Shown piece by piece: positions 1-64,000 of a stretch of DNA of 64,000 bases. A program made the translations under genes and the position numbers. Under the pieces are notes generated by a model, which was not told the origin of the DNA, did not search any database, and saw only the letters and a list, made by a program, of their open reading frames with translations. Position 1 is the stretch's first letter, and each line of letters starts with the position of its first letter. This stretch comes from an uncultured virus (IMG/VR IMGVR_UViG_3300000255_000001) (lineage: Duplodnaviria > Heunggongvirae > Uroviricota > Caudoviricetes), in the IMG/VR virus record IMGVR_UViG_3300000255_000001; one strand, given 5' to 3'.

Positions 1-2
1 TA

Positions 3-500
3 CATGTTACAAATCCAGGATTTAGTGGTGATATTTCTGGTGCCACACAAGCTAATCCTGTAGTAATTACTACAATCACGGCACATAATTTAATTGATAG
101 TACAAAAGTACAAATTGTCAATTTGCCAGGTTATGGTTATTCATATGATGAATTTATATATGATTTAGGAAGTATGCCTGAATTGAATGGTAATATATAT
201 TATGTAGATGTTATTGATTCAACATCATTTGCTTTATATACAGACGTAGCATTAGCAACTGCGGTAGATGGTACAGGGTATACAGCATATACGTCGGGTG
301 GACAATTTATAGGTACAGATCTATTATTAACACCAGTTAAAGATTATGTGGCGCAATTTAACCAAATAGAGTATACTACAATACCATTAAATAACGTAAA
401 ATATCACGTGATTTATAGAAAGTATGCACCGAGAACATATTCAAAAGTTGGAGAAAACGATAAATACTTGAAATTCCCACAGACAGGAGTGTATGAATAA
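3..500 (+). CDS. 3' part of a virion structural protein with an FCCH-like beta repeat (5'-truncated by window edge)
   Basis: Frame is open from base 3 (HVTNPGFSGDISGATQANPVVIT...). The ATQANPVVIT...MPELNG..YYV...TSFALY repeat recurs in the next gene. Confidence 0.6.
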   Translation, partial: HVTNPGFSGDISGATQANPVVITTITAHNLIDSTKVQIVNLPGYGYSYDEFIYDLGSMPELNGNIYYVDVIDSTSFALYTDVALATAVDGTGYTAYTSGGQFIGTDLLLTPVKDYVAQFNQIEYTTIPLNNVKYHVIYRKYAPRTYSKVGENDKYLKFPQTGVYE

Positions 501-2600
501 ATGGCAAGTTCAATAAACCCTAGTAATATTGACGGAACATATCCAGTAGCTGGTCAAGATAATGACAGTCAAGGATTTAGAGACAATTTTACAAATATAA
601 AAACAAATTTTACGGCGGCAAAGACGGAAATAGAGACGTTACAAACGTCTTCAGTTACGTTAAGTGCAACGAACGATTTTAACTTTACTGGTACAATCAG
701 TGAAGCATTAATGAAAAATAATGCCGATGTAGTAAATGCATTAGGCACAGTTGGTGGCGCTGTAACATTAGACCACGCAACAGCAATAATCCATACTGCT
801 ACATTAAATGCAAGCGGCACATTAGCATTTAGTAACTGGCCAGCGTCAGGAAAAGGTGGCAGAATGCGTTTTATTGTTACAATTGCTAATGTAGCACATA
901 CGCTAACCTTGCCGTCGGCTGTTACATTAGGTGCAACGACTGTCCAAGGGATTAGTTCACTAGTAATTACTTTTCCAGCAACTGGAACATACATTTACGA
1001 TTTTAGTTCAATAGATGGTGGCACAATTGTGCTAGTAGAAGATAAAACACAGAGTGATTCAGCACTAGGTAACTTGCAAGTTTCAGGTAATGCAATTAGT
1101 GCTATTAATACAAACGGTGGTATTACACTTACTCCAAACGGAACCGGTGTAGTTGCTACAGATAATTTAAGTTTTGATGCTGGTACAGTTGCCACAACAA
1201 ACACCAATGGTAATTTAACACTAGCACCAAATGGTACAGGTACAGTTGATTTAAGTGGCGCAACAGCGACTATTTCAACATCAACTACTGACCAAGCATT
1301 AGCACTTGCACCAAATGGTACAGGCACAGTAACGGTTCCAGCAGGTTATAAGGACCGTGCAGGACATGGTGCCAACTCCCTGACGACAAAGCAATACGTA
1401 GATGCTACTGTCGCAGGTGGGTCAATTGCAAATATTCCTTTGCGCCATGGTGTCACTATCGGAATGATGGGTGCTACGGTAGCAAATCCAGTAGTAATTA
1501 CAACATCTGATGGTTCAACAAGAAGTATAACAGCTGCTACACAAGCAAATCCAGTAGTAATAACAGCAGGCACTCACAACTTGTCAGATAGAGATAGAGT
1601 TCAAATCACAAGCGTTGTAGGTATGACACAACTAAATGATCTTGATTTTTACGTTGATGTTCTTAATTCTACTACGTTTGCTTTGTATACTGATATCTGG
1701 TTATCAAATGGTATTAATGGTACTGGTTATGGTGCATACATCTCAGGCGGTGAAGTTGACAAATTCCAAGAATATGATCTAGACGATGGTGCCAAGATTT
1801 CGATTGCCGGTGTTGTAGGTATGACAGAACTGAATAGTAACACGTACTATGCCAAACGGGTAACATCAACAACGTTTCAACTATACACTGATTTAGGATT
1901 AACAACAACTGCCGATGGCTCAGCGTTTACAGCATACACATCAGGTGGTGTAATATCATTACAAGAACAAATTGATACAGGCGATACACTTACAATTTCA
2001 GGCGGTACAAATGTTAGTGTAAACGTTGATACTGACAAATTTACAGTTAATTTAGACGCTGATGTATTTGGTTTGAATTCATTACAAACCGATGTGTTAG
2101 AATTAACAACTGCTGGTACTCCGACAATCCAAACACCTGCTTCATCAAATGCAAATATTGCTTTAAATCCGAATGGCTCAGGCACGTTGTTAATTGGTGG
2201 TACCGTACCAACAATTACTACCTCGTCAGGAGATTTAAAATTAGATTCAAATGCAGGTGACATTGTGTTTGATGCTGATATTGAGATGACAAGTAGTAGT
2301 AACGGCACAATTAAAACTGCTGGCACCAACCAAAATATTGTTTTAGATCCTAACGGTACTGGGAAAATTAGTATTGATGGTAATGGCACTGATGCTACCA
2401 TAACAACAAACAATACTAATGAGGCTCTTGCACTTGCACCAAATGGTACAGGTGGAATTAAACTAGCAGTTCATGCGGCAACATATGTGACAACTTCTGC
2501 AACAACAGGTGCGGCATCTTCGTTACCAACTGACCCTGCAGGATACTTATTGATTGAGATTAACGGTGCTAACGCAAAGATTCCTTATTATAATGTATAA
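501..2600 (+). CDS. tail fibre/baseplate-associated structural protein
   Basis: 699 aa, rich in T/G/N/A. Many L(A/T/N/D)PNGTG repeats and two FCCH-like repeats. N-terminal PVAGQDNDSQGFRDNF is typical of jumbo-phage tail proteins. Confidence 0.65.
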   Translation: MASSINPSNIDGTYPVAGQDNDSQGFRDNFTNIKTNFTAAKTEIETLQTSSVTLSATNDFNFTGTISEALMKNNADVVNALGTVGGAVTLDHATAIIHTATLNASGTLAFSNWPASGKGGRMRFIVTIANVAHTLTLPSAVTLGATTVQGISSLVITFPATGTYIYDFSSIDGGTIVLVEDKTQSDSALGNLQVSGNAISAINTNGGITLTPNGTGVVATDNLSFDAGTVATTNTNGNLTLAPNGTGTVDLSGATATISTSTTDQALALAPNGTGTVTVPAGYKDRAGHGANSLTTKQYVDATVAGGSIANIPLRHGVTIGMMGATVANPVVITTSDGSTRSITAATQANPVVITAGTHNLSDRDRVQITSVVGMTQLNDLDFYVDVLNSTTFALYTDIWLSNGINGTGYGAYISGGEVDKFQEYDLDDGAKISIAGVVGMTELNSNTYYAKRVTSTTFQLYTDLGLTTTADGSAFTAYTSGGVISLQEQIDTGDTLTISGGTNVSVNVDTDKFTVNLDADVFGLNSLQTDVLELTTAGTPTIQTPASSNANIALNPNGSGTLLIGGTVPTITTSSGDLKLDSNAGDIVFDADIEMTSSSNGTIKTAGTNQNIVLDPNGTGKISIDGNGTDATITTNNTNEALALAPNGTGGIKLAVHAATYVTTSATTGAASSLPTDPAGYLLIEINGANAKIPYYNV

Positions 2601-2623
2601 TAGAATCTAGATAGGTTAAAATT

Positions 2624-3007
2624 ATGAAAGTTTTAGATATAACAAAATTACGAGAATTAGCAGGCTTACCAATAGAAGAAGCTATGATATCCGGTGATTG
2701 GGAAAATTTGGGTATAACAAATGACGATCTGGAACCAGATGATGCTTTTGGTGGAGGAGCATGGTCAGTTGGCCGTGGTGGTCCGAATTCGCAATTCTTT
2801 TGGTTCAAAGAACAAGATACCGGCACTCATTTTGCTACAGTCACTGATATAGGTAATGGTACTTGGAAGATTGAAGATGGTGATGGCCGTGTGATTGGGG
2901 ATGCCGGAATAACATCATGGGACGAAGTAGAAAGTATTGTTGGAAAAATGTTCTTGGGCCCAAGATCCGCACATGATGAAACCCCATCGGCTGAAGAATA
3001 TAGGTAA
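2624..3007 (+). CDS. hypothetical acidic protein, possible head-associated protein
   Basis: 127-aa ORF with N-terminal LRELAGL motif. Confidence 0.5.
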   Translation: MKVLDITKLRELAGLPIEEAMISGDWENLGITNDDLEPDDAFGGGAWSVGRGGPNSQFFWFKEQDTGTHFATVTDIGNGTWKIEDGDGRVIGDAGITSWDEVESIVGKMFLGPRSAHDETPSAEEYR

Positions 3008-3029
3008 TACTAACTTATAGGAATCTATT

Positions 3030-3917
3030 ATGACCGACGCCTACAAAGACGCCGGTGTAGACATTGCTAAAGCAGATCAATTAGTTAAACAACTTGGCTT
3101 TTCTGACTATGGAGCCGTTATCAATCTCGGCGACACTAAAATAGTCCTCAGCACCGACGGCGTAGGAACAAAAATACTAGTAGCAGAGCAATTAAACGTT
3201 TTTGATACCATTGGTATTGATTTAGTTGCTATGTGTGCCAACGACATTCTATGTCACGGCGCAAAACCTCATTCATTCTTAGACTATTACGCAATGGGTA
3301 GTCTTAATTTAGAAAAAAGTAAAGAAATACTATCTGGTATACAAACAGGATGTGAATTAGCAGGATGTAAATTAGTTGGTGGCGAGACTGCTGAGATGCC
3401 TGACGTATATGAAGGGGATAAGTTTGACCTTGCTGGATTCTGTATGGGCGTTGTTATAGATGAGTTACCTAAAAAAGACTTAATGAAAGAAGGTGATGTT
3501 ATCATTGGTATCCCTAGCAGTGGCCCACATAGTAACGGATATAGTTTGTTACGTCAATTATATGGTGGAATTTATCATATAAACATTTTAAGACCAACTC
3601 GCATTTATACTGACGATGTTTTACCCATTTTACCACTTATTAAAGGTGCGGCTCACATTACAGGAGGTGGAATTCACGGTAATTTGCCTCGAATACTGCC
3701 AGATCACTTAAATTACAATATCAATATTGAATTAAAAGACTGGTGGTCAGCATTGTTCACTTCTACCCAAAATTTTCCCATGAATATGAGCAAACACGAG
3801 TTTGAATGTGTGTTTAATTGTGGCTGGGGTATGTTATTAGTGGTAGATGTTGAGAATATAGATCAAATATCGGAAAAAGTGACTGATTCGGCTGTGCTGG
3901 GCACTTTGACTGCTTGA
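3030..3917 (+). CDS. purM: phosphoribosylformylglycinamidine cyclo-ligase (AIR synthetase)
   Basis: YKDAGVDI, STDGVGTK, GIDLVAMCAND, GGETAEMP, SSGPHSNGYSL, AHITGGG, FNCG.G. Confidence 0.95.
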   Translation: MTDAYKDAGVDIAKADQLVKQLGFSDYGAVINLGDTKIVLSTDGVGTKILVAEQLNVFDTIGIDLVAMCANDILCHGAKPHSFLDYYAMGSLNLEKSKEILSGIQTGCELAGCKLVGGETAEMPDVYEGDKFDLAGFCMGVVIDELPKKDLMKEGDVIIGIPSSGPHSNGYSLLRQLYGGIYHINILRPTRIYTDDVLPILPLIKGAAHITGGGIHGNLPRILPDHLNYNINIELKDWWSALFTSTQNFPMNMSKHEFECVFNCGWGMLLVVDVENIDQISEKVTDSAVLGTLTA

Positions 3918-3942
3918 CATTTGCCCCTTTCTGTAGTATAAT
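3914..3942 (+). promoter_or_regulatory. sigma70-type promoter
   Basis: TTGACA-N17-TATAAT, with ATG 6 nt after the -10. Confidence 0.8.
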
Positions 3943-3948
3943 ATGTTA

Positions 3949-4527
3949 ATGAAATATATACTCGCAATACTTCTATGTATAATGATACCATCAGCATCTT
4001 GGTCAGATATAAGCGATCCGACAAATGGTATAAAAATTTATAATATTGTTGAGAATACAATTAAAAAATTGGAAGGTAGATTTCCTACTCCTGTGGAATT
4101 TGATGTTTCGTGGAATATAGAATTAAGACATGCAGACGAAATAAAGCATTCTTGGTGTAAAACTAAATCTAAAAGTGTTACTAGTATAAAATTTAAAGAT
4201 TGTATGCAAAAGGATGCAGTAGAATCATATTATGATATAGGTAGAAGCACATTAATTCTTAAAAAAACTTTATTACTTGATGATGCATATGACGTAGGCA
4301 GTATAATACATGAAGTAGTACATTATGTTCAACATAGACACGGACTGACGCGCCGCGGTAGTTATTCTTTATGTGTTGCGTTACTAGAATATCAAGCAAT
4401 GATTATTGAACAAGAATTAATAACTGACTCGGGTTTATATATACCTTCATGGTATAGTAATTATTTGAATAAATGGAAGAATAAATTTCAAAACCAATTA
4501 ACTGATAAACCTAATTGTAAACTGTGA
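3949..4527 (+). CDS. secreted protein with HExxH zincin-like motif
   Basis: Signal peptide MKYILAILLCIMIPSASWS and IIHEVVHYVQ. Start set at 3949 because 3943 abuts the -10 box. Confidence 0.55.
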   Translation: MKYILAILLCIMIPSASWSDISDPTNGIKIYNIVENTIKKLEGRFPTPVEFDVSWNIELRHADEIKHSWCKTKSKSVTSIKFKDCMQKDAVESYYDIGRSTLILKKTLLLDDAYDVGSIIHEVVHYVQHRHGLTRRGSYSLCVALLEYQAMIIEQELITDSGLYIPSWYSNYLNKWKNKFQNQLTDKPNCKL

Positions 4528-4538
4528 GGTAATTAAAT

Positions 4539-4775
4539 ATGTATAATCCATTAGTAACAGGCGTAACTGATCTTTCTGATGATGAATTGCTTGCAAAAAT
4601 AAATGAATTAAATTCTAAAATGGGGCAAGCAAGTTCTGCGGGTATGTTTAGTGCTATAAATCAAATGGTCGTAATATTAAATGAATACCAAGAAGAAATG
4701 ACCCGTCGACATGCAAAATCTATGGAAGAAGGTAAAGAGAAGTATGACGAATTAATTGATGTAAATAAAAATTAA
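4539..4775 (+). CDS. hypothetical coiled-coil protein
   Basis: 78-aa ORF with SD GAGG, TAATG-coupled to next gene. Confidence 0.6.
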   Translation: MYNPLVTGVTDLSDDELLAKINELNSKMGQASSAGMFSAINQMVVILNEYQEEMTRRHAKSMEEGKEKYDELIDVNKN

Positions 4776-5284
4776 TGATGAATAAATTTGGCGATTACGT
4801 ATTAAATGAAAAGGAAGTAGTCAACGTTTTATACAATAATCCCAACGTTGATTTAACTAAACTTAACATCACTGATGTTGAGAAGTTTAATGATGCGATT
4901 GCTAATTTGTATTTGCCCAATGAAAAACTTGAACAATATACAGAGCCAAATGTTAGTGTTGAAGAATTTGATAAACAATATCAGCAAAACTGGTATATGC
5001 CTCAAGAGTATAAAGAATTAGATATTGCTGAATATTTGTTAAATCTATGTCAAACTGATGCAGAATTGCAACGTGTAGGACTTGAACTATTAGAGTATCA
5101 GAAGATAGATTTCTTTGATGCTTTGTGTTTTTTAAAGTATTTTGTAGACACTATGCGTGATAATAATATAGTATGGGGTGTAGGTAGGGGTAGTAGTGTG
5201 GCAAGTTATGTTTTATATTTGTTAGGTATTCATAAGATTGACAGTATAAAATATAATTTATCACCAGATGAATTCTTTAAATAA
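4775..5284 (+). CDS. DNA polymerase III alpha (DnaE)-like fragment
   Basis: R...EL...........LKYFVDTMRDNNIVWGVGRGSSVASYVLYLLGIHKID matches the DnaE GxGRGS region. Ends before the PDxDxD motif. Confidence 0.75.
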   Translation: MMNKFGDYVLNEKEVVNVLYNNPNVDLTKLNITDVEKFNDAIANLYLPNEKLEQYTEPNVSVEEFDKQYQQNWYMPQEYKELDIAEYLLNLCQTDAELQRVGLELLEYQKIDFFDALCFLKYFVDTMRDNNIVWGVGRGSSVASYVLYLLGIHKIDSIKYNLSPDEFFK

Positions 5285-5321
5285 ATATAATATATGTATA
5301 TAATGTGAGGGAAAAATTAAA

Positions 5322-5855
5322 ATGGCACAAAATACAGGACGAAAAACTTACAGAACAGCCGCCGGGAAACACCTTGATATGGAAGCAATGTTGCTACATA
5401 ATGAAGAGGCGATAGCAGTTGGTAATAATCCAGTAAATGCTCGTGGTGATGAAATAGGCCCAGGGGGCGAAGTAATACGGACCAATTCTGAACTAGTTCA
5501 AGAATACTATTCAAATAACCCAAATGCTGTACAAAAGTCTCAACCAATAGGGTCCATTACTGAAGATTTAATTCCAGATGATTTAAAAAATCCAGCAACT
5601 GTAACACCAGCAATGAGTGTTGAAGAGCAACCAGCACCGGAAGTATCATCAACACCGAAGCAAACACCGGCACCACCTGCTATATCAGCAGACCCAACTG
5701 TTGTTGCTGATGAGGCAACGCAGTCTGCTTTAGAAAAGAAAATCAAAAAGGCGGCGGCCAAAGCAAAAAATAAGGCTCAAGAAGAAAAAGCAGAAGCAGA
5801 AGCAAAATTACCTAAGGCGGTTACAGGCGCGTTGGATAATCTCGATTTAGGATAA
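5322..5855 (+). CDS. hypothetical phage protein
   Basis: 177-aa ORF with AVGN..VNARGDEIGPGG and a Pro/Ala/Lys-rich tail. Confidence 0.6.
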   Translation: MAQNTGRKTYRTAAGKHLDMEAMLLHNEEAIAVGNNPVNARGDEIGPGGEVIRTNSELVQEYYSNNPNAVQKSQPIGSITEDLIPDDLKNPATVTPAMSVEEQPAPEVSSTPKQTPAPPAISADPTVVADEATQSALEKKIKKAAAKAKNKAQEEKAEAEAKLPKAVTGALDNLDLG

Positions 5856-5865
5856 GGAGTCCAAA

Positions 5866-6267
5866 ATGGAATGGAATGATGTTCAATTATTTTCAACATA
5901 TCAATTAAGTGGTGAGTTGCGAGCAATTCAAGATAGAATTGTTGTAGAAGAATTAAAAACTGGTGAAACTATCACTAAAACTGGCATTGTTATTCCAGAT
6001 GATAACGCAATAGAACGTGGCATTCGTCCACGTTGGGGGAAAGTATACCGCATTGGCCCGCTACAACATGAAGTATCGCAGGGCCAATGGATACTTGTTG
6101 AACATGGCCGTTGGACACGTGGTTTAAAAGTTCGCACAGTAGATGGCGAAGAAAAAACTATACGAATGGTTGACCCAGAAGAAATTTTACTTATAAGTGA
6201 TGAGCGTCCACCAGAACATGAACAATATGGCATTGGTGAAAATACAGTAATTGATACTAGTGTATAA
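5866..6267 (+). CDS. groES: GroES-like co-chaperonin
   Basis: LRAIQDRIVV, TKTGIVIPD mobile loop, GKVYRIGP, EEILLI. Confidence 0.8.
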   Translation: MEWNDVQLFSTYQLSGELRAIQDRIVVEELKTGETITKTGIVIPDDNAIERGIRPRWGKVYRIGPLQHEVSQGQWILVEHGRWTRGLKVRTVDGEEKTIRMVDPEEILLISDERPPEHEQYGIGENTVIDTSV

Positions 6268-6270
6268 TAT

Positions 6271-6299
6271 TTGACAAATGCCTAGATGAGTAGTATAAT
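6271..6299 (+). promoter_or_regulatory. sigma70-type promoter
   Basis: TTGACA-N17-TATAAT, with ATG 6 nt downstream. Confidence 0.8.
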
Positions 6300-6305
6300 A
6301 AGCAT

Positions 6306-6611
6306 ATGAAAGGTAAATTTTTAGTAATTCAATATGCAGGGAAACCAGCAGATCCTAGTCAAACGTCAAAGAAAGGTTATCTTAAAGAAAACCTAGTATA
6401 TGATGAGAAGGTAAGCATAACAAATAAATTACGAGATAAAGATTTTATTAGTGCTACCGTTGTATTAGATTTAGAAAACAAAAAGATATTGCGGCGTAGC
6501 AAGATACATGATATATCAGACGATTATGACTTTCTCTTTGATTATTATTATCAAAATTACAAAGATCACATAGACAAATTCCTAGGCACTAATGAAAAAA
6601 CTGTGGACTGA
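6306..6611 (+). CDS. hypothetical protein
   Basis: 101-aa ORF behind a consensus promoter. Confidence 0.6.
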   Translation: MKGKFLVIQYAGKPADPSQTSKKGYLKENLVYDEKVSITNKLRDKDFISATVVLDLENKKILRRSKIHDISDDYDFLFDYYYQNYKDHIDKFLGTNEKTVD

Positions 6612-7515
6612 ACAATACAGGCCAACTGACATAGACTCTTATGTATTTCGTGATGAAAGTCAACGAAAACAAGTTAAGGGTTGGATTAAAAGTGGGGCAA
6701 TCCCACATTTATTGTTTAGTGGCGCGGCTGGTGTTGGCAAAACAACGTTGGCAAAAATACTAATTACAGCACTTGACATTGACCAATATGATATGCTAGA
6801 GATTAATGCTAGTAGGGAAAACTCTGTAGATAGTATTAGAGATAAAGTAACAGGCTTTGTTAGCACATTGCCATTTGGTGAATTTAAAATTGTATTGCTT
6901 GATGAGGCAGACTATATGTCTCCCAACGGACAGGCGGCATTGCGTGGTGTTATGGAAACATATCACGACACAGCACGTTTTATTTTAACTTGTAATTATC
7001 CACATAAAGTTATTCCAGCATTACACAGTAGATGTCAAGGCTTTCACATTGATAAAATTGATCCAACAGAGTTTACTGCGAGAGTAGCACACATAATGTT
7101 GGAGGAAAGCGTTGAGTTTGAACTTGATGTGTTAGACAATTATGTAAAAGCAACTTATCCAGATTTGCGTAAGTGTATTAACTTACTACAAATGAATAGC
7201 ACTACAGGCAAACTTGTATCTCCGCATAGTGAAGATGCTGGCATTAGTGACTATAAAATTGATATGGTAGAGTTAGTTAAAAAAGGTCAGTATAGAGAGG
7301 CACGTGAATTATTGTGTAAGCAAATACGCCCAGATGAGATTGACGACATGTATCGTTGGATGTATGATAATTTGGAGTTGTGGTCAGATAATCCTGACGG
7401 CACGGATAAAGCAATTTTAATTATACGTAAGGGATTAGTTAATCACACATTAGCCGCTGATCCAGAGATTAATTTAAGTGCAACACTTGTAGAGTTATCT
7501 CAAATTAACTCTTAA
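6592..7515 (+). CDS. clamp loader AAA+ subunit (RFC small/T4 gp44-like)
   Basis: WTEQYRP, PHLLFSGAAGVGKTT, LEINAS, LLDEAD, SRC motif, PDLRKCIN. Confidence 0.92.
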   Translation: MKKLWTEQYRPTDIDSYVFRDESQRKQVKGWIKSGAIPHLLFSGAAGVGKTTLAKILITALDIDQYDMLEINASRENSVDSIRDKVTGFVSTLPFGEFKIVLLDEADYMSPNGQAALRGVMETYHDTARFILTCNYPHKVIPALHSRCQGFHIDKIDPTEFTARVAHIMLEESVEFELDVLDNYVKATYPDLRKCINLLQMNSTTGKLVSPHSEDAGISDYKIDMVELVKKGQYREARELLCKQIRPDEIDDMYRWMYDNLELWSDNPDGTDKAILIIRKGLVNHTLAADPEINLSATLVELSQINS

Positions 7516-7928
7516 TTATAACCACCACTACCACGGCTACTACTATTCTGTGCCATCCACTCAAATATCTTTTCATGTTGTTTCATAATTTCTCGATCAA
7601 CTTCACGTAATGTTCTAATTTCTTCTCTGAGTTGATCAACTTTAAAGCCTAAAACGTCTAGTCCTGAAATGGCCTCTTCGTTTTCTTGTATGTCTTTAAT
7701 TGCTTGTATATTGTTATGAATCGCGATTCCACATTTCTGTGCCTCTGCTTCCAATGCAGGTATTGCTTGACCTTGTATACTTGCAAGTCGTGTTACTTCT
7801 GAATTTAATCCAGACATCCACCAAATGAATCCACCTGCTTGAACTAAAAAGGCCACTGCCATTGATAGTATAAGTCCCTTGTTTATAGAATTGTCGCTAG
7901 AGCGACGATTCATAGAATTATCCGCCAT
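7512..7928 (-). CDS. membrane-anchored coiled-coil protein
   Basis: N-terminal TM helix then heptads. SD GGAG and a TAAATA motif upstream. Confidence 0.6.
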   Translation of the reverse strand: MADNSMNRRSSDNSINKGLILSMAVAFLVQAGGFIWWMSGLNSEVTRLASIQGQAIPALEAEAQKCGIAIHNNIQAIKDIQENEEAISGLDVLGFKVDQLREEIRTLREVDREIMKQHEKIFEWMAQNSSSRGSGGYN

Positions 7929-7965
7929 ATTTCATCTCCCGACGTATTTATTTACTTTATGTATA

Positions 7966-9456
7966 TTATGATATGGTAAGTTTGTTATATGTATCAGTAA
8001 ACCATGTTTCTAAATGGCTGATTTTTCTATATTTCTTATAAAACTCGTGATTCGCTAATATTTGTTTTCTATAGTCAGGAATATTATCTCTTTCTTCATC
8101 ATTTGCTTCTTGTTTTAATGTAAGATTTAAAATTCTAAGCCATTCTAGTAATGGTTGTGATACTGTATCATAAATGTCTATTTCGCCCGATTTAATTTCA
8201 GGCCAAACACGGTCTGTTATTATTTCTTTGCTACAATATTTTGATTGTAGACGTTCATTTATTTCTAGTCTAACAGACAATTCAGCATTTTGAATACGGT
8301 AATATCGTGGTCCATCTAAAGTTATTGGCATAAATCGAATTTGTTTTGGACCATAATCACTTAATAAAAGCATTCTGTAATAGTATTCGATTAAGTTTTC
8401 TAAATCAAATAAATTTAAAAATTGTATAACTGGTACTAATGATACATTCCAATGTTTTAGTTTATTTTCATTAACAAAGTCAACAATTTTTTTAATATTC
8501 TTTTCTATTTGTGTCCATTTTCCTGGGTATCTGATATAATCAAACGCATCACTTACTCCGTCTATACTTAACATTAAATTAACATCACCAAAATGTGCTA
8601 ATAAATTATAAAATTTTAGATTGGCATTTGTACAATTTGTATTACACCACACTTGTATATTTTTAGCTACGTTATTATCTACTAGTGCTTGTAATAATTT
8701 ATAATTGCCTTGTGTTATCGTTGGCTCACCACCAGTGATATATATTCTTTTAGTATCTGATTTAAGTATTTGTTCTAATATGTTTTCAAATACTTTGGTA
8801 TTATTTACCCATTCAAAAGTACCACTCTTGTTATTAACAATAATACGATTTACTTCCGAGTCATCCCATGCCGTACCATGATCAAAATTCCCCCAATCAC
8901 CTAATTTTTTGAATTCAGCATCTATTTGTTCTTTATTACCATCAAACTCTATTTGCATAGTATTATGAGATTTTCTAACTTCTTCATACCATTCTGAACT
9001 ATAATTTGGACTACAACTAATACATTTAAGATTACATAAATTACCAAATCGTATATCATAAATATCAGGTCTTAAATCTGTGATAATATCACTTGGGAAG
9101 TCTGCTGTGTAATGATCATATTCCTTCAGCCTTTTAACACCTGCGCTTATATTTTGAATATCTTCAAGTTCATTTAATCTATTACTGTATCCACTATCTT
9201 CTTCATGCTTATAACAATTATGACACGCGTCAATTTTTACACCATCTAACATTGCTGTTCTAACATCTTGCATGTACTTGTTATTCCATACTTTTTCTAG
9301 AGAATCAGTAGAAATATTTACATTAGTACCATCGTCATTTGTTATAATATTTTGAGCAATACAACATAGTCTCATTTCACCATTAGAATCTACCATTTGT
9401 TCACGCCATGGAACTGGGCAGTAAGTATTTTTATTTTTTTCGTTATATACTGACAT
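7966..9456 (-). CDS. radical SAM protein with N-terminal Twitch/SPASM-like domain
   Basis: CPVPW..G.MRLCC, C..C..E N-terminal domain, CNLKCISC, ITGGEPT. Confidence 0.85.
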   Translation of the reverse strand: MSVYNEKNKNTYCPVPWREQMVDSNGEMRLCCIAQNIITNDDGTNVNISTDSLEKVWNNKYMQDVRTAMLDGVKIDACHNCYKHEEDSGYSNRLNELEDIQNISAGVKRLKEYDHYTADFPSDIITDLRPDIYDIRFGNLCNLKCISCSPNYSSEWYEEVRKSHNTMQIEFDGNKEQIDAEFKKLGDWGNFDHGTAWDDSEVNRIIVNNKSGTFEWVNNTKVFENILEQILKSDTKRIYITGGEPTITQGNYKLLQALVDNNVAKNIQVWCNTNCTNANLKFYNLLAHFGDVNLMLSIDGVSDAFDYIRYPGKWTQIEKNIKKIVDFVNENKLKHWNVSLVPVIQFLNLFDLENLIEYYYRMLLLSDYGPKQIRFMPITLDGPRYYRIQNAELSVRLEINERLQSKYCSKEIITDRVWPEIKSGEIDIYDTVSQPLLEWLRILNLTLKQEANDEERDNIPDYRKQILANHEFYKKYRKISHLETWFTDTYNKLTIS

Positions 9457-9458
9457 AA

Positions 9459-9761
9459 TTATTTTATAGGGATAGTTAAATTACTAAACCCTCTACCGTA
9501 TTTAAGCTGACACAAATTACAGCGACAATTTTTACAATCGCAATTATCACTTCCGCAATGGCCGCTGACGCGTTCGCCTACACCAGCATAACCATGACAC
9601 TTGTGATCACAGGTTTGACACTTTCCTGGATTAGTATGCTTAAGACTGATATGTGCTAATAGTTCTTTCCAAGACCCGGAATGCACACGTTGATTAAACG
9701 GAATTGAATTAAGTCCTTCTCTCAGCAGTGAGTACACCGCATCATATTCATCATCTGTCAT
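9459..9761 (-). CDS. small Cys/His-rich protein
   Basis: CQTCDHKCH...HCGSDNCDCKNCRCNLC. Confidence 0.5.
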   Translation of the reverse strand: MTDDEYDAVYSLLREGLNSIPFNQRVHSGSWKELLAHISLKHTNPGKCQTCDHKCHGYAGVGERVSGHCGSDNCDCKNCRCNLCQLKYGRGFSNLTIPIK

Positions 9762-9890
9762 CGTTATTGAATCACACTTGCCTGTATATTTATTGGAATA
9801 AACTACGATGTTATTATTGTATGGGTTTAATATTAAATATTTGTATCACACAATGTGGAGTGTGAAATAACTTTGCAAGCGAGGTGACTT

Positions 9891-10646
9891 ATGTCAAAAC
9901 GTAAAAGTCGTCCTAAACGCCGTAGCACACATTACGACTATATGGACGAAAAAATTATTGAATTTGAAAAATATTATGGAAAACCAAAAAACACACTAAA
10001 AAAACCAAACATAAAACTAAAAGCAAGATCACTTAATCAACAAGATTATATCAACTTATTAACTAATCCAGCCAATGCGATAGTATTTGCATGTGGCCCA
10101 GCAGGAACTGGCAAAACAATGTTAGCATGTTTAGCCGCACTTAAAGCATACTCAGAAAACAAGGTAGATAAAATTGTACTAACCCGCCCAGCAGTAGAAG
10201 TTGACGAACAACATGGCTTCTTACCCGGCACTATCCAACAAAAAATGGAACCATGGACACGCCCAATTTTTGATATCTTTCAAGAGTATTATTCACCAAA
10301 AAACATATCACGTATGATAGATGAAGGTATTGTTGAAATATCTCCACTAGCATATATGAGAGGACGAACATTTAAAAGAGCATTTATTATCGCAGATGAG
10401 ATGCAAAATGCTACACGAAATCAAATGAAAATGTTATTAACAAGAATAGGTGATGATTCCCGTATGGTAGTTACAGGAGATTTGGACCAAAGTGATAGAT
10501 ACCATGACAATGGATTATACGAATTTCAAGATTTACTTGAGAGGTATAATGAATGTAGGCATATAGATATGGTTCATTTTAATAACCGAGATATAAGACG
10601 CCACGTCGTTGTAGAGGAGGTACTACGAATTTACGGAGATGAATAA
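9891..10646 (+). CDS. phoH: PhoH-like ATPase
   Basis: GPAGTGKT, LTRPAVE, GFLPG, PLAYMRGRTF, DEMQN, LTRIG, GDLDQSD. Confidence 0.95.
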   Translation: MSKRKSRPKRRSTHYDYMDEKIIEFEKYYGKPKNTLKKPNIKLKARSLNQQDYINLLTNPANAIVFACGPAGTGKTMLACLAALKAYSENKVDKIVLTRPAVEVDEQHGFLPGTIQQKMEPWTRPIFDIFQEYYSPKNISRMIDEGIVEISPLAYMRGRTFKRAFIIADEMQNATRNQMKMLLTRIGDDSRMVVTGDLDQSDRYHDNGLYEFQDLLERYNECRHIDMVHFNNRDIRRHVVVEEVLRIYGDE

Positions 10647-10963
10647 TGACGTGTGAATTATGCAAATTGCATACAATAATTCATTTATATGAAGATCATG
10701 ATCCACGTTGGATCATATTAGATTGCATGTCGTGTGTGGTGCCTATGGTCGTTTGGCGGGCATCGCACACGATGTCTATACCTGTTAAAGATTACAATGA
10801 GATGGAATATGCTTTAACATGTGTTGGTGATAAGAAATATGGATCAGGCAATTATTATATAGATAAAAAACAACGAAGTATTCCAGATCATTTACACTGG
10901 CATGCTCGGCCTATTGATTGGTTATCAGAGGATTTGCGACTACTCGATCAAACAGGAATATAA
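10646..10963 (+). CDS. HIT-like protein
   Basis: N-terminal CELC and C-terminal IPDHLHWH histidine triad. Confidence 0.6.
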   Translation: MTCELCKLHTIIHLYEDHDPRWIILDCMSCVVPMVVWRASHTMSIPVKDYNEMEYALTCVGDKKYGSGNYYIDKKQRSIPDHLHWHARPIDWLSEDLRLLDQTGI

Positions 10964-11010
10964 ATATCACTAATACGATTTGTTCGGGTGCTCTTCGAAT
11001 AAATATTCAC

Positions 11011-11820
11011 ATGGAACGTAAGTTTGTAGTGCGCTATCAAGGTGGCTCTGGTGGTTTTTTGGTTTCCTGGTTATTACAACTAGCGCATGATCAGCGCAAA
11101 TCCAAATCTCCATCACATGCGGTAGATGCTTTAAATCGATTTCCATTGACATTAAAAAATAAGCCACTTGAATGGAAAAATCATGAATTAACTCCGCCTG
11201 ATATAGGAATATTGTGTAATTCTTTTTATGATTTGTATGAAAATCATTTTGATGGTTTTTTATTAGAAAAAGATGTACATGAATTATTGCAAAGAACTAT
11301 CAATAAAGATACTAAACTATACAGTGTAGCAGATTTTAGAATGAGAGTAAAATATTATCACTGTAATTACATAATACGGCGGCAAGCCAGCAACCCTTTA
11401 TGGGGTATAGCCGCTGGCGAACCAGTAGAAGAACCGTGGATATATGACGGAGATAATATTATGGATATTATTAAATTATCAGACTTGTTATTTGATCCAA
11501 GTAAAGTTCTGTTTGTAACTACACCATATAAATTTCTTAGATTATGTGAGGATGAAAAAGTGTGTGGTGAAATAAATTATGAAGATTTATACACTGGAAA
11601 TTTTGAAAGAAATATTTATATAACGGATATATTAAATAATTATAAGAATAAATTGAACATGTTTCCTATAGAATCTATATGGGAAGGGACTTGGCAGGAA
11701 CATATTGAAAAATTTATTAATAGAGAATTAACAGCACATCAGATACAAGTTTGTAAACTTCTAATTGGTAGGTGGTTGTATGTAACACCACAAAGCATAA
11801 AGGATGAATTTAATATATGA
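11011..11820 (+). CDS. hypothetical protein with sulfotransferase-like N-terminal loop
   Basis: VVRYQGGSGGFLVSWLL. Start chosen at TAAATA-N5-ATG. Confidence 0.5.
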   Translation: MERKFVVRYQGGSGGFLVSWLLQLAHDQRKSKSPSHAVDALNRFPLTLKNKPLEWKNHELTPPDIGILCNSFYDLYENHFDGFLLEKDVHELLQRTINKDTKLYSVADFRMRVKYYHCNYIIRRQASNPLWGIAAGEPVEEPWIYDGDNIMDIIKLSDLLFDPSKVLFVTTPYKFLRLCEDEKVCGEINYEDLYTGNFERNIYITDILNNYKNKLNMFPIESIWEGTWQEHIEKFINRELTAHQIQVCKLLIGRWLYVTPQSIKDEFNI

Positions 11821-12452
11821 GTTATATTTTCTTAGTAGGAGCGCCAGGATCACGTTGGAGTAGTGTTGCCGCTCATATATACGAATCTGTTGATATAGAT
11901 CAAACAGACGCCGCTCCCCACCGTGAATATTTAGGCGGGCCACAACTTAGTGATTATAAAGCAAAACACAGTGGCTCTTATTTTGATCCAGGTATGGAAT
12001 TTGGTAATTGGTTTGATAGCATAGATAAGCACAATAAAAAACAAAACGAAGCAGAGTTTAATAAAGCATTTAGTGGTATTTTACGCAGAGACAAATACAG
12101 GATTATTAAAAGCCACACATTAGCACACAATTTACAATATATAAAAACAGAATGGCCTAATAGCAAAATAGTTTTGACGTATAGAACAAACAAGAAATGC
12201 TATGATTGGTGGATGCAGGCAGGCGGATTTGAAATCTCGTATCCTAGTTATGAATGGTATGAAAACGAGAAAAAGATGAAGGCAGAGATTGCTTTACAAA
12301 ATAAAAATATTAAAGCATTTATGGCAGTTAATAAAGCAAAATTTAATGCGATAGACAGTTTTGATACGTGCAATTTGTTAAATATAAAGTGTCCTATAGA
12401 AGGTGTACACCAAAGTTATAAGGCAGAAGATATTAAAGTGTGCGTAATATGA
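11817..12452 (+). CDS. P-loop/sulfotransferase-like protein
   Basis: IFLVGAPGSRWSSV, IIKSH, PNSKIVLTYR. Confidence 0.55.
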   Translation: MSYIFLVGAPGSRWSSVAAHIYESVDIDQTDAAPHREYLGGPQLSDYKAKHSGSYFDPGMEFGNWFDSIDKHNKKQNEAEFNKAFSGILRRDKYRIIKSHTLAHNLQYIKTEWPNSKIVLTYRTNKKCYDWWMQAGGFEISYPSYEWYENEKKMKAEIALQNKNIKAFMAVNKAKFNAIDSFDTCNLLNIKCPIEGVHQSYKAEDIKVCVI

Positions 12453-12964
12453 ATTATGGCGATTATTTAGATCTAGATACAATATTAAATTCACAAAACA
12501 CAATAACATCGGATCGCAATGAACTGATGTTTATAGTTGCACACCAAGCATCCGAATTATGGTTTAAAGTATTAATACGCGAATTAAGCATTGCTACTAA
12601 TCCAGATCTAAAACGCATTGCCAAAATATTCAATCACTTAAATACATTGTGGGACATTATAGCAACACTTACCCCACAAGACTACGAGAGATTTAGAAGC
12701 ACACTAGGCTCAGCGTCAGGCAAACAATCAACACAATATATAGAAGTAGAACAGTTATTGAGAGATTTACCCAGCAAATGTTGTCCAAATACAAGTTTAT
12801 TTCCACGTGAAGCGTTATGCGATGTAGAAAATGCGTTTAAAAAATGGCAGTTTAATCATATGAAAACTGTAGAACGCATTATAGGGGATAAGCCTGGGAC
12901 TGGAGGCACATCTGGAGTAAAGTATTTAAAACAAACAGTTGATAAAAATTTGTGGGATAAATGA
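12449..12964 (+). CDS. kynA: tryptophan 2,3-dioxygenase, compact form
   Basis: YGDYLDLDTILNSQ, ELMFIVAHQASELWFK, FRSTLGSASGKQS, WQFNHMKTVERIIGDKPGTGGTSG. Confidence 0.9.
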   Translation: MNYGDYLDLDTILNSQNTITSDRNELMFIVAHQASELWFKVLIRELSIATNPDLKRIAKIFNHLNTLWDIIATLTPQDYERFRSTLGSASGKQSTQYIEVEQLLRDLPSKCCPNTSLFPREALCDVENAFKKWQFNHMKTVERIIGDKPGTGGTSGVKYLKQTVDKNLWDK

Positions 12965-13638
12965 ATATAAAAATACTTAATGCATTAGAGGATATGTTTA
13001 AAACATCTCCTCAAATCTTGCGAGATGATCACAAACTACGGCAGTCTATACAAGGTATGTTTGACGTATGGGTTGAGGATGTTAGTTTTGACAATACTGG
13101 CGAATTAGTTAATAAAATTGATGACAAAGTATTGGAAAAATACTTTAGTAATGTATGGCAGTCTGAAACTAAAAAATATAAGCACAGTGGATTAGCATTA
13201 GTGGATGAGATTAATAGTTTAAAACCACGTAGTGTGTTAGACGTTGGCTGTGGCTATAACGAGTTTAAAAGTAAAATAGACAACCTAATAGGTATTGACC
13301 CATATAATAGTCACGCAGATATTAAAGTAAGTATTTTAGATTATCATCCTTCTGAAACATTTGATGTAGTTATGTGCTTAGGTTCAATTAACTTTGGATC
13401 AACTGATAAAATATTAAAAGAGTTAGAGCATATAGTAAAATTAACAACGCCTGGTGGTAAAATATATTTTAGAGTAAACCCAGGACTAACGCATATACCA
13501 ACAGAATCCAGTTGGATATCTTTTTATGAATGGACACCAACATTTATAATTAACTGTGCTGACTTTTTAAAAGTAGATGTATTAGATTTGAGAAACGATT
13601 ACAAAGAAAGAATGTATTTTGTTTGGTCAAAGAAATAA
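12961..13638 (+). CDS. class I SAM-dependent methyltransferase
   Basis: VLDVGCG, IGIDP, FDVVMCLGSINF, TPGGKIYF. Confidence 0.85.
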   Translation: MNIKILNALEDMFKTSPQILRDDHKLRQSIQGMFDVWVEDVSFDNTGELVNKIDDKVLEKYFSNVWQSETKKYKHSGLALVDEINSLKPRSVLDVGCGYNEFKSKIDNLIGIDPYNSHADIKVSILDYHPSETFDVVMCLGSINFGSTDKILKELEHIVKLTTPGGKIYFRVNPGLTHIPTESSWISFYEWTPTFIINCADFLKVDVLDLRNDYKERMYFVWSKK

Positions 13639-13640
13639 TT

Positions 13641-14753
13641 ATGGCGCTAGAAGATAACATTATTGCAATATTTGTGGAAGAATATGGTGTTGAAAATAAT
13701 CAATATCCAAGAATGTCAATATTTTTTGATGATGTATTGATCGAAGAGAACATAGAAGTGCGAGAGATTAAGAAGACGGTTAATACTCTATTGCCAGAAT
13801 GGACTGGAATTAAAGCAGGAAATGATGTTCCTAAAAATGAGAGCGGGGCAGACAGCAGTTGTTATAAATTTATAGTTGAATTGGACAACCATAACGACCG
13901 CGATACAACAAGCACACATAAAATAAGAGTTGTATTTACCGACACAGAACTTTCGTGTTGTATTAATATACGTAGTATTTCGGCTAACAGTATTATAATA
14001 ATAGGTTGCACAGATTTGGTGGGTTCAGTACATACAGAAAATCCTGAACTTGAAATAAGTTTTACTATGCCATTATATCCATATAGAAAAGTATTAAAGT
14101 TAGAAAAGTTTAATAAAGAAGAAGTAAATTATCCAGAGATTTTTAAAATACCATTTAGTACTAGATTTATCAAAAAACATGTATGTACGGATCGTATTAT
14201 AGAAATGATGGGTGATTATTATGAAAAACAAGAGATGACTAAATTATTATCTGATAAAAAATTATTATCAATTCCTGAGTTATACCCACTGTGGTTAACT
14301 TTTCAAACTGCATTTGATGAGCACTGTGTTAAGTTTAATTTACCTAGAGTTCTAATATCAAGCAGTTGGTTTGTGTCGTATAAGAAATTAGATTCTATTA
14401 AAATGCATTTTCATCCTGGTGCGGTGATTGTGGGAGCGTGGTATCCATATGTTGATGAAGATTCAGCTCCAATAGTATTTGAGCATCCAAGTACTCAGGC
14501 TATAGTAGCTAGTCATTCATATAGGAAAGGTCTTGATCATATAGGAACAGATAATATGGACGAGTATCGAATTGAAGAATTTGAGATTCAACCCAAATCT
14601 GGAATGATGAATATATGGCCTGGCTACTTAAATCATTGGATTAGAAAAAATCATACAGATGAAAGATATATTGTAACAGTTAATACAATTCTTTATTCAG
14701 AAAGAGATGCCGTAGATAAAGATTATAGAATAGAACCTTTTGAAACATGGTAA
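13641..14753 (+). CDS. 2OG-Fe(II) oxygenase-like domain fused to an acidic beta-rich N-terminal domain
   Basis: C-terminal SSWFV..HFHP..VGAWY..PKSGMMNIWPGYLNH..R. Confidence 0.7.
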   Translation: MALEDNIIAIFVEEYGVENNQYPRMSIFFDDVLIEENIEVREIKKTVNTLLPEWTGIKAGNDVPKNESGADSSCYKFIVELDNHNDRDTTSTHKIRVVFTDTELSCCINIRSISANSIIIIGCTDLVGSVHTENPELEISFTMPLYPYRKVLKLEKFNKEEVNYPEIFKIPFSTRFIKKHVCTDRIIEMMGDYYEKQEMTKLLSDKKLLSIPELYPLWLTFQTAFDEHCVKFNLPRVLISSSWFVSYKKLDSIKMHFHPGAVIVGAWYPYVDEDSAPIVFEHPSTQAIVASHSYRKGLDHIGTDNMDEYRIEEFEIQPKSGMMNIWPGYLNHWIRKNHTDERYIVTVNTILYSERDAVDKDYRIEPFETW

Positions 14754-15673
14754 CAACATATAATCATGAAATGTTATTCACTAATCGTCACAGGAATAAT
14801 TGGTATTATAAACAAATAAAAAGTTCTTGTAATGATAAAATATGTTTGGATATAGGAACTGGATCCGGGGTACTTTCTTTATTTGCTATTCATTCTGGTG
14901 CGAAGCATGTATATATGATTGATCATAATATTGATTGTTGTGAGATGGCAGGAAGAATATTTCAAAAAGCAAATATACCTGAAGAAAAATATACTATAAT
15001 TCATGCTGAATTTGATCAAGAATTAATTGATAAACTACCCAAGATAGACGTAATAGTAAGTGAACTTATAACAAGTAATTTCTTTGGAATAGATCTTAGT
15101 AAATTATATGGATTAATAAAATACAATGAATCAACAAGACATGCTGTATTAATACCTGATACGTTATTAGGCTCATTTGCTTTATTTACTGATACAGAAA
15201 TGTTTGAAATAATAGATAGTCATAATAATAAAATCATTGAAATGGAAACTGGAGTTAAAGATATTGATGATAATTATTCCATCACATGTGATTTGTTTGA
15301 TCTAAATTTTGGAAAACAGAAGTATAATGTTAGACCATTTATCACTGAACAATCTGATAAACATAGATTATTAATGCAATTATATAGTTCTGCATTAAAA
15401 ACAACGACTACTATATTAAGAAATGTTATTAAATTTGACATGCATAATCCTACAACAAATTATGAGTGGAAAATTAATAATAATTTACCTAATGGCAAAT
15501 ATGGTGCAATGTTATTAGGTATTATAGGTTGTTTTAATATAGAAAATAGTTCATTACATTTAATGAATCAAGATGTATGGGCAACTTATTTTTATAAATT
15601 TGAAAAAACAAATGATAACATTATTATAAAGTTTGATAGAAATATTAATAATTTTGCCATTTTTTGTGACTAA
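14747..15673 (+). CDS. PRMT-like class I SAM methyltransferase
   Basis: EML....RN..Y, CLDIGTGSGVLSLFAIHSGAKHVY, IDVIVSEL. Confidence 0.75.
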   Translation: MVTTYNHEMLFTNRHRNNWYYKQIKSSCNDKICLDIGTGSGVLSLFAIHSGAKHVYMIDHNIDCCEMAGRIFQKANIPEEKYTIIHAEFDQELIDKLPKIDVIVSELITSNFFGIDLSKLYGLIKYNESTRHAVLIPDTLLGSFALFTDTEMFEIIDSHNNKIIEMETGVKDIDDNYSITCDLFDLNFGKQKYNVRPFITEQSDKHRLLMQLYSSALKTTTTILRNVIKFDMHNPTTNYEWKINNNLPNGKYGAMLLGIIGCFNIENSSLHLMNQDVWATYFYKFEKTNDNIIIKFDRNINNFAIFCD

Positions 15674-15754
15674 ATTATATAATACAATAAATATATTTAC
15701 CTACCAAGTGTTAGTAACGCTCCTTAGGAAGTTCATTAACACACACTATCCCCT

Positions 15755-15940
15755 ATGAATGAAATTATCGCTCTATTGGGCGGGACTTTGTATGGACTAT
15801 TAATCGGCATCATACCCGGTGCTGGTGCGACTACAGGCCTCGTTGCAATAGTTATATGGGTTTGTGTACAGTATACAGGAGGTTGGGAAGATTTTGCTAT
15901 TTTCGTAAAAATAGAATCAATTATTCATAGGAGAATATAA
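15755..15940 (+). pseudogene. internally deleted TctA paralog remnant
   Basis: LLGGTLYGLLIGIIPGAGATTGLV resembles the TctA N-terminus. It is joined directly to QYTGGWEDFA, which matches QYTGGWEDLA about 400 aa into the intact TctA downstream. Confidence 0.75.
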
Positions 15941-15967
15941 TGAAGAAGTTTATTAATGGAGTAACAA

Positions 15968-17023
15968 ATGTTTAAAAAACTATTAATCTCGGCAATACTT
16001 TCAATAGGTATTGCAACATCGGCGTTAGCCGATTATACCCTAATCGTGCCACAGGCACCTGGTAAGGGCACTTCAGTTTGGAGTGAAATCATTGCTAAGA
16101 ACTTAGAAAAGTTCCTAGGCGAACCAGTAGTAGTACGTCACATTCCAGGCGCACGTGATATTCCTGGATTTAACAAGTTCCACGATAGTCTACGTTTTGA
16201 TGATAAAACAATCATGGTTGCACACGGTGGCAACGGTGTATCGTTTCTATTAGATAAAGTTAGATACAATTATTTTGATTATGAACTAATTGGTTCAATG
16301 AATAATGATATCGTTCTTGGTAAACAAGAAGGTAAAGATGAAAAATCAGGCACTTGGACAATCGCAGGCGGGTCAGGTTTTGAACCAGATGCGGCCGCGG
16401 CGGCAATGTTAATCTGTGGCCCACAAGAAAACGGTTCAATCGATGCCTACTTGACATGTTGGAGAGAACGTGTTGTATGGGTTAACGGTGTATCAGGCGG
16501 TGAAAAGCGTCTAGGTTTCCAAAATGGTGAATTTGATATCGCACGTGAATCACCAGCGGCATGGAAGCGTTTCTATACAGATATCGAAGGTAATGAACTA
16601 TGGTTCACTCACGGTATCCTAGACTTAGAAAACAATATACAAATGGATGACCCTAACTTCCCTAATACACAATTTGAAGATGTGTATGAAAGATTATGGG
16701 GCGAAGCACCATCAGGTGATTTATATCAAGCATATAAACTTACTCGTAACTGGCGTGACGCAATCCAAAAATCACTTTGGATGAACAAAGGTAATCCAAA
16801 TGCGGCAAAAGTTAAATCGGCTGTAACTGCAATGATCAATGATCCAGTTGCATCAGCAGAAATTTATGCTAAGACAGGTGTTTATCCTTGGATTCAAGAT
16901 GGTGATAGTCTATTAGCGGCTCTTAAATCTTTGATTACAGAGAAAGCACTAAGAGATGCGGTGAAGTGGAACCAAGAAGCGTATGGCTTCCCATCAATCT
17001 ACAAACCTGAACTTTTAGACTAA
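15968..17023 (+). CDS. tctC: tripartite tricarboxylate transporter periplasmic binding protein (TctC/Bug-like)
   Basis: Signal peptide ending ALA, then YTLIVPQAPGKGTSVW...LEKFLGEPVVVRHIPGA. Adjacent to tctA. Confidence 0.75.
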   Translation: MFKKLLISAILSIGIATSALADYTLIVPQAPGKGTSVWSEIIAKNLEKFLGEPVVVRHIPGARDIPGFNKFHDSLRFDDKTIMVAHGGNGVSFLLDKVRYNYFDYELIGSMNNDIVLGKQEGKDEKSGTWTIAGGSGFEPDAAAAAMLICGPQENGSIDAYLTCWRERVVWVNGVSGGEKRLGFQNGEFDIARESPAAWKRFYTDIEGNELWFTHGILDLENNIQMDDPNFPNTQFEDVYERLWGEAPSGDLYQAYKLTRNWRDAIQKSLWMNKGNPNAAKVKSAVTAMINDPVASAEIYAKTGVYPWIQDGDSLLAALKSLITEKALRDAVKWNQEAYGFPSIYKPELLD

Positions 17024-17033
17024 GGAAAGCACT

Positions 17034-18542
17034 ATGGAATATGTTATCTGGGCATTAGTTGGCACTTGTTATGGAATGTTAGTTGGTATTATTCCTATCG
17101 CAGGTGTAACTACTGCTCTGATAACTGTCTTTACCATGGGAGCATATTTTATGGCCGACCCTTATTTGGGGTTGGTCTTTTTAACTGCTATCGTGGCAAG
17201 TTGTGCGAGTGCAGATAGTTATACAAGTATTCTTACTGGTATTCCTGGCGCTAGTACTACTGCGGCATGTGTTATTGACGGTTATCCTATGGCAAAGAAA
17301 GGTCAAGCCGCTAGAGCAATGGGAATTGCTATTGCTGATTCAACATTTAATGGTGTTGTATTTGCGGCATTAACTTTCTTTTTACTTCCATACTATGGAA
17401 AAATTATAGTATTATTTGGACGCCCGGAGTTTCTGGGCTTTATGACAATGGCACTAGCCTGTGTAGGCTTTGTTGCAAGTAAAAATGTTTTCTTAAGTAT
17501 CTGTGCAATCATATTCGGATTAGCAGTAGGTATGGTAGGAGAAGATGTTGTAAGTAATCCTAGACTGACATTCGGTTGGGAATATTTACAAAATGGAATT
17601 GGCATGGTGGTTCTACTATCAGGCTTATTCGGAGTTCCTGAATTATTAGACGGATTCAGAAAGAAATTAAAATCAGCGGCACCACCGTTAGAAGGAAATT
17701 ATTGGACAGGACTGAAACAAGGTTTTGGTGATTGCAAACGACATTGGAAAGATATGGTTAGAGGTGGACTAATTGGATTCGTAACTGGCTTATTGCCAGG
17801 CGTAGGAGGAGCAGTAGGTGACTTCTTAGCATACGGTGCAACCAAAGCCGCACACAAAGAAGAAGATCAAGAAGTTCCATTTGGTGAAGGTAATCCTGTA
17901 GGATTACTAGGCTGTGAAGGAGCCAACAATGCACAGAAAGTATCTAGTATGATACCTGCTTGTTTGTTTGGTATTCCTGCGGCACCATTTGCGGCTATGG
18001 TTATGGCAATCTGTATGTACTTCGGTATGGAGATTGGCACACCAAGTTTACTACAAGATTTACAATTTACAAATTCACTGGCATTTGGTTATATATTTGG
18101 AACAGTTGGTGTAGCATTGTTGAGTATAGTCTTATACAAATATATTCTTAAAATATTAGAAGTTCCGTTTTGGATTTATGCTACATTTATTTTAGCAGTA
18201 ATTGTTTATGCTAATATGCAATATACAGGTGGCTGGGAAGACTTGGCCTTACTTGCTATATTAAGTGCTATTGGTGTTGTATGTAAAATATATAACATTA
18301 GTAGACCGGCAATTCTAGTTGCATACGTTGTAGCATTTAAAATAGATGAATACTTCTGGGGAACCTTACAACTGTACGGTTACAAACAATGGAAGCCAGG
18401 CTTAACGTCGATGGAAGGATTTAGATGGGGAGAATTATTTAACATTTATAATCATCCTATCTTCCTTGTATGTATTGTAATAGCATTAGGCATATTCATA
18501 AATAGTTTAGTAAGAAAAGACAAAGGACTTGATTACACATGA
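17034..18542 (+). CDS. tctA: tripartite tricarboxylate transporter large permease
   Basis: 502 aa, about 12 TM. GMLVGIIP, SILTGIPG, DGYPMAKKG, GLLPGVGG, EGANNA, FGIP. Confidence 0.9.
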   Translation: MEYVIWALVGTCYGMLVGIIPIAGVTTALITVFTMGAYFMADPYLGLVFLTAIVASCASADSYTSILTGIPGASTTAACVIDGYPMAKKGQAARAMGIAIADSTFNGVVFAALTFFLLPYYGKIIVLFGRPEFLGFMTMALACVGFVASKNVFLSICAIIFGLAVGMVGEDVVSNPRLTFGWEYLQNGIGMVVLLSGLFGVPELLDGFRKKLKSAAPPLEGNYWTGLKQGFGDCKRHWKDMVRGGLIGFVTGLLPGVGGAVGDFLAYGATKAAHKEEDQEVPFGEGNPVGLLGCEGANNAQKVSSMIPACLFGIPAAPFAAMVMAICMYFGMEIGTPSLLQDLQFTNSLAFGYIFGTVGVALLSIVLYKYILKILEVPFWIYATFILAVIVYANMQYTGGWEDLALLAILSAIGVVCKIYNISRPAILVAYVVAFKIDEYFWGTLQLYGYKQWKPGLTSMEGFRWGELFNIYNHPIFLVCIVIALGIFINSLVRKDKGLDYT

Positions 18543-19285
18543 TACACAAAACAGATTGGTCTAAAACCTTAAAAGACCCATCTGAATTCGATTCGAACTG
18601 GGATTGGACAGTAGCACATAGCGAATATCATTTTGATGATAACGTTAAAGATAAAGAAGGTGAATGGTTTAAGGTATTAGGCCGATTTGATAATCCTGAA
18701 CTTTGGAAAGAAGATAGAGATAGATTAGTTGAAAATTCAACTAAAGCAATTAATTGGGAATCACGTAAATTCTATGGAGATAAAGAAGACGAATCTCCAA
18801 TGCTAAAACAAGAAGAATACGATATTGAACAAGGAGGCGGAGATCCTAAAAAACTTATGCTTACAAATATGAAAGATGAGTTAGAAGATTATCCAATGCT
18901 TGTTAAAATGAAAGAACACTTTGGGGTAATAGGCAGTAAAGACGAGTTAAAATATAGAGCCCATGTTCAATTAACAGGTCAAATGTTTAACTTACATATT
19001 GATAAGCTATGGGATAGATGTATTGATGATCCAGAACAAATATGTCGTATTGCATTTTTCTTAGATGATTGGAGACCAGGACAGTTTTATATGTATGGTA
19101 ATTTTATCTATGAAAGATGGAAAGCTGGCGAGGCACATATCTTTGATTGGGCAAATGCACCACACGCCACAGCGAATGCTAGTAATTTCCCAAGACCAAT
19201 TATCCAGATTACAGGACTAAAATCTGAAAAGACTAGAGAGATTATTGCTAATGGATCAAGTGATACAGTATGGACACTAGCGTAA
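18539..19285 (+). CDS. 2OG-Fe(II)/AspH-like oxygenase
   Basis: HVQLTGQMFNLHIDKL (HxD), FLDDWRPGQF, PHATANA (distal His), R...Q.TG. Confidence 0.65.
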   Translation: MIHKTDWSKTLKDPSEFDSNWDWTVAHSEYHFDDNVKDKEGEWFKVLGRFDNPELWKEDRDRLVENSTKAINWESRKFYGDKEDESPMLKQEEYDIEQGGGDPKKLMLTNMKDELEDYPMLVKMKEHFGVIGSKDELKYRAHVQLTGQMFNLHIDKLWDRCIDDPEQICRIAFFLDDWRPGQFYMYGNFIYERWKAGEAHIFDWANAPHATANASNFPRPIIQITGLKSEKTREIIANGSSDTVWTLA

Positions 19286-19291
19286 GAAGTC

Positions 19292-19942
19292 TTGTTAACG
19301 TTGAAACCAATACTAACAATAATGACAGGACCACAAGGTAGTGGTAATCACTTATTCAGCAAAGCATTAGGACAAAATAAAAATATATTTGTATGGCCTA
19401 AACTACAAGAAAAGTATTGGGAAGGTCATGATTTAGAACCTTTCGCAGAGTGTTGGAAAGATCCATCAAAGCTAAATGAATTTGATTGGGAACAAAGCAA
19501 TTATTTTATTACAAGTATTAGTTGTCCTTATTTTGATGATGGCGTAGAAACTATTCCAGCATATAATAGTTTTATAGAAGTAGCAAGGAAGTTTTGTAGA
19601 ATTCAATTTCTTATAATAGGAAGAGATAGTAATATTGTAAAATTACAGCAAGAACGTGTAAGAGGAAAACATACAACACCGTTTTTTATAAAACAGTTAG
19701 TTAGTATAACACTTAACCATAAAACAGTATTTGCTAGTCAAGAGTTATTATACTTGTATGAGATAAGATATTTACAATGGTTAGAAAAACAACTAGGATT
19801 GTTACCAAATGAAGTAACAATAGATGATGCTAAACTATCAGAAATATTATCTAAAGATGCTAATGAAAAATACATATCACAAGCAGAATCAAAATTAGAT
19901 AAAACAATAAAGTTAGCAAGTAACCGGAAAGGCGCTGTATGA
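19292..19942 (+). CDS. P-loop sulfotransferase/kinase-like protein
   Basis: IMTGPQGSGNHLFSK, FLIIGRD. Confidence 0.5.
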   Translation: MLTLKPILTIMTGPQGSGNHLFSKALGQNKNIFVWPKLQEKYWEGHDLEPFAECWKDPSKLNEFDWEQSNYFITSISCPYFDDGVETIPAYNSFIEVARKFCRIQFLIIGRDSNIVKLQQERVRGKHTTPFFIKQLVSITLNHKTVFASQELLYLYEIRYLQWLEKQLGLLPNEVTIDDAKLSEILSKDANEKYISQAESKLDKTIKLASNRKGAV

Positions 19943-20289
19943 TAGAACTAGCTGTCACTAATATAATTTATGTACTTTATAGATTGGTTGTTTCCGGACC
20001 AATAGTTAAGTTCTTAAACAAATATATAACTTACTATTGGGCAGTATTCTTTATGGCCCAATTAAGTTTTTTAGCTGACAATATCCTATTTTACAACTAT
20101 TTTGAAGCAGATTCGTTTTTATGGCTTGACATAATATGGGCTGATGTGGTATACTCTATTAGAGTATTATGTGCTTGGTGGGTAATCAAGCAGTTATGGG
20201 ATTGGTTAAATAATTATTGGTTAGCAGTTTTTATTGGTGCTGAACTAACATTTACTGTAGATTATTTTATATTTGATGGAGTATATTAG
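19939..20289 (+). CDS. small multi-pass membrane protein
   Basis: 3-4 hydrophobic segments and an internal YW(L)AVF repeat. ATGA-coupled. Confidence 0.55.
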   Translation: MIELAVTNIIYVLYRLVVSGPIVKFLNKYITYYWAVFFMAQLSFLADNILFYNYFEADSFLWLDIIWADVVYSIRVLCAWWVIKQLWDWLNNYWLAVFIGAELTFTVDYFIFDGVY

Positions 20290-20290
20290 T

Positions 20291-20944
20291 ATGGAAAGCA
20301 ACTGGGATCTTGGCAAAGCACAAAGTAACTATCATTTTGAATGGAGTTTGCCTAGTCAAGAGACTGATTTTAAAAAAGTTACTCGTTTTATAGGCGACTG
20401 GTCCAATGAATTACAGCAAATTAAAAATAGTGTTGAGCCAGTTACTTGGAAAACTAGAAAGAAAAATTATCATAATAGTGATGCTAGTTTAGATACTGAA
20501 GTTAATGATTTAGTTAGAGCTGGTCAAAACCCTGATACAGTCATGTATCGCCGCTCAAGAGACATTACTGGAATATGGCAAACTATGGTAGATTGTTTAG
20601 GGTTATTAAACTCTAAAACAGCATTTCATATACAATATCCAGGTGAAATGGTCAATTTACATATTGATAAGCTATATGAAATGAATGATGATCCATCTAA
20701 AGTATCCCGATTTTTAATATTTTTAGAAGACTGGAAGCCTGGCCATTTTATACAGTTTGGCACAAGTTTATGCAGATGGCAAGCAGGAGATGTGTTTTGG
20801 TTTGATTGGGCAAATATGCCACACGCCACCGCTAATGCAGGGTGGGAACCTCGATGTCTTTTACAATGCACTGGAACTATAACAAACAAAACACAAGATA
20901 TATTGGACGGAGACGAATGCCTGACTCGCATAAACGAACATTAG
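20291..20944 (+). CDS. 2OG-Fe(II)/AspH-like oxygenase, paralog of 18539..19285
   Basis: HIQYPGEMVNLHIDKL, FLEDWKPGHF, FDWANMPHATANA. Confidence 0.65.
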   Translation: MESNWDLGKAQSNYHFEWSLPSQETDFKKVTRFIGDWSNELQQIKNSVEPVTWKTRKKNYHNSDASLDTEVNDLVRAGQNPDTVMYRRSRDITGIWQTMVDCLGLLNSKTAFHIQYPGEMVNLHIDKLYEMNDDPSKVSRFLIFLEDWKPGHFIQFGTSLCRWQAGDVFWFDWANMPHATANAGWEPRCLLQCTGTITNKTQDILDGDECLTRINEH

Positions 20945-21123
20945 TTAAAACAATTATATGGCGTGTATTTAATTTTATATATTGGCCGATACTTGCATAT
21001 GCTGTAACAGGTTCATGGAAGTCAACAGGTCTTTTAACAATAGGTGCTATATTGACAATGGTTTTATACTATGGCTATGAACGCTTATGGAATAACATTC
21101 AATGGGGTAAATTGGATAAATAA
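20917..21123 (+). CDS. DUF2061-like small membrane protein
   Basis: DSHKRTLVKTIIWR...LYYGYERLWNNIQWG. Confidence 0.7.
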   Translation: MPDSHKRTLVKTIIWRVFNFIYWPILAYAVTGSWKSTGLLTIGAILTMVLYYGYERLWNNIQWGKLDK

Positions 21124-21127
21124 GATT

Positions 21128-21685
21128 ATGGCCAATAAAATAGAATTATATGACGTTTTAGATAATACTAAAAATATCTATTTAAGTAACAACGCATTAG
21201 AAAATTTACTAGATTTTGAACGTGTTTTAGATACACTTGATTTATATGTGTTTGAAAACTGGGATAAGGGTGAATTAGTTGTTGGTCCTACCCATTCTCG
21301 TTATTTTGTAGAATGTGAATTTATGTGGCCACGTAAGTTAATGCCCAATCCCCTTGGCGCAAAACGCTTACTAGACTATGATATTACTATAACATATAGA
21401 AAGTCTAAATTAACAAAACCTATTAAAGACTTAAACGTATATCCAAAGAAAGCAGGTGAACAAGAAGTTCATCAAAAAGTTGAAACTAAAGAAACGCCAA
21501 TTTGGATAGTTAATATTAAAATTCCACGCAAGTTAATGACAAACATTGAACGTGGTTATGTAGAGTTGGAAGGTGAAAAATTAGATTTGGAGGATATTGA
21601 ACAAGCTGAACAAGAAAATCTTGCTCAGGCTGCGGCCGCTCCAGAAATGGCTATGGAGCCAGAAATGGAAGGAGGAATGATCTAA
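21128..21685 (+). CDS. conserved jumbo-phage hypothetical protein (late)
   Basis: LLDFERVLD.LDLYVFENW..GELV.GP...RY, with TAAATA-N5-ATG start. Confidence 0.65.
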   Translation: MANKIELYDVLDNTKNIYLSNNALENLLDFERVLDTLDLYVFENWDKGELVVGPTHSRYFVECEFMWPRKLMPNPLGAKRLLDYDITITYRKSKLTKPIKDLNVYPKKAGEQEVHQKVETKETPIWIVNIKIPRKLMTNIERGYVELEGEKLDLEDIEQAEQENLAQAAAAPEMAMEPEMEGGMI

Positions 21686-22467
21686 TGAAAAATTTTAGAG
21701 AAATTTTAGAAGATAATTTAAGTAATGTAGCTAAAAAGAAAATAAAAGAAAAAGCAAATATTGCTAAAATACGTGATAATTTACGGCCTACAAAAAAGAC
21801 TGTTACAAAAAGAGTAGATGGGGAACCAGACATAACTACTATAACAACAAACGATCCAAAATCAAATACAACAGCAAGAAAAGTAATATCTGCAGATCCT
21901 ACTATACCTGTTACAGATACAATAACAACACAAGAAATTGGTGGTGATTTTTCAAGTGACTTAACTCATTTAGGCGAATCTCCAATTAATGAAGACCTCA
22001 ATGCTTTAGATTTGGCAGATCTTGTAAATTCTACAATTTTTGTAGATAAACATAAAAGCAAATTAGGTGAAGATAAGGATGTTATTGTATTAGCAATGGA
22101 AGTTAAAAATAATGATGCCGCAAAGGACTTAATGTCATTTGTTGAGCGTGGTTATACAGATGTTATAGATGCTGATAATATTTCAAGTGAAAATATTGAT
22201 GGTGATTACGTTGTATTTGTAGAGTTTGAACGTAAAGATACATTCAAAGATGTATTATCTGAAATGTTAACAGGTGTTGAAAAACTAACAGGCATTGATA
22301 ATTGGTCATTTAAACATTATAAAAGCAGTAAAACACTAACGATGGAAGAATTACACAACACACTTCCAGTTACCCCAGAACAATATGACTCTTTTCTAGC
22401 AAAAGAGCAAAATATTAAAGATCAGTTACAACAACTCAGAATTAACGCCCGCGTACCTATGAAGTAA
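21685..22467 (+). CDS. hypothetical protein with capsid-targeting-like N-terminus
   Basis: MKNFREILE start, internal PINE site, D.HKSKLGED.DVIVL. Confidence 0.6.
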   Translation: MKNFREILEDNLSNVAKKKIKEKANIAKIRDNLRPTKKTVTKRVDGEPDITTITTNDPKSNTTARKVISADPTIPVTDTITTQEIGGDFSSDLTHLGESPINEDLNALDLADLVNSTIFVDKHKSKLGEDKDVIVLAMEVKNNDAAKDLMSFVERGYTDVIDADNISSENIDGDYVVFVEFERKDTFKDVLSEMLTGVEKLTGIDNWSFKHYKSSKTLTMEELHNTLPVTPEQYDSFLAKEQNIKDQLQQLRINARVPMK

Positions 22468-22506
22468 TAAATAATAGTAGCATATTATTATACGCAGGAG
22501 TTAATT

Positions 22507-22998
22507 ATGTCATACATAGTCATGATTCTAATAGTCATCATGGGCATCGGTGGCGGTGGTGGTTACATGTACTACCAAAATTCCCAACAGGAAAAAGCCG
22601 TTTTAATTGCCGAGGCAGCTGTTAGAGATACAAAAATTGCATTACAAAATGAAGCAATAGCACAGGCTGACAGAGACAGAGAAAAAATTCAACAAGTAGT
22701 TGACAACTTAAACCAAAGATTTGCACAATCACAAAAAGATTATGACAATCTAGTAGGTAGATTTGGTAAATTATCTGCTAATTTTGGTACACGCGACATT
22801 GGAAAACTTGCTGAGAATAAACCAAAATTAATTGAAAGAGTAATAAGTAAAGCATCTGCTAGGGTATTGCGATGCTTTGAAATACTCAGTGGTAGTCCTT
22901 TAACTAATAAAGAAATTACTGCTACAAAACCAAGTCAAATTAATACAGAATGTCCATCTGTAGCCAATCCAAACTATCATCCCAAGGAGGACGAGTAA
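22507..22998 (+). CDS. inner-membrane spanin (Rz-like)
   Basis: N-terminal TM, periplasmic coiled coil and C-terminal Cys, followed immediately by a lipoprotein gene. Confidence 0.65.
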   Translation: MSYIVMILIVIMGIGGGGGYMYYQNSQQEKAVLIAEAAVRDTKIALQNEAIAQADRDREKIQQVVDNLNQRFAQSQKDYDNLVGRFGKLSANFGTRDIGKLAENKPKLIERVISKASARVLRCFEILSGSPLTNKEITATKPSQINTECPSVANPNYHPKEDE

Positions 22999-23394
22999 AT
23001 GTTAAAAGAAATTATTGTAGGTACATCTATACTTGCTTTAGGCCCATTTGCCCTCTCAGGGTGTAGCACTAATCCACCTAAAGTAGCAATACAAGTAAAA
23101 CCAGCAGTACGTGTTCCATTAAATTTACCAAGTACAGATACAATTAATCAGAGAGAAGTTAAATGGATTATTGTTACACCAGAAAATGTAGATGATGTTT
23201 TTCACAAATTATCTAAAGAAAGCGTAGATGGAGCAATATTTGGTTTAACCGATACTGGTTATGAGAATTTATCTCTCAACATGGCCGCTATTCGAAAACT
23301 AGTTCAACAACAGCAAGCAATTATTATTGCTTACGAAGAATACTACAAAGACCAAGATAACGCTCTTATAGAACACAACAAACAATTCAAGTAA
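22999..23394 (+). CDS. outer-membrane lipoprotein spanin (Rz1-like)
   Basis: Lipobox LSGC followed by a Pro-rich segment. Confidence 0.65.
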   Translation: MLKEIIVGTSILALGPFALSGCSTNPPKVAIQVKPAVRVPLNLPSTDTINQREVKWIIVTPENVDDVFHKLSKESVDGAIFGLTDTGYENLSLNMAAIRKLVQQQQAIIIAYEEYYKDQDNALIEHNKQFK

Positions 23395-23422
23395 ATTATA
23401 ATAAACCCATATAAATAGATGC

Positions 23423-23617
23423 ATGTGGGTTTTAATCAAAGTTATCGTACTGAACGTAATAGCGTCAGCATTTTGGATGTGGTTTAAAGATACCAAAATG
23501 GGCGTTTGGTTTCAGAAAAAAGTAGATCGTCTATTAACACATATAGTAAAGAAAACTGATGTAGAAATTTTGAAAGACGAAAATGAACACGCAGACACTA
23601 AAGATCCTGACGTCTAG
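23423..23617 (+). CDS. small membrane protein
   Basis: TAAATA-N5-ATG start and an N-terminal TM. Confidence 0.55.
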   Translation: MWVLIKVIVLNVIASAFWMWFKDTKMGVWFQKKVDRLLTHIVKKTDVEILKDENEHADTKDPDV

Positions 23618-24200
23618 TGTTCATTGGAGAAACACTAGCGAATTTCCTAAGGAAATCTTAGGCCAATATGACCTGTGCTTTCTGCAACAGGTTCCGTATC
23701 CTATTGCTAGCCAATTGACGGCATACCACCAATGGATAGATAATGGTGATACCGGTCTATGTATTATTTCTAATAACACTCCAATGGTAGATAAACAGAA
23801 CTGTTATCATTGTGAAGTGTATAAATTTGACTGCTCAACTGATGATCGTATTCAACACTGGCATGCATATAATATAAATGGTTTAAAATTAGTTAATTGT
23901 TTACCATTTGACAATAGTGATGTGGAACTTATGCAAAAAAGCATATCAGAATTACTAAGAGTGTGTGGCACAGGTACTGATGTTGTTTTAATTGGTGATT
24001 TTAGGAACGGAATTAATGATAAGTCGCATGGACGTAGTTTAACATATCGAGGATTTCGCAACCACTTAGTGGATAGTTTGTATGCAAAAGTAATCACAAG
24101 AACTGACTCGACAATTAAGATAAGTAATATTGTACAGGATGAAGGTATTACTACATTCAATTTAACGAGGAACTATGACAAGAACCAGGACAGCAGTTAG
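23583..24200 (+). CDS. degenerate endonuclease/exonuclease/phosphatase-like protein
   Basis: LKILT, YDLCFLQQV, TGLCIIS, VVLIGDF. Confidence 0.45.
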   Translation: MNTQTLKILTSSVHWRNTSEFPKEILGQYDLCFLQQVPYPIASQLTAYHQWIDNGDTGLCIISNNTPMVDKQNCYHCEVYKFDCSTDDRIQHWHAYNINGLKLVNCLPFDNSDVELMQKSISELLRVCGTGTDVVLIGDFRNGINDKSHGRSLTYRGFRNHLVDSLYAKVITRTDSTIKISNIVQDEGITTFNLTRNYDKNQDSS

Positions 24201-24594
24201 AGAAACTGCGGTATCAGAACATTTATCAGTAACACCAATAGCAAGCAACAACTCTAATGGTCCTATTGCTAAATGGATGCGTTCATTATGGCGTCCAATA
24301 GCTGCATTAACATATTTGGCTATCTGTATATTTGATTTTATTATTGCACCTTATTATGTACAAGCACAACCACACGATTTAGCAGAGATATTTAAGTATG
24401 TATTGCAGATGCCAGTTGAACAACAGTCTGAAGCATTAAATATTATGATGAATAAAGGCGACTGGCAGTCCTTAACATTACAAGGTGGTGGCTTGTTTCA
24501 TATTGCTTTTGGTGCTATACTTGGAGCGGCGGCATGGACACGCGGCATGGAAAAACGCGAGGCGATCGCGGTAGAAAAAACTTCGCGCATATAA
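24175..24594 (+). CDS. 3TM (GTA-type) holin
   Basis: WMRSLWRP...ICIFDF...GGLFHIAFGAILGAAAWTRGMEK, near the spanins. Confidence 0.65.
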   Translation: MTRTRTAVRETAVSEHLSVTPIASNNSNGPIAKWMRSLWRPIAALTYLAICIFDFIIAPYYVQAQPHDLAEIFKYVLQMPVEQQSEALNIMMNKGDWQSLTLQGGGLFHIAFGAILGAAAWTRGMEKREAIAVEKTSRI

Positions 24595-24595
24595 T

Positions 24596-25039
24596 ATGAA
24601 ATTAAAGCAACTACACCATTTTGCATGGAAGTGTAGAGATGCAGATGAAACAATAGAATTTTATACTAATGTATTGGGGTTACCCCACGTCCATACTATA
24701 GAAAAAGATCACGTTCCAAGTACCGGAGCATATGCTCCATACAAACACATATTTTTCCAAATGCCAGACAAAAGTTGCATTGCATTTTTTGATTTAGGCG
24801 ATGGCGAAGCAACTACAACAGATTGCGAAGATTGGGTAGTACATTTTGCATTTGATGTTGGTACTGTTGAGAATGTAGATGCTTGGTTTGCTGAATTAAC
24901 ATCAAGAGGACTAGATGTTATAGGCCCAACTAATCACGATGATTGGATATATAGTATATACTTTTTTGATCCAAACAATTTACGATTAGAAATAACATGT
25001 AATATGCAAAATGAAAATACAACACACACTGACGAGTGA
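24596..25039 (+). CDS. VOC (glyoxalase/extradiol dioxygenase) family protein
   Basis: LHHFAWKCRD..ET..FY..VLG, HFAF, SIYFFDPNNLRLEI. Confidence 0.88.
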   Translation: MKLKQLHHFAWKCRDADETIEFYTNVLGLPHVHTIEKDHVPSTGAYAPYKHIFFQMPDKSCIAFFDLGDGEATTTDCEDWVVHFAFDVGTVENVDAWFAELTSRGLDVIGPTNHDDWIYSIYFFDPNNLRLEITCNMQNENTTHTDE

Positions 25040-25769
25040 TCTAAATATAACACAATTTTGTGATGGTAGTGCATATCTTATACATATGGAGAGATTACGT
25101 GCGGCTCGTGGAGCAAAAATGCCCGATAGTTTTAATTGGGATCCATTAATGTATCAAGGCGTTAGTGACAAATTTTTATTGTGGAATGAAAACATACATC
25201 CATTCCCTGAGGAATATGGAATAGACTTTGAAGCAGAGGTAGGTGTTATTGTTGATGAAGTTCCGTTAGGCACTACTGCTGACGAAGCATATGAACACAT
25301 TAAGTATATTACTATTATAAACGACATTAGTTTACGTAAATTAATACCCGCAGAATTAGCAAAAGGATTTGGATTTTTCCAAAGCAAACCTCATAGTGCG
25401 TTAGGCAAATATTGCCATGAAACACTACAAATAAAAGGAATGTTTCATACAGATTGTAAATTACACGCAAACATGATAATTGAGTTAAATGAAGAACGTG
25501 TTGGAAAAATAAATACAGCACAACAGATGACATTTAGTTTTGCTGACTTGATAGAACACGCGGCAAAAACTAGAACATTAAGCGAAGGAACATTAATTGG
25601 CAGTGGAACAGTAAGTTCTTCTGTGCGTATGGATGGATTTGGTTGCTTAATGGAACGCAATGCAGTATTCAATGATAAACCAGAACTATATCTAAAGCAT
25701 GGCGATAGAGTTACTATGTATATTGAGGGGTTTGAGGACACCTTAATTATTGATCAAAGGATAGCATAG
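25011..25769 (+). CDS. fumarylacetoacetate hydrolase family protein
   Basis: DGSAY..H, PLMYQG.SD, DFEAEV, NDISLR.LIPAELAKGFGFFQSKP, IGSGTVS. Confidence 0.88.
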   Translation: MKIQHTLTSDLNITQFCDGSAYLIHMERLRAARGAKMPDSFNWDPLMYQGVSDKFLLWNENIHPFPEEYGIDFEAEVGVIVDEVPLGTTADEAYEHIKYITIINDISLRKLIPAELAKGFGFFQSKPHSALGKYCHETLQIKGMFHTDCKLHANMIIELNEERVGKINTAQQMTFSFADLIEHAAKTRTLSEGTLIGSGTVSSSVRMDGFGCLMERNAVFNDKPELYLKHGDRVTMYIEGFEDTLIIDQRIA

Positions 25770-27166
25770 TGAAATATAACACAAAAGATTTACAACAAAA
25801 AGATATAGATCATAACATACACCCATGGACAAATTTTGCTAATCATGAAAAATCATTAGTAATGGCAAACTCTCTTGGTAATTATGTATATGATAGCGAT
25901 GGTAATCAGTATTTAGATGGTATTGCTGGCTTATGGTGTGTAAACATTGGTTACGCACACGAAGCAATGAAGAAAGCAATTGCTGATCAAATAGACGAGA
26001 TTGCTTATTACGCAACATTTGGTCCTACAGTTACACCACCCGCCGCAGAATTAGCGGCAAAATTAGCGGAGATAGCACCTGGTGACTTAAATCATGTATT
26101 CTTTGGCACTGGTGGTTCAATAGCAAATGATACAGCAATACGTATTATACATTTTTATAATAATAAACGTGGGAAGCCAAACAAAAAGAAAATTATCTCA
26201 CGTTTAGACTCATACCATGGTAGCACATACATGGCAATGACACTAACAGGTACACAGCATGATCACATTGGTTTTGATATTGCTCCTGATTTAGTATATT
26301 ATATATCAGCACCTAATTGTTATAGAGGTATAGAAGGTGACCGTCCTCCAACTAAAGAGCAATTAGAAATATTTTGTAATGAATTAGTAAAAGAATTTGA
26401 GAAAAAAATATTAGAACTTGGATCGGAAAATGTGGCGGCATTTATTGCTGAACCTATTATGGGCGCAGGTGGTGTTATTGTTGCCCCTCCAGGTTATCAC
26501 AAACGCATGAAAGAAGTTTGTGAAAAGTTTGATATGTTATACATATCAGATGAAGTAGTAACAGGTTTTGGACGTTTAGGACATTGGTTTGCATCCGAAG
26601 AAATATTTGATATAGTGCCTGACATTATAACAAGTGCTAAAGGCATCTCATCAGGTTACATTCCATTATCAGCAACTATAATATCAGACAAAATTTACGA
26701 TGTAATCAGTGATGGCGCTCAAGCAGAAGGCGCATTATTTACACACGGCTTTACATACGCAGGACATCCTGTTGCGTGTGCCGCTGGACTTGCTAACATT
26801 AAAATAATGGAAGACGAGAAAATACTTGAACATGTACGTGAAGTTGGTCCATACTTTGAAGAACAATTACAACATATGCGTGGACATTACATGGTTGGTG
26901 ATGTACGTGGTAGTCATTATATGTTGTGTATGGAATTTGTTAAGACACGCCATACTAAAGAATTATTTCCAGCAAGTGTAGATATTGGCAGTAGGATAGC
27001 AAATCACGCACAAGACCGTGGTGTAATCATTAGGCCAATTGGTCATTTAAATGTTATTTCGCCACCATTGACATTAACTAAAGAGAATATAGATCATATG
27101 ATGGTAGTATTACACGCAAGTATTAATGCTACGCAGGAAGATCTGAAAAGAGAAGGCCTTTTATAA
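25769..27166 (+). CDS. class III PLP aminotransferase (omega-amino acid/putrescine-pyruvate type)
   Basis: YLDGIAGLWCVNIG, SYHGST, FIAEPIMGAGG, DEVVTGFGR, AKGISSGYIP, HGFTYAGHP. Confidence 0.92.
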   Translation: MKYNTKDLQQKDIDHNIHPWTNFANHEKSLVMANSLGNYVYDSDGNQYLDGIAGLWCVNIGYAHEAMKKAIADQIDEIAYYATFGPTVTPPAAELAAKLAEIAPGDLNHVFFGTGGSIANDTAIRIIHFYNNKRGKPNKKKIISRLDSYHGSTYMAMTLTGTQHDHIGFDIAPDLVYYISAPNCYRGIEGDRPPTKEQLEIFCNELVKEFEKKILELGSENVAAFIAEPIMGAGGVIVAPPGYHKRMKEVCEKFDMLYISDEVVTGFGRLGHWFASEEIFDIVPDIITSAKGISSGYIPLSATIISDKIYDVISDGAQAEGALFTHGFTYAGHPVACAAGLANIKIMEDEKILEHVREVGPYFEEQLQHMRGHYMVGDVRGSHYMLCMEFVKTRHTKELFPASVDIGSRIANHAQDRGVIIRPIGHLNVISPPLTLTKENIDHMMVVLHASINATQEDLKREGLL

Positions 27167-27206
27167 TATACGTATAAATACATGTATTATCGGAGAATCA
27201 ATTTAG

Positions 27207-27947
27207 ATGGCATTAACAAAAGTACCTAGTGGCCTAATCGAAGATGGAACAATTATTGATGCGGATATACATGCATCAGCCGAGATTGCTAAAACAAAAT
27301 TAGCATCTTTAGATATAGTTAATGCTGACGTTAATGCAAGTGCGGCAATAGCACAAAGTAAATTGTCACTTGATATTACTAATTCTCAAGTGAACGCAAG
27401 TGCGGCAATAGCACAAAGTAAATTAGCAACACTCGTAATAACAGATGCAGAAGTTGCAAATAATGCTCTATCAGGAAACAAGATAGATGCTGGTACTATT
27501 TCTAATTTTGCATCCACTGGTATTGATGACAATGCTAATGCTTTAGCAGTTACTATTGATTCATCGGAAAGGGTTGGTATAGGTGCTACAAGTCCAGAGC
27601 AACTACTCCATTTAAAGGGTGTGGCAAACCAACTTCGTATTCAGGACTCATCGGACAATCATAAGTATGATATAAATGTAGATGCAACAAAGTTTCATAT
27701 TGACGATATGACCGCAGGAATAAACAGACTGACTGTAGATTCAACGGGAAAGTTTGGAATAGGAACTACCTCACCTGCCGCAACATTAGACGTTACTGGT
27801 ACAGATGCTATAATCATACCAGTAGGAACTACAGCACAACGACCTGGTACTCCAGAAACAGGTATGATGCGTTTTAATAGTACCACGACGCGTTTCGAAG
27901 GTTATAATGGTAGTGCGTGGGTACCTATAGATACACTATATAGTTAG
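27207..27947 (+). CDS. tail fibre-related protein
   Basis: 20-aa repeats (VNASAAIAQSKL), VGIGATSP/GIGTTSP, PVGTTAQRP..GMMRFNS..FEGYNG. TATAAATA upstream. Confidence 0.7.
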   Translation: MALTKVPSGLIEDGTIIDADIHASAEIAKTKLASLDIVNADVNASAAIAQSKLSLDITNSQVNASAAIAQSKLATLVITDAEVANNALSGNKIDAGTISNFASTGIDDNANALAVTIDSSERVGIGATSPEQLLHLKGVANQLRIQDSSDNHKYDINVDATKFHIDDMTAGINRLTVDSTGKFGIGTTSPAATLDVTGTDAIIIPVGTTAQRPGTPETGMMRFNSTTTRFEGYNGSAWVPIDTLYS

Positions 27948-27957
27948 GAAATAAAAT

Positions 27958-28265
27958 ATGGCATTAACAAGACCAAGACCAAGAGCAGGACAAATCAACT
28001 TTGATGTTACTAACATTACTGATCCACTAATACGACTTAATAGTGGTGAAACAGGCTCCGCAAAAACTATGCGGGAATTGGTTATACATATGATGCAACT
28101 AGGGATGCTTTTATCCCACCCAAACCTTATGACAGTTGGTTGTTAGATGAGTCAACTTGTCTTTGGGAATCATCTATACCTTATCCTAACGATGGCAAAG
28201 TGTATGACTGGAATGAAGACAATATAGAATGGACCGAATGGATTCCGGAAGAAGATCCTGACTAG
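27958..28265 (+). pseudogene. out-of-frame fusion remnant of two tail-associated genes
   Basis: MALTRPRPRAGQI...DPLIRLNSG start, then from 28056 a startless frame LRKNYAGIGYTYDATRDAFIPPKPYDSW...W.WNE ending TAG at 28265. Confidence 0.65.
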
Positions 28266-28291
28266 ACTTTTCCATAAAGATATGTTATAAT
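28263..28291 (+). promoter_or_regulatory. sigma70-type promoter of dnaJ
   Basis: TAGACT-N17-TATAAT with extended TG. Confidence 0.65.
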
Positions 28292-28301
28292 TACATAGTA
28301 T

Positions 28302-29162
28302 ATGGATGCAAGCAAAAATTACTACGAAATACTAGGCGTAAGCGAAGACGCAAAGCCTGCGGCTATTAAAAAAGCATATCGTAAGTTGGCTATGAAACAT
28401 CATCCCGACAAAGGCGGTGATGGGAAACAGTTTCAGCAAATAAACGAAGCCAACGATATCCTTACGAGTGATAAACGTGAAGAGTATGATCATTTACGCA
28501 AATACGGTGGTCCGCAAGAATTTGGCGGACAACAAGGTCCATTTGTATGGTCTACTGGTGGCGCCGGTCCTATTAATATAAACATAGAAGAAGTATTTGG
28601 AGAGGTATTTGGTGGACGTGGTCCTTTTAGACAGCGACAACAACGCAATAGAGATGTTCATATACAAATAGCAATAACATTAGAAGAAGCATATAATGGA
28701 GTTAATAAACGACTTGAGTATCGCACATCTAATGAATTAAAAACAATAGATGTTACTATACCACGTGGTGTAATAAGCGACACAACTTTGCGTATGCGTG
28801 AATTGGGTGATAGGGCTATGCCGAATATGCCTTCTGGTGATTTGTTAGTTACTGTTCAAGTATATAATCATAACACATATCAACGCCAAGGACAAAATTT
28901 ATTTACTGTAATAGAATTAAATTGTTTTGAAGCAATGCTCGGTGCCGAAAAAATATTACCTACAATTACAGGTGGTGAATTAAAGGTAAAAATTCCTCCC
29001 GGTTCTCAACCCAATAGCAAGTTATTATTAAAACAACAAGGAATGCCTGTTATGGATAGTAATTTATATGGGGATCTATTTGTACAATTAAACATTAACA
29101 TACCTAAAAATTTAACTACTGATCAAAAGAATCTAATACAAGATTTACTTAAATCATCGTAA
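28302..29162 (+). CDS. dnaJ: DnaJ-class chaperone lacking zinc finger (class B/CbpA-like)
   Basis: YYEILGV, HPDK J-domain, G/F-rich linker, two C-terminal domains (GDLLV, GDLFV). Confidence 0.9.
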   Translation: MDASKNYYEILGVSEDAKPAAIKKAYRKLAMKHHPDKGGDGKQFQQINEANDILTSDKREEYDHLRKYGGPQEFGGQQGPFVWSTGGAGPININIEEVFGEVFGGRGPFRQRQQRNRDVHIQIAITLEEAYNGVNKRLEYRTSNELKTIDVTIPRGVISDTTLRMRELGDRAMPNMPSGDLLVTVQVYNHNTYQRQGQNLFTVIELNCFEAMLGAEKILPTITGGELKVKIPPGSQPNSKLLLKQQGMPVMDSNLYGDLFVQLNINIPKNLTTDQKNLIQDLLKSS

Positions 29163-29174
29163 CTAAATATTTGT

Positions 29175-29315
29175 ATGAAAGAAACATGTTGTGATAAAGC
29201 CAAACCTAAAGGTGCTTGGAAGTATATTCCATTTGCCTTATTAACAGCTTTTGGCACATTAGCAGTTGTCCTGTCTTTAGAGGTAGGCATTGCTTATGCC
29301 TTTGGTTGGGTATAA
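29175..29315 (+). CDS. small membrane protein (46 aa, not in ORF track)
   Basis: MKETCCDKAKPKGAWKYIPFALLTAFGTLAVVLSLEVGIAYAFGWV, with TAAATA-N5-ATG. Confidence 0.55.
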   Translation: MKETCCDKAKPKGAWKYIPFALLTAFGTLAVVLSLEVGIAYAFGWV

Positions 29316-29321
29316 TATATC

Positions 29322-29783
29322 ATGGAGCGAAAAATAAAACTTACTAAACGTGTCTTACACAAAGAGGCGAAGCCTGTTGTGTTTGATAAACCATTCCAAC
29401 TACAGAAACTTGCAGTAATGATGATGGCGTTTATGGTAGAAAACAAAGGTATTGGTCTTGCAGCTCCGCAAATAGGAATTAGTAAACGTTTATTTGTAAT
29501 GTTTAGTGAAGATTGGCAAAATAAATTTAAATACTTTTTTAATCCATCAGTATTAGAAAGTAGTAAAGAAACTAATATTGATACAGAAGGATGTTTAAGT
29601 TTTCCTGGAGAACATTTAGAAATAGAACGTTCGAATTGGATTAAAATAGAGTATTATGATTATCTAGGTAATAAATGGAGTGATGAAGAACTTAGTGGAT
29701 ATACTGCTAGATGTTATTTGCATGAACTAGATCATTTAAATGGTATTACCTTTAACGACAGAGTTAGCGTATACGATGTTTGA
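29322..29783 (+). CDS. def: peptide deformylase
   Basis: GIGLAAPQIG, EGCLS, HELDHLNG. Confidence 0.95.
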   Translation: MERKIKLTKRVLHKEAKPVVFDKPFQLQKLAVMMMAFMVENKGIGLAAPQIGISKRLFVMFSEDWQNKFKYFFNPSVLESSKETNIDTEGCLSFPGEHLEIERSNWIKIEYYDYLGNKWSDEELSGYTARCYLHELDHLNGITFNDRVSVYDV

Positions 29784-32091
29784 TAGTAATCCCGAAATTG
29801 AAGCAATAGTAGAAGAAGCAGTTAAAATTGCTATAACACACAATCATTCTTTTGTAACTGTCGAACATATATTGTTAGCTTTATTGAAAACTGATACTTT
29901 CAAACAAATGCTAATAGACTTTGGTGCTAATTGGACGGCTTTACATGATGAATTACATATTATACTCAATACACGGTTTGTGGATATTGTTGACACTAGT
30001 GTTAGTCAACCTAAGAAAACCCATGCATTAGAAAGAGTATTTAGTAGAGCATTCACACAGGTTTTATTTAGTGGGCGACAAAAATTCCAAATAATGGATT
30101 TGTATATTAGTATTACAAATGAACCCCATTCTTATGCTACATGGGTATTACGCAAATATGATATAGAAACACAAAAATTAATAGATTTTTATAATATACA
30201 TTATTGTGGAGATGATGAAAAACAGAATATTGCTAATAAAGCAACGCAAATTCTTGAAGAATACTGCACTAATTTAAATACCCTAGTTGATAAAGGTAAA
30301 ATAGACCCTGTTATTGGACGCATGGATGAAATAAATGATATATCTGAAACATTAGCACGTAAAGCTAAAAATAATGTTATAATGGTTGGTGAACCAGGTG
30401 TTGGTAAAACAGCAGTAGTAGAAGGACTAGCGTATAGAATACAGCACAAAGATGTTCCTTCTAATTTAATAGATAACACAATTTATAGTTTAGAGATTGG
30501 TGCTTTGTTAGCGGGCAGTAAGTATAGAGGTGAATTTGAGGAAAAGGTTCGGCACGTTATTATTGCTTTAGAAAAATTAAACAATGTAATATTGTTTATT
30601 GATGAAGCACACATGATGAGTGGTGCTGGTACTAGCAGTAGTGGAAGTGGTGGTGTTGATTTTAGTAATATGCTAAAACCTGCTTTATCACGTGGACATA
30701 TTAAAGTTATAGCAAGCACAACATGGGAAGATTATAGAAAAAGTTTTGAAAAGGATCGCGCATTAATGAGACGGTTCTTTAGATTAGTCATTGATGAGCC
30801 GACTCGTGATGAAGCAATTGATATATTGATTGGTATTAAAAAATATTATGAAGAGTTTCACAATTTAGAAATTACTAATAAAGCAATTGATACAGCAGTG
30901 GACAAAAGCATTAAATTTATTGCAGATAGAAAATTGCCAGACAAGGCAATTGATTTAATAGATACTGCTTGTGCTAAACGCACAGTGAGTGGAAAAACAA
31001 ATAGAATAATAGATCACGAAGATATCTTACAGCAAGTAAGTAAAATAGCACGTATGCCAATTGACCAATTACGTACGGAAAAATCAGATAACGTTGTTCA
31101 TTTAGAAGGCAACTTGCGCGGAGTTGTATTTGGTCAAGATGAGGCAATTGATAAAATTTGTGAGAAAATATATATTGCTAAAGCAGGACTAAAGGACATT
31201 GATAAACCTACAGCATCGTTCTTGTTTACAGGTCCAACTGGTGTAGGTAAAACCGAAGTATGTAAGCAACTAGCAATATATTTAGGTGTGAAATTATTGC
31301 GTTATGATATGAGTGAGTATCAAGAACGTCACAGTGTTGCTAAACTAATTGGCGCACCACCAGGCTATGTTGGATTTGAGGATTCAGAAATGGCAGGTGG
31401 TAAACTGCTTAATGATGTTGAGAAAGATCCACATGCTATATTACTATTGGATGAAATTGAAAAAGCACACAAAGATGTTTCCAATGTATTGCTACAAATA
31501 ATGGACGGTGGTTATTTAAGTGGTAGTAATGGTAAGCGAGTTGATATGCGTAATGTTGTGTTAATTATGACATCAAACTTAGGCGCGGCCGAAATGGAAA
31601 AGAACGCAATTGGATTTGCGGGATTAGAAAAAGAAGGTGAAGATGATGTAGCAGTAGAACGATTCTTCCCACCAGAATTTAGAAATAGACTTGACGCTAT
31701 AGTGAAGTTTAATAAATTAAGTAAAGAAAGTATGTTGTTAATTGTTGATAAGTTTATTGGTGAACTTAATAGTTTAATAGTAGAGAAAAATATATTAATC
31801 AAACCTACACTTAAATTAAAAGAATATTTGTTAGATAAAGGATGGAATCCAAAAATGGGTGCTCGTCCATTAGCAAGAGTAATTAATGAAAAAATAAAAA
31901 CATCATTAGCACATAAAATACTATTCGATCAAATACATGATGTTATATTAGAAATAGACATAGATAGTAATGAAGAATTATTATTTACCACAGGGACTAC
32001 CCCTGCTAAAAAAATACCAAATGAAGTAGTAAATAAAGAAGGATATATTGTTATAGATAACTTTAAACCAAAAGACGATGCATTATTATAA
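29776..32091 (+). CDS. clpA: ATP-dependent Clp protease ATPase subunit
   Basis: Clp-N, two AAA+ modules (GEPGVGKT, GPTGVGKT), IGAPPGYVG, IGF loop, no ClpB middle domain. Confidence 0.9.
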   Translation: MFDSNPEIEAIVEEAVKIAITHNHSFVTVEHILLALLKTDTFKQMLIDFGANWTALHDELHIILNTRFVDIVDTSVSQPKKTHALERVFSRAFTQVLFSGRQKFQIMDLYISITNEPHSYATWVLRKYDIETQKLIDFYNIHYCGDDEKQNIANKATQILEEYCTNLNTLVDKGKIDPVIGRMDEINDISETLARKAKNNVIMVGEPGVGKTAVVEGLAYRIQHKDVPSNLIDNTIYSLEIGALLAGSKYRGEFEEKVRHVIIALEKLNNVILFIDEAHMMSGAGTSSSGSGGVDFSNMLKPALSRGHIKVIASTTWEDYRKSFEKDRALMRRFFRLVIDEPTRDEAIDILIGIKKYYEEFHNLEITNKAIDTAVDKSIKFIADRKLPDKAIDLIDTACAKRTVSGKTNRIIDHEDILQQVSKIARMPIDQLRTEKSDNVVHLEGNLRGVVFGQDEAIDKICEKIYIAKAGLKDIDKPTASFLFTGPTGVGKTEVCKQLAIYLGVKLLRYDMSEYQERHSVAKLIGAPPGYVGFEDSEMAGGKLLNDVEKDPHAILLLDEIEKAHKDVSNVLLQIMDGGYLSGSNGKRVDMRNVVLIMTSNLGAAEMEKNAIGFAGLEKEGEDDVAVERFFPPEFRNRLDAIVKFNKLSKESMLLIVDKFIGELNSLIVEKNILIKPTLKLKEYLLDKGWNPKMGARPLARVINEKIKTSLAHKILFDQIHDVILEIDIDSNEELLFTTGTTPAKKIPNEVVNKEGYIVIDNFKPKDDALL

Positions 32092-32800
32092 TGATTTTAA
32101 AAGAATTCCAGAACATAGACAGGATGAAACAACTAAACTTTGGTATAATAAATATCTATACAAGTCTATATATATTCTTCCTGGTGTTTATGTATTAAGA
32201 ACTAATTATTCATCATCTGATATAAAAACACATATTCAAGAATTTAAATCTTCATCGTGGCGAGCAACATTATTAAAAAATATTATTGGCAAGTATGATG
32301 AAAATGAAAAAGAGATACTTCATATTGCTAAAATATTAGAACCGTATAGGTATGATAAAACTGTATTGTTAAGAGTAGCAGAGCCCAGTGTAAGTATATT
32401 TACAAATAAATTAGATCTGCATGAAAACCTTATATACTTATTTAATGAATTTTTGCATGTCGATTGTCGCCCTCAAATTGATGCTATTCCATTTTTATTA
32501 AATAGCAAAGATTCTATAATAGTTAAAGATTTACCATATAATAGATATCGTTATAAAGTTATAATGAATAACTATACTACAACACACGAAATTCCAAAAT
32601 CTCTATTAAATTGGGGAGAGGCACAGGGCGATGCTGTTAGATTCTCTAGAAAAACAAAAATGTACTTTAATAAGCCACAATTATGGTTAGATCAAGGTTT
32701 TATGTACATTGAGGACGACACAACGCTAATGATGAGCAAAATGTTCCTGACACGTTGTCCGATACGCATTATCAAGTATGTTTTAGAGTCCGAATTATAG
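32078..32800 (+). CDS. hypothetical protein
   Basis: 240-aa ORF with an internal L(W/P)YN(K/R)Y.YK repeat. Confidence 0.6.
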   Translation: MHYYNDFKRIPEHRQDETTKLWYNKYLYKSIYILPGVYVLRTNYSSSDIKTHIQEFKSSSWRATLLKNIIGKYDENEKEILHIAKILEPYRYDKTVLLRVAEPSVSIFTNKLDLHENLIYLFNEFLHVDCRPQIDAIPFLLNSKDSIIVKDLPYNRYRYKVIMNNYTTTHEIPKSLLNWGEAQGDAVRFSRKTKMYFNKPQLWLDQGFMYIEDDTTLMMSKMFLTRCPIRIIKYVLESEL

Positions 32801-32822
32801 CCAAAATCGTATAAATATATGC

Positions 32823-32987
32823 ATGGCTAAGATCAATGAAGATATGGTAGTAATCAAAGTTAGTGAATTACTCAAAGATAGCGAGAACGAATCCCCAATT
32901 ATGGACGAGGAGTTTGTTGGTACTTTAGAAGGCGTAGTTCAAGAATTAGTAGGTGCCGGAAGACTAATTGAAATTATAAAGGAATAA
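32823..32987 (+). CDS. small acidic protein (54 aa, not in ORF track)
   Basis: MAKINEDMVVIKVSELLKD...LEGVVQELVGAGRLIEI, with TAAATA-N5-ATG. Confidence 0.6.
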   Translation: MAKINEDMVVIKVSELLKDSENESPIMDEEFVGTLEGVVQELVGAGRLIEIIKE

Positions 32988-32988
32988 C

Positions 32989-33558
32989 ATGGCAGATAGT
33001 ATTATACTTTTCCCCAGTAAATCGCATATTGCGAATAAGGCTGGCACAGTAGTTACTTTTAACGCAACAAATAAGACTTTAGTATCCAGTAATACTGGAA
33101 CTATAGCATTCACTGACTTTGTAGACGGTGATATTGTTGTAGTTACAGGTAGTGTAAGTAATAATGCAACATTTACTGTCAGCGGATCACCTACAGCAAC
33201 AACTCTCACTGTTTTAGAGACAGTAACAACAGAAGCGGCAGGCGCAAGTGTAACAGTTGATCATCAAGGTGCTTATAGTGGAAAACAAAAAGCAGATGGT
33301 TATTATGGTTATACTGATGGTTTGCATACTTCAGCATTTCATTTAAATGCATATATAGGAGTTGTTAAAATGCAAGCATCCCTAGCATCAACACCAACTA
33401 AAGATGATTGGTTTGATGTAGATGCTACTAGTGCAACATACGCATCCGCAGAAACGTCCAACAAAGGATACAACTATACAGGTAACTTTGTTTGGGTTCG
33501 TGCCGCACTAACGGGAATGACAGCAGGCTCTGTCACCAAAGTCCTTTATAATTACTAA
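32989..33558 (+). CDS. probable virion structural protein
   Basis: T/S/G-rich beta protein, KADGYYG.TDGLHT, NYTGNFVWVRA. Confidence 0.55.
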   Translation: MADSIILFPSKSHIANKAGTVVTFNATNKTLVSSNTGTIAFTDFVDGDIVVVTGSVSNNATFTVSGSPTATTLTVLETVTTEAAGASVTVDHQGAYSGKQKADGYYGYTDGLHTSAFHLNAYIGVVKMQASLASTPTKDDWFDVDATSATYASAETSNKGYNYTGNFVWVRAALTGMTAGSVTKVLYNY

Positions 33559-33562
33559 TTTT

Positions 33563-34450
33563 ATGACCCATTTTATTCGCTTAATTACAAACGAACACGA
33601 CAACACGGCTACCGCAAATTTCGCCGCAACTGTTGCGACCAATACTGATACTAATTTGTATGAGTCCGATGACGAACACAGTTATATGGATTTGGCAGAA
33701 TATGACACACCTGAAGGTAGTGTTGTAGAGATTACATTATCAGAAGAATTAAGTGATGACCAGTTAGATAAGATAATAGAACAAATTACATTAGAAGATT
33801 ACGAAATACAAGCAAGTTTAACAGAAGCAACTAATGACAAATTAGTTGTAATATATCCTGGACGATTCCATCCTTTCCACAAAGGTCACGCAAGCGTTTA
33901 TAAAGATTTAGTAAGAAAATATGGTGCAACTGCTGACGTGTGGATAGCAACTAGTGGAAAACAAGAACCAGGTAAATCACCATTTTCGTTTGAAGAAAAA
34001 CGAGAAATGATATCTACTACAGGAATTGATCCACAAGTAGTAGTAAGAACAACACAGCCTTATAAGGCAGAAGAGATTACAAGTAAGTACGATATGAACA
34101 ATACTGTCGTGTTATACGCTGTAAGCGAAAAAGACATGGCAGAAGACCCAAGATTCAATTTTCCTACCAAAGGTCCTAATCTTAAGAAAGATCTTCAACC
34201 AGCACACATGCAACGATGGAATGGGTGGGATAACGCGAAGTCACTGACTGATCATAGTTATGTGACTACTGTACCAACAATTACATTTAATGTTATGGGT
34301 GAGCCGGCACGAAGCGCCACCGAAATTCGTCAACGATTTCCAAATTTATCAAGCGATCAGCAAAAAACATTTATAAATGATTTGTTCGGGAACTATTCTG
34401 ATAGTGTTTTGAACACTATGAGAAATAAATTAGGAGATAATAATGAGTGA
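33563..34450 (+). CDS. HIGH-family (cytidylyltransferase-like) nucleotidyltransferase with acidic N-terminal extension
   Basis: VIYPGRFHPFHKGH, SPFSFEEK, SATEIR. Confidence 0.8.
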   Translation: MTHFIRLITNEHDNTATANFAATVATNTDTNLYESDDEHSYMDLAEYDTPEGSVVEITLSEELSDDQLDKIIEQITLEDYEIQASLTEATNDKLVVIYPGRFHPFHKGHASVYKDLVRKYGATADVWIATSGKQEPGKSPFSFEEKREMISTTGIDPQVVVRTTQPYKAEEITSKYDMNNTVVLYAVSEKDMAEDPRFNFPTKGPNLKKDLQPAHMQRWNGWDNAKSLTDHSYVTTVPTITFNVMGEPARSATEIRQRFPNLSSDQQKTFINDLFGNYSDSVLNTMRNKLGDNNE

Positions 34451-34574
34451 TAAACAAAAGAAAATTGCTATGATAGTTGCCGCAGTATTAGTGGTAGGCT
34501 TTCTAGGTGATTGGCTAGGTTATTGGGAAATGACAGCATGGATCCCAACAGGTGGGCCTGAAGGCGGACAATAA
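34443..34574 (+). CDS. small membrane protein (43 aa, not in ORF track)
   Basis: SD AGGAG, MSDKQKKIAMIVAAVLVVGFLGDWLGYW... Confidence 0.5.
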   Translation: MSDKQKKIAMIVAAVLVVGFLGDWLGYWEMTAWIPTGGPEGGQ

Positions 34575-34590
34575 TTAAAACATTATATTG

Positions 34591-34617
34591 AGTGGGTACG
34601 GATTGTGCCCACTTTTT
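34591..34617 (+). terminator. Rho-independent terminator
   Basis: AGTGGGTAC-GGATT-GTGCCCACT followed by a T run. Confidence 0.75.
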
Positions 34618-34671
34618 ATATGTATTAATTTTAAGCTCTATCTCAACTTAACAAAGGAGAAATGAAATAAG

Positions 34672-34899
34672 ATGGATATTTTAGGTAAAGTAAAAGGATG
34701 GGCACGTGGCATCATTGATGTCGGTGTTGTAGCAATTGCTCTATCCGTAGTATTACAAGTATTATTTGGCGGCACAGTACCTTTCTTGGGTGTTGACGTA
34801 GTCGGTAATATTACTGGTCTAGTTAGTTCACTAGGTAGTCAGGGACTAGTAGGTTTAGTAGCCTTAGCAGTTCTTTACTGGTGTTTTAACAAGGACTAA
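34672..34899 (+). CDS. small Gly/Val-rich membrane protein, paralog of 62334..62567
   Basis: DVVGNITGLVSSLGSQGLVGLVA, SD AGGAG. Confidence 0.75.
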   Translation: MDILGKVKGWARGIIDVGVVAIALSVVLQVLFGGTVPFLGVDVVGNITGLVSSLGSQGLVGLVALAVLYWCFNKD

Positions 34900-34917
34900 T
34901 TAAAAGTTTTATTGGGG

Positions 34918-34943
34918 AAAGGCCTGATTTACGGGCCTTTTTT
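34918..34943 (+). terminator. Rho-independent terminator
   Basis: AAAGGCCTG-ATTTA-CGGGCCTTT-TTT. Confidence 0.75.
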
Positions 34944-34953
34944 CATGGGTAAA

Positions 34954-35019
34954 ATGTAAGTCATTGATCTCATTGACTTTTTCTTTTTATATATCTTCAA
35001 TAAAATCAAGTACTTACAT
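34954..35019. repeat. 23-bp imperfect inverted repeat containing IHF-like sites
   Basis: ATGTAAGTCATTGATCTCATTGA ... TCAATAAAATCAAGTACTTACAT (19/23 match, 20-bp spacer). AATCAAGTACTTA fits WATCAANNNNTTR. Confidence 0.7.
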
Positions 35020-35031
35020 GCCCATAAAAGA

Positions 35032-35059
35032 TAGACTAGATCGCTCGATATGCTATAAT
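35032..35059 (+). promoter_or_regulatory. sigma70-type (early) promoter
   Basis: TAGACT-N16-TATAAT with extended TG. Confidence 0.6.
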
Positions 35060-35156
35060 AGTGGTATAGATTAAAAGAGGGGTATGGGATTACCCACACT
35101 CTTTCAACAGTGCCAACCAGGTTGCGGTGCCCCTCACTTTCTCCCAAGGAAAACAA

Positions 35157-35333
35157 ATGTCAATACCAGCAGATATGCTCCGCGATATAGAACGTGAGAG
35201 AAACTTTGAAAAAAATGAACGCAACAAGGAACGTGAAGCCTTGTGTCGTGCCGTTGCCAATTCAGCAGTACAGAAAGCGTTGGCGGCAAAACAATTGGAT
35301 CAACTGGCGGCCGCGCTCAAGGGGATGAAATAA
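35157..35333 (+). CDS. hypothetical protein
   Basis: SD AAGGA, TAATG-coupled to next gene. Confidence 0.5.
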   Translation: MSIPADMLRDIERERNFEKNERNKEREALCRAVANSAVQKALAAKQLDQLAAALKGMK

Positions 35334-35593
35334 TGGCACAGCGATTTGATGTGTTGGTTGACTTTGAAAACGAAGTTACCGGCGAGGTTTTCAGTAGAGT
35401 TATGGAAACCTTCAGAGGCATATCTAACGAGGACCGTATAGAAGATTTACGATCCACCTTACAGTCTGGTGCTGATGCATCGGCGAGACGGGCCGCGGTA
35501 TATGCCATAACAGCGTATGCTCCGGTAGACGCAGATATGGAAAACATTTGGGGCGAAACTTTTTGGGATCGTGCCTTAGTAGGAGTGGCGTAA
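35333..35593 (+). CDS. hypothetical protein
   Basis: TAATG coupling at both ends. Confidence 0.55.
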   Translation: MAQRFDVLVDFENEVTGEVFSRVMETFRGISNEDRIEDLRSTLQSGADASARRAAVYAITAYAPVDADMENIWGETFWDRALVGVA

Positions 35594-36393
35594 TGGGAAA
35601 GCTTAAAAAACGTGATACATTATTTGCCGGTAAAATTTACCGTATGTATCGCAAAAGTGAAGCAATGATTGAAACGCCATTGGCTATTCAATTAGCCTGC
35701 ACCGCATATCGTTTGAATAAACGAACCCACATTAAGAGCCAAGAAGCATACTATGCCGCGTTAGATGCAAAGTATGAAAAGCATGTTGAGCATCAGAAAG
35801 GTATATCGAGCAACGTGGATCGCGTCCAAATAATGGCAAACAGAGATCATATGGTTCTCGCATATGATGATCTGCAGGAAGGGAGAGAGGTGGAAATTAC
35901 TGCCAAGGATAAAGAATTGGCAGAAGACATAACCTCTTACTTTCAAGGGTTGTTGTTTAAGCAGTTAAGCGGCAAAATGAGTGACTTTAACCAAACAATA
36001 CTTAAAGTTATAAACGAGGAACGAATACCAATTAATGAATTTGGATTGGTAGCATCGTTGCCCAAAGCCTTTTACAATTCTAAAAAATGGGATAAAGCGG
36101 CAGAGGTAGAACGCGATCTTGCTGATGTTAGTGATTATACTGGCACGGAAGGCAAAAGATGTAATTTTGACCTTCAAGTAGTAAGTACTCGTTACATTCC
36201 TAATCATAATTGTACCATTGTTACCTGTGTTGATGAAGATAATAATGTTGTAAAATTCTTCACCCATGACTTTGCTATGAATAGTGAACCCGGTGATAAA
36301 TTTGAAATTGCTGGATTTGTTAAAAGCCACGAAGTAAGCAAATACACTGGTGGTAGGGAAACAATGATTAATCGAGTGAAGTTGCGTATATAA
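35593..36393 (+). CDS. hypothetical protein with C-terminal OB-fold-like segment
   Basis: YTGTEGKR...VVKFF...GFVKSHEVSKY...ETMINRVK. Confidence 0.6.
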   Translation: MGKLKKRDTLFAGKIYRMYRKSEAMIETPLAIQLACTAYRLNKRTHIKSQEAYYAALDAKYEKHVEHQKGISSNVDRVQIMANRDHMVLAYDDLQEGREVEITAKDKELAEDITSYFQGLLFKQLSGKMSDFNQTILKVINEERIPINEFGLVASLPKAFYNSKKWDKAAEVERDLADVSDYTGTEGKRCNFDLQVVSTRYIPNHNCTIVTCVDEDNNVVKFFTHDFAMNSEPGDKFEIAGFVKSHEVSKYTGGRETMINRVKLRI

Positions 36394-36467
36394 TTTAACA
36401 TTTTGTATAAATATGAGCAACCAGTTACTAACTGGTTTTCATGAAAACCCGTGGGAGAAAATACAAA

Positions 36468-37016
36468 ATGGTAGAATGGTTAAAATTTACGTTTACTACT
36501 GAGGATGCGTTTAGATCACGTATCGTTCAAAAAGTAAATGGTGTTGTGCCGCAACACGAACCAGGCGTTGATCAAAATTTTTACATAGGCAGTGGTCATG
36601 AGGATCCTACTTTGGATAGACCTAGCCACTCATTCCATGTTCAATGTACTGATACTATGGAAAGCAATCCTGGTACACATAATGTACAATTTGATCTATT
36701 GGCAGCTGAAAACGAAACCCCATCCGTTAAATTAGAATCAATTAACATCGAAGGTGTGGATTATGGTCTAGCAGATATGTTACTAGCACCATACCTAAAA
36801 ATATACACTCATATAGATGACGCTATGCAAATATTATTAGATACCGATATTCTTGTAGCAGGTAGTATTGAAACTGTAGATTTTGGATATGGATCATATA
36901 CATATAGCAAATGTGAATGGCCTGATAATGCAGGCCTTATATGCGGCAAAGGATCCTGGACTTTTCAGTTTGATAGTCCATTAGAACCTTGGATGCGTAG
37001 CATCAATAATAACTAA
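36468..37016 (+). CDS. acidic hypothetical protein (paralog family)
   Basis: LESINIEG, C-terminal GSWTFQFDSPLEPW. Confidence 0.6.
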   Translation: MVEWLKFTFTTEDAFRSRIVQKVNGVVPQHEPGVDQNFYIGSGHEDPTLDRPSHSFHVQCTDTMESNPGTHNVQFDLLAAENETPSVKLESINIEGVDYGLADMLLAPYLKIYTHIDDAMQILLDTDILVAGSIETVDFGYGSYTYSKCEWPDNAGLICGKGSWTFQFDSPLEPWMRSINNN

Positions 37017-37115
37017 ACGGCAAATACGCACATCGAATAATTTATAAAATTATTCAGAAATATAAAAATGCGGTCATTATTTGACCGTATTTTTTTAACT
37101 AAAATAAATACTAGC

Positions 37116-37760
37116 ATGAATGAACCTTTTAAAATTAAATTATATTTTGAACCAGAACATTTAGTTCGCGTTGATGAAATCATTAGTCCTACGCTAAAAA
37201 TTGAATTTGATAATAATATCATAGATGAAAAATTTATAGTGAAGAAAGATAGTGAAGATACACAACTTCCTGCTTGGACCGGCCTGTCGGATGACGATCC
37301 CGGCATGGTGAATGCTAAAAATGAATATGAAAAATATGTAACAACAGAATTTACTGTAGACTTAGATGATGATGTTGATATGGAACATAATTTAAAGTTA
37401 TCGCCAAATTGGAATTTTACTCATATTGATAGTATCAAAGAACTTGATAAAGAAACAGGATTTAACGAAGATTTTGGTGTGTTTGTGAGAGATATAGAAA
37501 TTAACGAAATATCTGTATCAAGTCTTATATATGACACTAGTGTAATTTCTGTACCATTATGTTTGGAAGAGAACTATGCAGATGATGGATTTATTCAACA
37601 TCATCTTGTTCCGGAAGGATTAACAGATAAATTACAAATAATAGATGGCAGATATTGGTATACATCCACTGGTGATTATGTTCATATGCCAGGATCTACT
37701 ATGAATTTCACTTTTAAAACACCTCTTTATCTTTGGTTATTAGAACTATTATTGCAGTAA
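37116..37760 (+). CDS. acidic hypothetical protein (paralog family)
   Basis: VRDIEINE, C-terminal FTFKTPLYLWL, TAAATA-N5-ATG. Confidence 0.65.
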   Translation: MNEPFKIKLYFEPEHLVRVDEIISPTLKIEFDNNIIDEKFIVKKDSEDTQLPAWTGLSDDDPGMVNAKNEYEKYVTTEFTVDLDDDVDMEHNLKLSPNWNFTHIDSIKELDKETGFNEDFGVFVRDIEINEISVSSLIYDTSVISVPLCLEENYADDGFIQHHLVPEGLTDKLQIIDGRYWYTSTGDYVHMPGSTMNFTFKTPLYLWLLELLLQ

Positions 37761-37761
37761 A

Positions 37762-38589
37762 ATGGCCTTTACAGTTCACTTCAGTACTACCTTTGATTGG
37801 ACTGGAAGTAAGTTTCCTGATTTAAAATACAAGATACTATGTAACGATGGATTAATACGTGGTGAATCGTTAGCAGATTGGAGTACTCCTCAACATCCTA
37901 TTGAACAAGTACCGCATATAGGCGATCAATATAATACGTCGATTGATTCTGGTGGATGGAAAGGTGAACAACATTATAAATTCAAAGTAGATATTGACGA
38001 CAACATAGAGAATGACTATACATTAATAATAGAACATTCCAATGCTGTATATCCTGACGATTATGTAAAGGGCGATTTTGGCGTCAATATAAAATATTTA
38101 GATATATGTGGTATAGATTTGTGCGACTTAATACACAGACGTGGTCACGTATATTTAGATTGCACTAATAATCCATATTACACGTATAGTCAAATTAATA
38201 ATGACAATAGACGCGGCCGGCACAAGCGAGGCGAAGTGTTTATTATTGAAGATTTTAGATTATTACACTTTAGGCACAGCAACGTACAAGGAAACAACCC
38301 ACGTGTGTTTAATAATGTAACAGGAGAGTTTACACAATACACTGGCTATTATATAGCTAATAGCGGTTATATATTAAAAGGGAAAAATTTGTATTATGAT
38401 TGTACCAATGATATTCATTTTATAGCAGATAACGCTAAGAATCCTAATTTATATGTAGAAGAGAATAAGTTAATACATCACATACCTAATGATGCTACTA
38501 TTAGTTTAAACGGCAAATGGGTAATAAACTTTAAAACGCCGTTTTATGCGTGGGTGTCAGATAATATATTTGGAGATGATTTAGCGTGA
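37762..38589 (+). CDS. hypothetical protein (paralog family)
   Basis: DFGVNIKYLDICG, C-terminal GKWVINFKTPFYAWV. Confidence 0.6.
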   Translation: MAFTVHFSTTFDWTGSKFPDLKYKILCNDGLIRGESLADWSTPQHPIEQVPHIGDQYNTSIDSGGWKGEQHYKFKVDIDDNIENDYTLIIEHSNAVYPDDYVKGDFGVNIKYLDICGIDLCDLIHRRGHVYLDCTNNPYYTYSQINNDNRRGRHKRGEVFIIEDFRLLHFRHSNVQGNNPRVFNNVTGEFTQYTGYYIANSGYILKGKNLYYDCTNDIHFIADNAKNPNLYVEENKLIHHIPNDATISLNGKWVINFKTPFYAWVSDNIFGDDLA

Positions 38590-38961
38590 AGGTGGCTGTG
38601 GGTTGTTAGCAGGATTAGAATCGTGTTTAGTGATAGTGTTTATTCCTACATGCCCTAGTGCCAATAATTCTTGTTCTATTTCATCAGCAATAGTTTTATC
38701 ATATATCTCATCACCATTTACATAAATGCTATAAACTTTTTGATATTTTTCTTTTTTCTTTGGATTAGTAATAGTATCTATAGTCCAATTATATAATGGA
38801 TAATCTTCAACACCTTCTTGTTCAGCTTCTCTACAATATCCAGCAAACAAATCATACTGACACATAGGAACGGCGTTGTAAGTATTTAATAATGAGGTTA
38901 CTTCTGAAGGCATTTCTCCAGGAATATCTAAAGTAAACCTTATTTGGTATTGCCAAGCCAT
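38581..38961 (-). CDS. hypothetical protein
   Basis: 126-aa ORF directly downstream of guaC. Confidence 0.65.
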   Translation of the reverse strand: MAWQYQIRFTLDIPGEMPSEVTSLLNTYNAVPMCQYDLFAGYCREAEQEGVEDYPLYNWTIDTITNPKKKEKYQKVYSIYVNGDEIYDKTIADEIEQELLALGHVGINTITKHDSNPANNPQPPSR

Positions 38962-38962
38962 G

Positions 38963-40027
38963 TTAATCTCCTACTGTGTTTTGTAAGTAAACAGTATTAT
39001 ATGTAGTATTAACTAAGACAAATGTTGCAGATTTGGGTATATCTTTAATACGACGAGCACCAATATATGTGCAAGCACTACGCACACCACCAAGTATTTC
39101 TACTACAGTGTGTTCTACTGGGCCACGAGCATCTAATCTAATATGACGCCCTTCAGAACTTCTATATCCATCTTTACGTGTGCCGTGTTCCTGCATTGCG
39201 CGATTGGAACTCATACCGTAAAACTCATATTGCCCTGCAACTTCAGATAGTTCACTCTCATCATGTCCAGCAAGCATTCCACCTAACATAACAAAGTCAG
39301 CGCCGGCACCAAATGCTTTAGCAACATCACCAGGCTCTGTGCAACCACCATCTGCTATAATATGCCCGCCTAATCCATGTGCGGCATCAGCACATTCCAT
39401 AATACCACTTAATTGTGGCATACCAACACCGGTCATTATTCGTGTTGTGCATACTGAGCCAGGCCCGATACCGCATTTTACAATATCGGCACCAGCAATA
39501 CATAATTGCTCAGTCATTTCACCTGTAATAACATTACCTGCTATGATAATCTTTTTAGGAAACCTTTCTCTCACTTCTCTCACAAAATCTGAAAAGTTTT
39601 GCTGATAGCCATTGGCAACATCAATACAAATAAATTTAATATCAGGCCAACGTGTAAGTATTTCTTGTGCTTTTTTGTAATCTTCTGCATCTGGATCAAA
39701 TATAGCATTGGTTCCTGTGCTAACTGCTATATTACTTAAACTCATACCATGCCCTACTGCATTTTCCCAATCTTCTATTGTGTAATGCTTTTTAATAATC
39801 GTTAACATATTGTAGTTTTGCAATACGTTTGCCATTGAAAAGGTACCTACACCATCCATGTTGGACGCCATAATAGGAACACCTGACCATGATTCTCTAG
39901 TGTCATTCCAGTGTCTAAATGTAAAGTCACGTTCTATCGTAACGCTACGCCTACTGGATAGCGTAGAACGTTTAGGTTTTAGTAAGACGTCTTTGTAGTC
40001 TAGTTTAATGTCTGTTTCTATTCTCAT
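38963..40027 (-). CDS. guaC: GMP reductase
   Basis: [65 protein letters not shown]. Confidence 0.95.
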
Positions 40028-40033
40028 ACGTAT

Positions 40034-40062
40034 ATTATATAGTGTTTCTATTTACCAGTCAA
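40034..40062 (-). promoter_or_regulatory. sigma70-type promoter of guaC
   Basis: Minus strand reads TTGACT-N17-TATAAT-N6-ATG. Confidence 0.75.
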
Positions 40063-40086
40063 GTAATAATCGAAATAAATACATAT

Positions 40087-41916
40087 ATGAAACTACATGA
40101 TCTTGTCAGTCGTAATGTATTAAAAAATCGGCGCAGTTATAAACGCAAATCCAAATATGAGACAGGTTATTCTGCTGATAATATGGTATATAAAAACTTT
40201 ATCAAAGACATCTATGAGGCGGGCGACGAAACAATGCCAAAGTATTTGTATCATGCTACATTTACTAAGAACGTTCCTAGCATTAAGCAAAAAGGATTGC
40301 TACAATTCCAGCCTAGTTTATGGATTAAAGGCCCAGGTGGTAGTAGATATAACGAAGAAGCAGGTATATTTGCATTTGATGATCCAGAAGATGCATTAAA
40401 CTGGGCAGGCAAAATGGCTTGGGAGTTTCGTGATACAGATAAAGACATTTCCATTATACGTATTGATATGGAAGATGAGATTTGGGATGATGACCCGGCA
40501 GAAGATCCATTTGTTGCTAATAAAGGCAGAGCATTACGAAGTGGTTCAGATATCAGAGCAGACAGAATTATAGATGCTATTAGAGTAGATGATTTAGGTA
40601 AGCCTGGTGATCTTGGTATATCACGAGATGAGTGGTTAGCACAAGTTACCCCGAAGTTACGCGAAGGCGATATGAAAGCAGATCGCGAAGCAGGTATTGA
40701 GTATGTAGACGATCCAGATTGGGAACGTTTACACGATATAGATGATAAAATTATACAGGCGTATATAGACCATAAAGAACCTAAAAAAGAACTTACTGAA
40801 GGTGTAAATGATCCGCATATTTTTAAAGCGGTGTTTATGGCTGGTGGCCCTGGTTCAGGCAAGAGTTATATGTCACGAGCAATGCTTGGTGGCAGTGGAC
40901 TTAAAGTAGTTAATACAGATCAAGCATTAGAATACTTAATGGTTAAACACGATTTAGATCCTAAAATGCCTGATGAAGAACAAGCAGATAGGGATGTTCA
41001 ACGTGGTCGTGCTAAAGAATTAACAAATACTCGTAGAGGTAATTATCTTGATGGTAGACTAGGACTTATTATTGATGGTACTGCTAAAGATTATGAGAAA
41101 ATCGCAAAAGCAAAGAAAGATTTAGAAGATATTGGATATGAAACACGAATGATATTTGTTAATACCAATCTTGAAACGGCGCAAGGACGAAACATGCAAC
41201 GCCCAGAACGCTCTGTTCCAGAAAAATTATTAAACAAGGGATGGAAAATGGCCCAAGAAAATGTTGGAAATTTCCAAATGTTATTTGGCCGTAATGATTT
41301 TTATGTAATAGATAATTCAGAAAATTCAGAGAATGAAGATCGTGTGAAAAAAGCATATAATAGTATGCAACGTTGGTTAGCAACACCAGTTACAAATAGA
41401 GAAGCATTGGATTGGATGGACCAACAATCAGGGTTTAGTGAAGGACTTGCTACAATTACAGAAGATGCTTGTGGTGATTGCTTTAGTAAAGCAGGCCGTG
41501 CTTTGATGGATACAGAAGAAATGTTGATAGACAATACAACATTAGTTCATGCATTAGTGCGTGGCCAAGGCAAATTAGAAGGACGCAGATTCCCACACGC
41601 ATGGACTGAGATGGGTGATGTAGTGTTTGATCAAGCCAATGGTAATAATATTGTAATGCGTAAGGAACAATATTATAAACTAGGCGGTGTTGAAGAAACA
41701 AAAGGTGCTTTTGCTAGATATGAACATCATAAAGGTCTTGCTAATATGTTAAAACAAGGGCATTGGGGTCCTTGGGATTTAGACGATAGTTTGAATGAGG
41801 AAGAAAAGCCAGAGCATAGTAGCAGTATTGCTAATGCTTTAGAAGGTAAGAGTCCGCATAAAAAAGGCACGAAGAAATATAAGAAGCACATGGCGGCAAT
41901 GCACGCCAATATGTAG
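40087..41916 (+). CDS. multidomain (polyvalent) protein: ADP-ribosyltransferase-like + zeta-toxin-like P-loop kinase + papain/transglutaminase-like domains
   Basis: LYHATF..NVPSIKQKGL; KAVFMAGGPGSGKS..IIDGT..R...R; GDCF..HAWTE..D. TAAATA-N5-ATG start. Confidence 0.7.
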   Translation: MKLHDLVSRNVLKNRRSYKRKSKYETGYSADNMVYKNFIKDIYEAGDETMPKYLYHATFTKNVPSIKQKGLLQFQPSLWIKGPGGSRYNEEAGIFAFDDPEDALNWAGKMAWEFRDTDKDISIIRIDMEDEIWDDDPAEDPFVANKGRALRSGSDIRADRIIDAIRVDDLGKPGDLGISRDEWLAQVTPKLREGDMKADREAGIEYVDDPDWERLHDIDDKIIQAYIDHKEPKKELTEGVNDPHIFKAVFMAGGPGSGKSYMSRAMLGGSGLKVVNTDQALEYLMVKHDLDPKMPDEEQADRDVQRGRAKELTNTRRGNYLDGRLGLIIDGTAKDYEKIAKAKKDLEDIGYETRMIFVNTNLETAQGRNMQRPERSVPEKLLNKGWKMAQENVGNFQMLFGRNDFYVIDNSENSENEDRVKKAYNSMQRWLATPVTNREALDWMDQQSGFSEGLATITEDACGDCFSKAGRALMDTEEMLIDNTTLVHALVRGQGKLEGRRFPHAWTEMGDVVFDQANGNNIVMRKEQYYKLGGVEETKGAFARYEHHKGLANMLKQGHWGPWDLDDSLNEEEKPEHSSSIANALEGKSPHKKGTKKYKKHMAAMHANM

Positions 41917-41934
41917 TCAGATAAGTATATAATA

Positions 41935-42915
41935 ATGAACATAAAAGATATTTTAACTGAAAAAACTGAAACAGATAGAGTGACAATTGCAGATCCAAGA
42001 GTTAAATCTGGTACTACTGTTGATCCAACGGCACCAAAAGTATCTGTGTCTAAATCAGATCTAATACAACGAACAGAAAAACAAAAGAAAATAGCTGCAA
42101 GTCGTCCTAAAAACCCCAACAAAGATAGATTATCTGGTTATTTTAAAGATCCTAGAACAGGACAAATTGTAAGTGAGCCAAGTAGTTATACCTCATATGG
42201 TACAAAAGGACAACCAGGTCATAAGGAAGTACGCACTGGCCCAGATCTTAAAGGTTTAGCAGATCAACGTCGTGATAAAGAGGCAGAGACAGGTAAATCA
42301 AAATATTATGATCGTAATATTTTAGGTCAAAAACATGCTGAGTATGATCTTGATCGAGAATTAAAAGATACAGATTTGCGCCGTGGAGCTAAAGTACAAG
42401 TAGTGGATCAAATAAGAGCTGATGCCTATGTTAAAAAAGGTGATCCAAGAGATAAAAGGCTCGAGGTAAGCGTTGAGAGGGATAAAGACGGTAAGAAAGT
42501 AAGAAAAGAAGTATGGCAATCCGACCTTGATGCAAAAAAGGCAGAAGACGATAAAAGTCAGAAGAAATGGGAAGAAAAATATGGCAATTATGGTACTAAT
42601 ATGGCCAAGAAGCGAGTATTGCAAGATTATGTAAAACAAGATCCAACCAATAAAAAGTTACAAGCAAAACTTGATGCACATCTGAAAGATATGGATCGAA
42701 CAAAAATTGATACTGGGCGCCAAGCAATGAAATTATATAGAGCGACTGATAAACCATTAATAAAAAATAGTTTCTTAGCAGATCCTTATTCTGGAATTCC
42801 CGCCAGTAAACTAGCACGTAATCCAGAATATGCTAAAGAATTATATCAGTTTGCAAAGGAAACTGGTAATACAAAACAAATGGATCGCTTGGCTGAACTT
42901 GGTTATAGCGATTAA
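41935..42915 (+). CDS. highly charged hypothetical protein, possible internal head protein
   Basis: MNIKDILTE N-terminus, K/D/R-rich. Confidence 0.55.
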   Translation: MNIKDILTEKTETDRVTIADPRVKSGTTVDPTAPKVSVSKSDLIQRTEKQKKIAASRPKNPNKDRLSGYFKDPRTGQIVSEPSSYTSYGTKGQPGHKEVRTGPDLKGLADQRRDKEAETGKSKYYDRNILGQKHAEYDLDRELKDTDLRRGAKVQVVDQIRADAYVKKGDPRDKRLEVSVERDKDGKKVRKEVWQSDLDAKKAEDDKSQKKWEEKYGNYGTNMAKKRVLQDYVKQDPTNKKLQAKLDAHLKDMDRTKIDTGRQAMKLYRATDKPLIKNSFLADPYSGIPASKLARNPEYAKELYQFAKETGNTKQMDRLAELGYSD

Positions 42916-42926
42916 TCGGATTCTGC

Positions 42927-42955
42927 TTGACACAATACTAAAATCACTATATAAT
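42927..42955 (+). promoter_or_regulatory. sigma70-type promoter
   Basis: TTGACA-N17-TATAAT, with ATG 7 nt downstream. Confidence 0.8.
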
Positions 42956-42962
42956 ATGATGT

Positions 42963-43268
42963 ATGCCTGAAAAGAAAACAATACATTTTTATCTTGATAG
43001 CGATTGGGATTTTAAACCACCAGTTATACGTATATGGATAGATAATTTTCTAATCTCTGAAAGGGGAGTAACTCCTCGAAAGAAGAATAATGAATATTTA
43101 GAAGAAATAGTTACTATAAATTTTAAAAAAGGTTTACACAAAATTATAGTAGAAAATATAAAAACAGCATTAGCAGAAATAAAATTACATAAAATTATAA
43201 TGGAAGACGAAGAAATACCATTTAAAACAAAAGACGGTATCTATTATGAAGCGAAATTGAGAATATAA
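42963..43268 (+). CDS. hypothetical beta-rich protein
   Basis: PPVIRIWIDNFLISER..GLHKIIVEN. Confidence 0.6.
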   Translation: MPEKKTIHFYLDSDWDFKPPVIRIWIDNFLISERGVTPRKKNNEYLEEIVTINFKKGLHKIIVENIKTALAEIKLHKIIMEDEEIPFKTKDGIYYEAKLRI

Positions 43269-44075
43269 ATGTTACGAATTAAATTACAACAAGGCTCAAA
43301 AGAAAACACAGCATATCGTATAAAAATTAATCATGAAACGATTGATCAAGGCATTTTAGTTGATGAGGTAGAGTTTTTAGAGTATAAAGGAATAGATTTT
43401 AAAAATTCAAATAATGATGTAGTATCAATATCATGTACTAATTTTCTTGCTGGCAGAGAAATTTATATAAAAGCAATAGAAATAGATAATACTAGTATTA
43501 TTGCTGGAGATAATTTTAAATATGAAACTATTGTTAGTGGATGCTGTGAGGATATTCAACAAGTAATTGATGGTAATTATAGTGATGTGGTTAACATGGA
43601 CAGGGCAGGATCCGTTGGACATTGGATTTTTAAAGTATCTTCAAATGAAGAAAAATCCCCAAGGCCCGGATTTTCCGAGCCGGACTCAGTTCTGATATGT
43701 TTTTGGAATGACAATGAAAAAGAATTCACCCCATGCCTATTAGATCCAACTCGTCAACAAGTATTAGACAAAGAGAGAGCTGAATGCCAACGAATATTAG
43801 ACATAGAAAGAGCCGATCATCAAAAAAAATTAAACGAAGAAATTGCAGAATTTAAAATAGCAGTTGACGATTGGAATAAAAATGATAACGATCCTGCATT
43901 AGAAAGAGCTAAAGTGGTATGGAACGAAATGTGGGCTTGGCGAGGAATGGGAATGGATGCTAGATTTTTTGGCCCCGATGGCGTGAGTCAGAAATTAAAT
44001 GATGGCAGGGGGGAAGACTCTATTTCCTATAAAGGAATAGACAAACCAATTATTAAAGAAGGAGATAATCAATGA
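43269..44075 (+). CDS. hypothetical protein
   Basis: 268-aa ORF, IKAIEID, C-terminal coiled coil. Confidence 0.55.
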   Translation: MLRIKLQQGSKENTAYRIKINHETIDQGILVDEVEFLEYKGIDFKNSNNDVVSISCTNFLAGREIYIKAIEIDNTSIIAGDNFKYETIVSGCCEDIQQVIDGNYSDVVNMDRAGSVGHWIFKVSSNEEKSPRPGFSEPDSVLICFWNDNEKEFTPCLLDPTRQQVLDKERAECQRILDIERADHQKKLNEEIAEFKIAVDDWNKNDNDPALERAKVVWNEMWAWRGMGMDARFFGPDGVSQKLNDGRGEDSISYKGIDKPIIKEGDNQ

Positions 44076-44287
44076 ATTTAAAAAGAGAAGTGATAGAAGC
44101 GAAGGAAAGGCTTGACAAGATAGAAGCGGCGATTGCTGGATTGCTAATATCGCCACCACCAGTAACAATAGCAGAAACCAAATCTGTTAAAAAAGTTACA
44201 GCAAAAAAGAAAGCAAAAGCAAAGAAAAAATCAGACCCAACGTCTGTAAAAACAACATCTGATCAAATAGCACAGGTAGAAATGTAA
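44072..44287 (+). CDS. small Lys-rich protein
   Basis: SD AGGAG, coupled at both ends. Confidence 0.55.
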   Translation: MNLKREVIEAKERLDKIEAAIAGLLISPPPVTIAETKSVKKVTAKKKAKAKKKSDPTSVKTTSDQIAQVEM

Positions 44288-44550
44288 TGGCGCATGGCGG
44301 ATCATATACCCCAGAAGAAAAAGCAAGGCTAACACAGTTGGTAAGTGAAGGCACTAGAGTATTACAAGAAGTAGATGACCTTAAAGAAGGATTGCGTGAT
44401 ACAGTTAAAGCAATTGCTGAGGAAATGGATTGTAAACCAACAATTCTTAATAAAGCAATACGTACAGCATATAAATCAGATTGGCAGGAACAATTAGCGG
44501 ACATAGGTGATTTAGAAGGTATTTTGGAAACAGTTGGTAAAACTTTATAA
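44287..44550 (+). CDS. dsDNA-binding protein (T4 DsbA/GapR-like)
   Basis: EKARLTQLVSEG..VLQEVDDLKEGLRDTVKAIAEE..KPTILNKAIR. Confidence 0.65.
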   Translation: MAHGGSYTPEEKARLTQLVSEGTRVLQEVDDLKEGLRDTVKAIAEEMDCKPTILNKAIRTAYKSDWQEQLADIGDLEGILETVGKTL

Positions 44551-44612
44551 TAGTGTATTATAACTACTCTTCTACAGAGTAAATATAGTATAACATTTAG
44601 GGAGCGACATAG

Positions 44613-45701
44613 GTGTTAAACATTAGAGAGATACCGATTGGTTCGCACGAGCGAGTATTACGTGCTACTGACGATACAACTGGCCTGGATGCTATAGTAG
44701 CGATTCATAACACTAAACTAGGACCCGCTTTAGGCGGGTGTCGCTATCTTAAGTATGCTGGTTATGAAGAGCAACGTTATGACGCATTGCGTTTATCAAA
44801 AGGTATGACTTATAAAAATGCCTTAGCAGGATTACATTTTGGTGGTGGTAAATCTACTATAAACGCTAACACAGCAAAATCTCCTGACTTGTGGAGATCA
44901 TTTGCAGAAGTATTGGACTATACAGCAGGCACATATTATGGTGCTGGCGATGTAGGAACTAATGTAAATGATTTAGATGAAATACACAAACATACACAAT
45001 ATGTATTGGGATTTGGTGGTCAAGATTCTGGATGGGCCACAGCATATGGTTTATACTGTGCTACAAAAGGACTATTAAGAGTATTAGACGATACTAGTAA
45101 AGTTAATTGGACTGGCAAATCATTTTCGGTAGTTGGGTTAGGCAAAGTAGGTAGCAGATTAATTAACTTCTTATCAGAACACCCAGTTAAGGTTTATGCT
45201 ACAGACATACGCAAAGCTGCATTTAGGAATTTAAGAACAGCATTACAACACTTAAATACTCATTCTGATTTTGAATTAATATGGAGTGAAACTGATAACG
45301 ATATACACGATATTGCTACAGATGTATATATGCCTTGTGCATTAGGCGGCACAATTACTCCAGACTTTATTAAAACTTTTAAAAGCAAAGCTATATGTGG
45401 TGGAGCAAATAATCAATTACGCACAACTAATGATGGAGATATATTACATAAAGAGGGTATATTATATGTTCCCGATTATCTTTCTAATGCCGGCGGTGTG
45501 ATTTTTATTAGTGCCGCATCCAATATAACGCATGATATAACAACAACACTTGATATAGAATGGGATGATCCAATGGTAAAGCCAAAATTATTAGCACTAC
45601 ATGAAAAAGCGTATGATATACTTAAAACCAGTCAAGAAGAAGACAAACCAACTACACAAGTTGCTAAAGAAATGGTAGATAGTAAGGTAAAAGGCTTGTA
45701 A
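44613..45701 (+). CDS. Glu/Leu/Phe/Val family amino-acid dehydrogenase
   Basis: IVAIHNTKLGPALGGCR, LRLSKGMTYKNA, GGGK, GLGKVG, PCALGG, GGANNQL, PDYLSNAGG. Confidence 0.92.
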   Translation: MLNIREIPIGSHERVLRATDDTTGLDAIVAIHNTKLGPALGGCRYLKYAGYEEQRYDALRLSKGMTYKNALAGLHFGGGKSTINANTAKSPDLWRSFAEVLDYTAGTYYGAGDVGTNVNDLDEIHKHTQYVLGFGGQDSGWATAYGLYCATKGLLRVLDDTSKVNWTGKSFSVVGLGKVGSRLINFLSEHPVKVYATDIRKAAFRNLRTALQHLNTHSDFELIWSETDNDIHDIATDVYMPCALGGTITPDFIKTFKSKAICGGANNQLRTTNDGDILHKEGILYVPDYLSNAGGVIFISAASNITHDITTTLDIEWDDPMVKPKLLALHEKAYDILKTSQEEDKPTTQVAKEMVDSKVKGL

Positions 45702-45724
45702 TTTCTACACTTTTCTGCTATAAT
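45696..45724 (+). promoter_or_regulatory. sigma70-type promoter of DNA polymerase
   Basis: TTGTAA-N17-TATAAT (extended TG), with ATG 6 nt downstream. Confidence 0.7.
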
Positions 45725-45730
45725 TAGTTA

Positions 45731-48382
45731 ATGTATATTGATGCTTATTTAGATAAAGAACAAGAATGTATTAACGTTGCAGAACGAATTAACGGCAAGC
45801 GTCAATACAAACAGTATCCTGTAGAGTATGTTTTCTATTATGATGATATAAAAGGAAAGCATAAAACTATACACGACAGACCTGTTAGTAGATTTTATTC
45901 TAAAAACAAAAAAGAGTTTAATAGAGAACTCAAAATTAATAGTAGGAATCAAACTTATGAAAGTGACATTAATCCGATCTTTAGGTGTCTTGCTGATAAT
46001 TATCTTGACGCCGATTCTCCTATTCTTAATATTTGCTACGTAGACATTGAGGCCGACTTTGATCCTGAAAAGGGATTTAGTCAACCAGAAGATCCTACTG
46101 CATCAGTAACTGCAATTACAGTATATCTCGGTCAATTACAACAATTGATAACTTTAGCATTGAAACCAAAAACAATGCATGAGGATATAGCACAAGGTGT
46201 TGTAAAGAACTTTGAAAATACATTTGTCTATAACAGCGAAGCACAACTACTACAAACATTTTTAGACTTAATAGAAGATAGTGATATCATAACTGGCTGG
46301 AACAGTGAAGGGTATGACTTGCCATATCTCGTTAATAGAGTTATTCGTGTATTAAGTAAAGATGATACAAGGCGCTTTTGTTTATGGGATCAATTCCCAA
46401 AAAAATTCTCATATGAGAAATACGGGGGCGAACAAATAAGTTTTAAATTGACAGGCAGAGTGCATTTAGACTATTTAGAATTGTATCGCAAATATACATA
46501 TCATGAGATGCACAGTTATAGTCTCGACACAGTAGCGGAGTATGAATTACAAGACAAGAAAATTCCATATGAAGGCACGTTAGACCAATTATACAATACA
46601 GACTTTGAAAAGTTTATAGAGTATAACAGGCAGGATGTTATGCTTATTGTGCGTATGGATGAGAAATTAAGATTTATTGACCTAGCAAACGAACTGGCAC
46701 ATCAAAACACTGTGCTATTACCCACAACAATGGGGGCAGTAGCAGTAACAGAGCAAGCGATTATTAATGAAGCACACGCACAAGGTTTAGTAGTTCCTAA
46801 TAAACCTGACAGGGATGACAGCAAAACGGTTACGGCCGCTGGTGCATATGTAGCAACGCCCATGAAAGGATTACATCATTGGATTGGCTCAGTGGATATA
46901 AACAGTCTGTATCCAAGTGCTATACGAGCATTAAACATGAGTCCAGAAACTATCATAGGACAATTGCGTCCTACTATGACGCAGAATCATATCAATAGTG
47001 TTATTGCATCAGGCAAAACTCAATCAGATGGCTGGGAAGGACAGTTTGGCTCGTTAGAATATGAAGCAGTAATGAACAGAGAGTCAAATACAGAAATTAC
47101 TATTGACTGGGAAGATGGCAAGGAAGAAGTTAAAACAGCATTAGATATACACGGTATTGTGTTTGGTAAGCATGGCAACAAATTACTATTAAGTGCAAAT
47201 GGCACATTATTTAGGAATGATAGAAAAGGAATTATTCCTGGATTGTTGGAAAAGTGGTATGCTGAACGTAAGCAAATGCAAACAAAATTGCACAAAGCCA
47301 AGACACAAAAAGATATTGTATTTTGGGATAAAAGGCAACTTGTAAAGAAAATTAATCTAAATAGTTTATATGGTGCATTGTTAAATCCATATTGTAGATT
47401 CTTTGACATGCGTTTAGGACAAAGCACTACATTATGTGGCAGAACTATCACAAAGCACATGGCAAGTTATATAAACAAAATTATAACAGGCAATTATGAG
47501 CATGATGGTGATGCTATTATATATGGCGACACAGACAGTTGTTATTTCTCAACATATGATATACTTAAAGAGGATATAGATGCAGGCAACATTCCGTGGG
47601 ATAAAGAAACAGTTATTGAATTGTATGATAACGTAGCAGAGGAAGTTAATAAATCATTTCCAGCATTTATGGCACAGAGTTTTAACTGTACAAAGGAATT
47701 AGGTGACATTATTAAGTGTGAGCGTGAGATTGTTGCAAGTAGTGGTTTGTTTATAACTAAGAAGCGATATGCTACTCTTATATATGATTTAGAAGGTAAA
47801 CGTGTAGATCAAGACGGCCCTGGCAAGGTAAAAGCAATGGGCATGGACTTAAAGAGATCAGATACGCCAGTAATTATGCAAGACTTTCTAAATATACTAT
47901 TGCTAGATGTTTTAACAAATATAAAAGAAGCAGAGATTATAGAGAAAATTAAAGCATTTAAGTTTGACTTTGCTGACAAACCAGGATGGGAAAAGGGAAC
48001 TCCGAAACGGGTAAATAATTTAACAATGTATACTAAACGTGAAGAACGCGAAGGTAAAGCAAATATGCCAGGGCATGTCAGAGCGGCAATGAACTGGAAT
48101 AACCTGCGGGATATGAATAGCGACAAGTATAGTATGCAAATAATGGATGGCCAAAAGACTATAGTATGTAAGTTAAAGAGCAATCCAATGGGCATAACCA
48201 GTGTAGCCTATCCAATTGATGAAGTAAGGTTACCAGACTGGTTTAAAGAACTTCCATTTGATCATATTGCTATGGAAGAAACAATTATCGATAAAAAAAT
48301 AGGGAATCTATTAAATGTTATGAAGTGGGATTTGCGACAAGGCACATCACGCAGTACATTTGATGATTTATTTGAATTATGA
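45731..48382 (+). CDS. family B DNA polymerase (gp43-like)
   Basis: Exo DIE, GWNSEGYD, YNRQD; Pol DINSLYPS, KKINLNSLYG, YGDTDS, KKRY. Confidence 0.97.
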   Translation: MYIDAYLDKEQECINVAERINGKRQYKQYPVEYVFYYDDIKGKHKTIHDRPVSRFYSKNKKEFNRELKINSRNQTYESDINPIFRCLADNYLDADSPILNICYVDIEADFDPEKGFSQPEDPTASVTAITVYLGQLQQLITLALKPKTMHEDIAQGVVKNFENTFVYNSEAQLLQTFLDLIEDSDIITGWNSEGYDLPYLVNRVIRVLSKDDTRRFCLWDQFPKKFSYEKYGGEQISFKLTGRVHLDYLELYRKYTYHEMHSYSLDTVAEYELQDKKIPYEGTLDQLYNTDFEKFIEYNRQDVMLIVRMDEKLRFIDLANELAHQNTVLLPTTMGAVAVTEQAIINEAHAQGLVVPNKPDRDDSKTVTAAGAYVATPMKGLHHWIGSVDINSLYPSAIRALNMSPETIIGQLRPTMTQNHINSVIASGKTQSDGWEGQFGSLEYEAVMNRESNTEITIDWEDGKEEVKTALDIHGIVFGKHGNKLLLSANGTLFRNDRKGIIPGLLEKWYAERKQMQTKLHKAKTQKDIVFWDKRQLVKKINLNSLYGALLNPYCRFFDMRLGQSTTLCGRTITKHMASYINKIITGNYEHDGDAIIYGDTDSCYFSTYDILKEDIDAGNIPWDKETVIELYDNVAEEVNKSFPAFMAQSFNCTKELGDIIKCEREIVASSGLFITKKRYATLIYDLEGKRVDQDGPGKVKAMGMDLKRSDTPVIMQDFLNILLLDVLTNIKEAEIIEKIKAFKFDFADKPGWEKGTPKRVNNLTMYTKREEREGKANMPGHVRAAMNWNNLRDMNSDKYSMQIMDGQKTIVCKLKSNPMGITSVAYPIDEVRLPDWFKELPFDHIAMEETIIDKKIGNLLNVMKWDLRQGTSRSTFDDLFEL

Positions 48383-49293
48383 ACTTATTAGAATATATTA
48401 AAGAGCGTGAGTTATTAGATAAACTTAATACTGAAGATATTAATGAAAATTTTGATGATATAAATCAAATAATAGATAATAGTACAATAAAATATAATAA
48501 GACCATATTAACAAAATTTAATAAGGAATTAAAAAATTTAGAACTTGAAATTAGAAATGTTGATTTAAAATTACAAAATACTTTTTATACAAAAATACAA
48601 CCACCACGATTAAAACAGAGTTATGCTAATTATGAAAAAACGAAAAAACATACCGATATTGAGATAATTCCTGATGATTTCTGGCGTGATGAATTAAAAG
48701 CTCTAATAATGACTAAAATTAAAAAGAATATAGATTTTCAATATCCTGGGTGTGAAATAGGCCCGCGGTCTAGTTTTTGGACAAGGGATTTAGTAGGTAT
48801 GGATCCGTTATTCTTAATTGGACCAGATTTAACACCAATTGAATATGTTAGATCCCAATTTAATAACGTATATAAACGACGAATTAGAGTGTATCAATTA
48901 GAAGATGCTAATTTTAGTTATTTGCCGCAAAACGCATTTGCATTTGTGTTTAGCTGGTACCATCTTGAATTTCTGCCATATGACATTATTAACCGATATC
49001 TAGTAGGAATATTTGATATATTAATGCCTGGTGGAACTGCTATTTTAAGTTATGCTAATTGTTTATTAGAAAAATCAGCAGAGCAGTTCGAAAACAAACA
49101 TTATTGTTATATGACTAGAGAATTAATGGAAGGATTGGCCAATAAAAATGGTTTTGACGTTATTGAGGAATCAGATTACCAATTTAGATTAAGTTGGGTT
49201 ATAATCAGAAAACCTGGGAAATTAGCAAAAGGAATTAAACACACACCTAGTATTGGTTATCTAAAAGTTCATGATCAAGAGCCAATACCTTGA
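48379..49293 (+). CDS. methyltransferase-like protein with N-terminal coiled coil
   Basis: GCEIGP, LPQNAFAFVFSW, ILMPGGTAIL. Confidence 0.6.
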   Translation: MNLLEYIKERELLDKLNTEDINENFDDINQIIDNSTIKYNKTILTKFNKELKNLELEIRNVDLKLQNTFYTKIQPPRLKQSYANYEKTKKHTDIEIIPDDFWRDELKALIMTKIKKNIDFQYPGCEIGPRSSFWTRDLVGMDPLFLIGPDLTPIEYVRSQFNNVYKRRIRVYQLEDANFSYLPQNAFAFVFSWYHLEFLPYDIINRYLVGIFDILMPGGTAILSYANCLLEKSAEQFENKHYCYMTRELMEGLANKNGFDVIEESDYQFRLSWVIIRKPGKLAKGIKHTPSIGYLKVHDQEPIP

Positions 49294-49318
49294 CAATTAA
49301 TCAATTTTATAATATAAT
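49290..49318 (+). promoter_or_regulatory. sigma70-type promoter of clamp-dpdA operon
   Basis: TTGACA-N17-TATAAT. Confidence 0.75.
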
Positions 49319-49378
49319 ATACTTTAATGTAGAAAATCACTATTTTTCTATAATATAACTTTAACGTAGGAATAATCA

Positions 49379-50110
49379 ATGAAAGATATTTTAGCAGATG
49401 TAATTAGTCATACACACGCCTTAGGCTATTTAGAAATTATTAAGGTAACCGGCACAACAACGGATACGACAATAGAGTCTATGGCTGAGGATAGGAGTGT
49501 CGTGTTACAAGCAGAAACACACGACCCAGTGTCAGAGTTTATAGGCACGTTTGGTATGCCAAACCTTAATAAACTAGACACGTTATTAAAGATTCCTGAA
49601 TATAAGGAAGATGCGAAGTTAGAACTTAGTCAACAGGAACGCAATGGTGAAGTGGTTCCTACAGGTATTCACTTTGAGAACAAAGCAGGTGACTTCCAAA
49701 ACGATTACAGATTTATGAACGCTGAAATTATAGAAAACAAACTTAAAAGCGTAAAGTTTAAAGGCGTCGAATGGGATATTGAGTTTGAGCCAAATACTCC
49801 AGCAATTATGCGTTTTGGCTATCAAGCACAAGTAAACTCAGAGGAAGATGTATTTACAGTTAAGACTGATAAAAAGAATTTAATATTTGAGTTTGGTGAT
49901 CATAGTACACACGCAGGACAGTTTGTGTTTGAAACAAGTATAGGTAGTTCATTAAAAACAGGATGGACGTGGCCAGTACAGCAAGTGTTAAAGATTTTAC
50001 ATTTAACTGGCGACAAAGTAATGTCATTTAGCGATAAAGGCGCATTGCGGGTACTAGTAGATAGCGGTTTAGCAAAATACAATTATATATTACCAGCACA
50101 AAGTAAATGA
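49379..50110 (+). CDS. DNA polymerase sliding clamp (gp45/PCNA-like)
   Basis: 243 aa with two-domain clamp-like pattern (SMAEDRSVV, FGMPNL, Y.YILPA). Near polB, with a clamp loader in the window. Confidence 0.7.
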   Translation: MKDILADVISHTHALGYLEIIKVTGTTTDTTIESMAEDRSVVLQAETHDPVSEFIGTFGMPNLNKLDTLLKIPEYKEDAKLELSQQERNGEVVPTGIHFENKAGDFQNDYRFMNAEIIENKLKSVKFKGVEWDIEFEPNTPAIMRFGYQAQVNSEEDVFTVKTDKKNLIFEFGDHSTHAGQFVFETSIGSSLKTGWTWPVQQVLKILHLTGDKVMSFSDKGALRVLVDSGLAKYNYILPAQSK

Positions 50111-51585
50111 GAGAAAACCTTGTAGAAACACAGGGAAACTATGCCATCTACTTACCAGCCATTAGTAGTTTTTATGCCGCATATGTAGGCAAACAACGAT
50201 ACGAAGAATTTGTACCCCAAGATAGAATTCCGTCTCGTTTTACTAGTGGTATAGAAGGCTTAAACTTCCTTAATATGCGTGAAGGATATTTTAAGTATCC
50301 TTGGGCATTGTATTCTGCGGGTCATGCTGATATGAATTTAGATAAGTTCTCTGCTAAAGAGGACATGGTCCGCAATAGAGCACAAGACACTGTATTAGTA
50401 GGTGACAGCGGTGGATTCCAAATATCCAAGGGTGTGTGGATGGGAGAATGGCTGGAACCATACGGTGTTGATAAGAAAACTGACGAAATACGCGAAAAAG
50501 TATTACGGTTTTTAGAAGGCACATTTGATTACTCAATGGTTCTTGACTTACCTACGTTTAGTGTTACTCACTCACATTTACACGGACTTGATACTTGGCA
50601 AAAATGCTTGCAAGGCACGTTAAACAATAATGATTACTTCGCACAAGCACGTGAGCCAGGTGCTACAAAGTTTTTAAACGTATTACAAGGCAACAATTGG
50701 AAGCAATGTGAGGAATGGTATGAGGCCGTTAAACCATACAGCACAGGCGAGAAGGCAAACTTTGAGGGATGGGCATTAAGTTCTATCAATAAAAAGGATG
50801 TAGAGATTGCTATACGCAGACTATTGAAAATGCGTGAGGATGGATTTTTAGGTGAGACAGAATGGATGCATTACTTGGGCACAGGTGAATTGCTTTGGAG
50901 TATTGTGCTCACATCATTTCAACGTGAAATACGTGATAAAATAAACCCAGACATTATACTATCATATGATTGTGCATCACCGTTTTTAGCAACAGCATAT
51001 GGCACGATGTATACAAGCATACACACTGACCATTTACGCAAGGGTTGGACTTATAGAATGCTTAAAGCAGTAGATGACAAAAAGTATTCAACAGATACAA
51101 GAATATTTGATTACAATATTGAATTTCCTGACAGAGATTGGGAACCAAGTCCTATAAGCGAAAGAATACAAATGAATGACGTGTGTCCGTATGGCCCAGG
51201 TGATTTAAATAAAATAGGAAAGGAAGGAAGAACAAGTTGGGATAGTTTTAGTTATGCATTACAAATGGGACACAATGTTTACTTGCATATTTTAGCAACA
51301 CAGCGAGCAAATGAATGTTATGATCAAGGAATAATGCCTAAACAATTAATAGCACCAAATGGCGCTCACATAGCAGAAGTGATTCACGAGATATTTTCTA
51401 AGAAAGATCATGCTAATGCCATTGCTGAAGTAGAGAAATATAGTAGATGGTTTACACGCATCCAAGGGGTAAATACTTCTGAAGCCTATGCAGATGAATT
51501 AGGCATAGAACCAATGGGAAAGGATGAAGTGATGGCCAAGGAAGTATATAGTGCAGAGGAGTCATTTCATAACTTATTTGAGTAA
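50107..51585 (+). CDS. dpdA: TGT-fold 7-deazaguanine DNA transglycosylase (DpdA2-like)
   Basis: GDSGGFQ, MVLDLP, LNVLQG, WMHYLG, SYDCASPF. Clustered with folE/queD/queE. Confidence 0.8.
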   Translation: MRENLVETQGNYAIYLPAISSFYAAYVGKQRYEEFVPQDRIPSRFTSGIEGLNFLNMREGYFKYPWALYSAGHADMNLDKFSAKEDMVRNRAQDTVLVGDSGGFQISKGVWMGEWLEPYGVDKKTDEIREKVLRFLEGTFDYSMVLDLPTFSVTHSHLHGLDTWQKCLQGTLNNNDYFAQAREPGATKFLNVLQGNNWKQCEEWYEAVKPYSTGEKANFEGWALSSINKKDVEIAIRRLLKMREDGFLGETEWMHYLGTGELLWSIVLTSFQREIRDKINPDIILSYDCASPFLATAYGTMYTSIHTDHLRKGWTYRMLKAVDDKKYSTDTRIFDYNIEFPDRDWEPSPISERIQMNDVCPYGPGDLNKIGKEGRTSWDSFSYALQMGHNVYLHILATQRANECYDQGIMPKQLIAPNGAHIAEVIHEIFSKKDHANAIAEVEKYSRWFTRIQGVNTSEAYADELGIEPMGKDEVMAKEVYSAEESFHNLFE

Positions 51586-51728
51586 TGACACTTTTAGAGT
51601 ATATACAGCAACGTATAGAACTAAACAAACAACATAATAATATAATTCGATTTCCTATAGAGAAACGAATCAATGATATAGAGGAGCAAAAACATGGCAG
51701 TAAAGAAAAAGAAAGCAAAAGCAGTTAA
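51585..51728 (+). CDS. possible small hypothetical protein (47 aa)
   Basis: TAATG-coupled to dpdA, MTLLEYIQQRIELN... Confidence 0.35.
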   Translation: MTLLEYIQQRIELNKQHNNIIRFPIEKRINDIEEQKHGSKEKESKSS

Positions 51729-52335
51729 GAACGCGGCCGCGGATAAGGATACAGAAGCAGGTCCAAAACCACAACGCCCACGTGGCCCGCAACCAAGCGG
51801 TGATCCACTATATGATAATAACATTCATATGTTTATGACTGACTTTAATGAAGAATCATGTGGTATGGCAATTAGGTTTATACTTGAGAAAAACGTATTA
51901 CCTACAAAATTAAAACCAAAATATCTTACACTAATGATTAATAGTCCTGGTGGTGAAGTTGCACACGCATTTGCTTTAATAGATGTTATGAAGGGATCTT
52001 CTATTCCTGTACGCACAATAGGATTAGGTATGATTGCTTCTTGTGGCGTACTGACATTTATGGCAGGGCAAAAAGGCTATAGAACAATTACACCAAATAC
52101 TAGCATATTAAGTCACCAATATAGTTGGGGCAGTAGAGGTAAAGAACACGAATTATTCGCAGTTGTGCGAGAATTTGAAATGAGTACAGAACGTATGTTA
52201 TCACATTATAAAAAATGTACTGGACTTACTGAAAAGAAGATTCGTGAAGTATTGTTACCGCCACAAGATGTATGGCTTAATGCTGACGAGGCAGTAAAGT
52301 ATGGTGTTGCGGATAAGATTAAATCAGTATACTGA
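51694..52335 (+). CDS. clpP: ATP-dependent Clp protease proteolytic subunit
   Basis: INSPGG, G.IASCG (Ser), LSHQ (His), DVWL.ADEAVKYGVADKI. Confidence 0.9.
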   Translation: MAVKKKKAKAVKNAAADKDTEAGPKPQRPRGPQPSGDPLYDNNIHMFMTDFNEESCGMAIRFILEKNVLPTKLKPKYLTLMINSPGGEVAHAFALIDVMKGSSIPVRTIGLGMIASCGVLTFMAGQKGYRTITPNTSILSHQYSWGSRGKEHELFAVVREFEMSTERMLSHYKKCTGLTEKKIREVLLPPQDVWLNADEAVKYGVADKIKSVY

Positions 52336-52601
52336 TGGAAATCGGAAGGTTTAATATTAATAAAGTTACTGTCCGTGATAGATGGATAGGAGAAACATCG
52401 GGTAAAACTGTAGAAGGCGGCGCACTAAACGCCAGCTACAGAACCGTTGAAGCAGTTGCTATGCTATGCAACCATCTGGGCACATTAGGTCTGATATATG
52501 GCGAAGATTTCACTTGGGACGGTATTGACGCCAAAGGAAATGTAGTGATACAATACAAAGAAGGACACTCATCTTTACTTGACAATATCAAGTGGTCATA
52601 G
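52335..52601 (+). CDS. hypothetical protein
   Basis: 88-aa ORF, TGATG-coupled. Confidence 0.55.
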   Translation: MEIGRFNINKVTVRDRWIGETSGKTVEGGALNASYRTVEAVAMLCNHLGTLGLIYGEDFTWDGIDAKGNVVIQYKEGHSSLLDNIKWS

Positions 52602-52607
52602 TATAAT
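52579..52607 (+). promoter_or_regulatory. sigma70-type promoter
   Basis: TTGACA-N17-TATAAT, with ATG 6 nt downstream. Confidence 0.8.
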
Positions 52608-52613
52608 TACGTT

Positions 52614-52952
52614 ATGACATATATAGTTAATGAACTTTGCGTTAAATGTAAATTAACGGACTGCGTAGAAGTATGCCCGGTGGACTGCTTTTACGAAGGC
52701 GAAAACATGCTAATTATACATCCAGACGAGTGTATTGACTGTGGTATATGTGAGCCTGAATGTCCCATTGAAGCCATTGTACCAGACAATGAATACACGC
52801 AAACTGGCAGTATAGATTGGGCAGAATTCAATGACAAATACTCTAGAATATGGCCCAACATAACAGAGCAAAAGGACCCAATGCCCGACCACAAATCGTG
52901 GGAAGGGGTAGATGGAAAAGAAGAACACGTATCAACTGAACCTGTGAGTTAA
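52614..52952 (+). CDS. fdxA: 7Fe ferredoxin
   Basis: [43 protein letters not shown]. Confidence 0.93.
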
Positions 52953-52954
52953 TT

Positions 52955-53401
52955 ATGAATGAAGTATTCAACATAGACGATCATAGACGTCAATTAAGGA
53001 CAGAAAAAGTCCAACAAATGCCCAAGATGATTTGGGTTAAATTCCAAAAAGAAGGCATACACAAATACCCTGCCGCTTTGGAAGACCCCGCACTAGCAAC
53101 TGGTGATGAGTATGATGTATCCTTTCTTGGATATCCGCATCGCCACACATTCCACTTTAGAGTTACTATACAAGTATTCCACGATGACAGGGATATTGAA
53201 TTTATCCAGTTTAAGCGTTGGATGGAAAACTTGTATGCAGGCACATTACAACTGGACTACAAGTCCTGTGAGATGATTGCTGATGATCTTTATATGGCTA
53301 TTAACGACAAATACCCAGATAGAGAAGTATGGATCGAAGTAGGCGAAGATGGCGAAAACGGCTGCCATTGCGTCTATCCTATAACCTTAGCCGCAGAATA
53401 A
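52955..53401 (+). CDS. dpdL: T-fold QueD-like protein, probable CDG decarboxylase
   Basis: LGYPHRHTF (LxxxHRHxF instead of the QueD CxxxHGH), DRDIEF, SCEMIA, EDGENG. Confidence 0.7.
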   Translation: MNEVFNIDDHRRQLRTEKVQQMPKMIWVKFQKEGIHKYPAALEDPALATGDEYDVSFLGYPHRHTFHFRVTIQVFHDDRDIEFIQFKRWMENLYAGTLQLDYKSCEMIADDLYMAINDKYPDREVWIEVGEDGENGCHCVYPITLAAE

Positions 53402-53406
53402 TAACA

Positions 53407-53667
53407 ATGAAAGAAGCAGTTATAAAGGTCTTTGAAGATCTAGATGAATACCGCAATTTTTGTAGGGAGTTTGGGCGGGTATTTAACGAGGCACATCTAT
53501 ATAAGGGAAAAACTCCTTATGATGATTTCCTTAGATGGAAAGATACGGGCAAGGCACGTCAATGGCCTGGCTATCCCTTTAACCAATATAAAAAGCGATT
53601 CGATAACAAGCGTCATGACAACAGAGAGTACAAAAAACGCGAATACCCAAATTCACGAAATTCTTAA
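53407..53667 (+). CDS. hypothetical protein
   Basis: VFEDLDEYRNFCREFG..FNEAHLY, basic tail. Confidence 0.6.
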   Translation: MKEAVIKVFEDLDEYRNFCREFGRVFNEAHLYKGKTPYDDFLRWKDTGKARQWPGYPFNQYKKRFDNKRHDNREYKKREYPNSRNS

Positions 53668-54052
53668 AGAAGTTCAAAAGGAACATCGCGTATGGGGATA
53701 TTACAGAGTTCTAGGCGACTTCAACGAAGTTAAAGTAAAAGAACTAGTAGTTAGTCCTAGTATGTGTTTAAGTTTTCAAAAACATGAATATAGAAACGAA
53801 TTTTGGTGCGTTAATAGTGGCGTAGCAAGGGTGATACTTAGTGAAGATTACCCACGGGGTAGTAAAACATTAGAGCAAGATTTAATAGAAGATAATAGCA
53901 CTACTGTTATATTACATGAAACTGAAACATTAGTTATACCAGCAGATACTTGGCATCAATTAATTAATCCCTCAAGACAGGAATTAAGCATTGTAGAAGT
54001 ACAATATGGTGACAAATGTGACGAAGAAGATATTACAAGATTATACCAATGA
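53615..54052 (+). CDS. cupin, type II phosphomannose isomerase C-terminal-like
   Basis: RVWGYY, KVKELVV.P..LSFQKH..RNEFW, WHQLINP, IVEVQYG..EEDITR. Confidence 0.85.
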   Translation: MTTESTKNANTQIHEILKEVQKEHRVWGYYRVLGDFNEVKVKELVVSPSMCLSFQKHEYRNEFWCVNSGVARVILSEDYPRGSKTLEQDLIEDNSTTVILHETETLVIPADTWHQLINPSRQELSIVEVQYGDKCDEEDITRLYQ

Positions 54053-55116
54053 ATACAATTTATATTATACCCATTGAACCTATAGATCAACGCTATACAA
54101 AACAATGGTACGATAATATTCCATCACTTCTCAATGAGAAGATAGCCGAACACAATTTAGAATATTGTGTAGAAACTATTGATGGGGTTACTGTTGAAGA
54201 TAAAACCACCAGCGGTGCGTTCCTTGACTTCGGAAAAACAAATGAGTACAAGGCTAGCCAAACCGCGCAAGTAAGTGAATTGTTTAGTAAGGGTCTCATC
54301 CTCCCCGACGACAAATTCCTTATTACTGATGCTTGGAACTTCATAGTAACGCCCATCAAATATATGAGCGAACTGCTTGACATACCTGTAGAGATACACG
54401 GTATTTGGCATGCAGGCGCATACGATCCAACTGACATATTGGGTTTAAAGATGTCCAAACCATGGCCACACTTACAAGAAAAAGCGTGGTATATGGCATG
54501 TGACTATAATTATTATGCAAGTAATTTCCACAAAAACATATTTTTACACAACTTGGAAATACCTGACATATATCACAACAAGGCGATACGTAGTGGGCAA
54601 CCACATAATCCTATTGTAAAACAATTACAACAGTATTATGATAACCCGAAACAAGATACTATTATGTGGCCGCATCGTTATAACGAGGATAAACAGCCTG
54701 AAATTGTAGAAGATCTTAATTTACGTCCGTATAGTGTTTTAATTACTCAGCAGTTAGATTTAAGTAAAGAAAAATACTACGAAGAAATGGGGCGAGCAAA
54801 GGCGGTGTTTAGTTGTAGCCTACATGAGAATTTGGGTATTAGTATGATGGAAGGATGTTTAGCAGGTGCTATTCCTATCGTTCCGGACAGAGCAAGTTAT
54901 AGTGAAATGTACAAGGATGTATTTAAGTATCCAAGTATATGGACTGAAAGTTATGGTAACTATCTAGAGCATAAAAAAGATTTAGAAAATTTTGTTGTGG
55001 AATTATGTGATAACTATGACATTGTGAAAAAAGAATACTTGGATGAACAAGTAGAGGTATTAACACATAATTTCTTAAGTGCCGATATTATGTTTGACAA
55101 CATTCTAGACATATAA
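54049..55116 (+). CDS. GT-B (GT4-like) glycosyltransferase
   Basis: WPHRYNEDKQP, SLHENLGISMMEG..AGAIPIVPDRASYSE. Confidence 0.82.
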   Translation: MNTIYIIPIEPIDQRYTKQWYDNIPSLLNEKIAEHNLEYCVETIDGVTVEDKTTSGAFLDFGKTNEYKASQTAQVSELFSKGLILPDDKFLITDAWNFIVTPIKYMSELLDIPVEIHGIWHAGAYDPTDILGLKMSKPWPHLQEKAWYMACDYNYYASNFHKNIFLHNLEIPDIYHNKAIRSGQPHNPIVKQLQQYYDNPKQDTIMWPHRYNEDKQPEIVEDLNLRPYSVLITQQLDLSKEKYYEEMGRAKAVFSCSLHENLGISMMEGCLAGAIPIVPDRASYSEMYKDVFKYPSIWTESYGNYLEHKKDLENFVVELCDNYDIVKKEYLDEQVEVLTHNFLSADIMFDNILDI

Positions 55117-55176
55117 ATATTAGTAGAGTTACACAAAGGTAACTGATGTAAAACAACAACCGAGTAAGGAAGGAAA

Positions 55177-55857
55177 ATGAGTTATAACAAAACAAAGACT
55201 GACCCTGAGTTGGGTCAGCAAGTCCACGCACATTTATCAGCATTAGGCCTTGAAACGCCTGTCACCTCAAATCTGTATACTCTGTCAAGAACAGATAAGA
55301 TTGAAGCAATTGAAAGCAGAATGCGAGAGGTTCTTGAGATTGTGGGGATGGATTTATCAGACGACAGTTTACTTGACACGCCTAAACGTGTTGCTAAAAT
55401 GTATGTCAACGAAATATTTTGGGGATTACATCCAGATACATTCCCTAAATGCACAGCAGTAGCAAACAAAATAGACTACGATGAGATGGTTGTAGAAAGG
55501 AACATACAAGTGTCTTCTTTTTGCGAGCATCATCTAGTTGCTATAGACGGTAAAGCACACGTAGGTTATATTCCAAATCAAAAAGTATTAGGTTTAAGCA
55601 AGTTAAACAGGATTGTAGAATACTTTTCTAAACGACCACAAATACAAGAACGTTTAACAGAACAAATTTATCACGCACTCAGTTATATCTTAGATACACC
55701 AGAAGTTGCTGTGATAATTGATGCCGCTCACTTCTGTGTTAAGCATAGAGGAGTAGAGGACACAGGTTCATTTACTATTACAAGCAAACTAGGTGGGCGG
55801 TATAAAACAGATACAGCACACAGAGCAGAGTTTATGCAATTGGTACACAGAGTATGA
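55177..55857 (+). CDS. folE: GTP cyclohydrolase I
   Basis: DTPKRVAKMY, SFCEHH, GLSKLNRIV, RPQIQERLT, HFCVKHRG. Confidence 0.97.
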   Translation: MSYNKTKTDPELGQQVHAHLSALGLETPVTSNLYTLSRTDKIEAIESRMREVLEIVGMDLSDDSLLDTPKRVAKMYVNEIFWGLHPDTFPKCTAVANKIDYDEMVVERNIQVSSFCEHHLVAIDGKAHVGYIPNQKVLGLSKLNRIVEYFSKRPQIQERLTEQIYHALSYILDTPEVAVIIDAAHFCVKHRGVEDTGSFTITSKLGGRYKTDTAHRAEFMQLVHRV

Positions 55858-56408
55858 CTAAAATTATAGATACTGATACGCAAGATGTTAAGTCATATGT
55901 ATTAGATATTTGTTATCAAATGAATACAGACAACTGGACACCTGATTATATAGTGGGCATACCGCGAGGTGGTTTATTACCTGCGGTAATGCTAAGTCAT
56001 TATCTTAATCGTCCTATGGTTATACAAGATGTTAGGTTGCGCGATAATGTACAACAACAATCTAATCCTGAAATACCATTAGATGCACTGGAAGGCAAAC
56101 AAATTCTTATCATAGATGATATAAATGACACTGGCGCAACTTTCCAATGGATGGTAAATGATTGGGAGAACACTATAGAGCCACATTTATATGGCGAGGC
56201 AGTACATATGCCAGCGCTGGCATATGTACATATGCCAGCAGAAAACAAAGCATTGTGGCGGCGGAATATTAGATTTGCCGTATTAATTGACAATGAAGGT
56301 AGTGAGTTTAAGGATGTAAAATATTCTGCTCGTTCAATTAACAAAATAGAAGACCCATCGTGGGTTGTATTCCCATGGGAATGTTGGTGGTATTATAGGA
56401 ATTGGTAA
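55854..56408 (+). CDS. purine phosphoribosyltransferase (XGPRT-like)
   Basis: IVGIPRGGLLPA, ILIIDDINDTGAT, WVVFPWE. Confidence 0.88.
   Translation: MTKIIDTDTQDVKSYVLDICYQMNTDNWTPDYIVGIPRGGLLPAVMLSHYLNRPMVIQDVRLRDNVQQQSNPEIPLDALEGKQILIIDDINDTGATFQWMVNDWENTIEPHLYGEAVHMPALAYVHMPAENKALWRRNIRFAVLIDNEGSEFKDVKYSARSINKIEDPSWVVFPWECWWYYRNW
56202..56239. repeat. tandem inversion-duplication (overlapping 28-bp and 24-bp perfect palindromes)
   Basis: GTACATATGCCAGC-GCTGGCATAT-GTACATATGCCAGC. Confidence 0.9.
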
Positions 56409-56488
56409 TGAAACAAAGAACACAATACATATTAGGCATAATAGTAGTAGTAATATTATGTTTTGATTTGGCAGGATGTCAATTATGA
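56408..56488 (+). CDS. 26-aa ORF with lipoprotein signal peptide
   Basis: MKQRTQYILGIIVVVILCFDLAGCQL, TAATG-coupled. Confidence 0.35.
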   Translation: MKQRTQYILGIIVVVILCFDLAGCQL

Positions 56489-56679
56489 TGGAATTTGGAG
56501 TGGCATTTGGTTTAGCATTGGCAGTATATACACTATGGGAATTATACCACAGAGAAATGACGTTTGGACGTAAAATGCTATGGGCAATTGGTATGATATG
56601 TTTTATGCCCTTTGGATCAATGCTTTATTTTCTTATAGTAATACACCCAGTTTTTCATAATCATGATAGGAAAATGTAA
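56476..56679 (+). CDS. two-TM PLDc_N-like small membrane protein
   Basis: KMLWAIGMICFMPFGSMLYFL. Confidence 0.55.
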   Translation: MSIMMEFGVAFGLALAVYTLWELYHREMTFGRKMLWAIGMICFMPFGSMLYFLIVIHPVFHNHDRKM

Positions 56680-57236
56680 TGGAAAATATAATTAGTGGTT
56701 TTGTATATGTAGGTAGAGAAGTATTAGAAATAGTATTCTTAACCTATTTAATAATAGGTTCACTAACTATTACAATGCCAATAATATTATCTGCTATAGC
56801 AGGACTTATTACAGGCGTTAGTGGAGGTTATATTCTAGGTGAGATACTTGAACCGTATGAGTGGGCAACGTACGGTGTGCTCGCATTATTAATGTTGTAT
56901 CTGTTTTTTAATTCGAAAAACATACAGGAACATATTAGTAAACATGTTAAAGAAGCACGGAAAGGTATTGGAGTATTTGCAGGTGCAAGTGCGATATTTA
57001 TTATCTATTTCCGTGAGAGTATGGAGATTAATACATTCTTGTTTATGGATACAGGAGACTTTACATCTAAGTTAATTGGTGCTATAATAGCAATAGTGGT
57101 CGTAGTAATAGCAACACCAATAATAATGAAAAGAAAAATAATACAACATAATTTATTTAATATTACAAGATATACATTTTTATTATTTGGTATTTGGTTT
57201 GCATATGAAGCGTTAGAACACGCACATATATTATAG
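56679..57236 (+). CDS. FTR1/EfeU-like iron permease, short form
   Basis: About 6 TM with two RExxE motifs (REVLE, RESME). Confidence 0.65.
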   Translation: MENIISGFVYVGREVLEIVFLTYLIIGSLTITMPIILSAIAGLITGVSGGYILGEILEPYEWATYGVLALLMLYLFFNSKNIQEHISKHVKEARKGIGVFAGASAIFIIYFRESMEINTFLFMDTGDFTSKLIGAIIAIVVVVIATPIIMKRKIIQHNLFNITRYTFLLFGIWFAYEALEHAHIL

Positions 57237-57246
57237 GAGATATGTA

Positions 57247-57723
57247 ATGAGTGACGTTCCAGAGTTTACATCAACAAAGAGTTTTTATAATTTTCCATGT
57301 GCTCATAGACAACATAAGCACGACGGAAATTGTCATTTGATACACGGCTATAGTCGTAGTTTTCATTTTGTATTTGGTGCACAGACAATGACAAAGGAAG
57401 GGTTTCTTGTCGACTATGGTGACTTGGATGGAGTAAAACAATGGTTAGATGAAAATTATGATCATACATTTGTAGTTGATCATGATGATCCGTGGATGGA
57501 AACATTCCAAGCAATGCACGATGCAGGAGTATGTAAGTTAATTGTGCAAGAAGAAGGTCCGGGTATGGAAGGCACAGCATTCCGTATTTGTATGTGGGCA
57601 GATGAATGGTTGCGGGAACGAACAAGAGGACGAGCATGGGTTATTAGTGTAGAAGCAAGAGAAAATGACAAGAACAGTTCCATTTATACTAACCCTGACG
57701 CTGGCTTTAAAGGTTGGCTATAA
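57247..57723 (+). CDS. queD: 6-carboxytetrahydropterin synthase
   Basis: CAHRQ, CHLIHGY, VDYG, YDHTF, ENDKNS. Confidence 0.9.
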   Translation: MSDVPEFTSTKSFYNFPCAHRQHKHDGNCHLIHGYSRSFHFVFGAQTMTKEGFLVDYGDLDGVKQWLDENYDHTFVVDHDDPWMETFQAMHDAGVCKLIVQEEGPGMEGTAFRICMWADEWLRERTRGRAWVISVEARENDKNSSIYTNPDAGFKGWL

Positions 57724-58886
57724 TAAATTGCAATACAGGATTTCAGCCATTAGTTGAATGTTGGCTTGGTGACTGTTATCGTCCTGACTTTTTTGATTAT
57801 GTTGATAACAAAAAAGTAAAAAATATTCTTAGACAAATAACAGAAGAAACTATAGAAGATTTAGATAACATACGTGAAATACTAGAGAATTATAATGTCA
57901 CAGTTAAACGTCCAAGAATATTCGATTTTGATCATATTTACAACATATATAAAGTCGGCGGTGCGTGTGTTGATGATGAGTTAAATGTAAATATTGATGA
58001 AGTTTTAAGATATTTCCCACGATTAATAGATAAGCAAGGGGTTCAGAATTGGCTCAATTCTTATGATATATATGCTGACCCCGGAACATTGACTCGGCCA
58101 CCATTATTTCCCCGTGATGATCAAATTGTTGTAGATGATACAATGTATAAACTTAGGTCAATTGATCGGGAGTTATATTCTAAATCATATGGAGCTGGCT
58201 GTTCTTCGGCTATATTTTATGAAAACTTATTTGAAGAAATTGAAGGATATGACGGAGAAGTAATTAAAGAGTTTCCAATTAATATTGAAAATTGTATCAG
58301 TAACGGACCAAACATTATTAGATTAGGAGACACTATTATTTTAGATGGATTACCTAGTCCAACATACAGATATTTTAAAGAACGATTTAAAGATTATAAA
58401 ATCATAACTGCTTTCAATGATGGGCATAGTGATGGAATTTATAATCCAATTAAACCTGGTGCTTGGATTAGCAATGGAGAAGCTTTAAATTTTAAAAAAT
58501 ACTTTCCAAATTGGGATGTATTTTACTTGCCTGATGCTCAATGGCCGGATATGTCTCCATTTTTGGAGATTAGAGAAAAAGTAAATGGAAAATGGTGGGT
58601 GCCAGGTGAAGAGCACAATGATGAATTAATTGATTTTGTGGATGCGTGGTTTTCAGAATGGGTAGGCTTTTGCGAGGAAACTGTATGGGACGTTAATGTG
58701 TTAGTGATCAACCCAGAAACTGTATTATGTATTACAGAGAACAAAGATTTGTTTAAGTGGTTTAGATCACACAATATAGAACCCATAGTAGCACCGTTTA
58801 GACATAGATTCTTTTGGGATGGTGGATTACATTGTTTAACACTAGACATACACAGAGAAGGCGGCATAGAAAGTTATGCAAGGTAA
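57714..58886 (+). CDS. amidinotransferase (glycine/inosamine-phosphate type, pentein fold)
   Basis: FQPLVECWLG, PRDD, GHSDG, DVNVLVI, FWDGGLHCLTLD. Confidence 0.8.
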   Translation: MAIINCNTGFQPLVECWLGDCYRPDFFDYVDNKKVKNILRQITEETIEDLDNIREILENYNVTVKRPRIFDFDHIYNIYKVGGACVDDELNVNIDEVLRYFPRLIDKQGVQNWLNSYDIYADPGTLTRPPLFPRDDQIVVDDTMYKLRSIDRELYSKSYGAGCSSAIFYENLFEEIEGYDGEVIKEFPINIENCISNGPNIIRLGDTIILDGLPSPTYRYFKERFKDYKIITAFNDGHSDGIYNPIKPGAWISNGEALNFKKYFPNWDVFYLPDAQWPDMSPFLEIREKVNGKWWVPGEEHNDELIDFVDAWFSEWVGFCEETVWDVNVLVINPETVLCITENKDLFKWFRSHNIEPIVAPFRHRFFWDGGLHCLTLDIHREGGIESYAR

Positions 58887-59712
58887 TGAAAAAATGAGAT
58901 TAGCTGATGAAGATTTAATTAACAGAAAAACGGACAAACTTATTGTAATACCTTTTCATCCATGGACAGGTGCTAGATTTATTGTTAACTGCCTAGGCAT
59001 GCATCCTAAAGTAATATTACCGTGCAAAGTTTTGGCGAATGCAAAAATGAACGGAAAATTGACGCCTGAGAAAAGTTATAATTGTATTAAAGCATTGTTT
59101 TTATTAAGTATGAAAAAAAAACAACATATGGAATTTATAGATCAAAATATTACTGGTGGATTTGATGCTAAAGATTTACGACTTGATCCTGACTTTGACT
59201 TAAAACACGTAAGGGGAGAAGTATTCGGTCATTGCGAAAAACCTGATGATCCCAATTCCTCAATTAGATCAGAATTGAATGTGTGGTCTATGTTAACAAA
59301 GCAGGATATCTATTATTTTGCCTTAGTACACTCTATCATGAGTCATGATCCATATTTTAAATATGAAAACCATAAAACTATTTTCCTCAAAAATTATAAA
59401 TGGATTTTGGATATAAGACAGAAACCCTGCGAGTATACCGAAAACTCGAATCTTGCGCGAAAATCAAAACATTATCACGTATTCGATATGTCAAGCATTC
59501 TAGATGAATATAAGTTTAAAGATTCTATAACTATTATGTTAAGTTATTTAGACCTAGAGTCTAACAAGATGCGTTGGGACTTGCTGGAAGAACTCAGAGT
59601 ATTATGGCTACAAGTATTACCAATTGGTTTTCCAGATTGGGAGAGATTGTATGAAATCGATCTGCCATGGATGGTGCACCGTAGATCTCTACAACGCTTA
59701 AAAGGTACATAG
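58876..59712 (+). CDS. hypothetical protein with sulfotransferase-like N-terminal loop
   Basis: IVIPFHPWTGARFIVNCL, similar layout to the 11011 protein. Confidence 0.45.
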   Translation: MQGNEKMRLADEDLINRKTDKLIVIPFHPWTGARFIVNCLGMHPKVILPCKVLANAKMNGKLTPEKSYNCIKALFLLSMKKKQHMEFIDQNITGGFDAKDLRLDPDFDLKHVRGEVFGHCEKPDDPNSSIRSELNVWSMLTKQDIYYFALVHSIMSHDPYFKYENHKTIFLKNYKWILDIRQKPCEYTENSNLARKSKHYHVFDMSSILDEYKFKDSITIMLSYLDLESNKMRWDLLEELRVLWLQVLPIGFPDWERLYEIDLPWMVHRRSLQRLKGT

Positions 59713-59718
59713 AAAGTT

Positions 59719-59994
59719 ATGCGCGATGACTTGGAAGATATTAAAGAGCTTGCTCAAAGATGTTTAGATAACCTTAATGAGCGGCATTATTATAGGTCTC
59801 CCTATGAAGCAAATACCATTGACAATCTCAAAAATATTGTTATAATAGTAAATGAGTATCCTGAAAGAGAGAAAGAACGCGAAAAAGAACGGCTTTTAGC
59901 AAAGAGATTTATTATCGGTCCACACTACATGGTCACGCATGAAGAATGGTTAGAAGAATGGAATAAATCTAAAGGAAAGAAAAATGAAAGTTAG
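59719..59994 (+). CDS. hypothetical protein
   Basis: 91-aa ORF containing an internal TTGACA-N16-TATAAT (59819-59846) that could drive queE. Confidence 0.45.
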   Translation: MRDDLEDIKELAQRCLDNLNERHYYRSPYEANTIDNLKNIVIIVNEYPEREKEREKERLLAKRFIIGPHYMVTHEEWLEEWNKSKGKKNES

Positions 59995-60808
59995 ATATAC
60001 TGAAATATTCTACAGCCTGCAAGGCGAAGGTAGATGGGTAGGGACTCCGAGTGTTTTCCTACGTTTATTTGGTTGTAACTTCAAATGCCAAGGCTTTGGA
60101 ATGCCAGCAGGACAATTAAGCGAAGAACGTAATTGGATTAATCCAGATGATTATACATCAATGGATGGATTACCATTAGTTAAAACAGGTTGTGATAGTT
60201 ATGCTAGTTGGGATCCACGTTTTAAACGGTTTGCTACAACAACTACGATAGACGATGTAGTAATAGATTTATTAAGCATAACACCACGCAACCAGTGGGA
60301 AGAAATACATTTAGTTGTAACAGGTGGTGAGCCTATGCTATGGCAACGTATATATCCGACATTATTCAAGGACCCAATGATGTCTAGTTTAAAGCATATG
60401 ACATTTGAGACAAATACCACACAGCCATTACGATGGAATGACTTTTTCGCAAGCACAAACAGGCCATGGATCACTTGGTCCTGTAGTCCTAAACTATCAA
60501 CAAGTGGCGAAAAGTGGTCGGATGCTATTAATCCAGAGATAGCGAAAGAATACTCTGCTGTTCAGAAATCAGATATGTATTTTAAATTCGTGATAGATAA
60601 TGAAGAGGGTATTTATGAAGTGTTGGAGGCTGTTGAGGCATACAGAAGTGCTGGAGTAGAATGTCCAGTGTATGTAATGCCAGTAGGCGGATGCTATGAA
60701 GATTACTCTTTTAATTCACGCCACGTTGCAGATCTAGCAATGAAATATGGACTAAAATACAGTCCAAGACTACATTCCGACTTATTCGGAAACGCATGGG
60801 GAACGTAA
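59984..60808 (+). CDS. queE: 7-carboxy-7-deazaguanine synthase (radical SAM)
   Basis: EIFYSLQGEG, PSVFLRLFGCNFKC...GCDS, TGGEP, FETN, SPKL, SPRLH. Confidence 0.93.
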   Translation: MKVRYTEIFYSLQGEGRWVGTPSVFLRLFGCNFKCQGFGMPAGQLSEERNWINPDDYTSMDGLPLVKTGCDSYASWDPRFKRFATTTTIDDVVIDLLSITPRNQWEEIHLVVTGGEPMLWQRIYPTLFKDPMMSSLKHMTFETNTTQPLRWNDFFASTNRPWITWSCSPKLSTSGEKWSDAINPEIAKEYSAVQKSDMYFKFVIDNEEGIYEVLEAVEAYRSAGVECPVYVMPVGGCYEDYSFNSRHVADLAMKYGLKYSPRLHSDLFGNAWGT

Positions 60809-61065
60809 TGGACTTACCAGAATATTTAAGTAACTTACCGATGGAGCAAGGAGATCCAAAGGTAGAAGAACTCATGTTACAAGTTTTATTAGAATGTAAA
60901 AAAGAAGGCTTAACTGAAATATCAATTGGATCATTATTAGAACGTCTTGGAATAAAACCCTCTGCTATTTGGAAAGAAATGTATGAAGATTACGTTACAT
61001 TAACACCCGAGGGAGTTGCTATGGCATTAGCGATTAAGGAAAAAGAAGGCAAGGTAATACAATAA
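60808..61065 (+). CDS. hypothetical protein
   Basis: TAATG-coupled at both ends. Confidence 0.55.
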   Translation: MDLPEYLSNLPMEQGDPKVEELMLQVLLECKKEGLTEISIGSLLERLGIKPSAIWKEMYEDYVTLTPEGVAMALAIKEKEGKVIQ

Positions 61066-61442
61066 TGGGAATATTTGATAAATTAGGGAAGGCAATTAGA
61101 AAGCCTAAGCCAGCACCAAAAACAGAATCTGCTCCTAAAAAAACAAAACTAACACCAAAAGAACAAGCAACTAAAGATGAAGAGCCTTGGTTTACTGTTG
61201 TTGACGTGGAAGTAGATGAAGATAATCCACGCAATGGTTCTTTTGAATTAGACTGGAATGAACATTTTCCGGCCATGTTACGCAAGCATGGATTAGTTGG
61301 CGATACAGATGAAGATGTAGTAGACCAATGGTTCCAAGACTTGTGCAAACAAATTGCATTAGAAACATATGATGATGAAGTATTTGCAGAAAGCATTGTA
61401 CAAGGAAAAGAAATAGAAGGCGGTAGGAGAGAATACGAATGA
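61065..61442 (+). CDS. conserved phage hypothetical protein
   Basis: KEQAT..EPW..V..NPRNGSFELDWN..VDQWFQDLC. Confidence 0.65.
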   Translation: MGIFDKLGKAIRKPKPAPKTESAPKKTKLTPKEQATKDEEPWFTVVDVEVDEDNPRNGSFELDWNEHFPAMLRKHGLVGDTDEDVVDQWFQDLCKQIALETYDDEVFAESIVQGKEIEGGRREYE

Positions 61443-61654
61443 GTGAAGGCAAGACTATTACAATTAATACTGACGATAATACTGTTTCCGTAGAACAAAC
61501 AGCACCTGACACTGGATTAAATGTAGGTGGAGTAAGTCTTAATACTGACTTACCTTGGTATGGTGATGCAGTTATATTATTAATATTAATAGCATTGATT
61601 TACATTGGTAAAAAATGGATAGACGCTTGGAAGTGGATCGGGAAAAATGAGTAG
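61439..61654 (+). CDS. small membrane protein
   Basis: C-terminal TM, ATGA-coupled. Confidence 0.55.
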   Translation: MSEGKTITINTDDNTVSVEQTAPDTGLNVGGVSLNTDLPWYGDAVILLILIALIYIGKKWIDAWKWIGKNE

Positions 61655-62237
61655 TATTATTTGTGTTGGTGGCGCGCACACAGCGGCCGTAAAGTGTGTT
61701 AATGATTACTCATATGCACATGACGATCAATCGTGGATGCATCTTGGTGATGTTCCACATCCAGATAATAAAACAAACGCATGGCAAATACATATAACAC
61801 CTGTAATGAAAATAGGAAGTTTTAATATATCAAAAGCAAATTATAATAATGAAACTATTATGACGACTACTATGCGGTATGTTAATACTAAACCACACCC
61901 ACAAGACGTAATCGCTATAATAGGTTGGGAAAACTGGGATGGTTTATTACGCGGACATGAAAGCCTACTAAAAGATGTAATACAATTACATGAACAATTA
62001 AATAATACTAAAACAAAACACCTTATGTTTAATACGGTCAATTGTCTGAATGTTCAGGAAAATAATCGATATGATTTTGGAGATTCTTATATCGGTCCGT
62101 ATGAACCACAGGAAACTATGGTTTCTCAATTGACAAAACAGAATCTCTTTTTCAATCCAGGCACAGAATACTATGGTCCAGACGCTCACAAAGCATGGGC
62201 TCGTATTCTGCTGAATAGATTGACACAGATAGTATAA
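61647..62237 (+). CDS. degenerate SGNH-hydrolase-like protein
   Basis: CVGGAHT (GDS-like position), IIGW, GPDAHKAWA. Confidence 0.45.
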   Translation: MSSIICVGGAHTAAVKCVNDYSYAHDDQSWMHLGDVPHPDNKTNAWQIHITPVMKIGSFNISKANYNNETIMTTTMRYVNTKPHPQDVIAIIGWENWDGLLRGHESLLKDVIQLHEQLNNTKTKHLMFNTVNCLNVQENNRYDFGDSYIGPYEPQETMVSQLTKQNLFFNPGTEYYGPDAHKAWARILLNRLTQIV

Positions 62238-62248
62238 TCTGTTATACT
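62220..62248 (+). promoter_or_regulatory. sigma70-type promoter
   Basis: TTGACA-N17-TATACT with extended TG. Confidence 0.7.
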
Positions 62249-62333
62249 ATATAGATTATAGTTACAATTATGTAATTATGATTTGCCAGTGCATCAATTA
62301 TGCACATTCAATAAAACCTCAGGAGGTAATAAT

Positions 62334-62567
62334 ATGGCTGGCATGGTAGACAACATACTAGGGTGGGTGACTAAACTAACAGAAGTTGGTGTATCACTAA
62401 TCGCCTTAGCAGTAATTGTCCAAATAATCTTTGGACCATCAGTGGCGTTCTTGCCCGGTGATGTTGTAGGTAATATTATAGGACTAGTGAGTTCACTAGG
62501 TAGTAGCGGTCTAGTTGGTTTAGTAGCAGCTGCAACCCTATATTGGCTTTTTACTAAGAAAGCTTAA
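62334..62567 (+). CDS. small Gly/Val-rich membrane protein, paralog of 34672..34899
   Basis: SD AGGAGG, DVVGNIIGLVSSLGSSGLVGLVA. Confidence 0.75.
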   Translation: MAGMVDNILGWVTKLTEVGVSLIALAVIVQIIFGPSVAFLPGDVVGNIIGLVSSLGSSGLVGLVAAATLYWLFTKKA

Positions 62568-62584
62568 TTCACCAACAGAAGTCA

Positions 62585-62608
62585 GCGGCCATCACCTGGG
62601 GTGGCCGT
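62585..62608 (+). other. GC-rich stem-loop (mRNA 3' end or processing site)
   Basis: GCGGCCATC...GGTGGCCGT, no U-tract. Confidence 0.5.
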
Positions 62609-62633
62609 AACTTCAATTCCATAGAGTGCTACT

Positions 62634-63605
62634 ATGAGATATCTATTAATTGATACTGCTAACATGTTTTTTAGAGCAAGGCATGTTGTAGCAAAGAGTG
62701 TTGATTCTGACACTAAACTAGGACTTGCTATACACGTGACGCTAAATAGTGTTGCTAAAGTATGGCGAGAATTTAAAACTGACCACGTTATCTTTTGTTT
62801 AGAAGGACGTAGTTGGCGTAAAGATTATTACGAGCCTTACAAAAAGAATAGGGTCGTAGCACGGCAAGCACTTACAGAAAGAGAGCAGGAAGAAGATGAA
62901 CTCTTTTGGGAAGTGTTTACTGAGTTTGTTACATTTTTAGAAAATAAAACAAATTGCTCAGTAATACAAAATAGCGTATTAGAAGCAGATGATTTAATTG
63001 CGGGATTTATTCAAAATCACCCGTTTGATGAACACTATATTATAAGCAGTGATAGTGATTTTTATCAACTTATAACAGATAACGTTAAACAATACAATGG
63101 CATTACCGATCAACTAATAACAATTGATGGTATTTTTAATAAGAAAGGCGACATGGTCATAGATAAAAAGACCAAAGAGCCAAAAGAAATACCCAACCCC
63201 GAGTGGTTATTATTTGAAAAGTGTATGAGGGGTGATGCTAGTGATAACGTTTTTAGTGCGTATCCACGTATTAGAAAGAACAAATTAAAAGAAGCATTTG
63301 AAGACAGAACCAATCAAGGTTTTGCTTGGAACAATATGATGCTTCAACGTTGGGTTGATCATAACAATATTGAGCATAGAGTAAAGGATGATTACGAGCG
63401 CAATAAAAGACTCATTGATTTAATGGAACAACCAGACAATATTAGAGAACAAATGAATGAAACTATAAACGGTATTACAGCGAAGAAAAATACTAATGTA
63501 GGGATTCATTTTATGAAGTTTTGTGGCAGACATAACCTACAGAGATTGGGCGATGACGCTCAAAGATTTAGTGAAATTTTAAACTCAAGTTACTCGGAGG
63601 CGTAG
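62634..63605 (+). CDS. rnh: 5'-3' exonuclease / T4 RNase H-like (FEN family)
   Basis: LLIDTAN, SWRKD.Y..YKKNR, EADDLI, ISSDSDF.QL, GDASDNV. Confidence 0.88.
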   Translation: MRYLLIDTANMFFRARHVVAKSVDSDTKLGLAIHVTLNSVAKVWREFKTDHVIFCLEGRSWRKDYYEPYKKNRVVARQALTEREQEEDELFWEVFTEFVTFLENKTNCSVIQNSVLEADDLIAGFIQNHPFDEHYIISSDSDFYQLITDNVKQYNGITDQLITIDGIFNKKGDMVIDKKTKEPKEIPNPEWLLFEKCMRGDASDNVFSAYPRIRKNKLKEAFEDRTNQGFAWNNMMLQRWVDHNNIEHRVKDDYERNKRLIDLMEQPDNIREQMNETINGITAKKNTNVGIHFMKFCGRHNLQRLGDDAQRFSEILNSSYSEA

Positions 63606-64000
63606 TGTCAGGAATAGTAGTATTACTATCTGGTTCAGGAACAAACTTGCAGGCAATTCTAGACGCAAAATTGCCTGTTAAGTATGTTTTGTCTGACAAA
63701 CCGAATGCCTATGGATTAACAAGAGCAGAAGAGGCAGGAATACCTACATACGTATTGTCTAGCCTTAAACGATTAGAACATAAAATAACAAATGTATGTG
63801 AAGAACATAAAATAGATTTAATAGTACTCGCCGGCTTTATGCGACTCTTGAGCCCTGGTTTTGTACAACGCTGGGAATCTCATATAATAAACATTCATCC
63901 ATCCGTACTTCCAGAGTTCAAGGGGGCGGGTGCTATTAAACAAGCATTTGACGCAGGAATTAATGAGACCGGCGTTACAGTACATTATGTAGACGCGGGA
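63605..64000 (+). CDS. purN: phosphoribosylglycinamide formyltransferase (3'-truncated by window edge, not in ORF track)
   Basis: GTG start overlapping the rnh stop. VVLLSGSGTNLQAIL, SDKPNAYGL.RA, LAGFMRLL, INIHPSVLP.FKG, ETGVTVHYVD. Confidence 0.88.
   Translation, partial: MSGIVVLLSGSGTNLQAILDAKLPVKYVLSDKPNAYGLTRAEEAGIPTYVLSSLKRLEHKITNVCEEHKIDLIVLAGFMRLLSPGFVQRWESHIINIHPSVLPEFKGAGAIKQAFDAGINETGVTVHYVDAG

Follow-up and report, generated by a model that had tools for sequence, protein, structure and literature searches.

A predicted glycosyltransferase (GT) accompanies the DNA-modifying transglycosylase DpdA in a phage cluster for 7-deazaguanine synthesis and insertion, and we judge the chances to be even that it adds a sugar to the deazaguanine placed in DNA by DpdA. 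The cluster lies in the window, the whole 64,000-nucleotide stretch that was analysed. To our knowledge, the sugar-bearing DNA bases described so far are all pyrimidines, and our search of the literature found no report of a sugar-decorated deazaguanine in DNA.

The deazaguanine gene set and its enzymes

All the genes named in the original prediction are present between 49379 and 60808, on the + strand:

49379..50110, +, sliding-clamp-like protein; 35% identical to the annotated sliding clamp of Phosso; PHROG 12062 (unknown function)
50107..51585, +, DpdA, 492 aa, long PA5oct-type guanine transglycosylase; TGT-matching model, catalytic residues kept
52955..53401, +, DpdL, T-fold protein with LxxxHRHxF, proposed CDG decarboxylase; motif and tblastn identity
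53407..53667, +, 86-aa ORF without a Pfam match, restricted to close relatives
53615..54052, +, type II PMI-like cupin, likely start 53615; PF01050, E 4e-22
54049..55116, +, predicted GT4-like retaining glycosyltransferase (GT), DpdA-associated, 355 aa; R210, K215, E260-x7-E268
55177..55857, +, FolE, GTP cyclohydrolase I; NF006824, 298 bits against a cut-off of 202
55854..56408, +, purine phosphoribosyltransferase-like protein; PF00156, E 4e-16
57247..57723, +, QueD, CPH4 synthase with CxxxH motif; PF01242 (PTPS), E 6e-19; PHROG 2389
59984..60808, +, QueE, radical SAM CDG synthase; PHROG 2076, E 4e-50; NCBIfam QueE models match below cut-off

The order dpdL-cupin-GT-folE holds overall, the prediction having omitted the 86-aa ORF between dpdL and the cupin. 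Of the translational coupling claimed for the genes between dpdL and folE, that of cupin and GT stands, with an ATGA overlap at 54049-54052, while the GT and folE are separated by 60 bases and are not coupled. Unrelated genes also fall in this interval (ClpP, a ferredoxin, the PRTase, an FTR1-like gene and an amidinotransferase-like ORF), and the purine phosphoribosyltransferase-like gene is a frequent neighbour, occurring in 20 of 27 DpdA-anchored loci. The sliding-clamp-like gene, which shares an ATGA overlap with the dpdA start, is context and no pathway enzyme.

FolE, QueD and QueE convert GTP to CDG, and DpdA-family enzymes exchange bases. The presence of the three synthesis enzymes was confirmed by the NCBIfam cut-off for FolE, the PTPS match for QueD and PHROG 2076 for QueE. 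The second T-fold protein is 61% identical to the DpdL of phage ACP17 (tblastn), and its LxxxHRHxF motif recurs in 179 of 182 distinct DpdL homologs; DpdL is defined by Cui et al. as a QueD-like protein with this motif (PMC10516641, accessible text). The original prediction took the decarboxylation of CDG by DpdL as established, but the accessible text of the same study only proposes it, and the expression of dpdL with dpdA from ACP17 or phiST in E. coli gave no dDG there (PMC10516641).

In line with the prediction, neither QueC nor QueF was found in the window, and the wider search found neither in the sister record G001. Because the phage record (G000) is 44% and G001 90% complete, the absence of QueC falls short of proof. 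A phage QueC query was unmatched in G000, G001, G003 and Paride, and matched its own record as positive control. One QueC candidate (PF06508 at G000:1660-1848) was weak and spanned the N-terminal PP-loop only, and the QueF candidates were FolE itself. The fdPreQ1 system (DpdN) was considered for a PurN-like gene at 63605, but QueC and QueF were not found. The window thus has the features of the DpdL-type system (Cui 2023), namely FolE/QueD/QueE, the DpdL motif, the catalytic aspartates of DpdA and no detected QueC. We conclude, in agreement with the original prediction, that the cluster is most likely a QueC-less DpdL/DpdA deazaguanine system with DNA as its target.

The TGT fold of DpdA was also borne out. 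The predicted DSGGFQ motif (D100) is present, D147, Q194 and D288 are also kept, and D100 and D288 are invariant in the alignment. The predicted structure (pLDDT 89) retrieved TGTs in all 48 of the Foldseek matches listed (best E 2e-7), and the protein ends in a peptide resembling the last residues of the polymerase. Its placement in the DpdA2 subfamily was not supported: in the alignment it is only 16-18% identical to the DpdA2 of ACP17, X1, BCSR5 and BUCT-ZZ01, and a profile built from these four gave no strong match in the window's DpdA group. Among DpdA proteins with a published label, the PA5oct enzyme, entered as DpdA3 in Dataset DS1 of Cui et al., comes closest. Identity to the long PA5oct/Paride protein is 36-40%, against 17-21% in the alignment to the short phiST/Ahp1 proteins that carry the same label, and by these alignments the DpdA3 label appears to span two different groups.

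The phiST dDG system (FolE, QueD, QueE, DpdL, DpdA3; PMC10516641, accessible text) resembles the window in its QueC-less gene set, its homologous DpdL (31.5%, tblastn) with the identical motif, and its TGT-family inserting enzyme. However, the phiST DpdA3 has 259 aa (21% identity in the alignment) instead of 492, adjoins a nucleotide kinase and lacks the polymerase-like tail. No GT was found in phiST, whose DNA contains unsugared dDG (PMC10516641), whereas the DpdA of the window comes with one.

Linkage of the glycosyltransferase to DpdA

Among viral loci that extend 6 kb or more downstream, the GT was found in all 27 anchored on DpdA and in 46 of the 48 anchored on DpdL; a single jumbo-phage group with inherited gene order accounts for the majority of the viral loci, and there are about seven independent lineages. 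Conversely, of the 37 GT-anchored loci that extend 6 kb or more upstream, 36 have a DpdA. Among cultured dpdL phages, 18 of 28 records contain the GT, including PA5oct, ACP17, BCSR5 and X1. The linkage holds across the differing gene orders of ACP17, Paride/PA5oct, BCSR5, X1, BUCT-ZZ01 and Phosso, in the last of which about 170 kb separate dpdA from GT-dpdL, and the GT is kept beside both long PA5oct-type and DpdA2-type enzymes. A lack of synteny between the GT and dpdA/dpdL, named by the original prediction as grounds against it, did not occur, since the two are linked across unrelated phages.

The phages PA5oct, ACP17, BUDD and BCSR5, listed by Cui et al. (DS1) as DpdL-bearing, have the same module as the window, complete with its GT, which in ACP17 and PA5oct is encoded between the two genes that DS1 enters as dpdA and dpdL. 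The word "glycosyltransferase" has no match in their supplement, and the "glycosyl" passages of the accessible main text concern transglycosylases (PMC10516641); within these parts of the publication the GT goes unnoted.

In bacterial genomes, DpdA accompanies the GT in 28 of 33 loci, the remaining five being short or cut. Eight alphaproteobacterial islands combine a YhhQ-like transporter, the GT and DpdA without dpdL, folE or a T-fold gene in the locus, so that DpdA, more than DpdL, is the steadiest partner of the GT. Island-bearing isolates include Shimia ponticola WX04 and Magnetospirillum aberrantis SpK. These islands bear on a reading that we regard as unlikely, in which the GT merely rides along and serves another acceptor, such as a pterin produced by FolE with a T-fold enzyme, a different base, or a glycan of the virion or host surface, leaving plain dDG or dCDG in the DNA. 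The islands keep GT and DpdA without the pterin-forming genes, the linkage persists through varied gene orders in unrelated phages, and 27 active-site positions are identical in the window, Paride, Phosso and five islands.

Several records depart from the pattern. For one DpdL-anchored locus with a long DpdA (L081), no GT was found over 10 kb or elsewhere in the record, which is 19% complete. In Vibrio phage 2.275.O, which has a long DpdA with QueC/QueF, a search run without a positive control found no GT, suggesting that a long DpdA can do without it. Five distant GT matches (25% identity) lie in phages without a dpdL match; in the one case inspected, dpd genes are missing within 8 kb.

The pairing of GT and cupin as a glycosylation unit was upheld for the GT as the linked module gene but not for the cupin as a core part: it occurs in one of 27 DpdA-anchored and three of 48 DpdL-anchored loci, and is predicted to be a lineage-specific accessory for sugar supply. 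The module is also accompanied by other sugar enzymes. In one locus (L047) a PIG-L deacetylase is fused to DpdL, and in BCSR5 and X1 one adjoins the GT; among 209 GT loci, 42 include an epimerase, 35 a sugar dehydrogenase and 20 PMM.

Fold and nearest relatives of the glycosyltransferase

The GT itself matches Pfam weakly (PF00534, E 0.013), and 31 of 49 family members match PF00534. Its predicted model has a GT4-like GT-B fold, and at least 90% of 115 homologs keep E260/E268 and R210/K215; an E-x7-E motif with an Arg/Lys pair for the donor phosphates is what we take to be the signature of GT4-like retaining glycosyltransferases. Searched against 61 bacterial genomes, the GT gave 30 matches, of which ranks 2-12 all belong to the QTMAN family (40.7-90.3 bits), and the nine lower-ranked matches retrieved are ordinary GT4 enzymes (at most 38 bits). 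QTMAN (GTDC1; PF12038), the nearest cellular family by profile, is a GT4-like alpha-mannosyltransferase of queuosine, a 7-deazaguanine, which it modifies as part of the tRNA chain. The donor domain of the GT is 28% identical over 149 aa to a bacterial QTMAN member. The QTMAN_N acceptor domain, however, was matched by none of 49 and none of 64 GT family members and in none of five records, true members scoring E < 1e-46, and the likeness may therefore reflect the donor domain alone.

This kinship raises the alternative that the GT is a QTMAN-like enzyme that adds mannose to queuosine made by the host, in tRNA of either phage or host, the DNA carrying plain dDG. The phage (G000) has genes for three tRNAs with GUN anticodons (Tyr, Asp and Asn), which keeps this reading alive, and the PMI-like cupin and PMM neighbours would suit GDP-mannose. 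Yet the GT tracks DpdA and not QueC/QueF or tRNA genes, its acceptor domain is not QTMAN_N, and the DpdL branch would divert CDG from queuosine, and we consider a tRNA enzyme quite improbable. Since the phage has no queuosine pathway, a cyclopentenediol acceptor would be missing here.

A possible sugared deazaguanine in phage DNA

The preferred reading, a sugar added to DNA, draws on the association of the GT with DpdA across numerous unrelated phages as well as in bacterial islands, on the lack of a detected GT in phiST with its unsugared dDG, on the QTMAN family as nearest cellular match and on the sugar enzymes that join the module. FolE, QueD, QueE and then likely DpdL would make 7-deazaguanine from GTP, and DpdA, perhaps docked on the clamp, would likely put it in place of guanine in freshly replicated phage DNA. 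The GT would act after insertion, using an NDP-sugar with retention of configuration. That 7-deazaguanine has no hydroxyl to serve as acceptor speaks against this reading; attachment could be at or near position 7 in the major groove, either at C7 of 7-deazaguanine or at the carboxyl of CDG if DpdL leaves it. The sugar may vary by lineage, the PMI-like cupin helping to supply it here.

The reverse order, in which the GT sugars the free base or nucleotide and DpdA inserts the finished glycoside, would give the same kind of DNA product and seems to us unlikely. The failure of the ACP17 genes in E. coli lends it little, because phiST dpdA and dpdL were equally unproductive although phiST is without a GT (PMC10516641, accessible text). 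QTMAN's action on polynucleotide also speaks against it, and in one locus (L055) a 20%-identical GT has replaced the usual one next to a 74%-identical DpdA, a swap that fits a post-insertion step better.

Known DNA glycosylation differs in chemistry. The T4 alpha- and beta-GT (hmC) and the arabinosylation of 5-hydroxycytosine (PMC13326640, accessible text) act on a pyrimidine hydroxyl provided by a thymidylate-synthase homolog or TET, whereas neither thymidylate synthase nor dCMP hydroxymethylase, a possible supply of pyrimidine acceptors, was found in G000 or G001. The modified G of PA5oct/Paride was inferred from restriction digests only, and plain dDG explains the resistance of PA5oct equally; no nucleoside analysis of PA5oct, ACP17, BUDD or BCSR5 was found in the literature.

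To conclude, it may equally well be true as not that very abundant phages use a glycosylated purine as a genetic letter. An enzyme related to QTMAN would sugar the 7-deazaguanine that DpdA has inserted, the product perhaps being a C-glycoside at C7 or an acyl glycoside of CDG, with sugars that differ by lineage (swapped GT subtypes, PIG-L, epimerase, dehydrogenase, PMI/PMM), and the alphaproteobacterial islands would mark their own DNA through the same GT-DpdA pair and a base importer. The module is common, about 4,600 IMG/VR stretches being estimated to match the DpdA patterns, and is present in cultured phages including PA5oct and Paride. If the proposal is true, the sugar step may explain the inactivity of ACP17 dpdA and dpdL in E. 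coli. The bacterial glycosylases Dag1 and Dag2 target dDG phages; a sugared deazaguanine would be a second layer on a modification already under such attack, shielding the DNA from host nucleases and glycosylases, and Dag1/Dag2-type attack would give a reason for the sugar layer.

The gene cluster and its genome

All of the genes named in the original prediction are present in the window, and FolE, QueD and QueE have clear family matches. The viral record around the window (G000, 126,750 bases, 44% complete) has a sister record (G001, 322,647 bases, 90% complete), and the cluster proteins compared between them are all 100% identical. The cluster is preceded by genes for a family-B polymerase and a clamp-like protein, an arrangement also found in PA5oct/Paride and Phosso, which are jumbo phages. 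The main genes are:

50107-51585, DpdA, a TGT-fold transglycosylase of 492 aa
52955-53401, DpdL, the proposed CDG decarboxylase
53615-54052, type II PMI-like cupin
54049-55116, GT4-like glycosyltransferase (GT)

DpdA has no Pfam, PHROG or NCBIfam match; the top structure matches of its model (pLDDT 89) are exclusively TGT. Residues D100, D147, Q194 and D288, which we take to be the TGT catalytic and base-binding residues, are invariant across 42 relatives. The protein shares 36% identity with the PA5oct protein listed as DpdA3 by Cui et al. (PMC10516641), and 16-18% with DpdA2-type proteins. DpdL is 61% identical to the ACP17 protein of that name and carries the defining motif, LxxxHRHxF. Its decarboxylation of CDG had been counted as established; in Cui et al. 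(PMC10516641) it is only a proposal, and the phiST and ACP17 genes tested in E. coli yielded no dDG.

The absence of QueC and QueF extends beyond the window, as neither was found in G000 or G001 at their 44% and 90% completeness; QueC was also found in none of ACP17, Paride, Phosso, BCSR5 and BUCT-ZZ01. A PurN-like formyltransferase of purine synthesis (63605-64000) and an ORF presumably resembling PurM, of the same pathway (3030-3917), could feed GTP use. Two related ORFs that we take to resemble amidinotransferases (57714-58886, and 54267-55430 of G000) belong to PHROG 25854, of unknown function, and the one inside the cluster is kept in close relatives only.

Linkage of the glycosyltransferase and its variable neighbours

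Three IMG/VR searches were anchored on DpdA, DpdL and GT, respectively. The DpdA anchor kept 80 of 598 loci, and all 27 with at least 6 kb downstream carry both GT and dpdL; none of these 27 has QueC or QueF, and the cupin occurs in one, the window's own phage. Among the 80 of 600 loci kept with the DpdL anchor, 48 had enough flank, with GT in 46 and the cupin in three; the two without GT are L072, which has a short DpdA3, and L081. The GT anchor gave 47 loci, 37 of them with 6 kb upstream (dpdL 36/37, DpdA 36/37, cupin 28/37). On the DpdA- and DpdL-anchored counts the cupin is lineage-specific and is not supported as a core part of the module.

These loci are not independent, since one jumbo-phage group dominates and some are copies of the window's phage. 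Cultured phages supply the independent test. GT lies nearby in 18 of the 28 cultured records with a DpdL match: the PA5oct group (11), ACP17 (2), BUDD, X1, BCSR5, Phosso and BUCT-ZZ01. The predicted linkage of GT to dpdA/dpdL is thus borne out across unrelated phages. GT is not close by in five Cellulophaga records, Ahp1, D479, RHph_I1_18, Bakedbeans and MA9V-3; all six GT-less records inspected match the phiST-type DpdA3 profile, which five of them seeded. A whole-record profile search without a positive control, with which tblastn agrees, found GT in none of phiST, Ahp1, D479, RHph_I1_18 and Vibrio 2.275.O. In phiST DNA, dDG has been shown to replace all G (PMC10516641). Three findings speak against strict linkage: in Phosso dpdA is far from GT, in Vibrio 2.275.O a long DpdA is accompanied by QueC/QueF but not by GT, and five distant GT matches fall in phages without dpdL; the one inspected of these five lacks dpd genes and several GT-family residues.

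The cupin is coupled to GT in the window. At another place G000 encodes a further cupin, as a fusion with a nucleotidyltransferase; in relatives such a fusion sits before GT. Across 209 GT loci an epimerase occurs in 42, a sugar dehydrogenase in 35 and PMM in 20, and the sugar supply varies among lineages. In the near relative L055, DpdA and DpdL are kept at 74% and 88% identity, but the GT in the same slot is just 20% identical. A PIG-L deacetylase adjoins GT in BCSR5 and X1, and in L047 (6657-7568) its domain is fused to DpdL immediately upstream of GT. This arrangement resembles mycothiol and bacillithiol synthesis, in which a GT4 is paired with a deacetylase. In 120 of the 209 loci, and also in ACP17, dpdA and dpdL are separated by the gene for a 170-aa protein of unknown function (L247:7400-7930; ACP17 L048:6239-6724); it shares no locus with the cupin, is absent from G000 and has no Pfam or Atlas match. 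In Synechococcus phage BUCT-ZZ01, a second GT4 with homologs in four Roseobacteraceae islands flanks dpdA (L139:7367-8710), which suggests a disaccharide.

Proposed target and order of the modification

DpdA overlaps the clamp-like gene, and its C-terminal peptide (51560-51585) is similar to that of the DNA polymerase (48350-48382). Four ORFs called in G000, polymerase and DpdA among them, end in [LF]xx[LF]F; this loose pattern, used without a shuffle control, occurs in the last 60 residues of 112 of 172 long DpdAs and of no short DpdA3. The shared peptide is likely a clamp-docking motif. The short phiST-type DpdA3 genes adjoin a nucleotide kinase, often also dUTPase/MazG:

L140:10386-11664, L137:10441-11891, L138:10695-12097, L141:10312-11579 and L072:480-1933, short DpdA3 with kinase neighbour

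The kinase neighbour and the missing polymerase-like tail hint that these phages replace G fully at the nucleotide level, not after replication.

The path that we consider most likely, with about an even chance of holding as a whole, would lead from GTP to CDG and then probably to 7-deazaguanine, which DpdA would insert behind the replication fork and GT would then sugar within DNA. That the sugared base is made first and inserted afterwards is unlikely by itself, but adds to the chance of a sugared base in DNA. The weak point lies in the chemistry: since C7, C8 and N2 are the only positions available on 7-deazaguanine, either the sugar linkage is unusual or DpdL acts differently in these phages. 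Acceptors unrelated to the base are an unlikely rival. A tRNA target, for which three GUN tRNAs in G000 are the main argument, is somewhat less likely still. Five restriction enzymes fail to cut PA5oct DNA, which the authors of that study interpret as a modified G; in the accessible text, mass spectrometry is described for F8 and 14-1 but not for PA5oct (10.1101/2025.10.29.685425). Neither G000 nor G001 yielded a thymidylate-synthase homolog.

Bacterial islands and the reach of the module

A GTDB genome scan gave 33 loci, many of which resemble binned phage contigs. Two arrangements stand out:

L157, L160-L165, L169, eight alphaproteobacterial loci (Pelagibacterium, Sulfitobacter, Azospirillum, Roseobacter, Shimia, Rhizobiaceae), YhhQ/VUT-like transporter-GT-DpdA
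L166-L168, L170-L173, seven Magnetospirillum-type loci, GT-dpdL-dpdA-queD

The first eight contain no dpdL, folE, queD or queE within the locus, and the island GTs are identical to those of the window, Paride and Phosso at 27 conserved positions. The constant partner of GT is therefore DpdA, and the acceptor is probably common to base-making and base-importing systems. The transporter also occurs in 18 of the 209 GT loci, of phage type (L009-L012, L020, L023, L026-L028, L030 and others), although such phages synthesise the base themselves. The islands inspected adjoin integrases and defence genes, e.g. Lamassu and PD-T4-4, and a full-length QueC match is absent from three of five island hosts tested. 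The islands often also encode a second GT4, together with a protein of 540-585 aa whose function is unknown.

In the literature searched, mostly outside subscription journals, we found neither a glycosylated deazaguanine in DNA nor a mention of the GT of the DpdA module; the accessible parts of PMC10516641, PMC12191111, 10.1101/2025.10.29.685425, 10.1101/2024.12.24.630238, PMC13326640, PMC6884629, PMC11755703 and PMC13282480 were covered. The GT module is a real and widespread extension of the DpdL/DpdA system, apparently unreported, and the bacterial islands possibly represent a new cellular system of deazaguanine marking or defence.
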